From Patescibacteria group bacterium (lineage in GTDB: Bacteria; Patescibacteriota; CPR2; UBA1875; JAJYID01): a DNA stretch of 24,924 bases. A program made the position numbers and the translations under genes. This document shows positions 1-24,924 of the stretch, one piece after another (within the stretch, counting starts at the first letter, position 1; the number at the start of each line of letters is the position of its first letter). Location of the stretch: positions 1 to 24,924 of the forward strand of contig JBBTZO010000044.1 in assembly GCA_038061315.1 (NCBI GenBank). The letters run 5' to 3'. The notes beneath the pieces were generated by a model. The model searched no databases, was not told where the DNA came from, and saw nothing but the letters and a program-made list of their open reading frames with translations.

Positions 1-72
1 TTTCATCTCCTTTCATTTTAGATGAATGTGTCCAAGATGTTCGATGCCTTAAGATGAAAACAAAGAATATTC

Positions 73-101
73 TTGACTTGGGGATAAAAAGGGGCTATAA
101 T
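73..101 (+). promoter_or_regulatory. sigma70-type promoter P1
   Basis: TTGACT (73-78), 17-nt spacer, TATAAT (96-101); predicted start about 108. Confidence 0.8.
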
Positions 102-107
102 CTATTG

Positions 108-620
108 GCTTTAAAAATTTCATAAAGTTTTTAAATCGTGGGTTGCTGGAAGGATTAAACGCCTCTTTTCCAAATATTCCAATCAGATTCTGTGCGGAGA
201 CAAAATATGAGCTCATCAAACCAGGTGAGCAAGTTGAGGTAAAGACAGCGCCAACCGGCAACCCCACCAATTCACAGTACCTTTTTAAAAGCGTTGGTTG
301 GACGTTTTTAGTCTGACCGCGGCTCCAGACAACATTGCTCTAGCAGGGTCTGGAGTAGTGTCTTTGAAGCTCTTTATGGGTTTCAGAGGCTGGCGGTAGA
401 ACGGGCGGCCCCTCTGTAAGTTTAGCCTCCCCCATGGGGGGCCGCCCAAGCTTTTGACTTGAGAGAATTCTCAAGTAACAAGCGCTAAGGAGGTACAACC
501 TCTTTAACGGTTGTTGGGTAGTTGATACCCCTCAACCTCCCCAGTGCGGCGGCCCCGGGAAGAGGTCGCCGCACAAAATCTAAGCCTTCAAGGTTTCACA
601 AGAAGCCAAGAGGGCTTTTT
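108..620 (+). ncRNA. candidate large structured non-coding RNA, family not recognised
   Basis: Bounded by P1 and a hairpin plus T-run. About ten helices, e.g. 138-149/255-267, 287-294/302-309, 316-320/393-397, 322-330/348-356, 362-372/378-388, 403-412/438-447, 457-464/469-476, 544-554/564-574. No convincing SD-led ORF. Confidence 0.6.
582..620 (+). terminator. probable intrinsic terminator of unit 1
   Basis: AAGCCTTC (582-589) or AAGCC (603-607) pairs with GAGGGCTT/GGCTT (610-617), followed by a T-run to 620. Confidence 0.5.
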
Positions 621-698
621 ACATTTTAAAAACTAATTTACTACTTTAGTTTAGTGAAGTACTTAGTAATATTTTAAGTGGTCCTATAGATAAAATTA

Positions 699-727
699 TT
701 TACATATAAAACATAAGGACTTAGAAT
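699..727 (+). promoter_or_regulatory. sigma70-type promoter P2
   Basis: TTTACA (699-704), 17 nt, TAGAAT (722-727). Confidence 0.6.
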
Positions 728-791
728 AAAAACAACTAAGAGATGTACCTTTTCTACGAAACCAAATAAATATATAGGAGGTTAATCCTAG

Positions 792-944
792 ATGACTATT
801 CAGTTAACTACTCGGTCAGACCTCTATGAGTTTCCGGACGGAAATGGTCCCAATGGATTCTATATTCCTGTAGGGGGAGAGGAGGAACCCGCCTCAGACC
901 CAGAAATAATACTTCCATTATGGAATCCTGACCAGACTCACTGA
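792..944 (+). CDS. 50-aa acidic Pro/Gly-rich micro-protein (MTIQLTTRSDLYEFPDGNGPNGFYIPVGGEEEPASDPEIILPLWNPDQTH)
   Basis: AGGAGGT (776-782) 9 nt before ATG, downstream of P2; below the ORF-track cut-off; no recognisable family. Confidence 0.5.
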   Translation: MTIQLTTRSDLYEFPDGNGPNGFYIPVGGEEEPASDPEIILPLWNPDQTH

Positions 945-1087
945 TGATTTGTCTAGGCATCCACTGGCCACTTATAGTCTATTCCTCGGTCGAATATACT
1001 GCCAGTGCCAGACACCTTCACCTCCCAGGTCCGCTTGCGCTTGTAAGATATAAGATTCCCTGCGCAGGCGGACCGCCCGCTCCTTAA
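944..1087 (+). CDS. possible 47-aa ORF coupled by a TGATG overlap (MICLGIHWPLIV...GGPPAP)
   Basis: ATG shares base 944 with the upstream stop, but the ORF lies within strong RNA hairpins and may be non-coding. Confidence 0.2.
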   Translation: MICLGIHWPLIVYSSVEYTASARHLHLPGPLALVRYKIPCAGGPPAP

Positions 1088-1101
1088 ATCCATAATAATT
1101 A

Positions 1102-1126
1102 CGGCCCTCATTCTGAGGGTTGTTTT
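1102..1126 (+). terminator. probable intrinsic terminator of unit 2
   Basis: CGGCCCTCA-TTC-TGAGGGTTG followed by TTTT. Confidence 0.55.
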
Positions 1127-1142
1127 AATTTATAAAAAACTA

Positions 1143-1172
1143 TTTACTAACATAAGGGCTTCTTTATATAAT
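1143..1172 (+). promoter_or_regulatory. sigma70-type promoter P3
   Basis: TTTACT (1143-1148), 18 nt, TATAAT (1167-1172); spacer motif shared with P2. Confidence 0.55.
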
Positions 1173-1270
1173 AAAACTATCAGGGCTAACCAACATATGG
1201 AGGTGATCTAAAGCACACCTGCACGTCCTTTGAAAAGTTAGCCGAAAAGAGGTATAGATAGGGAGGGTCA

Positions 1271-1390
1271 ATGGGTAAGTACACGTTTGCAAGTAGCCGT
1301 AACACCAAGGTGAGGACCGTCCTGATCTCTGGCAGCCGTATGCACGCGAAACGCATCATCGACACGATCGTCGCCAGCGGAAGGGCCTAG
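1271..1390 (+). CDS. 39-aa basic micro-protein (MGKYTFASSRNTKVRTVLISGSRMHAKRIIDTIVASGRA)
   Basis: GGGAGG (1261-1266) just upstream of ATG; open to TAG at 1388-1390. Confidence 0.5.
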   Translation: MGKYTFASSRNTKVRTVLISGSRMHAKRIIDTIVASGRA

Positions 1391-1472
1391 GCAAGCAGCA
1401 TTAGGCCACCCCTAGCGCGAGGGGGAGAATAATTAAACGCGCAGTACGCATACACCCTACCAGGGAGGTACT

Positions 1473-1505
1473 ATGGTAGTGATTTATGTACTCGGTGGTG
1501 GTTGA
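1473..1505 (+). CDS. 10-aa leader-peptide-like ORF (MVVIYVLGGG)
   Basis: GGGAGGT (1463-1469) then ATG at 1473; ends GGT GGT GGT TGA within a 13-bp hairpin. Confidence 0.3.
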   Translation: MVVIYVLGGG

Positions 1506-1641
1506 TAGTTAACCACCACCGAGAGTTTCTCGGAAAGAGGAGTGAGGCGGGGCTCTCTAGATTTTCTTGTTTCAAGTCAGTGGCTTGACGAGAATGTAAT
1601 TCTAGAGAGCACCCCCTTCTCATTCATATACAAACGCACCT

Positions 1642-1680
1642 AAAAGAAAGGACGGCATGAGCCGTCCTGAATTATTTTTC
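1642..1680. terminator. GC-rich hairpin terminator, possibly bidirectional
   Basis: AGGACGGC-ATGA-GCCGTCCT (1649-1668); adjacent U-tract on the - strand, displaced U-tract on the + strand. Confidence 0.55.
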
Positions 1681-1721
1681 CTACATTTATAGGAACTTTT
1701 TTATTTTTGGTATTTTACTTA

Positions 1722-1750
1722 TTAACAAAAGAGTCTTTTGCTATTACAAT
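1722..1750 (+). promoter_or_regulatory. promoter of the PBP gene
   Basis: TTAACA (1722-1727), 17 nt, TACAAT (1745-1750); inverted repeat CAAAAG-AGT-CTTTTG at 1726-1740. Confidence 0.5.
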
Positions 1751-1771
1751 TATATCTAGCAATAATCTTTA

Positions 1772-3949
1772 ATGAAATTATTTGATATGATTGAGGGTGA
1801 ACACGAATCTCAAGACAAAAACCTAAAGCATCACAAACAAAAAAAAGCGAGCAGCAGCAAAAAGATCGCGAAACAGTGGTGGGTTGTTTTTAAGCATATT
1901 TTATCAAAAACCTTTGCGGTTATTGGTAGAACTCTTTTAATATTTTTTATCATACTATTTTTAACGGGTAGTTTTTTTACTATTGGAATCTATTTCAAAT
2001 ATGCGAATGATTTTAAAGGAGCTAAACCAAAAACGGGAGGTACCCAAGCTATCTTCTATGATAAAAACGGGGGGGTGATATATGAAGGTTTTGGAACCAG
2101 TGATCCCGACTACGTTTCTCTGGATCAAGTCCCTGATATTATAAAAAAGGCTACTCTTGCAGCCGAAGATAAGGGTTTTTATCACCATGGACCCGTAGAT
2201 GTGAAGGGTATTGCCAGAGCAGCACTTAGAAACTATCAGGCAAGCGATAGGGCAGGTGTAGCAAAACTATCCGGACTTTTCAGCGAAAGTGAATACTCAC
2301 AGGGTGGGTCAAGCATCACCCAACAGCTTGTAAAGAATAGATATCTTGCAGGCGAAAAAAGCTTTGAGAGAAAGCTAAAAGAGCTCGTTTACTCATACGA
2401 ACTGGAAAAGAAAATGAGTAAAGACCAGATACTTGAGCAATATCTAAATAATATTTATTATGGTGAACAATCGTTGGGAATAAAAAATGCCGCAAAAATA
2501 TATTTTGGCAAAGAACTAAAAGATTTGAGCCTGGCAGAAGCCACATATCTTGCTGGTCTTCCAGCAGCTCCCAGTAGATACTCACTCATCAGTGGTGACT
2601 ATGAAGCCGGTAAGAAAAGGCATGAGTATGTTCTGCAACAAATGATAGAAGAAAAATATATTACAGAGGAACAGGGAAGAGAGGCTGTTAACCAACCCCT
2701 AACACTAGGTAGTGAGCAAAAAGTAACTATTAAATATCCTTATTTTGTCCAGTATGTGAAGCAAGAGCTCATAAATATGTACGGTTCAGAACTTGTCGAG
2801 ACAGGGGGTCTAAAAGTTTACACAACGATTGATCCTGAAAAACAGGATTTAGCCGAAGCAAAAGCAAAAGAGTATGTAAATAAATTTAAGTATGCACGGG
2901 TAACAAATGCCTCTGTTGTCATTATGGATAACAAAACGAATAATGTTTTAGCAATGGTCGGCGGAGTCGATTGGGAAAAAAGCAAAGTAAATGTTGCAAC
3001 CTCAAAGAGACAACCCGGTTCATCATTTAAACCAATTGTATACTCCGCCGGATTCTTACAAGAATACTCACCGTTAACAAAACTTATAGATCAGCCAATA
3101 AACTTTGGCGGCATTCCTCCATATATACCCAGAAACTATAATGGTGGCTTTATGGGAAATATATCAGCAAGGAATGCTTTGGCAAACTCATTAAATATAC
3201 CAACCGTAGAAATGGGGAAGCTTGCCGGTATAGAAAATATTGTAAAGACTGCCGAAGCCATGGGTATAACAACCCTAGATAGAGACCCCGATGACTATGG
3301 GCTTTCTTTATCTTTAGGAAGTGGTGAAGTTAAACTACTCGACCTCGTTGAGGCCTATGCAACTCTTTCTGATGGCGGAAAACGTACAGTACCATCAGGA
3401 ATCGTAAAGATTTTAAACAACAGAGATGAAAGTATCTATAAAATAGAAAGACAGAAAAAAGAAGTTCTTGACCCCAGAGTTGCATATATGACTACAAGTA
3501 TTTTGTCCGACACAAAGGCTCGACAGAAAATTTTCGGATATGGGAATAAGCTTGAAATCAAAGGACATACCGTAGCGGCCAAAACAGGAACAACCGACAA
3601 CTATACTGACTCATGGACGGTTGGCTACAACCCTGATATCACAGTTGGTGTTTGGATGGGAAATAACGATAGAAGTAAGATGGGACAAATAAGTGGTATA
3701 GAGGGCGCTGCATATATATGGCATGATATACTTGAAGGAATTATTAAAAATCAACCGGATATTGCTTTTGAAAAACCAAAGGGTTTGAGCGAAGTTTGGG
3801 TCAATCCTTCAACATTTGCCAAAGCACCAAAAGAAGGAAGTCCTTATGTACTGGAGTACTTTTTACCGGGAAAAGAACCATCTACTAAGCCGGACTTTTC
3901 CTATCTAAACCAATTTAATAAGAAGGCAAGTGTACCAAAAAATCCCTAA
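1772..3949 (+). CDS. class A penicillin-binding protein (transglycosylase-transpeptidase, PBP1A family)
   Basis: N-terminal TM helix; transglycosylase motifs AEDKGFYHH, GGSSITQQLVKN, RKLKE; transpeptidase motifs SSFK, SLN, KTGT. Confidence 0.95.
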   Translation: MKLFDMIEGEHESQDKNLKHHKQKKASSSKKIAKQWWVVFKHILSKTFAVIGRTLLIFFIILFLTGSFFTIGIYFKYANDFKGAKPKTGGTQAIFYDKNGGVIYEGFGTSDPDYVSLDQVPDIIKKATLAAEDKGFYHHGPVDVKGIARAALRNYQASDRAGVAKLSGLFSESEYSQGGSSITQQLVKNRYLAGEKSFERKLKELVYSYELEKKMSKDQILEQYLNNIYYGEQSLGIKNAAKIYFGKELKDLSLAEATYLAGLPAAPSRYSLISGDYEAGKKRHEYVLQQMIEEKYITEEQGREAVNQPLTLGSEQKVTIKYPYFVQYVKQELINMYGSELVETGGLKVYTTIDPEKQDLAEAKAKEYVNKFKYARVTNASVVIMDNKTNNVLAMVGGVDWEKSKVNVATSKRQPGSSFKPIVYSAGFLQEYSPLTKLIDQPINFGGIPPYIPRNYNGGFMGNISARNALANSLNIPTVEMGKLAGIENIVKTAEAMGITTLDRDPDDYGLSLSLGSGEVKLLDLVEAYATLSDGGKRTVPSGIVKILNNRDESIYKIERQKKEVLDPRVAYMTTSILSDTKARQKIFGYGNKLEIKGHTVAAKTGTTDNYTDSWTVGYNPDITVGVWMGNNDRSKMGQISGIEGAAYIWHDILEGIIKNQPDIAFEKPKGLSEVWVNPSTFAKAPKEGSPYVLEYFLPGKEPSTKPDFSYLNQFNKKASVPKNP

Positions 3950-4016
3950 ACAAACACTAATACAACCACAACCACTCCTTAAATAACTAGCTGTTTCTCC
4001 AAGAATTGTATCTCAT

Positions 4017-6275
4017 ATGGGTATTTTTTTGATTTTTTTTACAGTGTTAAGTTGGGCAGAAAATATTATCCTTAAATACATGTTAAAAGAAAAAGCAGAG
4101 GGAATCTCCCGGGGTCTTCAGAGAGAAAACGCTGGTAATAGCGATATTACGAAGCTTCTTTTTGATATTGCCGATTTTGACTTTGCACTAATAAATATGC
4201 GAGATTCCATTAAAAAGATGAAAAATCTTATCATGAAATATAGCGGAGCTTCTAGCTGTACCCTTATGTTTTTGGACAACTATGGGTATCTCTGGAAAGT
4301 AGGAGAAAAAACCACCTATCCATTTAAACTAGGTGAGGGTATAGCAGGCTGGTCCGCTAAGTGCCAAAAAAGAGTATTTGTCAATGATGTCAGTAGTGAT
4401 AAAAGATATAAACCCCTCTACAAAAACCGTCAAGGGGCAATGGTGTCCGTACCTGTTGTAAAGAACGGAAAGACACTTGGGATTATAAGTCTTACTTATT
4501 CAAAAGAAAAACTCAAGCTCTATCCACCCAATAACAATGTTTTAGATATTTTTGTAAAGAAAATGAGAGTTGTTTTGGAAAATGTTTTTCTCTATTATGT
4601 GGCCGAAAATGAAAAAAATGAACTTCGAGCGCGTAAATCCATATCAAAAGCACTGGAGGAAAATATTTCCCTGGAGGAAAAAGTTGAGATTATTAGAAAG
4701 AATGTAGTCAGATTTACATCAATCAATGATTTATCAATATATCTTGAGGATGAAAAGAGCCATGAAATCTCATGTCTGGGAGGTGCGGGTAAAAAAAATA
4801 TTACACCAACATTAGACTTAATGAATATTTATTTTAATAAGAAGGGTAAAAAACATGACTTTTTGGACCTTTCGGAAAAGTTTGATTTCAACTTTATTAC
4901 AAAAAGGGGCTCGGGATATATCACCATGTATCCCATATTTTCTAAAAGTAAAATCATGGGTTACATCTTGATAGAAGAGAAAATAAAAAATATCGACAAC
5001 TTGTCGGTTTTAGAAAAAAGATTCATAGAACTCGCATCAAGTCACCTCGGTGAATACCTGGTTAGAGAAACTTCGTCGAAAAAAATAATAGAGGAAAAAG
5101 AAAAATGGAGAACTATCTTTCACAATGTGGATGATGGGATAATTCTTCTATCTAGAGACAAAATTGTTATTGAGGCAAATCTTAAAGCCCGGGAAATTTT
5201 AGGATCAAAAAATACCAGTCTAATAGGTGCGAACTTTTTTTCTTTGTTTAAGATAATAAATCCAGAAGTAGAGTCGCCTACCCTAACATCTATTAAGAAT
5301 CTAGATAGATTTAAAAAGAGTGATAAAGAAGAGCTTGAGAAAAAAATTGACAAGTTTTTTTCATCACAAAAAGTTATCCGCCCACAGGAATATTATATCC
5401 AGACAAAAAGTGGTAAATATTGGATAATTGGAAGAATGAAAACTGCCATACAAGATCCCAACTCAGAACTTTTTGGTATTATTCACATCAAAGACATAAC
5501 AAAAAGCAAGGAAGTCGAACAGGATAAAAACGAGTTTATGTCCATGGTCTCACATGAACTTAGAACCCCGCTTTCAGCCATGAAGGGCTATCTTTCTATG
5601 ATTCTAAATAGTGATTATGGGAAACTAAGCAAAAAACAGGAAAAATCACTCAAGAGAGTTGAGGAGAGCAACGAAAGGATGGTTGTCCTTGTTGAGGATA
5701 TTTTGGATGTTTCGAGAATAGAACTTGGTAGGTTTAACTTAAATAAAGAACCCATCAATCTTTCAAATATAACCCGTGCTATGGTTCGAGAACTGGGGGC
5801 AAAAATACAAGAAAAGAATATTACCCTAAAGATACAAAACAAACTAGTGGATCCTTGTCTGAAAAAAACTATAAAAAATCCAGAACACACATGCAACGAC
5901 CTCGGTGTGTATGTTTTGGCGGATAGGGATAGACTAATGCAAATCCTTGGAAACCTGATAGATAATGCCATTAAATATTCTTTCGATGGAGGAAAGATAG
6001 ATATTAATATTAAACCAGATAAAAACTTTGTTGAAATATTAGTCAAAGATGATGGAGTAGGTGTAAGAAAGGAAGACCAGGATAAACTTTTTAGAAGATT
6101 CTCAAGAATTCACAACCCTTTAAGTATTCAAGCTGGCGGAACAGGACTGGGTCTTTATATAACAAAGAAACTAATATTGGCACATAACGGAAACATCAGT
6201 GTTTCAAGCAAACAGGGGAAAGGCACAACCTTTTCAGTTAAAATGCCCATAGCAAAACAGTTACCATTAATTTAA
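4017..6275 (+). CDS. sensor histidine kinase (GAF, PAS, HisKA, HATPase_c); true start may be the ATG at 4080
   Basis: H-box SHELRTPL, N-box NLIDNAIKY, G1 DDGVG, G2 GTGLGL; GAF signature GEGIAGW...VPV. Confidence 0.93.
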   Translation: MGIFLIFFTVLSWAENIILKYMLKEKAEGISRGLQRENAGNSDITKLLFDIADFDFALINMRDSIKKMKNLIMKYSGASSCTLMFLDNYGYLWKVGEKTTYPFKLGEGIAGWSAKCQKRVFVNDVSSDKRYKPLYKNRQGAMVSVPVVKNGKTLGIISLTYSKEKLKLYPPNNNVLDIFVKKMRVVLENVFLYYVAENEKNELRARKSISKALEENISLEEKVEIIRKNVVRFTSINDLSIYLEDEKSHEISCLGGAGKKNITPTLDLMNIYFNKKGKKHDFLDLSEKFDFNFITKRGSGYITMYPIFSKSKIMGYILIEEKIKNIDNLSVLEKRFIELASSHLGEYLVRETSSKKIIEEKEKWRTIFHNVDDGIILLSRDKIVIEANLKAREILGSKNTSLIGANFFSLFKIINPEVESPTLTSIKNLDRFKKSDKEELEKKIDKFFSSQKVIRPQEYYIQTKSGKYWIIGRMKTAIQDPNSELFGIIHIKDITKSKEVEQDKNEFMSMVSHELRTPLSAMKGYLSMILNSDYGKLSKKQEKSLKRVEESNERMVVLVEDILDVSRIELGRFNLNKEPINLSNITRAMVRELGAKIQEKNITLKIQNKLVDPCLKKTIKNPEHTCNDLGVYVLADRDRLMQILGNLIDNAIKYSFDGGKIDINIKPDKNFVEILVKDDGVGVRKEDQDKLFRRFSRIHNPLSIQAGGTGLGLYITKKLILAHNGNISVSSKQGKGTTFSVKMPIAKQLPLI

Positions 6276-6325
6276 AATTAAATAAATAACCTCGCTCAGT
6301 GCGGGTAAAAGGAGAAATTAAAACA

Positions 6326-6718
6326 ATGAAACAACACATCTTAATAGTTGAAGATGATAATGTCTTGCAGGAAATGTACTGCGAGAAGTTTGAGATGGAT
6401 GGCTTTAAAGTAGAAAAAGCTGCTACGGGCAGAGAAGGCCTAAAAACACTAGAGAAGAGTGTTCCCGACATAATATTGCTCGACATTTTGATGCCAGATA
6501 TGAATGGTCTTGAAATGTTGAAGGAAATGAAAAAAAATAGAGATTTTCGTGATATTCCAGTTATACTCCTTACAAACCTTGGTGAGTCAAAGATAGATAT
6601 GGACTCCGAGCTTTCATTTGCACTTGGCATAAAAGACTATCTAATAAAAACAAAACACACGCCAGATGATGTTTCAAAAAGGGTAAAACAGATTCTAAAA
6701 GTAGAGCAATTAGGTTGA
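6326..6718 (+). CDS. single-domain response regulator (receiver only)
   Basis: ILIVEDD, LLDILMP (phospho-Asp), DYLIK; AAGGAG SD favours the ATG at 6326 over the GTG at 6299. Confidence 0.92.
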   Translation: MKQHILIVEDDNVLQEMYCEKFEMDGFKVEKAATGREGLKTLEKSVPDIILLDILMPDMNGLEMLKEMKKNRDFRDIPVILLTNLGESKIDMDSELSFALGIKDYLIKTKHTPDDVSKRVKQILKVEQLG

Positions 6719-7488
6719 CTAGACTATCCTCAAAAAGTTTCCATGCGGAAGGTATAGTCATAGGAAAAAGGAATTTTTTTGAAGCAGACAGGATTGTGGA
6801 AATACTTACTATGGAAAAGGGGAAGGTACGTGCCGTTGTTAGGGGTGCTCGCAAATCAAAGTCTAAGCTTGCCGGTTCAACGGAGCTTTTTACCCATGGA
6901 GAGTTTACTTTTGCAAAAGGAAAAAACCTAGATATTATAACTGCCGTTACTCCGCTGGATTATTTTCAAAAGGCAATGGGTGACTTAAAAAAGATATCTT
7001 GGCTTTTTTTGATGTCAGAAACACTCGAGAAACTTCTACCAAGAGAAGTGCCAAACGAAGAAATATTTAAAGAAACACTTAGCGCTTTCAGATTTATCAA
7101 TAGAAACGAAAAATCATATCTAGTTTATGAGTATCTGTATAAAGTAATTGTTCTTTTGGGTTATGGTCTGTCTTTATCACAGTGTTCGCGATGTCATGAA
7201 AAAAAAGATACATTAAACGATTTAAATAACATTCTCCGCTTAGAGTCGGGTGGTATTTTGTGTAAAAAATGTAACTCTACCAGTCATCAAACACTAAAAG
7301 TTTCAAAAAATACTATTAAATTACTTTTATATATAGAGAACAATGAGTTGGGCGAATATTCTAAAATAACCTTTGATAAAAATGTTTCAAGGGAGCTGAC
7401 AAATATAATAAGTGCCTATTTGAATCATATTTATCAAAAAGAGTTTAAGTCTAATAAATTTATTGAAGACGTCAAAGCATTGAAATAA
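6715..7488 (+). CDS. recO: DNA repair protein RecO
   Basis: N-terminal OB fold (EADRIVEILT..GKVRAVVRGARK), zinc motif CSRC...CKKC; recO-glycyl-tRNA synthetase synteny. Confidence 0.93.
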   Translation: MTRLSSKSFHAEGIVIGKRNFFEADRIVEILTMEKGKVRAVVRGARKSKSKLAGSTELFTHGEFTFAKGKNLDIITAVTPLDYFQKAMGDLKKISWLFLMSETLEKLLPREVPNEEIFKETLSAFRFINRNEKSYLVYEYLYKVIVLLGYGLSLSQCSRCHEKKDTLNDLNNILRLESGGILCKKCNSTSHQTLKVSKNTIKLLLYIENNELGEYSKITFDKNVSRELTNIISAYLNHIYQKEFKSNKFIEDVKALK

Positions 7489-7501
7489 TCTCATCCCCTC
7501 T

Positions 7502-7597
7502 TGTCATTCCGAACTTCCTGCCCGACTAAACGGTCGTTCGGGCGGGGATCCGGAATCTATACAATAAAATTAGATTCCCATCTTCATGGGAATGACA
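7502..7597. repeat. GTCATTC-type miniature palindromic element with a nested 30-nt palindrome
   Basis: Terminal IR TGTCATTCC/GGAATGACA; right hairpin ATTCCCA-N6-TGGGAAT; nested IR at 7517-7546. Confidence 0.85.
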
Positions 7598-7613
7598 GAC
7601 TCTGGTTAAAACA

Positions 7614-7642
7614 TTGAAATAATATCATATAGACGGTAAAAT
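7614..7642 (+). promoter_or_regulatory. promoter for the 78-aa ORF-glyQS operon (leaderless geometry)
   Basis: TTGAAA, 17 nt, TAAAAT; ATG 7 nt later; no SD. Confidence 0.6.
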
Positions 7643-7649
7643 TAATAAC

Positions 7650-7886
7650 ATGCCGAATAAAGATGACTCATTAAATACTGCAGACCGCTTAGACTGCGAA
7701 ACCATAACAGATGCTGAGATTGAAGACTGGATAGTTGCAACAAGAAAAGTGCTAATTGTCTTGGACGACGAAGATAAAAGCGCTTATAATAGGGTATATC
7801 AAGACTTCCTTTTTGACTTACAGCGCCTGCTAGATGCTGGACGAATAACAGATATAGACTACGAAGAAACACTGGAGAGCTTATGA
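7650..7886 (+). CDS. 78-aa strongly acidic hypothetical protein
   Basis: Own promoter; ATGA overlap with glyQS; Asp/Glu-rich. Confidence 0.75.
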   Translation: MPNKDDSLNTADRLDCETITDAEIEDWIVATRKVLIVLDDEDKSAYNRVYQDFLFDLQRLLDAGRITDIDYEETLESL

Positions 7887-9268
7887 CAGACAAAAAAACA
7901 GATTCGATGGAAAAAATAGTTTCGCTTTGTAAGAGGCGAGGTTTTGTTTACCCATCTTCTGAAATATATGGTGGTTTCCAGGCAGTTTACGACTATGGAC
8001 CATACGGAGTAGAACTTGAGAAAGCAGTCAAAAGGGAGTGGTGGAAGGAAATGGTTCAGACAAGAGAAGACATTGTCGGTCTTGATTCGGCAATCTTTAT
8101 GCATCCCAAAATATGGGAGGCCTCGGGACATGTTGCTGGCTTTTCAGACCCGCTGACAGAGTGTAAGAGTTGTCATGCGAGACTCAGAATTGACCATTTG
8201 CTTGAAGAAATTGGAGTTCAGGCAGATGAGAAAATGACCGAAGAAGAGATTAATAAAGTTTTTGATAAAAATGTTGATAAAATTGTTTGTCCAATATGCG
8301 GGAAGAAAAGTTTCACAAAAGGGAAAAAGTTTAATCTACTTGTTAAGTCTAATCTAGGAAATATTACAGAAGATCCAAAGGAACAGCCTGTATACTTACG
8401 AGGTGAAACCTGCCAAGGAATTTATGTAAATTTTAAAAATGTTGTTGATAGTATTCGCGTAAAAATACCTTTCGGGATAGCTCAGATAGGCAAGGCATTT
8501 CGAAATGAAATTACCGCCAGACAGTTTATTTTCCGAACTCGTGAATTCGAACAAATGGAAATGCAGTATTTCACCTCCCCCGAAGACGAAATGAAAGAAT
8601 ACGAAAAGCTAAGAAAAAAACGCTTCGAATATTACAAGAAGTTAGGATTAAATGAAGAAAACTTAAAATGGCACAAACACGAAAAACTTGTATTTTATGC
8701 CAAAGCTGCATACGACATAGAATATAAATTTCCATTTGGTTTCAACGAACTTGAGGGTGTGCACGCTAGGGGAAACTATGACCTCACTCAACATTCTAAA
8801 TTTTCCGGGAAGGATCTTTCATATACTGACCCCAAAACAGGCAAGAAGTTTATACCGCATATCATCGAGTCTTCGGTTGGGGTCGGACGAACAGTACTGG
8901 CGGTACTAGTTGAGGCTTATACCGAAGAAAAGACTGGAGACGAAACACGGGTGGTTATGAAATTTCCAAAAAATCTCGCTCCGGTAAAAATTGCAGTATT
9001 CCCTCTTCTTAAAAATAAGCCTGAGCTAGTCAAAAAGGCACACGGAATCTTTGATACATTGAAAGAAAAATATGTATGTGAATTTGATGATAACGGTAAT
9101 ATTGGAAAGCGCTACAGAAGGCAGGATGAGATAGGAACACCTTACTGTTTAACGGTAGACTTTGATACCATGAATGATAAGACAGTAACAGTAAGAGACC
9201 GTGATACCATGAAGCAAGAAAGAGTAAAGATTGCCGACCTGAAAACATTTTTTGAAAAATCTTTCTAA
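7883..9268 (+). CDS. glyQS: glycine--tRNA ligase, alpha2 (homodimeric) type
   Basis: LCKRRGF..SSEIYGG, YLRGETCQG, FRNEITARQFIFRTREFEQMEMQ, IGKRYRRQDEIGTP. Confidence 0.97.
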   Translation: MTDKKTDSMEKIVSLCKRRGFVYPSSEIYGGFQAVYDYGPYGVELEKAVKREWWKEMVQTREDIVGLDSAIFMHPKIWEASGHVAGFSDPLTECKSCHARLRIDHLLEEIGVQADEKMTEEEINKVFDKNVDKIVCPICGKKSFTKGKKFNLLVKSNLGNITEDPKEQPVYLRGETCQGIYVNFKNVVDSIRVKIPFGIAQIGKAFRNEITARQFIFRTREFEQMEMQYFTSPEDEMKEYEKLRKKRFEYYKKLGLNEENLKWHKHEKLVFYAKAAYDIEYKFPFGFNELEGVHARGNYDLTQHSKFSGKDLSYTDPKTGKKFIPHIIESSVGVGRTVLAVLVEAYTEEKTGDETRVVMKFPKNLAPVKIAVFPLLKNKPELVKKAHGIFDTLKEKYVCEFDDNGNIGKRYRRQDEIGTPYCLTVDFDTMNDKTVTVRDRDTMKQERVKIADLKTFFEKSF

Positions 9269-9275
9269 AAAAATC

Positions 9276-9304
9276 TTGACATAAAGACTGACGTTGATTA
9301 TAAT
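9276..9304 (+). promoter_or_regulatory. consensus sigma70 promoter of greA
   Basis: TTGACA, 17 nt, TATAAT. Confidence 0.85.
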
Positions 9305-9405
9305 CTTTTAACATGCTACTCAAGAGGGTGGCGTTTGTTAATATGATGCTTAATCCCCAAAAGGGCTTATTTTTTTCACTCTAAAAATCTATAAAGGAGA
9401 CAGAA

Positions 9406-9873
9406 ATGGACAAAGATATTTACATATCAAAAGACGGTTTAAAAAAACTGCAAGAAGAAATGGTAGAAATAAAGACTACTAAAAAAAGGGAAGTGGCAAC
9501 AAGAATCAAAACCGCAAAAGAGTTTGGTGATTTATCAGAAAACAGTGAGTATGATGATGCAAAAAATGAACAGGCCTTCTTAGAAGGAAGAATATCTGAA
9601 ATAGAACATATTTTAAAGAATGCGAAAATAATAGAAGAGATTGCTTGTAGTACCACCGATAAAGTCTGTGTCGGACATACAGTAGTAGTAGACCTAGCAG
9701 GTGGCGAAGCAAAGTTTAAAATAGTTGGCTCCTACGAAGCAGATCCAGAGATGGGCTTTATATCAAACGAGTCCCCCATAGGTCAGGCACTTTTGGGCAA
9801 GAAAAAAGGCGAAGAAATAAGTGTAAAAGTCCCTGCCGGCGAGATGAGATATAAGATTAAAAAGATTTTCTAA
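9406..9873 (+). CDS. greA: transcription elongation factor GreA
   Basis: GDLSENSEYDDAK, IVGSYEADP..GFISNESPIGQALLG; AAGGAG SD. Confidence 0.97.
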   Translation: MDKDIYISKDGLKKLQEEMVEIKTTKKREVATRIKTAKEFGDLSENSEYDDAKNEQAFLEGRISEIEHILKNAKIIEEIACSTTDKVCVGHTVVVDLAGGEAKFKIVGSYEADPEMGFISNESPIGQALLGKKKGEEISVKVPAGEMRYKIKKIF

Positions 9874-9891
9874 ATTAAGAATTACTCATAT

Positions 9892-9924
9892 AAAAATCTC
9901 TCTGGTCTACTTGAGAGATTTTTT
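9892..9924 (+). terminator. intrinsic terminator after greA
   Basis: AAAAATCTCTC/GAGAGATTTTT 11-bp stem running into a T-tract. Confidence 0.75.
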
Positions 9925-9936
9925 GTTTCCCACTCT

Positions 9937-9995
9937 TGTCATTCTGAATAAAATGAAGAATCTCAAGATCCTTCGGCTCTGCCTCGAGGATGACA
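9937..9995. repeat. GTCATTC-type miniature palindromic element
   Basis: TGTCATTCTG...GAAGAATCT...AGATCCTTC...AGGATGACA terminal and internal inverted repeats. Confidence 0.8.
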
Positions 9996-10057
9996 AACCT
10001 ATAAACAGATATTTATTTAATACTGATTTTGCGCTATAATTTACTAAAGGAGAAAAC

Positions 10058-11515
10058 ATGGCAGAAGATATTTTTATAAATCAAAGAAAAGAAAATTTGA
10101 AAAAATTGGTTGAGGCTGGTATAGATCCTTATCCGGCAAAGGGCGAAAGAACTCATTTTTGTATACAAGTTAAAGATGACTTTAAGAGTCTTGCCGGTAA
10201 AAAAGTTACCGTAGTTGGTCGTGTAATGACAAAGCGTGGTCATGGCAAGATTTTATTTGCTAACTTGCAAGACGTGTCTGGACAGACTCAAGGATTCTTC
10301 AGATATGACAATCTAAACAAAAACTACGATTTACTTAAACATATAGATATGGGCGACTTCATTCAAATAACCGGTAAGGTTTTTAAAACAAAGGCCGGCG
10401 AAGAATCAATAGAAGTTATGGAATGGAAACTGCTATCTAAGGCGATGAAGCCACTACCTGAAAAGTGGCACGGACTTAAAGATGTAGAAACAAGGTACAG
10501 AAAAAGGTATTTAGACTTTCTCACAAATGAAAACTCTAGAAAGAAAATAATAACCAAATCTAAAATTATTGATTTTATCCGTGATTTTCTAAAGAAAGAA
10601 GGGTTTCAGGAAGTTTTTACTCCATATCTGGAACTGACTCCTTCCGGCGCTACGGCAAAACCATTTAAAACCCACTTAAATGCCTACAATATGGATATGT
10701 ATATGCGTATCTGTATCGGTGAACTTTGGCAAAAAATGATGATAGTTGGTGGATTTGAGAAGACCTTTGAAATAGGTCAGGCCTTTAGAAATGAGGGGGT
10801 AGATAAATCTCACAACCCAGAGTTTACAATGTGTGAGTTTTATTGGTCCTACGCTGACTATAATGATCTAATGAAGTTTTTAGAGAAAATGATTCCATCT
10901 TTGGTTAAAGAAATTAGCGGGAGTTATGAAATAACATACCAAGATAAAAAACTAAACTTTAAACCACCCTTCGCAGTCATAACTTTTAGAGAAGTGATGA
11001 AAAAATACGCCAAGATTGATATTGATAAATACCCAACAAGAGATGGGTTTGCAAAAGAACTAACAAAAAGAAACTTTAAAGTAGACCCGAAGGCCGGTAG
11101 AGGTAAGTTGATTGATGACTACTACAAAGAGGTCGCAAGACCTAAGCTTGTTCAACCCACATTTCTTATTGACCATCCCATAGATGTTTCCCCTTTAGCA
11201 AAGAGAAAAGTTGACGAGAATGATAAAGTTCAGCAAGTACAACTACTTGTATGGGGTGAGGAGCTTTGTAAGGGCTACTCGGAGCTCAATAATCCTGGAG
11301 ACCAAAGGGAAAGATTTATTGAACAAAAGAAACTCTTAAGTAAGGGTGATGAAGAGGCAATGCGAACAGATGAACACTTCGTTAAAGCGATGGAGTATGG
11401 CATGCCGCCAATCGCCGGAAACGGAATTGGCATAGAGAGATTAGCAACTATACTTACTGACTCCGCAGTAATGCGCGAAATTATAACTTTTCCTATAATG
11501 AAGCCAGAGAAATAA
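10058..11515 (+). CDS. lysS: lysine--tRNA ligase, class II
   Basis: OB-fold anticodon domain, LPEKWHGLKDVETRYRKRYLD, FRNEG..HNPEFT..E.Y, SELN, YGMPP. Confidence 0.96.
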   Translation: MAEDIFINQRKENLKKLVEAGIDPYPAKGERTHFCIQVKDDFKSLAGKKVTVVGRVMTKRGHGKILFANLQDVSGQTQGFFRYDNLNKNYDLLKHIDMGDFIQITGKVFKTKAGEESIEVMEWKLLSKAMKPLPEKWHGLKDVETRYRKRYLDFLTNENSRKKIITKSKIIDFIRDFLKKEGFQEVFTPYLELTPSGATAKPFKTHLNAYNMDMYMRICIGELWQKMMIVGGFEKTFEIGQAFRNEGVDKSHNPEFTMCEFYWSYADYNDLMKFLEKMIPSLVKEISGSYEITYQDKKLNFKPPFAVITFREVMKKYAKIDIDKYPTRDGFAKELTKRNFKVDPKAGRGKLIDDYYKEVARPKLVQPTFLIDHPIDVSPLAKRKVDENDKVQQVQLLVWGEELCKGYSELNNPGDQRERFIEQKKLLSKGDEEAMRTDEHFVKAMEYGMPPIAGNGIGIERLATILTDSAVMREIITFPIMKPEK

Positions 11516-11518
11516 AAG

Positions 11519-11944
11519 ATGAAAGCTGGTGCAGATTATATTGGTGTGGGCGCAGGAGCACTTATTTTTAATGATAAAAATGAGGTTCTCTTAATAAAGC
11601 GATCAGAAAATGCTCGAGTTGAAGCTGGTATGTGGTCACGGCCTGGAGGGGAGATAGAGTTCGGAGAGAAAGCAACTGAAGCAGTAAAGAGAGAAATTAA
11701 AGAAGAAGTAAATATTGATATTGAAGTTTTGGAAACTTTGGACTTTCAGGAAACTATTTCCAAAGATCCAAAGAAACACTGGATAGCCCTTGGATTTCTA
11801 TGTAAGCAAGTCGGGGGAGAACTAAAAAATAATGAGCCAGATAAACATACTGATTTACAATGGTTCGCTTTAGATAAACTACCAGAAAACATTTCCCCAT
11901 ATACAAAAAGTTCTGTTGAGGTATTTTTAAAGAAAAAGAAGTAA
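11519..11944 (+). CDS. NUDIX hydrolase
   Basis: Nudix box GGEIEFGEKATEAVKREIKEEVN. Confidence 0.92.
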   Translation: MKAGADYIGVGAGALIFNDKNEVLLIKRSENARVEAGMWSRPGGEIEFGEKATEAVKREIKEEVNIDIEVLETLDFQETISKDPKKHWIALGFLCKQVGGELKNNEPDKHTDLQWFALDKLPENISPYTKSSVEVFLKKKK

Positions 11945-12040
11945 TTTTCAACGGGAATCAATCATAAAATGTCAACAATGAAGTGCTTTAGTTTGTTATT
12001 TTAACCAATGAATCTTTATTGAATTAAGTATAGTATTAAG

Positions 12041-12174
12041 GTCGACTCCAGCAAGAAGAGGGTATACCGCCCAACGCTCCTGGTGAGCGAGTCTGGGGTT
12101 CAAGGGAGCCTACAATAAGGCTTCCTAGGAATCATCCCCGAGGCAAGAAAACGGCACAACTGCGCCGTTTTCAT
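12041..12174 (+). ncRNA. candidate small structured RNA between the NUDIX gene and serS
   Basis: GC-richer island with helices 12044-48/12089-93, 12076-79/12085-88, 12104-11/12118-25 and a terminal 9-bp hairpin 12147-55/12164-72; strand not firmly established. Confidence 0.35.
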
Positions 12175-12196
12175 TGTATTTACTTATTAGCTTATT

Positions 12197-12226
12197 GAGG
12201 TCCGACCTCAGGTGAGGTCGGACCTC
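12197..12226. repeat. REP-doublet-like palindrome
   Basis: GAGGTCCGACCTC-AGGT-GAGGTCGGACCTC: two self-palindromic units in inverted orientation. Confidence 0.8.
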
Positions 12227-12249
12227 GTAGACCCCTAGACAGATTTCCA

Positions 12250-12278
12250 TTGGATTTTCTGCTTAAATGTACTATAAT
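12250..12278 (+). promoter_or_regulatory. serS promoter (leaderless geometry)
   Basis: TTGGAT, 17 nt, TATAAT; ATG 7 nt later; no SD. Confidence 0.65.
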
Positions 12279-12285
12279 TTGATCT

Positions 12286-13608
12286 ATGTTAGACATAAAA
12301 TACATCCGCGAAAATAAAGAAAAGCTCCTAGAAACAGCCGAAAATAAAGGGATTAACCTTGATATTAATCAACTTTTAGAAGTTGATAAAAAAAGAGTGG
12401 AAGCTCTCAAGCTCGTAGAGCAGTTTCAAGCTGAAAAAAATAAGTTAAACGAAAAGATTCAAAGGGCGTCTAAGAAGGAACGTGACGAAATTCTTAAATC
12501 TGGGAAAGATATAAAAGAAAAGCTTATTAAGGTCGAACAAGATTACAAGGAGCTAAAGCAACAATTTGACACTCTCATGGTACTGGTCCCAATCATTCCT
12601 TCTGATGACACTCCGATTGGTAAAAATGATAAGGACAATAAAGAGATTGCTAAGTGGGGAGACATTCCTAAATTTGATTTCAAACCAAAAACACACATTG
12701 AGATTGGTAATGACTTGGATATCTTAGATGTAGAAAGAGGAGCCAAAGTTGCCGGATATCGCGGTTATTATGTAAAAAACGAAGGCGTTTCGCTAATGCT
12801 GGGCTTTATGATGTATGCCATTGATAAAATGATCCAGAAGGGCTATGCACCAATGATTGTACCAACGCTAGTAAAAGAGTTTGCTCTTTTTGGAAGCGGT
12901 TATTTCAAGGGTCTTAACTATAACCCAGAAATAGACGAAATATACGAAGTAGCAACTCCAGATAAAAAATCTGATGGGATTAAAAGCAAAGAAAAGAAAT
13001 TCCTAGTTGGTACAGCAGAACCATCACTTCTTGCATATTATTCCGGAGAAACACTAAACGAAAACCAGCTACCAATGAAACTATGTGGATATAGCCAATG
13101 CTATCGTAGTGAAATCGGTAGTTACGGAAAAGATACGAAGGGGATTTATAGAGTACATGAGTTCATGAAGGTAGAACAAGTTGTGATTGCTCCTGCCGAT
13201 GTTAAGATTTCTGAAAAACTTCAAGAAGAAATGATTAATATTTCCAAAGAAATGCACGAAGAACTTGGACTTCCGTGTAGACAGCTAATTATTTGTACTG
13301 GGGATTTGAGTGCGGGAAAGTATAGACAGTATGACTTAGAGGCTTGGCTACCAGGACTTGATCGCTGGGGTGAGACCGGTTCAGCTAGCATCTTCTTTGA
13401 TTGGCAAGCAAGACGCTTAAACGTGAAATATATTGATAAAGATGGGGAAAAGAAGCATGTATATATGCTTAACAATACAGCTCTGCCATCACCAAGGATC
13501 TTCATTGCAATCCTAGAAAACTATCAGCAAAAGGATGGTAGCGTGAAAATACCAGAAGTTTTACAGAAGTATATGGGTGGGTTGGAAGTTATAAAACATA
13601 ATAAATAA
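12286..13608 (+). CDS. serS: serine--tRNA ligase
   Basis: MLDIKYIREN coiled-coil N-terminus, GTAEPS, CYRSEIGSYGKDTKGIYRVHEFMKVE, LNNT...ILENYQ. Confidence 0.97.
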   Translation: MLDIKYIRENKEKLLETAENKGINLDINQLLEVDKKRVEALKLVEQFQAEKNKLNEKIQRASKKERDEILKSGKDIKEKLIKVEQDYKELKQQFDTLMVLVPIIPSDDTPIGKNDKDNKEIAKWGDIPKFDFKPKTHIEIGNDLDILDVERGAKVAGYRGYYVKNEGVSLMLGFMMYAIDKMIQKGYAPMIVPTLVKEFALFGSGYFKGLNYNPEIDEIYEVATPDKKSDGIKSKEKKFLVGTAEPSLLAYYSGETLNENQLPMKLCGYSQCYRSEIGSYGKDTKGIYRVHEFMKVEQVVIAPADVKISEKLQEEMINISKEMHEELGLPCRQLIICTGDLSAGKYRQYDLEAWLPGLDRWGETGSASIFFDWQARRLNVKYIDKDGEKKHVYMLNNTALPSPRIFIAILENYQQKDGSVKIPEVLQKYMGGLEVIKHNK

Positions 13609-13619
13609 TACATAACCAT

Positions 13620-13688
13620 TGTCATTCTAAACTTGATTCAGAATCCAGACATTATTGAGATAGATTCCGGATCAAGTCCGGCGTGATA
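13620..13688. repeat. GTCATTC-type miniature palindromic element with a degenerate right end
   Basis: TGTCATTCTAAACTTGATTCAGAATCC ... AGATTCCGGATCAAGTCCGGCGTGATA. Confidence 0.8.
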
Positions 13689-13702
13689 GAAAGGGAAAAA
13701 AT

Positions 13703-14053
13703 ATGCAAGTTGATATCAGGGGAGTTGAGACTGTTTTAACAAAAGAGGTTAAGGATTACGCTAGGGAAAAGGTAGAGAAGTTTTCAAAATACGGTATAGA
13801 CATTATCGGCGTAGATCTTGCACTAGAGGAGGATCACAACAGAACAGAGGATAGAGCGGGTGTGGCAAAGGTTTTAGTTAAAATCCCCGGTAAAGATATT
13901 GCGGTAAAAGGCGAAGGGAAAAATGTTTTCGCGGCTATAGACGAGATGGAGAGAAAAGCCTCAAGAGAGCTAAGGGAAACAAAAAAAAGATTGAGCCCAA
14001 AAAGATTTTCAAAAAGCAAAGACGCAGCAAGGCGACTTTTTCGCAGAAGCTAG
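13703..14053 (+). CDS. hpf: ribosome hibernation promoting factor (short HPF/RaiA family)
   Basis: MQVDIRG..LTKEVKDYAREKVEK...VFAAIDEMERK; hpf-secA synteny. Confidence 0.85.
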   Translation: MQVDIRGVETVLTKEVKDYAREKVEKFSKYGIDIIGVDLALEEDHNRTEDRAGVAKVLVKIPGKDIAVKGEGKNVFAAIDEMERKASRELRETKKRLSPKRFSKSKDAARRLFRRS

Positions 14054-14060
14054 ACTACCA

Positions 14061-14164
14061 ATTACAAATTCCAGACGAATCTACTAATAATACAAATAGA
14101 TACCAATAGATTCGGTTTAAATTCGTAAATATTTGTAGCATTTGCAGATTCGTGTAAGATTAGT
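14061..14164. repeat. low-complexity palindromic element built from ACNAAT/ATTNGT units
   Basis: Left half TACAAAT, ACGAATCT, ACTAAT, TACAAAT, ACCAAT; right half ATTCGT, ATTTGTA, AGATTCGT, ATTAGT. Confidence 0.6.
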
Positions 14165-14183
14165 AATCCGTAGAAAGTAACAC

Positions 14184-16937
14184 ATGATTTTTAAAAAAAT
14201 CTTCGGTAATCCGAATGAAAAAGAAATAAAGAAATTACGTCCAATCGTGGATAAAGTAAACTCGCTTGAAGAAAGTGTAGCCAAGTTAAGCGACGCCAAA
14301 ATAAAAACAAGGATTCAAGAAATTCGAGAAAAAATACAGAAAGATATAAAGATAGATTCCCGCCTGCACGGGAATGACAATGGTGGTGTAGACAAAAAAA
14401 CTGCAAATAAAAAGATTAATGAAATTCTTGAGCCTTATTTGGTAGAAGTATTCGCACTTGTAAGAGAAGTTTCAAAAAGAAAGTTAAAAATGCGCCACTT
14501 TGATGTACAGCTCATTGGCGGATATGTTCTCCACTCCGGTAAGATTTCTGAGATGAAAACCGGTGAAGGAAAGACTTTGGTTGCAACATTAGCAGCTACA
14601 CTAAATGCCTTAACTGGACTAGGGGTTCATGTTGTTACTGTAAACGACTATCTCTCAAAACGTGACGCAGGATGGATGGGTACTATCTATAATGGTCTCG
14701 GACTTAGCGTTGGTGTTATTATCCATGATGAAGCCTTTATTTATGACGAAAAGTTTGAAGACGAGAATGCTTTAGACGAAAAAACCAAGCACATGAAACC
14801 CATCACAAGAAAAGAAGCATACGCGTGCGATATCACCTATGGAACAAATAACGAGTTTGGTTTTGACTACCTAAGAGATAATATGGTCCAGTCCTTAGGA
14901 CAAATGGTTCAACGACCGCTAAACTTTGCCATCGTTGACGAGGTTGATTCTATTTTGATAGATGAGGCAAGGACTCCTTTGATAATATCCGCTCCGGCAG
15001 AAGAGTCTACGGGTAAATACTATCAGTTTGCAGAGATTGCAGAAAAACTAAAAAAAGACAAACACTATGTTATAGATGAAAAACAAAAAGCCGTCACACT
15101 AACTGATGACGGTATTGCTGAGATGGAGAGGGTCCTCGGTATGCAAAACGTTTACGAAGAGGGCGGTATCGAAACGGTCCATCATATAGAACAGTCACTA
15201 AAGGCCGTGGCGCTCTTCAAAAAGGATAAAGACTATGTAGTTAAAGAAGGAGAAGTGATAATCGTTGACGAGTTTACCGGGCGTCTAATGCTTGGGAGAA
15301 GATACTCTGAGGGTCTTCATCAGGCTATTGAAGCTAAAGAAGGCGTAGAAATAAAAAGAGAGTCCCTAACCCTTGCTACTATTTCCTTCCAAAACTATTT
15401 TAGACTCTATACAAAACTTTGCGGTATGACTGGTACGGCGGAGACAGAAGCAGAAGAGTTTCATAAGATTTACAGTCTTTCTGTGATGATAATTCCAACC
15501 AATATGCCAAATGTGAGAAACGATCTAAATGATGTTATCTACAAGAACGAATTAGCGAAGTTTAGGGCCATTGTAGAAGATGTGAAAAAAAGAAATGAAA
15601 AGGGTCAGCCTGTTCTCATTGGCACTGTTTCTATTGAAAGAAATGAACTTCTTTCAAATATGTTGAAAAGGGGCGGTGTAAAACACAACGTACTAAACGC
15701 AAAGTTTCATGAAAAAGAAGCTTTAATAATATCTCAGGCAGGACAAAAGAGCGCCGTCACAGTCGCAACCAACATGGCCGGTCGTGGTACTGATATAGTT
15801 CTTGGTGAAGGCGTCACAAAACTTGGCGGGCTTCACGTCATAGGCAGTGAAAGACATGAAGCAAGACGCATAGATAACCAGCTACGTGGACGTTGTGGAC
15901 GTCAAGGCGACCCAGGGTCAACGCAGTTCTATGTATCCTTAGAGGACGACCTGATGAGAATATTTGGTTCTGATAGGATCGGTACTGTCATGCAAAAACT
16001 AGGATTGCCGGATGACCAGCCTATCCAGCACGGCATGATTTCAAAGTCACTAGAGTCGGCTCAAAGGAAAGTAGAGGGTAACAACTTTGACGTCAGAAAA
16101 CACCTTGTTGAGTATGATGATGTGATGAACAAACAGCGCGAATATGTTTATGGAAAAAGAAGAATGATACTTGGAGATAGTAATGTTAAAGACGAAATAC
16201 TGGAGTACTTAAGCGAGTCAGCAGAGTTTCTAGTTAATGAAAATGTGAACGCTCAAACAGAAGACTTTGACTATGAAAACTTTATAAAGAACTTTGATGC
16301 CATAGTTCCAACGGACAACCAGTTTAAAAATCAAATCAAAAAAGAAGACCCAAGAGAGCTTACAAAAACTGCTGATAAATTTCTTGCTAGTACTTATGAA
16401 GCGAAAGAGAAAGAGTTCACTCCTAAGATTATGCGGGAGATTGAAAGATCTATTTACCTGCACATTATTGACACACTCTGGATAGATCATCTTGATGCTA
16501 TAGATAACTTGCGTGAAGGCATAGGACTTCGCGCTTATGGACAAACCGAACCACTAGTGGAGTATAAAAAAGAATCATATAAGATGTTTCAGCAGTTTTT
16601 GGGTGGCATACGCTCAGAGATAGTAAATATGATATTTAAAGTCAGAATTCAGCCAAATATTGCGGAGGCTCCAATGCCAGAAGGAGACGAAGTCCCGACC
16701 GCAAGCGTCGAGAAACAAGAGTCCAGACTAACAAAGGCGGCGGAAAAAGCAAAAGAGATTAGTCCTACAGAGTCTCCGAAGCCCCGAGACTTTGGGGATA
16801 ATGCATCCATAATGAGGCAAGAGTCAAAAAACCAATCGAAAAAGAATAAAACCGTTCTAAAAAAGAATAAAGTTGGCCGAAACGACCCCTGTCCATGCGG
16901 CTCCGGCAAAAAATATAAAAAATGCTGTGGGAAGTAA
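14184..16937 (+). CDS. secA: preprotein translocase subunit SecA
   Basis: MKTGEGKT, DEVDSILIDEARTPL, NQLRGRCGRQGDPG, C-terminal SEC-C motif GRNDPCPCGSGKKYKKCC. Confidence 0.98.
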   Translation: MIFKKIFGNPNEKEIKKLRPIVDKVNSLEESVAKLSDAKIKTRIQEIREKIQKDIKIDSRLHGNDNGGVDKKTANKKINEILEPYLVEVFALVREVSKRKLKMRHFDVQLIGGYVLHSGKISEMKTGEGKTLVATLAATLNALTGLGVHVVTVNDYLSKRDAGWMGTIYNGLGLSVGVIIHDEAFIYDEKFEDENALDEKTKHMKPITRKEAYACDITYGTNNEFGFDYLRDNMVQSLGQMVQRPLNFAIVDEVDSILIDEARTPLIISAPAEESTGKYYQFAEIAEKLKKDKHYVIDEKQKAVTLTDDGIAEMERVLGMQNVYEEGGIETVHHIEQSLKAVALFKKDKDYVVKEGEVIIVDEFTGRLMLGRRYSEGLHQAIEAKEGVEIKRESLTLATISFQNYFRLYTKLCGMTGTAETEAEEFHKIYSLSVMIIPTNMPNVRNDLNDVIYKNELAKFRAIVEDVKKRNEKGQPVLIGTVSIERNELLSNMLKRGGVKHNVLNAKFHEKEALIISQAGQKSAVTVATNMAGRGTDIVLGEGVTKLGGLHVIGSERHEARRIDNQLRGRCGRQGDPGSTQFYVSLEDDLMRIFGSDRIGTVMQKLGLPDDQPIQHGMISKSLESAQRKVEGNNFDVRKHLVEYDDVMNKQREYVYGKRRMILGDSNVKDEILEYLSESAEFLVNENVNAQTEDFDYENFIKNFDAIVPTDNQFKNQIKKEDPRELTKTADKFLASTYEAKEKEFTPKIMREIERSIYLHIIDTLWIDHLDAIDNLREGIGLRAYGQTEPLVEYKKESYKMFQQFLGGIRSEIVNMIFKVRIQPNIAEAPMPEGDEVPTASVEKQESRLTKAAEKAKEISPTESPKPRDFGDNASIMRQESKNQSKKNKTVLKKNKVGRNDPCPCGSGKKYKKCCGK
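14354..14379. repeat. half of a GTCATTC-type palindromic element inside the secA coding sequence
   Basis: AGATTCCCGCCTGCACGGGAATGACA, 22/26 identical to intergenic 7572-7597; translated as DSRLHGND. Confidence 0.85.
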
Positions 16938-16976
16938 GGAGAGGTATACCACAAATCAGTAAAGACTTAATATTTA

Positions 16977-16985
16977 TGCTATAAT
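16977..16985 (+). promoter_or_regulatory. extended -10 promoter of the ATPase operon
   Basis: TG-C-TATAAT, 35 nt upstream of the ATG. Confidence 0.45.
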
Positions 16986-17020
16986 ATTTTAGTATATTTT
17001 TTAGAGAGTTTTTATAAAAA

Positions 17021-19072
17021 ATGAAACAGACTTTTGAACTATTAATACTTAAGGATCAACTTAATCCTGAAGACTGGACAAGTCTTTATAGGGCGCTCTT
17101 GTCTCACCTGAGAGCATTGAGCAAGTTTGAGATAATATTCCAATGTAACGACAATGTGGTGCGTTTCTTTATACGTTGCGATAAAGACCTAAGCTCCTTA
17201 TCTAACAATATAGAAGGTTTTTTAATACGCCCATTTAACGACCATGGCGAGTTAAAAATTCCCAATGTTACAAAAAAAGAAAGATTTATACAGTACGTGT
17301 CTGGCGGAAACATCCTCGACCTGAAAGAGAAAACAGCTATAAAAAAGTCTAAAAATCTTGAGTGTGCTGTTTTTAAAGTTAGAGCAATTAATATAGAAAA
17401 AGCGGCGGTACGGGGTAACTTATTTTTTAAGGGCGCAGGCGGGGAGTGGTATAAGGCTAATAAAATATCTGCATTTTTCCCATCTAACTTGTTTGCTATA
17501 AACTTCGCGGTAAATACTCGTTATCTCAAAAAGGCAGTACCAAAATACCTAGATATAGAAAAGTCACTCAATATCCTTTCCAGCGATAAAGCTGATGCCA
17601 TTTTTGAGGTAGATACGTTCCCTTATTTTTCTCACAACTACTTTTTAAACCTTACAAACTACGAGTTTGATCAACACTCCTTCATTATTGGCGCGAGTGG
17701 TAGCGGTAAGTCAAAGTTTATAAGTCTTTTTGTAGACCGCATCCATAGGACAGCCTTAAAAATGAACTATCGTATAGTAGTTATAGATCCACATGCTTCA
17801 ATAGCCGAGGACTTCCTTTATATTCCCGACTCAAAAGTAGTCAACTTCAACAACGAGAGCACGGAGCTTTTTGAAGGGGCATCGAATGACATATCTGCAG
17901 CTAATGAGCTGACCACAACATTGTTCAAGTCTCTGATGGGTGATCAGTTTAACTCAAAGGTTGATAGAGTTTTGAGGTTTTCTCTTTTTGTGCTATTTAC
18001 TGCACAAAATATGTCCCTGGATAACCTTAAGCGGTTTATAACCGATATTGAACTGAGAAATCAAATTCTTGAACATGTTTCCGCTTATGTACCTGCAAAT
18101 ATCGTTCAGTTTTTCGGATCTGACTTTAATGAACTGCGAACGCAATACTACAATGAAGCCATCTCGCCTATAGTATCGCTTGTTGATGAAATGCAAATGC
18201 AGCCAGTTTTAGTCGGTGAGGGTGAGCTCTCTCTGGCAAAAACAATCCAGGATAACTTCCTGACTGTATTTTCGTTAAATAAAGTGAGTATGGGTGAAAA
18301 GGTAGTCAAAACGATCGCAGGACTGCTTATACAGCAGATATTCTTGCTCGCCCAGGCAAAGGCATTTGAACAGAAAGTTATTTTAGTTATAGACGAAGTT
18401 TCTATCGTTCAAAATCCTGCACTTGCCTCTATACTGGCAGAAGCCCGTAAGTTTAATCTATCAGTCATACTTACTCAGCAATACTTTGGTCAAATTGAAA
18501 AGGACTTAAGAGATGCTATTTTTGCGAATGTTTACAACTACTATACATTTAAAGTCTCAGAAGAGGATGCAAGGAGTCTCGAAGGAAATCTAAATATAGA
18601 GTTACCAAAAGAAATAATAGAAAGGGAGAAAGAGAAAGGGCTAAACGAACAGAGCATACGCATAAAAATAATGACAGAACTACATCCCAGAGAATGCCTT
18701 GTTAGGGTGCTTGCAAAAGGCCAAGTTTTACCTGCCGTCAAGGCACGTACCGTAGATGCGCCAAGTGCGGTTACTACGAATATTGACCCAGAAAAGCTCC
18801 GCTCTTATCAAAAAGAACAATCCGCACTCCCCGAAAAGTTTAAGGAAACCAAAGAAGATAAAAAGAAAAAGATAGGAGAACTAGTTGCGCAGAGCCATCA
18901 AATGGACGAGGCTTCGCTAAAAGAAGAAGTTGGAAAGGGAAATGGTCTAAACAGAAAAACCTTCAGTAATGCCTCCGAAGAAACACAAACCGGTCTATTT
19001 AACTTGAGTGATTTACTTGCTCAACATTCTTCAAGTCGTTTAAAGATTAAAAAGAAAAGAAAGGAAAAATAA
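17021..19072 (+). CDS. VirD4/TraG/HerA-like P-loop ATPase (DUF87-type)
   Basis: Walker A GASGSGKS, IVVIDPH, Walker B LVIDE, AEARKFNLSVILTQQ; no obvious TM helix. Confidence 0.85.
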   Translation: MKQTFELLILKDQLNPEDWTSLYRALLSHLRALSKFEIIFQCNDNVVRFFIRCDKDLSSLSNNIEGFLIRPFNDHGELKIPNVTKKERFIQYVSGGNILDLKEKTAIKKSKNLECAVFKVRAINIEKAAVRGNLFFKGAGGEWYKANKISAFFPSNLFAINFAVNTRYLKKAVPKYLDIEKSLNILSSDKADAIFEVDTFPYFSHNYFLNLTNYEFDQHSFIIGASGSGKSKFISLFVDRIHRTALKMNYRIVVIDPHASIAEDFLYIPDSKVVNFNNESTELFEGASNDISAANELTTTLFKSLMGDQFNSKVDRVLRFSLFVLFTAQNMSLDNLKRFITDIELRNQILEHVSAYVPANIVQFFGSDFNELRTQYYNEAISPIVSLVDEMQMQPVLVGEGELSLAKTIQDNFLTVFSLNKVSMGEKVVKTIAGLLIQQIFLLAQAKAFEQKVILVIDEVSIVQNPALASILAEARKFNLSVILTQQYFGQIEKDLRDAIFANVYNYYTFKVSEEDARSLEGNLNIELPKEIIEREKEKGLNEQSIRIKIMTELHPRECLVRVLAKGQVLPAVKARTVDAPSAVTTNIDPEKLRSYQKEQSALPEKFKETKEDKKKKIGELVAQSHQMDEASLKEEVGKGNGLNRKTFSNASEETQTGLFNLSDLLAQHSSSRLKIKKKRKEK

Positions 19073-19764
19073 TGGACGCAAAAGAAGCAAAAATAATTTT
19101 AGATAAAGTCGTAGGTCAAGTCTTTGGATATGAAAACCCGTTCACACTAGATCAGTTTGTACAAAAATATGCCTTTGACATTCGCCTTCCCCAAGCAGTC
19201 ACTGACTCTACTACGGGAGAAGAAACTTGGACACAAACTGTTAATCCAACTAAATTTATTTCTATGGAAAATGCATATAAGAGAGAAGATTGGGACAATA
19301 GGCCGAAAAAACCAATCAACAGCATGCAGGATATTTTAGATGCTTGGAATGAAATAAACTATACCGCCACTAGCAAACAACTAGACTCAATCAATATTGC
19401 CCAGTCTGATAGTGTTATGAAAGGTGAAAATGTATTTCGGTCTAACGACTGTGGAAATTCAAAAAACTTACTGTTTTGTGATGGCATATATAAGTCAGAG
19501 TTTATTGCTGCCGGTCAGCGGGCAATAACATCGAATTTTTGTATTCGCATAGAAGACAGTAGTGAGGTATCAAACAGCTTTTCGATTAGTTGGTCAAAAA
19601 AGATTGTAAACGGCCTATTTCTACACAACTGTTATGATATGTATGAATGCATGTTTTGTTCTCACATTGAAGGCAAAAAGTTTTGCATAGCCAATATGCA
19701 GTTTGAAGAAGAAGAATATATGAAGATTAAGGATATGGTAATTCGCTGGGCACTAACGGAGTAA
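19072..19764 (+). CDS. hypothetical protein with a Cys/Ser/Asn-rich repetitive (beta-solenoid-like) C-terminal half
   Basis: TAATG overlap with the ATPase; C-terminal CMFCSHIEGKKFCIANMQFEEEEY resembles a tail I associate with CPR hypothetical proteins (from memory, not searched). Confidence 0.8.
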   Translation: MDAKEAKIILDKVVGQVFGYENPFTLDQFVQKYAFDIRLPQAVTDSTTGEETWTQTVNPTKFISMENAYKREDWDNRPKKPINSMQDILDAWNEINYTATSKQLDSINIAQSDSVMKGENVFRSNDCGNSKNLLFCDGIYKSEFIAAGQRAITSNFCIRIEDSSEVSNSFSISWSKKIVNGLFLHNCYDMYECMFCSHIEGKKFCIANMQFEEEEYMKIKDMVIRWALTE

Positions 19765-19792
19765 CTATTGAGTTTATTTTTTCTACACACTC

Positions 19793-19821
19793 TTCAAATC
19801 TTAATAAATTTATGTTATATT
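19793..19821 (+). promoter_or_regulatory. promoter of the micro-protein operon
   Basis: TTCAAA, 17 nt, TATATT with extended -10 TG at 19813-19814. Confidence 0.5.
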
Positions 19822-19878
19822 ACGCTTACGTTTTAGCTATTGATAAAACACCACTTATCCAATCGTAAGGGAGGACGA

Positions 19879-19986
19879 TTGGGTTGTACTTTAAAATATC
19901 ATGACAGACATATTTCTTTTTTTATTACCGTGATTGTGACTGTACTCACTATCATAATCTATATCCTTAAGACAAACAGAGAATAG
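19879..19986 (+). CDS. 35-aa single-pass membrane micro-protein A (TTG start)
   Basis: GGGAGG 4 nt before TTG; hydrophobic run FFITVIVTVLTIIIYIL then KTNRE; start codon uncertain. Confidence 0.45.
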   Translation: MGCTLKYHDRHISFFITVIVTVLTIIIYILKTNRE

Positions 19987-19994
19987 GGAGGTTC

Positions 19995-20138
19995 GTGGAT
20001 GTGTTATTTTTTGCGATAACCTTATTGGCGCTTTTTGCACTTCTTGTACTGATTTCGTGGATGGAGGGCCAAAATATTATAGGTCCTGACAACAACTTCA
20101 ATAACGGTAAAAAACTCAAAAAGACCAGGAAGGGGTAG
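19995..20138 (+). CDS. 47-aa single-pass membrane micro-protein B with a basic tail (GTG start at 19995 or 20001)
   Basis: GGGAGGT overlapping the stop of A; VLFFAITLLALFALLVLISW then ...GKKLKKTRKG. Confidence 0.6.
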   Translation: MDVLFFAITLLALFALLVLISWMEGQNIIGPDNNFNNGKKLKKTRKG

Positions 20139-20142
20139 AAAC

Positions 20143-20316
20143 ATGATTAAGGTAGTCGCTTGGGTGTCTGTGGTGGTCCTGTCCATTTGGATATGCAAAG
20201 ATGAAATCGTTGAAATAGTAGATGATTTCATCGAGATAGGAGAAGAAGAACCGGGAGAACCAGAGAATCACCGTTATCTTAACTATTCTTGTGGCTTTAC
20301 GGTTACGAGTGGTTAA
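20143..20316 (+). CDS. 57-aa membrane-anchored micro-protein C with an acidic tail
   Basis: Purine-rich SD region; ATG 4 nt after the stop of B; MIKVVAWVSVVVLSIWIC then DEIVEIVDDFIEIGEEEPGEPE. Confidence 0.6.
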   Translation: MIKVVAWVSVVVLSIWICKDEIVEIVDDFIEIGEEEPGEPENHRYLNYSCGFTVTSG

Positions 20317-20337
20317 AAAATAACAAAAAATTTATTT

Positions 20338-20397
20338 GGGGGTTCCTAGAACTTAGTAGGAACTCCCATCCGCGGACCAAGAGTGTCCGCTTTTTTT
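20338..20397 (+). terminator. 3' hairpin plus intrinsic terminator closing the micro-protein operon
   Basis: 11-bp stem 20338-48/20357-67, then GCGGAC-N7-GTCCGC-T7 (20372-20397). Confidence 0.8.
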
Positions 20398-20424
20398 AAT
20401 TGAAACATATTAAAGAAAAAACTA

Positions 20425-20452
20425 TTGCAATATTCTAAACATTGAATATAAT
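20425..20452 (+). promoter_or_regulatory. copper-operon promoter with a candidate ArsR operator
   Basis: TTGCAA, 16 nt, TATAAT, ATG 6 nt later; inverted repeat ATATTC-N8-GAATAT (20430-20449) across the spacer. Confidence 0.6.
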
Positions 20453-20458
20453 AAATAT

Positions 20459-21100
20459 ATGAGTATTACTATTTTTGATTTACATGCAGATATTTTTAAG
20501 GTTCTAGCCAATCCGAAAAGGTTAGAGATTATTCATTTGATTCGCGACCGCGAGCTTACCGTCGGAGAGCTCGAGGAAATGCTGGATATGCGTCAAGCAA
20601 ATCTTTCACAACATCTGATGATACTACGAGAAAATAACCTGGTTCAGACGAGGCGTGAAGGTACCTATATTTACTATTCATTGACCGATTCTAAAATCTT
20701 GAAAGCCAGTGACCTGGTAAGAGAAGTTCTGCAAAACAAATTCAAAGGAGCAAAACACATTACCGGTTTAGTTGATAATGACATGAAGCTGGAAGATTAC
20801 CTGAAAGAATATAAGGATCCGGTTTGTGGTATGATGGTAAGCGCAAAAACTGCAGCCGATAATACAAAACTAGGAACTAAGGACTATTTTTTTTGTGCGC
20901 GAGGGTGTAAAGAAAAGTTTGTAAGAGAACCAAAGAAATACCTTACCACTTCTGTCATCCCGAGCAAACCCGAGAAATCCCTTAAAAAACCAAAGGAAAG
21001 GGATTTCTCCACTCGCCATTCCATAAAGTCGGTCCACCTCGGCCGAGCCTCAACGAGACGGGTCGAAATAACAAAACAAGAGGAGGCAAATTTTGGATAA
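20459..21100 (+). CDS. ArsR/SmtB-family regulator fused to a YHS domain, with a repeat-derived tail
   Basis: FKVLANPKRLEII...LSQHLMILRENNLV..RREG..IYYSL; YHS motif KDPVCGM...YFFCARGCKEKF..EPKKYL. Confidence 0.88.
   Translation: MSITIFDLHADIFKVLANPKRLEIIHLIRDRELTVGELEEMLDMRQANLSQHLMILRENNLVQTRREGTYIYYSLTDSKILKASDLVREVLQNKFKGAKHITGLVDNDMKLEDYLKEYKDPVCGMMVSAKTAADNTKLGTKDYFFCARGCKEKFVREPKKYLTTSVIPSKPEKSLKKPKERDFSTRHSIKSVHLGRASTRRVEITKQEEANFG
20953..21073. repeat. GTCAT-type palindromic element inside the ArsR-YHS coding sequence
   Basis: Termini TGTCATCCCGA/TCGAAATAACA; perfect internal IR GAGAAATCCCT (20972-82)/AGGGATTTCTC (20999-21009). Confidence 0.75.
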
Positions 21101-21449
21101 AATTATCGTAGCAATATTAGGTGGTGGAGGAATCGCGTTTGTTCTGTGGTTTTTCTTAGGTAAAAAAAGTAAGGAGGTAAAAGTGGATGATAGAGTTGAA
21201 ATAATAGTGGAGGGTGGTTATTCCCCCGAAAAAATTGTTGTAAAAAAAGATCAGAAAACAACTTTGGTTTTCAATAGAAAAGATCCAAGTGATTGTCTGG
21301 CAGAAGTAGTGATACCTGAGTTTAAGATTAGGAAGTCTCTACCATTAGGTAAAAATACAGAGATTGAAATAGTACCAAAAAAAACGGGTGAGTTCGGTTT
21401 TGAGTGTGGCATGGGGATGTTTAAGGGAAAAATAGTGGTTAAGGAGTAG
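21093..21449 (+). CDS. membrane-anchored cupredoxin, CupA-like copper chaperone
   Basis: N-terminal [13 protein letters not shown] and CGMGM ligand motifs; GGAGG SD with TTG start. Confidence 0.88.
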
Positions 21450-21450
21450 T

Positions 21451-23685
21451 ATGGCGGAGAAAAAGAAAACAACTCTCAAAATAAAAGGAATGCACTGCGC
21501 AAGCTGTGCCATGACTCTTGAGAATGCATTGAGTAAGCTCTCGGACACCGATGCGATAGTTAACTATGCCAGTGAAAAAGCGACCGTAGAACACCCAGAG
21601 AATATAACGGAAGAAAAGATAATAGAAACCATCCGAGACTCCGGATATGATGTTTACCAAGAAGAGGGAAGACCAAGAGAAGATGAAGAAACCGCAGAAG
21701 ACATTGAAAAAGAAAATGATTTAAGAAAGCTCAAAAATAAAGTCGTTATCGGCGGGATACTTTCAACCATTATCGTAATACTAGGAAATATGGGTTTTGT
21801 AGCCGGAATCCCAGAGATTCAGATGAAAACTTTGAATATCATAATGCTAATACTTACCATTCCGGTCCAGTTCTGGGTAGGCAGTGCCTTCATTTCCGGA
21901 TTTCTAAAGGGCCTAAAACACCGAAATGCAAATATGGATACCCTTATCGCTATAGGAACCCTCACGGCATTTATATTTAGTACGTTTGTTGTATTTGCTG
22001 GAGAACTTGGGATTATGTTACCGGAAGCAGGAACATACTTTGACGTTTCGGCGGTTGTTATTACCTTAGTCCTCCTTGGTAAATACTTTGAGGCACGAGC
22101 TAAGGGTAAGGCTGGTTCGGCTATTAAAAAACTAGCTGGACTAAACCCTAAAACAGCGAGAGTAATCCGAAATGGTAAGGAAACAGATATCCTAATAGAT
22201 GAAGTAGCTGTAGGTTATGAGATAATTGTCCGTCCGGGAGAAAAGATACCTGTAGACGGCGTCATACTATCCGGAGAGTCTTCTATAGATGAGTCAATGG
22301 TTACGGGAGAATCAATCCCAACCGATAAGTCTGTCGGCGCTCAGGTATCCGGCGCAACCATCAATAAGTCTGGTTCATTTACATTTCGAGCAGAAAGGGT
22401 GGGTAAAGATACACTACTTGCTCAGATTATTAAACTAGTTGAGGAAGCCCAGGGATCAAAAGCGCCAATCCAACACTTAGCCGACGTCATTTCAGGTTAT
22501 TTTGTACCAAGTGTGCTCACGATAGCAATCGGCACGTTTGTGGTCTGGTATATTTTTGGTGGACTTTCCCTGGCACTCATAAATATGGTTGCAGTGCTTA
22601 TCATCGCATGTCCGTGTGCCCTAGGGCTAGCTACCCCAACTGCCATAATGGTTGGTACGGGAAAGGGTGCTGAAAATGGCATTTTAATCAAAGATGCAGA
22701 AAGTCTAGAGAGGTTTCAGAAGGTTAACGCTATACTTTTAGACAAGACAGGCACTATTACAAAAGGAGAGCCTGAGGTTGTAGATATGCACAATATCTCA
22801 GATTTATCAGAAAATGAATTTGTGCGCTTATCTGCCTCTGCTGAAAGCAGAAGTGAACACCCACTCGGAGAGGCAGTCGTCAGAGAAGCAAAAAAGAGAG
22901 GACTAGTACTATCAGAGGTTAAAAATTTCAAATCCTTGTCTGGGCAGGGAATAAAGGCGGAGATTGATAGTAAAGCCATAGTAAAGGGTAATGAAAAGTT
23001 AATGAAAAAAGAAAAGATTGATATTTCAAAACTAGAAGGTCAGGCAGCTCTCTATGCAAAGGAAGGAAAAACTCCTATCTATGTAGCCATTGATGGTAAA
23101 CTATCTGGCATTATAGCCATCGCTGATACCATCAAGTCCGACTCAAAGGCAGCTATAAAAAACTTCGAAGATTCACTTGTCGATGTCTATATGATAACGG
23201 GAGATAATAGTCTTACCGCTAAAGCTATTGCTGACAAAGCCGGGGTGAAGACGGGAAACGTTTTGTCCGGAGTCGCGCCAAAAGATAAAGAGAAAAAAGT
23301 AAAAGAGCTGCAAAAAAAAGAACTGTCTGTTGCAATGGTCGGTGATGGTATAAATGATGCACCGGCCTTAGCTACAGCCGACATTGGCATCGCTATGGGA
23401 ACGGGAACTGATATCGCTATGGAAACAGGACAAATAACTATAATGAACTGTTCCTTAGACTCTACATATAGCGCATGGAAACTGTCGCGAAACACTATGA
23501 GGATTATCAAAGAAAACCTTTTCTGGGCATTTGCGTATAACGTAATACTTATACCTGTAGCGGCTGGGGTACTCTATCCTTTTATTGGGGTTCTTCTAAA
23601 CCCCATGATAGCCTCCGCGGCAATGGCCGCTAGCTCAGTAACTGTGGTGTCAAATTCATTAAGATTAAGAAAGGTAAAAATATGA
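21451..23685 (+). CDS. copA: Cu(I)-exporting P1B-type ATPase
   Basis: GMHCASC metal-binding domain, TGES, CPC, DKTGT, HP, GDGIND, YN and MAASS motifs. Confidence 0.96.
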
Positions 23686-23697
23686 AATACTCGTTAA

Positions 23698-23736
23698 GCA
23701 AGGACAGTCCTTGTGAGCTACAAGGACTGTCCTTGC
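23698..23736. repeat. REP-doublet-like palindrome
   Basis: GCAAGGACAGTCCTTGT-GAGCT-ACAAGGACTGTCCTTGC, a perfect 17-bp IR of self-palindromic units. Confidence 0.8.
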
Positions 23737-23758
23737 GGACAACAAAGGAGAACACATT

Positions 23759-24796
23759 ATGAACCAATTCTGGCTAGCCTTTATAACAGGCCTTACAACC
23801 GGTGGGCTTTCTTGTATTGCTCTTCAGGGCGGACTGCTTGCAAGCGTTATTTTAGATGAAGAGAAAGAGTATTTGGAGGATAAAAAGAAGAAATCCGCAC
23901 CAAAAGCACGACCGGTACTGCTTTTCATCATCGCAAAGCTAGTCGCATATACAATCCTTGGTTTTTTACTTGGGTATTTTGGTTCTTTCATATCACTAAC
24001 TCCGGCTTTTCGTGGTTGGCTACAAATAATAATCGGTGTCTTTATGGTAGGTTTAGCACTTAATATTTTAAATATTCATCCAATATTCCGATACTTTTCT
24101 ATTCAACCGCCCAAGTTTATAAGAAAGTTTATAAGAAAGCAGACCCGCGCAGAAACGGGGCAAGCAAAAAACAGTGGTGACCCCGGGGCTATCTTTATGG
24201 GAGCACTAACCGTCTTTCTTCCATGTGCTATCACGCAGGCTATGATGCTTTTAGCTATAGCATCGGGAAGTGGGGTCACCGGCGCAGCAATAATGTTCTC
24301 ATTTATACTTGGGACATCACCGCTTTTCTTCATATTAGGTTACACCACTACAAAATTAACAGAAAAATGGAGTAATATTTTCCAAAAGATCGTTGCAGTT
24401 TTAGTGCTTTTTGTTGCATTCTTTACAATTCTCACGGGTGCAACCTTAGCTGGGTTTAATATCTCCCTAAAGGACAAGGAAATTTCGCAGCAAGTCTCAC
24501 AAGAAGAATCAACGGTTCCTCTAAATAATGGTATACAGGAAGTTACTATCAATGTTTCAGACAATGGATATACTCCCGAAGACATAAAAATAAGAAAAGA
24601 TGTACCCGTAAAAGTTACATTAAAAACGAATGACACGCTCGGTTGTGCAAGAGCTTTTGTCGTGCCTTCGCTAAACATTCAAAAAAACCTGCCAAGAACA
24701 GGGGAAGATAGTTTCGAGTTCACACCTGAAAAAAGTGGGAAAATATCTTTTTCATGCTCAATGGGTATGTACAGCGGACAGTTTGTAGTTGAATAA
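23759..24796 (+). CDS. DsbD_2/TauE-SafE-like membrane protein fused to a C-terminal cupredoxin domain
   Basis: GLSCIALQGGL and LPC membrane cysteines, multiple TM helices, C-terminal GYTP...GCA...FSCSMGMY. Confidence 0.85.
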   Translation: MNQFWLAFITGLTTGGLSCIALQGGLLASVILDEEKEYLEDKKKKSAPKARPVLLFIIAKLVAYTILGFLLGYFGSFISLTPAFRGWLQIIIGVFMVGLALNILNIHPIFRYFSIQPPKFIRKFIRKQTRAETGQAKNSGDPGAIFMGALTVFLPCAITQAMMLLAIASGSGVTGAAIMFSFILGTSPLFFILGYTTTKLTEKWSNIFQKIVAVLVLFVAFFTILTGATLAGFNISLKDKEISQQVSQEESTVPLNNGIQEVTINVSDNGYTPEDIKIRKDVPVKVTLKTNDTLGCARAFVVPSLNIQKNLPRTGEDSFEFTPEKSGKISFSCSMGMYSGQFVVE

Positions 24797-24803
24797 TCCC
24801 TAG

Positions 24804-24842
24804 AGAGGTCGGATCCTTGCGTACCCGCCAGGTCCGACCTCT
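24804..24842. repeat. REP-doublet-like palindrome of the AGGTCGGA/TCCGACCT family
   Basis: AGAGGTCGGA (24804-13)/TCCGACCTCT (24833-42); same core as 12197-12226. Confidence 0.75.
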
Positions 24843-24924
24843 AAAGCAATCCCCCAACAACTCCAACTGTTGTCCAGGATGAGAAACCTCTTGGACACTG
24901 ATTGGTCAAAAAAGGTACACTGGA

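What the first reader, a model, noticed from the sequence alone, without database searches (positions are those of the whole stretch)
73..1680. Three tandem promoter-to-terminator units without long ORFs, two sharing a promoter motif
1.6 kb upstream of the PBP gene is organised as three units of about 400-500 nt (108-620, ~734-1126, ~1179-1680). Each has a sigma70 promoter, a structured body and a terminal hairpin, and they are separated by AT-rich spacers. P2 and P3 share TATTTAC (697-703, 1141-1147) and AACATAAGG(A/G)CTT (710-722, 1149-1161; 12/13 identical), suggesting duplication or a common regulator. Standard annotation would leave the region empty. It may be a co-regulated cluster of structured RNAs and micro-proteins, the best candidate here for an undescribed system.
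Basis: partly seen in the sequence, partly recalled or inferred. Interest (0 to 1): 0.72.

Follow-up and report, generated by a model that had tools for sequence, protein, structure and literature searches.

The report
Cluster of three structured RNA genes
Upstream of a cell-wall enzyme gene in an ultra-small groundwater bacterium lie three self-contained, GC-rich genes for tightly folded RNAs: two belong to uncatalogued, fast-evolving RNA families shared with close relatives and one is a unique small-protein gene, and what they do is still unknown.

Summary
Window 73-1708 contains three GC-rich (50-60%) islands in a 39% GC Patescibacteria genome (WS5/WWE3-like, Hainich groundwater). Each has a near-consensus promoter and a terminator hairpin. 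All three fold far better than shuffles (z -9.0, -3.6, -5.5).

Unit 1 belongs to a roughly 250-540-nt RNA family found at the same place in at least 7 relatives. Primary sequence is barely alignable, but the helices are kept by compensatory changes (8 of 11 pairs in one stem, 0/500 shuffles).

Unit 3 belongs to a second family.

Unit 2 is unique to this genome. It has a 50-aa orphan ORF with native codon usage, and its ribosome site is predicted to pair with a C-rich word in its own 3' UTR.

None matches Rfam, Pfam or phage DNA. Unit number varies from 0 to 3 among relatives, so this is not an obligate three-part system. Function is unknown and no expression data could be obtained.

The scan has noted similar orphan GC-rich RNA islands in other Patescibacteria, but none alike in sequence.

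The parts
73..101 (+). P1 promoter of unit 1 (TTGACT, 17 nt, TATAAT)
   Evidence: One search gives 11/12 matches. The -35 and the following 12 nt are identical or nearly so in G001, L013, L107, L108, L111 and G007.
108..627 (+). Unit 1 (U1): about 520-nt non-coding RNA, member of the 'unit A' family; predicted start near 108, terminator hairpin plus U-run at 582-627
   Evidence: Folding z is -8.96. It has no Rfam match. It shares an ordered set of helices with 7 relatives.
140..264 (+). H1: long-range stem of unit 1 (140-150 with 254-264) enclosing a variable apical domain
   Evidence: Alignment A7 of 8 sequences: 98.9% of cells paired, 8 of 11 pairs changed on both sides, 0/500 shuffles reach this, and slid controls give 21-42% paired.
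296..318 (+). H2 hairpin of unit 1 (296-303 with 311-318)
   Evidence: Read from the sequence and compared with the TTGAGG...CCTCAA hairpins of relatives. Not counted formally.
323..355 (+). H3 hairpin of unit 1: covarying outer stem, conserved apical stem-loop TTGCTCTAGCAGG (335-347)
   Evidence: Model R1, built from L107, finds it at 323-354 with E 0.022. Alignment A8: 4 pairs and 8 cells changed on both sides; the covariation score is reached by 0/500 shuffles.
403..447 (+). H5: large G+C hairpin of unit 1. A hairpin sits at this position in all relatives but with unrelated sequence.
   Evidence: Homology is positional only, so it was not used as covariation evidence.
699..727 (+). P2 promoter of unit 2, containing the shared motif at 710-722
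   Evidence: No counterpart was found in any relative.
734..1135 (+). Unit 2 (U2): orphan transcript; 5' UTR, 50-aa ORF, about 190-nt structured 3' UTR, terminator 1101-1123 plus T-run
   Evidence: Folding z is -3.56. No nucleotide similarity to other units reaches significance.
776..782 (+). Shine-Dalgarno AGGAGGT of the unit 2 ORF
   Evidence: It lies 9 nt before the ATG at 792. Bases 777-782 are predicted to pair with 1020-1025 at p 0.80-0.90.
792..944 (+). 50-aa acidic ORF of unit 2 (orphan)
   Evidence: Called by the assemblies' gene caller. Its codon score of 0.227 lies within true-gene windows (mean 0.303, sd 0.138). No homologue was found in 32 genomes of the class or in 5.8 billion proteins. 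No Pfam match.
1019..1026 (+). C-rich anti-Shine-Dalgarno-like word CACCTCCC in the unit 2 3' UTR, followed by a G+C hairpin (1028-1074)
   Evidence: pairing probability with the ribosome site about 0.9; the same pairing appears in the MFE and centroid structures.
1143..1172 (+). P3 promoter of unit 3, containing the shared motif at 1149-1161 directly after the -35
   Evidence: It is the only part of the query that BLAST finds in relatives. The pattern occurs about once per genome, in 5 of 9 genomes of this family and once elsewhere in the order.
1179..1708 (+). Unit 3 (U3): about 530-nt RNA of the 'unit B' family; a structured RNA with short ORFs
   Evidence: Folding z is -5.45. Promoter, 5' words, ORF start and 3' end are shared with relatives. 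A profile built from the other members hits 1631-1708 with E 0.003.
1199..1207 (+). GGAGGTGAT: perfect complement of the 16S rRNA 3' tail, 20 nt from the predicted 5' end, with no start codon in register
   Evidence: It or a one-base variant occurs at the same place in L111, L107, G005, G001 and L109, with no consistent ORF behind it.
1261..1390 (+). Shine-Dalgarno (1261-1268) and 39-aa ORF (1271-1390) of unit 3
   Evidence: GC at codon positions 1/2/3 is 0.41/0.54/0.77, against a genome GC3 of 0.36 +/- 0.06. The same phase bias is seen in 6 family members. The ribosome site is predicted paired to 1316-1323 at p 0.88-0.97.
1463..1505 (+). Second Shine-Dalgarno-led mini-ORF (10 codons), overlapping a perfect 15-bp hairpin (1491-1523)
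   Evidence: Relatives carry 4-6-codon mini-ORFs after a strong ribosome site.
1649..1708 (+). Double terminator of unit 3: hairpin 1649-1668, conserved tail 1669-1680, second hairpin and T-run 1678-1708
1722..1750 (+). The PBP1A gene's own promoter (context, not part of the units)
   Evidence: It is conserved in 10 relatives, including those lacking one unit.

Best explanation
The 1.6 kb is a plastic intergenic locus holding three independent transcription units, all on the + strand. Each gives a stable, compactly folded RNA of about 400-530 nt.

Shown:
- Unit 1 is the local member of a family-restricted non-coding RNA ('unit A'). Its helices are held by compensatory substitutions while its sequence turns over quickly.
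- Unit 3 shares its conserved promoter, 5' words, ORF start and 3' end with the relatives' 'unit B' RNAs.
- Unit 2 is found only in this genome.

Inferred:
- Unit 1 acts in trans as a folded RNA, most likely as a binding partner or scaffold for a protein.
- Unit 3 is a dual-function RNA. A 5'-proximal word complementary to the 16S 3' tail recruits 30S subunits and protects the transcript from 5' decay, as STAB-SD-type stabilisers do.
- Its short ORF is translated, but its ribosome site is masked by folding.
- The ORF's third codon positions are driven to G/C by selection on RNA stability, not by the genome's codon usage.
- Unit 2 is a recent small-protein gene, possibly assembled by partial duplication from a P3-like promoter and a unit-A-like 3' module.
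- Translation of unit 2 is throttled by pairing of its ribosome site with a C-rich word in its own 3' UTR, as in icaR mRNA.

The units are accessory, not housekeeping. Odds: that units 1 and 3 are genuine RNA genes, about 0.8. That unit 2 encodes a real peptide, about 0.55. That the specific ribosome-engaging mechanisms are right, about 0.3.
For: Discrete units are supported. Synteny and conserved promoters, with bodies that BLAST cannot align at 85% PBP identity, come.

Unit A: stem H1 is 98.9% paired with 8/11 compensatory pairs (0/500 shuffles; slid controls 21-42%). Hairpin H3 has 8 compensatory cells (0/500) and was found in U1 by a model built from L107. Wobble G-U pairs in both helices would be A-C mismatches on the other strand, which supports the + strand.

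Folding z is -3 to -13 for 12 of the 13 relatives' units tested.

Unit B features are shown. Ribosome-site masking probabilities are 0.9-0.97. The unit 2 ORF has native codon usage.

RNase P RNA and tmRNA are present elsewhere in the genome, so the units are additional RNAs.

Published analogies: initiating ribosomes at strong ribosome sites block RNase J1 (PMC5737220); a 3'-UTR C-rich word pairs with the ribosome site in icaR (PMC3868564).
Against: No RNA evidence exists: no transcript starts, ends or abundance were measured.

Sequence-only profiles built from relatives do not recover U1 and recover only the 3' end of U3. Membership therefore rests on synteny, promoters and a few helices.

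U3 lacks the CCTGCGCAC 5' hairpin that most unit B members have.

The unit B peptides are only 15-33% identical and range from 4 to 58 codons. That is poor conservation for a functional protein.

Unit 2 has no relative at all, so nothing about it could be tested by comparison. Its similarity to the unit 1 3' module is not significant (E 4-12).

The C-rich and GGGAGG words are not universal within unit A.

No partner protein is conserved next to the units. Their presence or absence in close relatives shows they are dispensable.
Confidence: 0.62

Rival explanations
1. All three units are primarily small-protein genes, that is mRNAs with unusually long structured UTRs. The conserved helices serve only mRNA stability and translation control, and there is no trans-acting RNA.
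For: Strong ribosome site plus ATG in units 2 and 3 and in every unit B relative. Codon-phase GC bias in six ORFs. Native codon score for the unit 2 ORF. Masked ribosome sites, typical of regulated mRNAs.
Against: Unit 1 and its whole family have no ribosome-site-led conserved ORF. In G001, L013, L107 and L113 the unit B ORF is only 4-5 codons long, while the roughly 400 nt of structure behind it is kept. The peptides are barely conserved.
Confidence: 0.17
2. The units, at least unit 3, are a cis-acting leader or attenuator of the PBP1A gene. Translation of the rare-codon short ORF decides whether the double terminator forms, and so how much transcription reads through into the PBP gene.
For: Unit B lies directly upstream of PBP1A in G000, G001, L013, L107, L109, L111, L113 and G005. 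It has a short ORF with atypical codons. The terminators abut the PBP promoter.
Against: PBP1A keeps its own conserved promoter in all relatives, including L108 and L110 without unit B; in L014/L015 the PBP gene follows the upstream gene directly, with no units. Units driven by the P3-type promoter sit elsewhere in G004 (before a helicase gene) and in G002 and G006 (before a convergent gene). The ORF lies about 260 nt from the first terminator. There are two consecutive terminators.
Confidence: 0.08
3. The islands are remnants of foreign or decayed DNA (pseudogenes, or mobile-element or phage fragments) with no present function. The hairpins are leftovers or selfish palindromes.
For: GC content is far above the genome's. 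Gain, loss and relocation occur among close relatives. Bodies diverge fast.
Against: Compensatory substitutions maintain the helices. Promoters, including their spacers, are conserved across genera. Ten ORFs of 39-73 aa from the region gave no Pfam match, and there is no similarity to 50,697 phage records. No repeats of the units occur elsewhere in the genome. Relatives without the units have no gene in their place.
Confidence: 0.08
4. One of the units is a strongly diverged housekeeping RNA (SRP RNA or 6S RNA) that standard models miss in this lineage.
For: Neither SRP RNA model nor the 6S model finds anything in five genomes of the family. The size, the strong promoter and the terminator would suit a housekeeping RNA.
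Against: The Ffh M domain and the SRP54-type GTPase domain are also not found, so there is no SRP protein to bind such an RNA. The units are absent from some relatives (L014/L015) and vary in number. No weak SRP or 6S hit appears in 1-1800 even at E up to 10. They do not form a single long 6S-like hairpin.
Confidence: 0.04

Closest known systems
Orphan structured ncRNAs found as long GC-rich intergenic regions in AT-rich genomes (GC-IGR approach, Stav et al. 2019, PMC6429828; large examples are OLE, GOLLD, ROOL and raiA)
   Same: A GC-rich island in an AT-rich small genome. Own promoter and terminator, many hairpins, covariation, no function inferable from neighbouring genes.
   Different: No match to any of the 4227 Rfam models, including those families. 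Restricted to one small family of Patescibacteria. Much faster sequence turnover. Present as a tandem cluster whose unit number varies.
STAB-SD / ribosome-mediated 5' stabilisers of Gram-positive mRNAs (cryIIIA STAB-SD and hbs; PMC5737220)
   Same: A perfect Shine-Dalgarno-like word near the 5' end of unit B that is not followed by a consistent start codon. It is suited to binding the 16S 3' tail and blocking 5' exonuclease.
   Different: It is partly paired in the predicted fold. It sits on an RNA that is mostly non-coding. Neither the presence of RNase J in this organism nor any stabilising effect was tested here.
icaR-type 5' UTR / 3' UTR pairing in Staphylococcus aureus (PMC3868564)
   Same: A C-rich anti-Shine-Dalgarno word in the 3' UTR of unit 2 is predicted to pair with the ribosome site of its own ORF (p about 0.9).
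   Different: This is a prediction from one sequence, with no comparative or experimental support. The ORF is a 50-aa orphan, not a regulator with a known role.
Dual-function sRNAs with a small ORF (RNAIII/hld, SgrS/SgrT, SR1/SR1P; from general knowledge)
   Same: A structured RNA of several hundred nt carrying a short translated ORF.
   Different: No target-pairing region was identified. The peptide is poorly conserved and shrinks to 4-5 codons in several members.
Leader-peptide attenuators and mini-ORF leaders (thr/his leaders, erm/cat leaders; from general knowledge)
   Same: A short ribosome-site-led ORF with atypical codons upstream of terminator hairpins.
   Different: The downstream gene has its own promoter. 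The unit also occurs away from that gene. The ORF is far from the terminators.

Membership tests
Any Rfam 15 family (including RNase P, tmRNA, SRP, 6S, OLE, GOLLD, ROOL, raiA, HEARO) | Covariance-model score at or above the family's gathering score | tested here: not met
   0 hits at gathering score in the window. In 1-1800 at E up to 10, only noise far below the cut-offs. No hits over the units in 17 relatives' loci; the only matches were tRNAs elsewhere in two loci.
tmRNA / RNase P RNA | Being the genome's copy of that RNA | tested here: not met
   Canonical tmRNA lies at C35:10141-10532 and RNase P RNA at C62:12027-12448, and likewise in 4 relatives. ARAGORN finds nothing in the window.
Unit A RNA family (defined here) | P1-type promoter (TTGACTTG..GATA, then TATAMT) at the first position of the locus | tested here: met
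   U1 has the promoter with 18/18 bases identical to G001 and about 30 nt identical to L108.
Unit A RNA family (defined here) | Long-range stem H1 with core GGGYYGCYGG / CCRGCRRCCC near the 5' end | tested here: met
   Window 140-150 with 254-264. Across 8 sequences, 98.9% of cells are paired and 8/11 pairs are compensatory.
Unit A RNA family (defined here) | H3 hairpin with apical stem-loop YTGCTCCAGCRGG and a covarying outer stem | tested here: met
   Window 323-355. The motif is altered or absent in L110, L111 and G007, so it defines a subgroup rather than the whole family.
Unit A RNA family (defined here) | Detectable primary-sequence homology of the body | tested here: not met
   Single-sequence nhmmer and a profile of 7 members do not find U1. 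BLAST finds only the promoters.
Unit B RNA family (defined here) | P3-type promoter TTGACWAACRTAA...TGNTATAAT | tested here: met
   1143-1172 is a variant with TTTACT and an 18-nt spacer. BLAST hits to G001 and G013 fall on this stretch.
Unit B RNA family (defined here) | 5' hairpin CCTGCGCAC ... GTGCGCAGG | tested here: not met
   U3 instead has GGCTAAC (1184-1190) paired with GTTAGCC (1237-1243).
Unit B RNA family (defined here) | The word GGAGGTGAT near the 5' end, a strong ribosome-site-led short ORF about 100-170 nt from the start, and a double terminator abutting the PBP promoter | tested here: met
   1199-1207, 1261-1390 and 1649-1708.
Cis-regulatory leader or riboswitch of PBP1A | The downstream gene depends on the leader's promoter, and the element is always attached to that gene | tested here: not met
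   The PBP gene's own promoter is conserved in 10 relatives. Units with the P3-type promoter sit elsewhere in G004, G002 and G006. PBP occurs without units in L014/L015.
Type I toxin-antitoxin | A small hydrophobic membrane peptide plus an overlapping antisense RNA | tested here: not met
   The 50-aa peptide is acidic and the 39-aa peptide basic and hydrophilic; neither has a hydrophobic span (translations). Only weak antisense promoter-like sites occur.
icaR-like 5'/3' UTR masking (works-like claim for unit 2) | A 3' UTR word complementary to the ribosome site that pairs with it | tested here: inconclusive
   Predicted pairing of 777-782 with 1020-1025 at p 0.80-0.90.
STAB-SD-like stabiliser (works-like claim for unit 3) | A 5'-proximal Shine-Dalgarno-like word that binds 30S without initiating translation and prolongs RNA half-life | not testable with these tools
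   Only the sequence feature and its conservation in 6 of 9 members could be shown.

The most novel reading that the evidence does not exclude
Units A and B are two paralogous members of a new class of ribosome-engaging accessory RNAs in a Patescibacteria lineage in which no SRP component was detected. Each would be a roughly 0.5-kb ultra-stable RNA carrying Shine-Dalgarno and anti-Shine-Dalgarno words and mini-ORFs. They would titrate or programme ribosomes, or sense translation capacity through rare-codon ORFs, and so stand in for protein regulators lost from a 1-Mb genome. Their rapid turnover and their gain and loss would reflect an arms race or host adaptation.
Probability: 0.12. Interest if true: 0.78.

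Novelty: new member of a known kind. Interest (0 to 1): 0.5.

Why it matters
Patescibacteria have tiny genomes with few recognisable regulators. This locus nevertheless spends 1.6 kb, about 0.2% of a genome of roughly 0.6-1 Mb, on strongly promoted, very stable RNAs.

The work defines two RNA families that are missing from Rfam, with base-pair covariation shown for one of them. That gives annotators something to place in an apparently empty region. It also gives experimenters concrete targets: transcript mapping, partner pull-downs and small-peptide detection.

The locus is a clean example of RNA genes whose structure is conserved while their sequence is almost unalignable at 85% identity of the neighbouring protein. 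This is why sequence-based searches miss them.

The anomalous GC3 of the embedded ORFs would, if confirmed, be a textbook case of overlapping selection on RNA stability and on coding.

The function remains unknown. Similar orphan islands are common in this phylum, so the finding is solid but incremental.

Tried and rejected
- Expression: the look-up of sequencing runs (kind rna) listed no RNA holder, so no reads were laid.
- Sequence searches: BLAST of the 1.6 kb against 40 relatives, and of G001's units against the order, found only promoters. Single-sequence nhmmer and profiles failed to link U1-U3 to relatives except at 1631-1708. The database for one search lacked the later loci.
- Alignment: MAFFT alignments of whole units, or of H2-H3 together, were not structurally correct. 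I therefore aligned single helices from end to end.
- Model R1: a single-sequence covariance model of L107 H2-H6 put hairpins in the wrong register in most relatives. Only its H3 hit in the window was used.
- Housekeeping-RNA hypotheses: tmRNA and RNase P were rejected because canonical genes exist elsewhere. SRP RNA was rejected because there is no weak hit and no Ffh or FtsY either. For 6S there is no hit anywhere.
- Pseudogene or phage fragment: no Pfam match for 10 ORFs of the region, and no phage similarity.
- Unit 2: no peptide homologue. blastn with short words against all other units gave nothing significant.
- Peptides: the alignment of unit B peptides showed only 15-33% identity, so no protein family is claimed.
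- Motif at C69:209: judged a chance hit in front of a minus-strand gene.
- Earlier scan notes: no look-alike stretch in other genomes.
- Literature: two searches found no description of these RNAs.
Also.
Full report
ORIGIN AND SETTING

The window is the whole of contig C44 of a 610-kb, 71-contig, 79%-complete genome with 39% GC. Four independent assemblies from Hainich groundwater well H41 carry bases 1-1771 without a single difference, and three of them begin at window base 1; the fourth begins 25 nt later. The nearest named relatives of its PBP1A protein are 'candidate division WS5', WWE3 and other Patescibacteria.

Downstream of the region lie PBP1A (1772-3949), a GAF-PAS histidine kinase, a response regulator and RecO.

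THE OBSERVATION

- Composition. Three islands of 50-60% GC are separated by spacers of 24-32% GC.
- Promoters. The best promoter-like sites upstream of the PBP gene are the three named ones (73-101, 699-727, 1143-1172), all on the + strand. The PBP gene's own promoter is at 1722-1750.
- Ends. Hairpins followed by T-runs close each unit.
- Folding. The units fold 9.0, 3.6 and 5.5 standard deviations better than dinucleotide shuffles.
- Shared motif. The 13-mer shared by P2 and P3 is real and far above chance, with 3 hits at 1 mismatch or less against 0.13 expected. The two copies are the only exact ones in the genome.

Two corrections apply. Unit 3 continues through a second, conserved terminator to about 1708. 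Gene callers do call the 50-aa ORF at 792-944.

WHAT IT IS NOT

- Nothing in the window, nor any of the units in 17 homologous loci, reaches the gathering score of any of the 4227 Rfam families. At E up to 10, window 1-1800 gives only noise.
- ARAGORN finds no tRNA or tmRNA.
- The genome and four relatives have ordinary tmRNA and RNase P RNA genes elsewhere.
- Ten ORFs of 39-73 aa from the region have no Pfam match, and the DNA has no similarity to 50,697 phage records.
- The units are not repeated elsewhere in the genome.

COMPARATIVE ANATOMY

I collected the region upstream of the orthologous PBP1A gene from family genomes and from metagenome or Logan contigs with 65-85% PBP identity.

Three promoters recur:
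- P1: TTGACTTG..GATA, then TATAMT.
- The PBP promoter.

BLAST and nhmmer align almost nothing else between the window and its relatives, even at 85% PBP identity.

Unit content varies between relatives:
- A+B in G001, L013, L107 and L111.
- A only in L108 and L110.
- B only in L109. It shares with this window the divergent upstream gene start; its bases 86-133 match window 1-48.
- A short A in G007.
- None in L014/L015, where a ROK-family gene abuts the PBP gene.

Units with a P3-type promoter also sit at other places in G004, G002 and G006. A P1-type promoter heads a different GC-rich unit in genus g2. The P3 pattern occurs about once per genome. It was found in 5 of the 9 family genomes and once, with 2 mismatches, elsewhere among the 28 genomes of the order.

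UNIT 1 IS A STRUCTURED RNA OF THE 'UNIT A' FAMILY

Folding eight members separately shows the same order of elements:
1. A long-range stem, H1, near the 5' end.
2. An A/U-rich linker.
3. Hairpin H2.
4. Hairpin H3, with a conserved apical stem-loop.
5. A large G+C hairpin.
6. Variable hairpins.
7. A terminator.

I aligned H1 from end to end in eight sequences, with the window at 140-264. In that alignment 98.9% of cells form standard pairs and 8 of 11 pairs show changes on both sides. No shuffle out of 500 reaches the observed values. Sliding the partner strand by 1-3 columns drops pairing to 21-42%.

For H3, with the window at 323-355 and five sequences, 4 pairs and 8 cells changed on both sides, and the covariation score was reached by 0 of 500 shuffles. 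A covariance model built from L107 alone independently found H3 in the window at 323-354.

Several G-U pairs in both helices would be A-C mismatches on the opposite strand, so the RNA is on the + strand. Six unit A members from relatives have z-scores of -3 to -12.

The weak point is that primary-sequence methods do not connect U1 to the family. The eight sequences are also related to each other, so the shuffle counts are not probabilities.

UNIT 3 BELONGS TO THE 'UNIT B' FAMILY

Unit 3 shares these features with relatives:
- The P3 promoter.
- A 5' word, ATCAGGGCTAAC, against ATTAGGGTTAGC in G001.
- The word GGAGGTGAT at 1199-1207, a perfect complement of the 16S 3' tail. It or a one-base variant is found at the same place in L111, L107, G005, G001 and L109, with no consistent start codon behind it.
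- A strong ribosome site plus ATG about 100 nt from the predicted start.
- A terminator, then a conserved tail, then a second terminator abutting the PBP promoter.

A profile built from the other members hits 1631-1708 with E 0.003. Unit 3 lacks the CCTGCGCAC...GTGCGCAGG hairpin of most members.

The ORF behind the ribosome site ranges from 4-6 codons (the peptides MPFY, MGLRR, MKLKL, MKRSI and MKRLCS) to 25-58 codons. Where the ORF is long, its third codon positions are 67-92% G/C. In the window it is 77%, against 36 +/- 6% for 361 long ORFs of this genome. Positions 1 and 2 look ordinary.

The highest-GC phase coincides with codon position 3 in all six long ORFs. This argues that the frame is real. 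I read the G/C excess as RNA-stability selection acting on synonymous sites, which is an inference. The peptides themselves are only 15-33% identical. The ribosome site of the window's 39-aa ORF is predicted to be paired at p 0.88-0.97.

UNIT 2 IS AN ORPHAN

- No relative has it.
- Its 50-aa peptide has no match in 32 genomes of the class or among 5.8 billion clustered proteins.
- Its body has no significant similarity to any other unit.
- Its ORF has a consensus ribosome site, and its codon score is typical of this genome's genes, at the 28th percentile of true-gene windows.
- The ribosome site (777-782) is predicted, at p 0.80-0.90 and in both the MFE and centroid folds, to pair with ACCUCC at 1020-1025 in the 3' UTR. 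That pairing encloses the whole ORF.

The C-rich word plus G+C hairpin resembles the 3' module of unit 1 (531-574). The terminator and following bases resemble the G001 unit A terminator in front of P3. Neither resemblance is significant, so an origin by partial duplication is only a suggestion.

HOW IT MOST LIKELY WORKS

Shown:
- There are three discrete units.
- Their promoters are conserved.
- Unit A helices are held by compensatory change.
- Unit B has family-wide architecture.
- The units are dispensable and variable in number.

Inferred:
- Unit 1 acts as a folded trans-acting RNA, probably with a protein partner.
- The 16S-complementary word of unit 3 works like a STAB-SD or hbs-type ribosome-binding stabiliser (PMC5737220).
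- The short ORFs of units 3 and 2 are translated but kept low by ribosome-site masking. In unit 2 this would occur through a 5'/3' UTR interaction of the icaR kind (PMC3868564).

I give about 0.8 that units 1 and 3 are genuine RNA genes. I give 0.55 that unit 2 makes a peptide, and about 0.3 that the specific ribosome-related mechanisms are right.

RIVALS

- Pure small-protein mRNAs. Against this, unit A has no ORF, and unit B keeps its structure where the ORF is only 4-5 codons.
- A cis leader of PBP1A. Against this, the PBP gene has its own conserved promoter, units with the P3-type promoter occur elsewhere, and PBP occurs without units.
- Decayed or foreign DNA. Against this stand the covariation and the conserved promoters.
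- A diverged SRP or 6S RNA. Against this, Ffh and FtsY are also not detected, and the units are missing from some relatives.

COMPARISON WITH THE KNOWN, AND NOVELTY

The closest known kind is the orphan structured ncRNA found as a long GC-rich intergenic region in an AT-rich genome, as in the GC-IGR approach (PMC6429828). The two families are new to Rfam 15. I found no description of them in two literature searches.

Notes from this scan list many analogous orphan islands in other Patescibacteria. Those notes are unchecked. None is alike in sequence. I therefore rate this as a new member of a known kind, of moderate interest.

NO EXPRESSION DATA

No RNA run was listed for this sequence. Every transcript boundary in this report is a prediction.

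Noticed in passing
whole genome G000 and relatives G001, G004, G005, G006: No component of the signal recognition particle pathway was detected. SRP RNA models RF00169 and RF01854 hit 0 of 5 genomes. The Ffh M domain PF02978 hits 0 of 3. The SRP54-type GTPase domain PF00448 (Ffh and FtsY) hits 0 of 5 above cut-off. The controls rang in 14 of 14 well-known genomes for both protein domains, and in 12 and 7 of 14 for the two RNA models; four of the five genomes are 90-98% complete. SecA is present in the window. If real, this family lives without SRP.
   Followed up: partly
L097:1500-1970 (G002 C6) and L100:1500-2100 (G006 C23): A related unit sits downstream of two tRNA genes in two genera. It has a P3-type promoter, a 51- or 58-aa ORF with GC3 of 0.84-0.90, then a 4-codon mini-ORF (MPYP or MPFY) behind a strong ribosome site, and a well-conserved 3' hairpin domain.
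   Followed up: partly
L010, L011, L012 (genus g2: G008, G003, G006): A 370-410-nt GC-rich non-coding unit with a P1-type promoter (TTGACATGTGGA..., then TATACT) lies upstream of an 82-aa plus 415-aa gene pair that precedes PBP1A. It may be the unit A counterpart of that genus. It has no Rfam match.
   Followed up: partly
window 1-50 and L109:86-133: Three of the four assemblies of this organism break at window base 1; the fourth begins 25 nt later. The same divergent gene start (a minus-strand ATG near base 16) is present in L109, whose contig also ends about 85 nt further on. The upstream gene may be repeated or hard to assemble.
   Followed up: no
G000 C70:4412-4440 (L102:1501-1529): A P3-like promoter (2 mismatches to the pattern) precedes a protein gene with a signal-peptide-like N terminus. 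This promoter type is therefore not exclusive to the RNA units.
   Followed up: no
five genomes of the family: 6S RNA (RF00013) was not detected in any of the five genomes. The control rang in only 5 of 14 well-known genomes, so the model is insensitive.
   Followed up: no
window 617-660; C16:3419-3460; C33:2298-2325: The AT-rich spacer after unit 1 has short similar copies (84-93% over 28-44 nt) on two other contigs of the genome.
   Followed up: no

Follow-up and report, generated by a model that had tools for sequence, protein, structure and literature searches.

The window, by which the whole stretch of DNA analyzed here (24,924 nt) is meant, is the complete contig C44 of a 71-contig, 0.61 Mb genome of a Patescibacteria group bacterium (79% complete, 39% G+C) from groundwater (Hainich well H41, 0.1 µm fraction). 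Its left-hand part leads from what appears to be the end of an insertion sequence (IS), via a promoter-led, hairpin-dense stretch (108–620) and two further units, to the gene of a class A penicillin-binding protein (PBP1A), and bases 340–1765 are the longest stretch of this genome without a stop-free frame of at least 80 codons. PBP1A was identified by its Transgly and Transpeptidase domains, and the closest named relative of the protein is labelled “candidate division WS5 bacterium”, with others labelled Patescibacteria. The features are as follows:

1–54, no strand assigned, terminal inverted repeat (“type A” end) of a putative IS481/IS3-like insertion sequence; the assembly breaks here
73–101, + strand, promoter P1 of the RNA, TTGACT-17-TATAAT, 11 of 12 consensus matches (promoter scan)
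108–137, + strand, 5′ leader with a small AU hairpin (MFE), counterpart of UUUGNUCGCUCUAAA in relatives
138–267, + strand, Domain I, in which the long-range helix P1 (138–149 with 255–267) closes a variable apical region
287–309, + strand, hairpin M2 (MFE)
323–355, + strand, hairpin M3, with a conserved apical UGC-UCYA-GCA and 3′ GG (motif GCUCYAGCAGG)
360–390, + strand, hairpin M4 (MFE), followed by a conserved CUGGC
403–447, + strand, hairpin M5, a GC stem of 12–13 bp whose loop carries a U-run and the C-rich motif UUUAGCCUCCCCC
458–475, + strand, perfect palindromic hairpin (MFE), seen in the C44 genome only
487–574, + strand, 3′ module: hairpin A (487–505), hairpin B (509–537), single-stranded UCCCCA (538–543), hairpin C (544–574)
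582–625, + strand, terminator-like two-tier hairpin (582–617, local fold −19.2 kcal/mol) and a U-run, UUUUUACAUUUU
699–1123, + strand, unit 2: promoter-like site, SD-led 50-codon ORF (792–944), structured 3′ part, terminator (1101–1123)
1143–1668, + strand, unit 3: conserved promoter P3, structured RNA with an SD-led small ORF (1271–1390), terminator (1649–1668)
1722–3949, + strand, promoter (1722–1750) and gene (1772–3949) of PBP1A, the fixed downstream neighbor

The contig is bounded by IS copies, and both of its ends recur at other contig ends: the first 53–55 nt also start contigs C14 and C11 and end contig C31 of the same genome, and its final 55 nt have matches at six further contig ends. 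At 17 of 27 positions, window bases 1–54 agree with the inverted repeat that an intact IS carries in a related genome (L018); this element of ~1.09 kb has “type C” and “type B” ends and one transposase-like ORF of 355 residues, which in our reading would be an HTH plus DDE (rve-type) protein of the IS481/IS3-like kind. The “type A” end is a homologous repeat, also inverted, that belongs to a second element of this kind, and at locus L115 it is accompanied by the first part of a transposase-like ORF. An integron-like cassette explanation of the repeated contig ends was dropped, as the repeats are IS inverted-repeat ends, of which L018 holds an intact copy. The Shine-Dalgarno-like (SD-like) GAAAGGAG at 7–14, taken in the first-pass annotation for the sign of a gene to the left, turned out to be part of this IS end (repeated in C14, C11 and C31, and present in L115) and not of an ordinary neighboring gene. 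The distance from the “type A” end to a TTGAC box downstream of it is exactly 18 nt in four of the five assembled copies examined (C44, C14, C11 and L115), and a sixth copy, a loose end in a public sequencing run, has the −35-like AGACAA at 18 nt as well. No Pfam or PHROGs match was found for the ORFan cargo of C14 and C11.

What follows the IS end had been described as a near-consensus promoter firing into about 510 nt that are visibly GC-richer than the flanks, are highly structured at the RNA level and have a terminator of their own, and this description has stood up well. The promoter is kept in all nine homologous loci (see below), the −35 box being TTGAC[T/A], the −10 box TATA[A/C]T and the spacer 17 nt long in eight of the nine; the extended form TTGACTTGGGGATAAAA, with the pattern TTGACTTGGGGATAAAA-N-TATAMT, is present in most loci. 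The G+C content of 108–620 is 48.7%, as compared to 33.6% and 20.2% for its two flanks and 38% for the coding remainder of the contig. When folded as the + strand, this stretch has an MFE of −213.8 kcal/mol (z = −8.96 against 100 dinucleotide shuffles), with 64% of its bases paired and G-U making up 17 of the 163 pairs, whereas the − strand reaches −181.4 kcal/mol (z = −4.21, dinucleotide shuffles), so the structure is better explained as that of a + strand RNA. The two-tier hairpin at 582–617 was not listed by a simple terminator scan; a hairpin followed by a U-run forms the 3′ end of every homologue.

That the stretch could instead be a protein-coding gene or a pseudogene is extremely improbable. 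There is a stop-free stretch of 71 codons at 101–313, devoid of an ATG, which would be the natural candidate, but in L113, which is the closest homologue, indels of 10, 23 and 15 nt interrupt this frame; no SD-led ORF common to the homologues was found, tblastx among the homologues gave no consistent matches (short ones, on both strands), and six-frame pieces of the RNA element had no Pfam or PHROGs match in any frame. The short forms of the RNA described below lack any stop-free stretch longer than 47 codons.

Nor does the element seem to be a diverged copy of a known housekeeping or mobile RNA (SRP RNA, 6S RNA, RNase P RNA, tmRNA, group I/II intron or IS-guide RNA), a reading that is largely refuted and that we regard as highly improbable. 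The search of the window by cmscan against Rfam 15 (4227 models), which had been proposed as the first check, gave zero matches at the gathering score; the element itself has nothing but noise even at E ≤ 10 (P35, 18.9 bits; CcsR1, 18.7 bits; BTH_s39, 13.4 bits), the short forms have nothing at E ≤ 5, the ten homologous loci contain tRNAs only, and ARAGORN finds neither a tRNA nor a tmRNA in the window. The absence of RNase P, tmRNA, SRP, intron or riboswitch identity, as claimed from the sequence at first reading, is thus borne out. RNase P RNA is expected to be encoded by a single gene per genome, and the copy of this genome (RF00010) is located on contig C62 (208.6 bits), while that of tmRNA (RF00023) is on contig C35 (136.5 bits), with no match to either in the window. 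What might speak for a housekeeping role is that the SRP and 6S RNA models match nothing in the C44 genome or in near-complete relatives, so both roles are formally vacant: the SRP RNA models (RF00169, RF01854) have no match even at E ≤ 10 in G000, G001 and G004, and the 6S model (RF00013) is unmatched in the genome. SRP RNA was considered for this very reason and dropped: no GNRA-capped domain IV with AGCA-type loops could be seen by eye in the conserved hairpins, whose loops vary (CAAG, CAGG, UGAA, GAUU; UCYA), and no Ffh or FtsY genes were detected that could provide a protein to bind such an RNA. 6S RNA is a rod of ~180 nt with a large central bubble mimicking an open promoter, for which the rod of Domain I, with its ~23–31 bp, is too short; 6S, Y RNA, riboswitch and intron readings were all rejected on the grounds of no model match and an unsuitable architecture. 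Group I and group II introns and IS-guide RNAs (omega RNA, bridge RNA) likewise had no matches at E ≤ 10; such elements would be expected next to an RT, TnpB, IscB or IS110 recombinase gene, whereas the neighboring IS would be a DDE element in our reading, and the RNA locus is also present in IS-free relatives. The sequence also changes too rapidly for a housekeeping RNA.

As for relatives of the element, the proposed search of related genomes by BLASTN failed: using either 100–630 or 1–1770 as the query, there was no match in 60 relatives, phages and plasmids, and blastn and nhmmer searches of its own genome showed no paralogue. Three further public studies contain only pieces that are 100% identical and thus provide no variants and no added diversity, and no RNA run was listed among the public runs for this sequence. 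Synteny upstream of PBP1A, however, revealed eight homologues (three in genomes of two genera of its family, five on metagenome contigs), so that the element is not the orphan it had been claimed to be, and base-pair changes could be compared in a set of nine copies: C44, G001, G004, G007, L033 (a JGI contig), and L113, L114, L116 and L117 (obtained via PBP1A homologues). In the same-genus genome G001, whose PBP1A is 85% identical, 1.27 kb separate a ROK-kinase gene from the PBP1A gene; this intergenic region starts with TTGACTTGGGGATAAAAA, 18 bases that are identical to window positions 73–90, and the promoter is followed by a G+C-rich, hairpin-dense unit of ~440 nt, then a second unit and then the conserved PBP1A promoter. 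Genus g3 (G004, G007) has a short form of the RNA (~250 nt). Even between homologues, BLASTN aligns short patches only, and only for some pairs. No RNA is present at the PBP1A locus of relatives with 65–70% PBP1A identity (L034/35 and genus g2: G003, G006 and G008).

Covariance model R1, for which five short-form sequences of Domain I served as the training set, recovers this set only and, weakly, L116; it detects a single copy per genome in G001, G004 and G007, and the long apical inserts of C44, L113 and L114 keep it from aligning them. The other five families of the order, with 19 of the 28 genomes that were searched, gave no member with R1, and neither did ~150 other sampled genomes of the phylum; with R1 being so narrow that it misses C44 itself, the distribution is to be taken as a lower bound. 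The RNA belongs to a lineage-restricted, fast-evolving family, in which 3′ hairpins come, go and change in size even among close relatives.

The genes around the RNA differ in their constancy. Downstream, PBP1A lies on the same strand in every locus found, while upstream there is a ROK kinase, a histidine kinase or an IS, depending on the locus. Unit 2 is seen in the C44 genome only (it is absent from the homologous loci), and public assemblies call a gene there; unit 3 has counterparts in G001, L033, L114, L115, L117 and L119, and the region of its promoter P3 (1130–1191) is 76% identical to that of G001 over 63 nt. The PBP1A promoter region is 79% identical between C44 and G001 over 96 nt.

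The evidence for conserved helices comes from five to nine related sequences, and the counts for the helix P1 core and the M3 outer stem were taken from the MFE structure of each sequence itself, because MAFFT misaligned the 5′ strands of the long forms (alignment A1) and the M3 outer stem (alignment A4). The long-range stem 138–149/255–267, which had been noticed from the window sequence alone, is part of the MFE structure, and its core (140–150 with 254–265; 11 pairs) has standard pairs in 97 of the 99 cells when the nine homologues are folded singly, with two-sided changes at 8 of the 11 positions and the 3′ partner lying ~60–125 nt downstream. For the short forms of Domain I (alignment A3: 5 sequences, 23 pairs), 93.8% of the cells are paired, compared to 35–47% for slid partners, and two-sided changes are seen in 12 of the 23 pairs versus 1–4 for slid partners, with none of 500 shuffles scoring as high. 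Domain I, a rod of ~95–130 nt with 23 modelled pairs (up to ~31 by eye if an outer extension is included), is the sole part retained in all nine homologues, short forms included. The AU hairpin in the leader preceding it is shared by C44 and L113 only (MFE; C44–L113 alignment).

Further downstream, L113, G001, L114, L033 and L116 have a hairpin of the form UUGAG...CUCAA at the place of M2, mostly with a loop that is rich in C; the C44 sequence differs from it. The motif GCUCYAGCAGG of M3 is present in C44, L113, G001, L114 and L033, where the inner stem is conserved and the outer stem covaries at 7 of its 8 positions (5 sequences, of which 4 pair in the global MFE), and M4 has a counterpart with an enlarged loop in L113. 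The three-way junction proposed earlier for this part has been upheld as far as the MFE is concerned, which contains both hairpins (323–355 and 360–390) and a closing helix (312–320/392–399), but the closing helix has no counterpart in L113 and is not supported by the homologues. All five GC-rich hairpins predicted further downstream (403–447, 458–475, 487–505, 509–537 and 544–574) are found in the MFE. The first of these, M5, shows 8 two-sided changes (alignment A4: 5 sequences, 13 pairs), and 95% of its cells are paired versus 41–59% for slid partners; all six homologues examined have C-rich M5 loops (UUUUCCCC, UUCCCC, UUUUUCCUC, UUAGUCUCC, UUAGCUCC), and the U-run and the C-rich word are retained in the six while the sequence of the stem changes completely. 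The palindromic hairpin at 458–475 is absent from L113 and from the remaining homologues. In hairpin A of the 3′ module, the SD-like AAGGAGGU pairs with ACCUCUUU, and, by eye, the order of the module is alike in G001 and L033 (GGGAGG..CCUCC hairpin, GGUUG..CAACC hairpin, UCCCC, long GC stem), with the sequence of the long GC stem being wholly different in each genome; L114 and L116 have the module in part (also by eye), and it is missing from L113, G004 and G007. L113 shares the common architecture through M5 and then terminates. The pseudoknot suspected between CCAACC and GGUUGG is not supported by the homologues: complements of 5–6 nt can be seen by eye in L113, G001 and L114, at places that are not homologous, and are not distinguishable from chance.

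Compensatory base changes support three helices (138–149/255–267, 323–355 and 403–447), and the conserved part comprises only ~100–170 nt at the 5′ end plus two hairpins, the remainder being a variable hairpin array. With no Rfam match, no conserved frame and compensatory pairing, the earlier designation of the element as an unclassified large ncRNA is sustained, and positions 108–620 very probably are a stand-alone gene for a folded ncRNA of ~510 nt, transcribed from the promoter at 73–101 and ending near 620. It can be added that promoter P1 is conserved in nine of the nine loci, in spite of transcribed DNA that BLASTN can hardly align, and that unit 3 and PBP1A downstream have promoters of their own.

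The latter bears directly on whether the RNA might be a cis element of PBP1A instead, i.e., a long leader, a processive antitermination element or a transcriptional insulator reached by read-through from promoter P1. Such a role, suggested by the position of the RNA upstream of PBP1A on the same strand in every locus while the upstream neighbor varies, is quite unlikely: the RNA is separated from PBP1A by between one and three hairpins resembling terminators and, at most loci, by a whole second unit with its own promoter, the well-conserved promoter belonging to PBP1A itself is retained also in relatives without the RNA, and there is no alternative-pairing expression platform beside the conserved domain.

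It is likewise unlikely that the stretch has little or no function. In that case it would be either a spacer that is transcribed or the residue of GC-richer foreign DNA, in which stable palindromic hairpins accumulate, and only the promoter and some of the helices would persist, through descent or weak selection. The RNA does adjoin an IS end, after which C14 and C11 carry GC-richer ORFan units with promoters and terminators of their own; its turnover is extreme, with hairpins such as 458–475 being unique to the C44 genome, and one genus of the family, as well as one relative at 65% identity, do without it. The locus, however, is older than the IS, which must have arrived later since IS-free relatives (G001, L033 and L113) have the promoter and the RNA located between the ROK kinase and PBP1A. 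Moreover, two-sided changes preserve pairing in three helices and the M5 loop motif outlasts the change of its stem, both of which count against neutral decay, as it predicts neither.

The C44 RNA belongs to an uncatalogued family, albeit one of a familiar general kind. Like OLE, ROOL, GOLLD and the raiA motif RNA, the C44 RNA is a stand-alone gene of several hundred nt with its own promoter and terminator, non-coding, with many covarying helices and no known function; unlike them, it is conserved over about one third of its length, the rest being a changeable hairpin array and not one ornate fold, and it matches none of their models and has a far narrower distribution. With the CsrB/RsmZ sponge RNAs it shares a modular series of hairpins, the number and stems of which vary while a short loop word recurs, yet this word is C-rich and not GGA, and the element has no PrrB_RsmZ match.

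A third likeness is to RsaE/RoxS of Firmicutes and CcsR1-4 of Rhodobacter (RF02791), which also possess an independent promoter, a Rho-independent terminator and loops exposing UCCC/CCUCC complementary to the Shine-Dalgarno sequence; exposed C-rich loop words are what we take to be the hallmark of such anti-SD-type sRNAs, CcsR1 being the CCUCCUCCC-loop RNA. The weak CcsR1 alignment mentioned above, the sole near-miss to Rfam in the element and as such a point in favor of this likeness, spans 380–453, over hairpin 403–447, and with 18.7 bits against a cut-off of 65.3 (cmscan), the C44 RNA is not a CcsR member; in contrast to these RNAs, it is five times longer, has a conserved 5′ domain that they lack, and its short family members G004 and G007 are without C-rich loops. 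It may still work like the C-rich-loop sRNAs by analogy. In the mechanism we tentatively propose, the 5′ stem-loop domain (the leader, the long helix P1 and the purine-rich internal loops) would give stability or a handle for a protein, and would be followed by the modular 3′ hairpin array, the loops and linkers of which would expose C-rich words (UCCC and CCUCC; 427–434 and 536–543) for pairing with the G-rich Shine-Dalgarno regions of mRNAs, as in RsaE/RoxS and CcsR, and translation would be dampened. Action in trans as a regulatory or sponge RNA through these exposed loops is, in our estimate, possible and somewhat doubtful, and the explanation as a whole (an ncRNA gene of an uncatalogued family with a trans-acting, C-rich-loop role) is plausible, if short of probable.

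All seven long forms have at least one unpaired UCCCC or CUCCC, and none was found in the two shortest members, G004 and G007, which keep Domain I, so the function of the conserved core cannot rest on the loops. Unpaired UCCC words are only ~1.5 times as frequent as expected (our estimate from loop composition), and G-poor loops are usual in any stable RNA. The M5 loop has, by eye, a 9-nt match to the ribosome-binding site of the unit 2 ORF, although almost any strong SD sequence could match in this way.

This leads to the main rival, namely that the 5′ domain is the docking site of a protein which the RNA titrates or organizes in the manner of 6S, Y RNA or CsrB, the site itself being the long GC helix with its purine-rich internal loops (GAAGUAA opposite AAGAAGUUAAA). 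It would agree well with Domain I alone being retained in all nine homologues, with the conservation of the internal-loop sequences in G001, G004, G007 and partly L033 (in which the words AGUA and GAA may correspond to a motif of the loop-E/sarcin-ricin type), and with a variable number of peripheral hairpins, as is typical of sponge RNAs. The internal-loop motif is not retained in C44, L113 and L117, however, the 6S, Y RNA and CsrB models are unmatched, and no candidate partner gene is linked, given that the upstream neighbor varies; overall, a scaffold or decoy of this kind appears rather doubtful.

A more far-reaching thought, which is speculative and in all likelihood wrong, is that the RNA and unit 3 jointly control cell-wall synthesis as an RNA module specific to the lineage, in which the 5′ domain would sense a ligand or a protein (e.g., a peptidoglycan precursor) and the RNA would act in trans, with its C-rich hairpins setting the translation of envelope genes. 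If true, bacteria with very few protein regulators would have a large sensor RNA of a new class. CPR/Patescibacteria account for a considerable part of bacterial diversity and have tiny genomes and few recognizable regulators, and their ncRNAs are almost undescribed in the full-text literature searched. That evolution is fast enough for homologues within the same genus to be missed by BLASTN and found by synteny alone may explain other apparent “orphan” RNAs as well. The locus offers a new RNA family that can be aligned and is fit for inclusion in RNA catalogues, its helices being backed by covariation, its promoter conserved and its PBP1A neighbor fixed.

Between the structured RNA (unit 1) and the PBP1A gene, its fixed downstream neighbour, lie two further promoter-to-terminator units, the first of which is organized as follows.

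Window 699-1123: unit 2, with a strong Shine-Dalgarno (SD) sequence (AGGAGGT), a 50-codon acidic ORF (792-944) and a structured 3' region plus terminator.

The ORF is annotated as a gene in public assemblies, and, because a counterpart of unit 2 is absent from every homologous locus, the unit is a recent insertion separating the two conserved RNA units. Unit 3 (window 1143-1668) is kept in six relatives, represented by L029 (reverse strand), L033 (3313-3900), L114, L115, L117 and L119, with both its promoter (AAAAACTNTTGACTAACATAAG..TATAAT) and its 5' part (CAGG..CCUGCGCAC..GGAGGUGAU) being well conserved. It holds small SD-led ORFs of 25-48 codons, whose peptides read MGKYTF.. in the window and MGVYKIP.. 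in L115, and contain DDD-TT in L117 and L119. Unit 3 may act both as an RNA and as a message (a dual-function RNA), or it may be the mRNA of a micro-protein. The PBP1A promoter region that follows (window 1690-1771, TTTTGGYATTTTACTTATTAACAAAA..TTTTGCYATTACAAT) is strikingly conserved family-wide, the relatives lacking the RNA included, and no Shine-Dalgarno sequence was recognisable by eye upstream of the PBP1A ATG.

The SRP pathway went undetected by the tools used in the whole source genome (G000) and its relatives (G001-G069): no SRP RNA model match was obtained in G000, G001, G003, G004, G005 or G007, neither the Ffh M domain nor the SRP54 GTPase domain was found in G000, G001 or G004, and a direct motif scan of G000 returned no SRP-type GTPase. 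TIGR00959 (ffh) matched in 0/28 genomes of the order and 0/41 across the phylum. The named control genomes were all positive. Some members of the phylum are known to carry ffh, and this negative result may stem from a limitation of the tool or from masking of the data instead of from biology. SecA is encoded at window 14184-16937.

The contig is flanked on both sides by insertion sequence (IS) ends, at which the assembly is broken, and further copies are scattered over the same genome.

Window 1-54 and 24870-24924: IS ends bounding the contig.
Contigs C11, C13, C14, C15, C18, C31, C43, C47, C57, C58, C60, C61 and C70 of G000: further IS-end copies.

These ends fall into three types (four copies of A, seven of B and five of C), with TGTCCAAGAKGT common to all. 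An intact IS of ~1.09 kb is found in a related MAG (L018:76-1168), its two inverted repeats corresponding to types C and B, and its single transposase-like ORF (355 residues) is, on a by-eye reading, IS481/IS3-like.

G+C-richer stretches (45-52%) likewise follow the type A end at C14:55-2400 and C11:54-1450, and are built from small units of promoter, ORFan and terminator (178+178 aa; 105+222 aa), the paralogous terminators of which have stems differing through compensatory changes. Neither stretch has Pfam or PHROGs matches, the one on C11 adjoins a tRNA gene 3' end, and both have the look of what is left of an element that once integrated.

In four of the five assembled type A copies examined, a TTGAC(T/A) -35 box lies exactly 18 nt downstream of the IS end.

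Window 55-78: type A end-to--35 interval.
C14:55-78: the same interval.
C11:54-77: the same interval.
L115:141-163: the same interval.

The 18-nt spacers are unrelated in sequence among copies; in the fifth copy (C31) the -35 box is 7 nt away, and a sixth, seen only as a loose end in a public run, has AGACAA at 18 nt. This spacing suggests that the type A IS targets its insertion to a set distance upstream of strong promoters.
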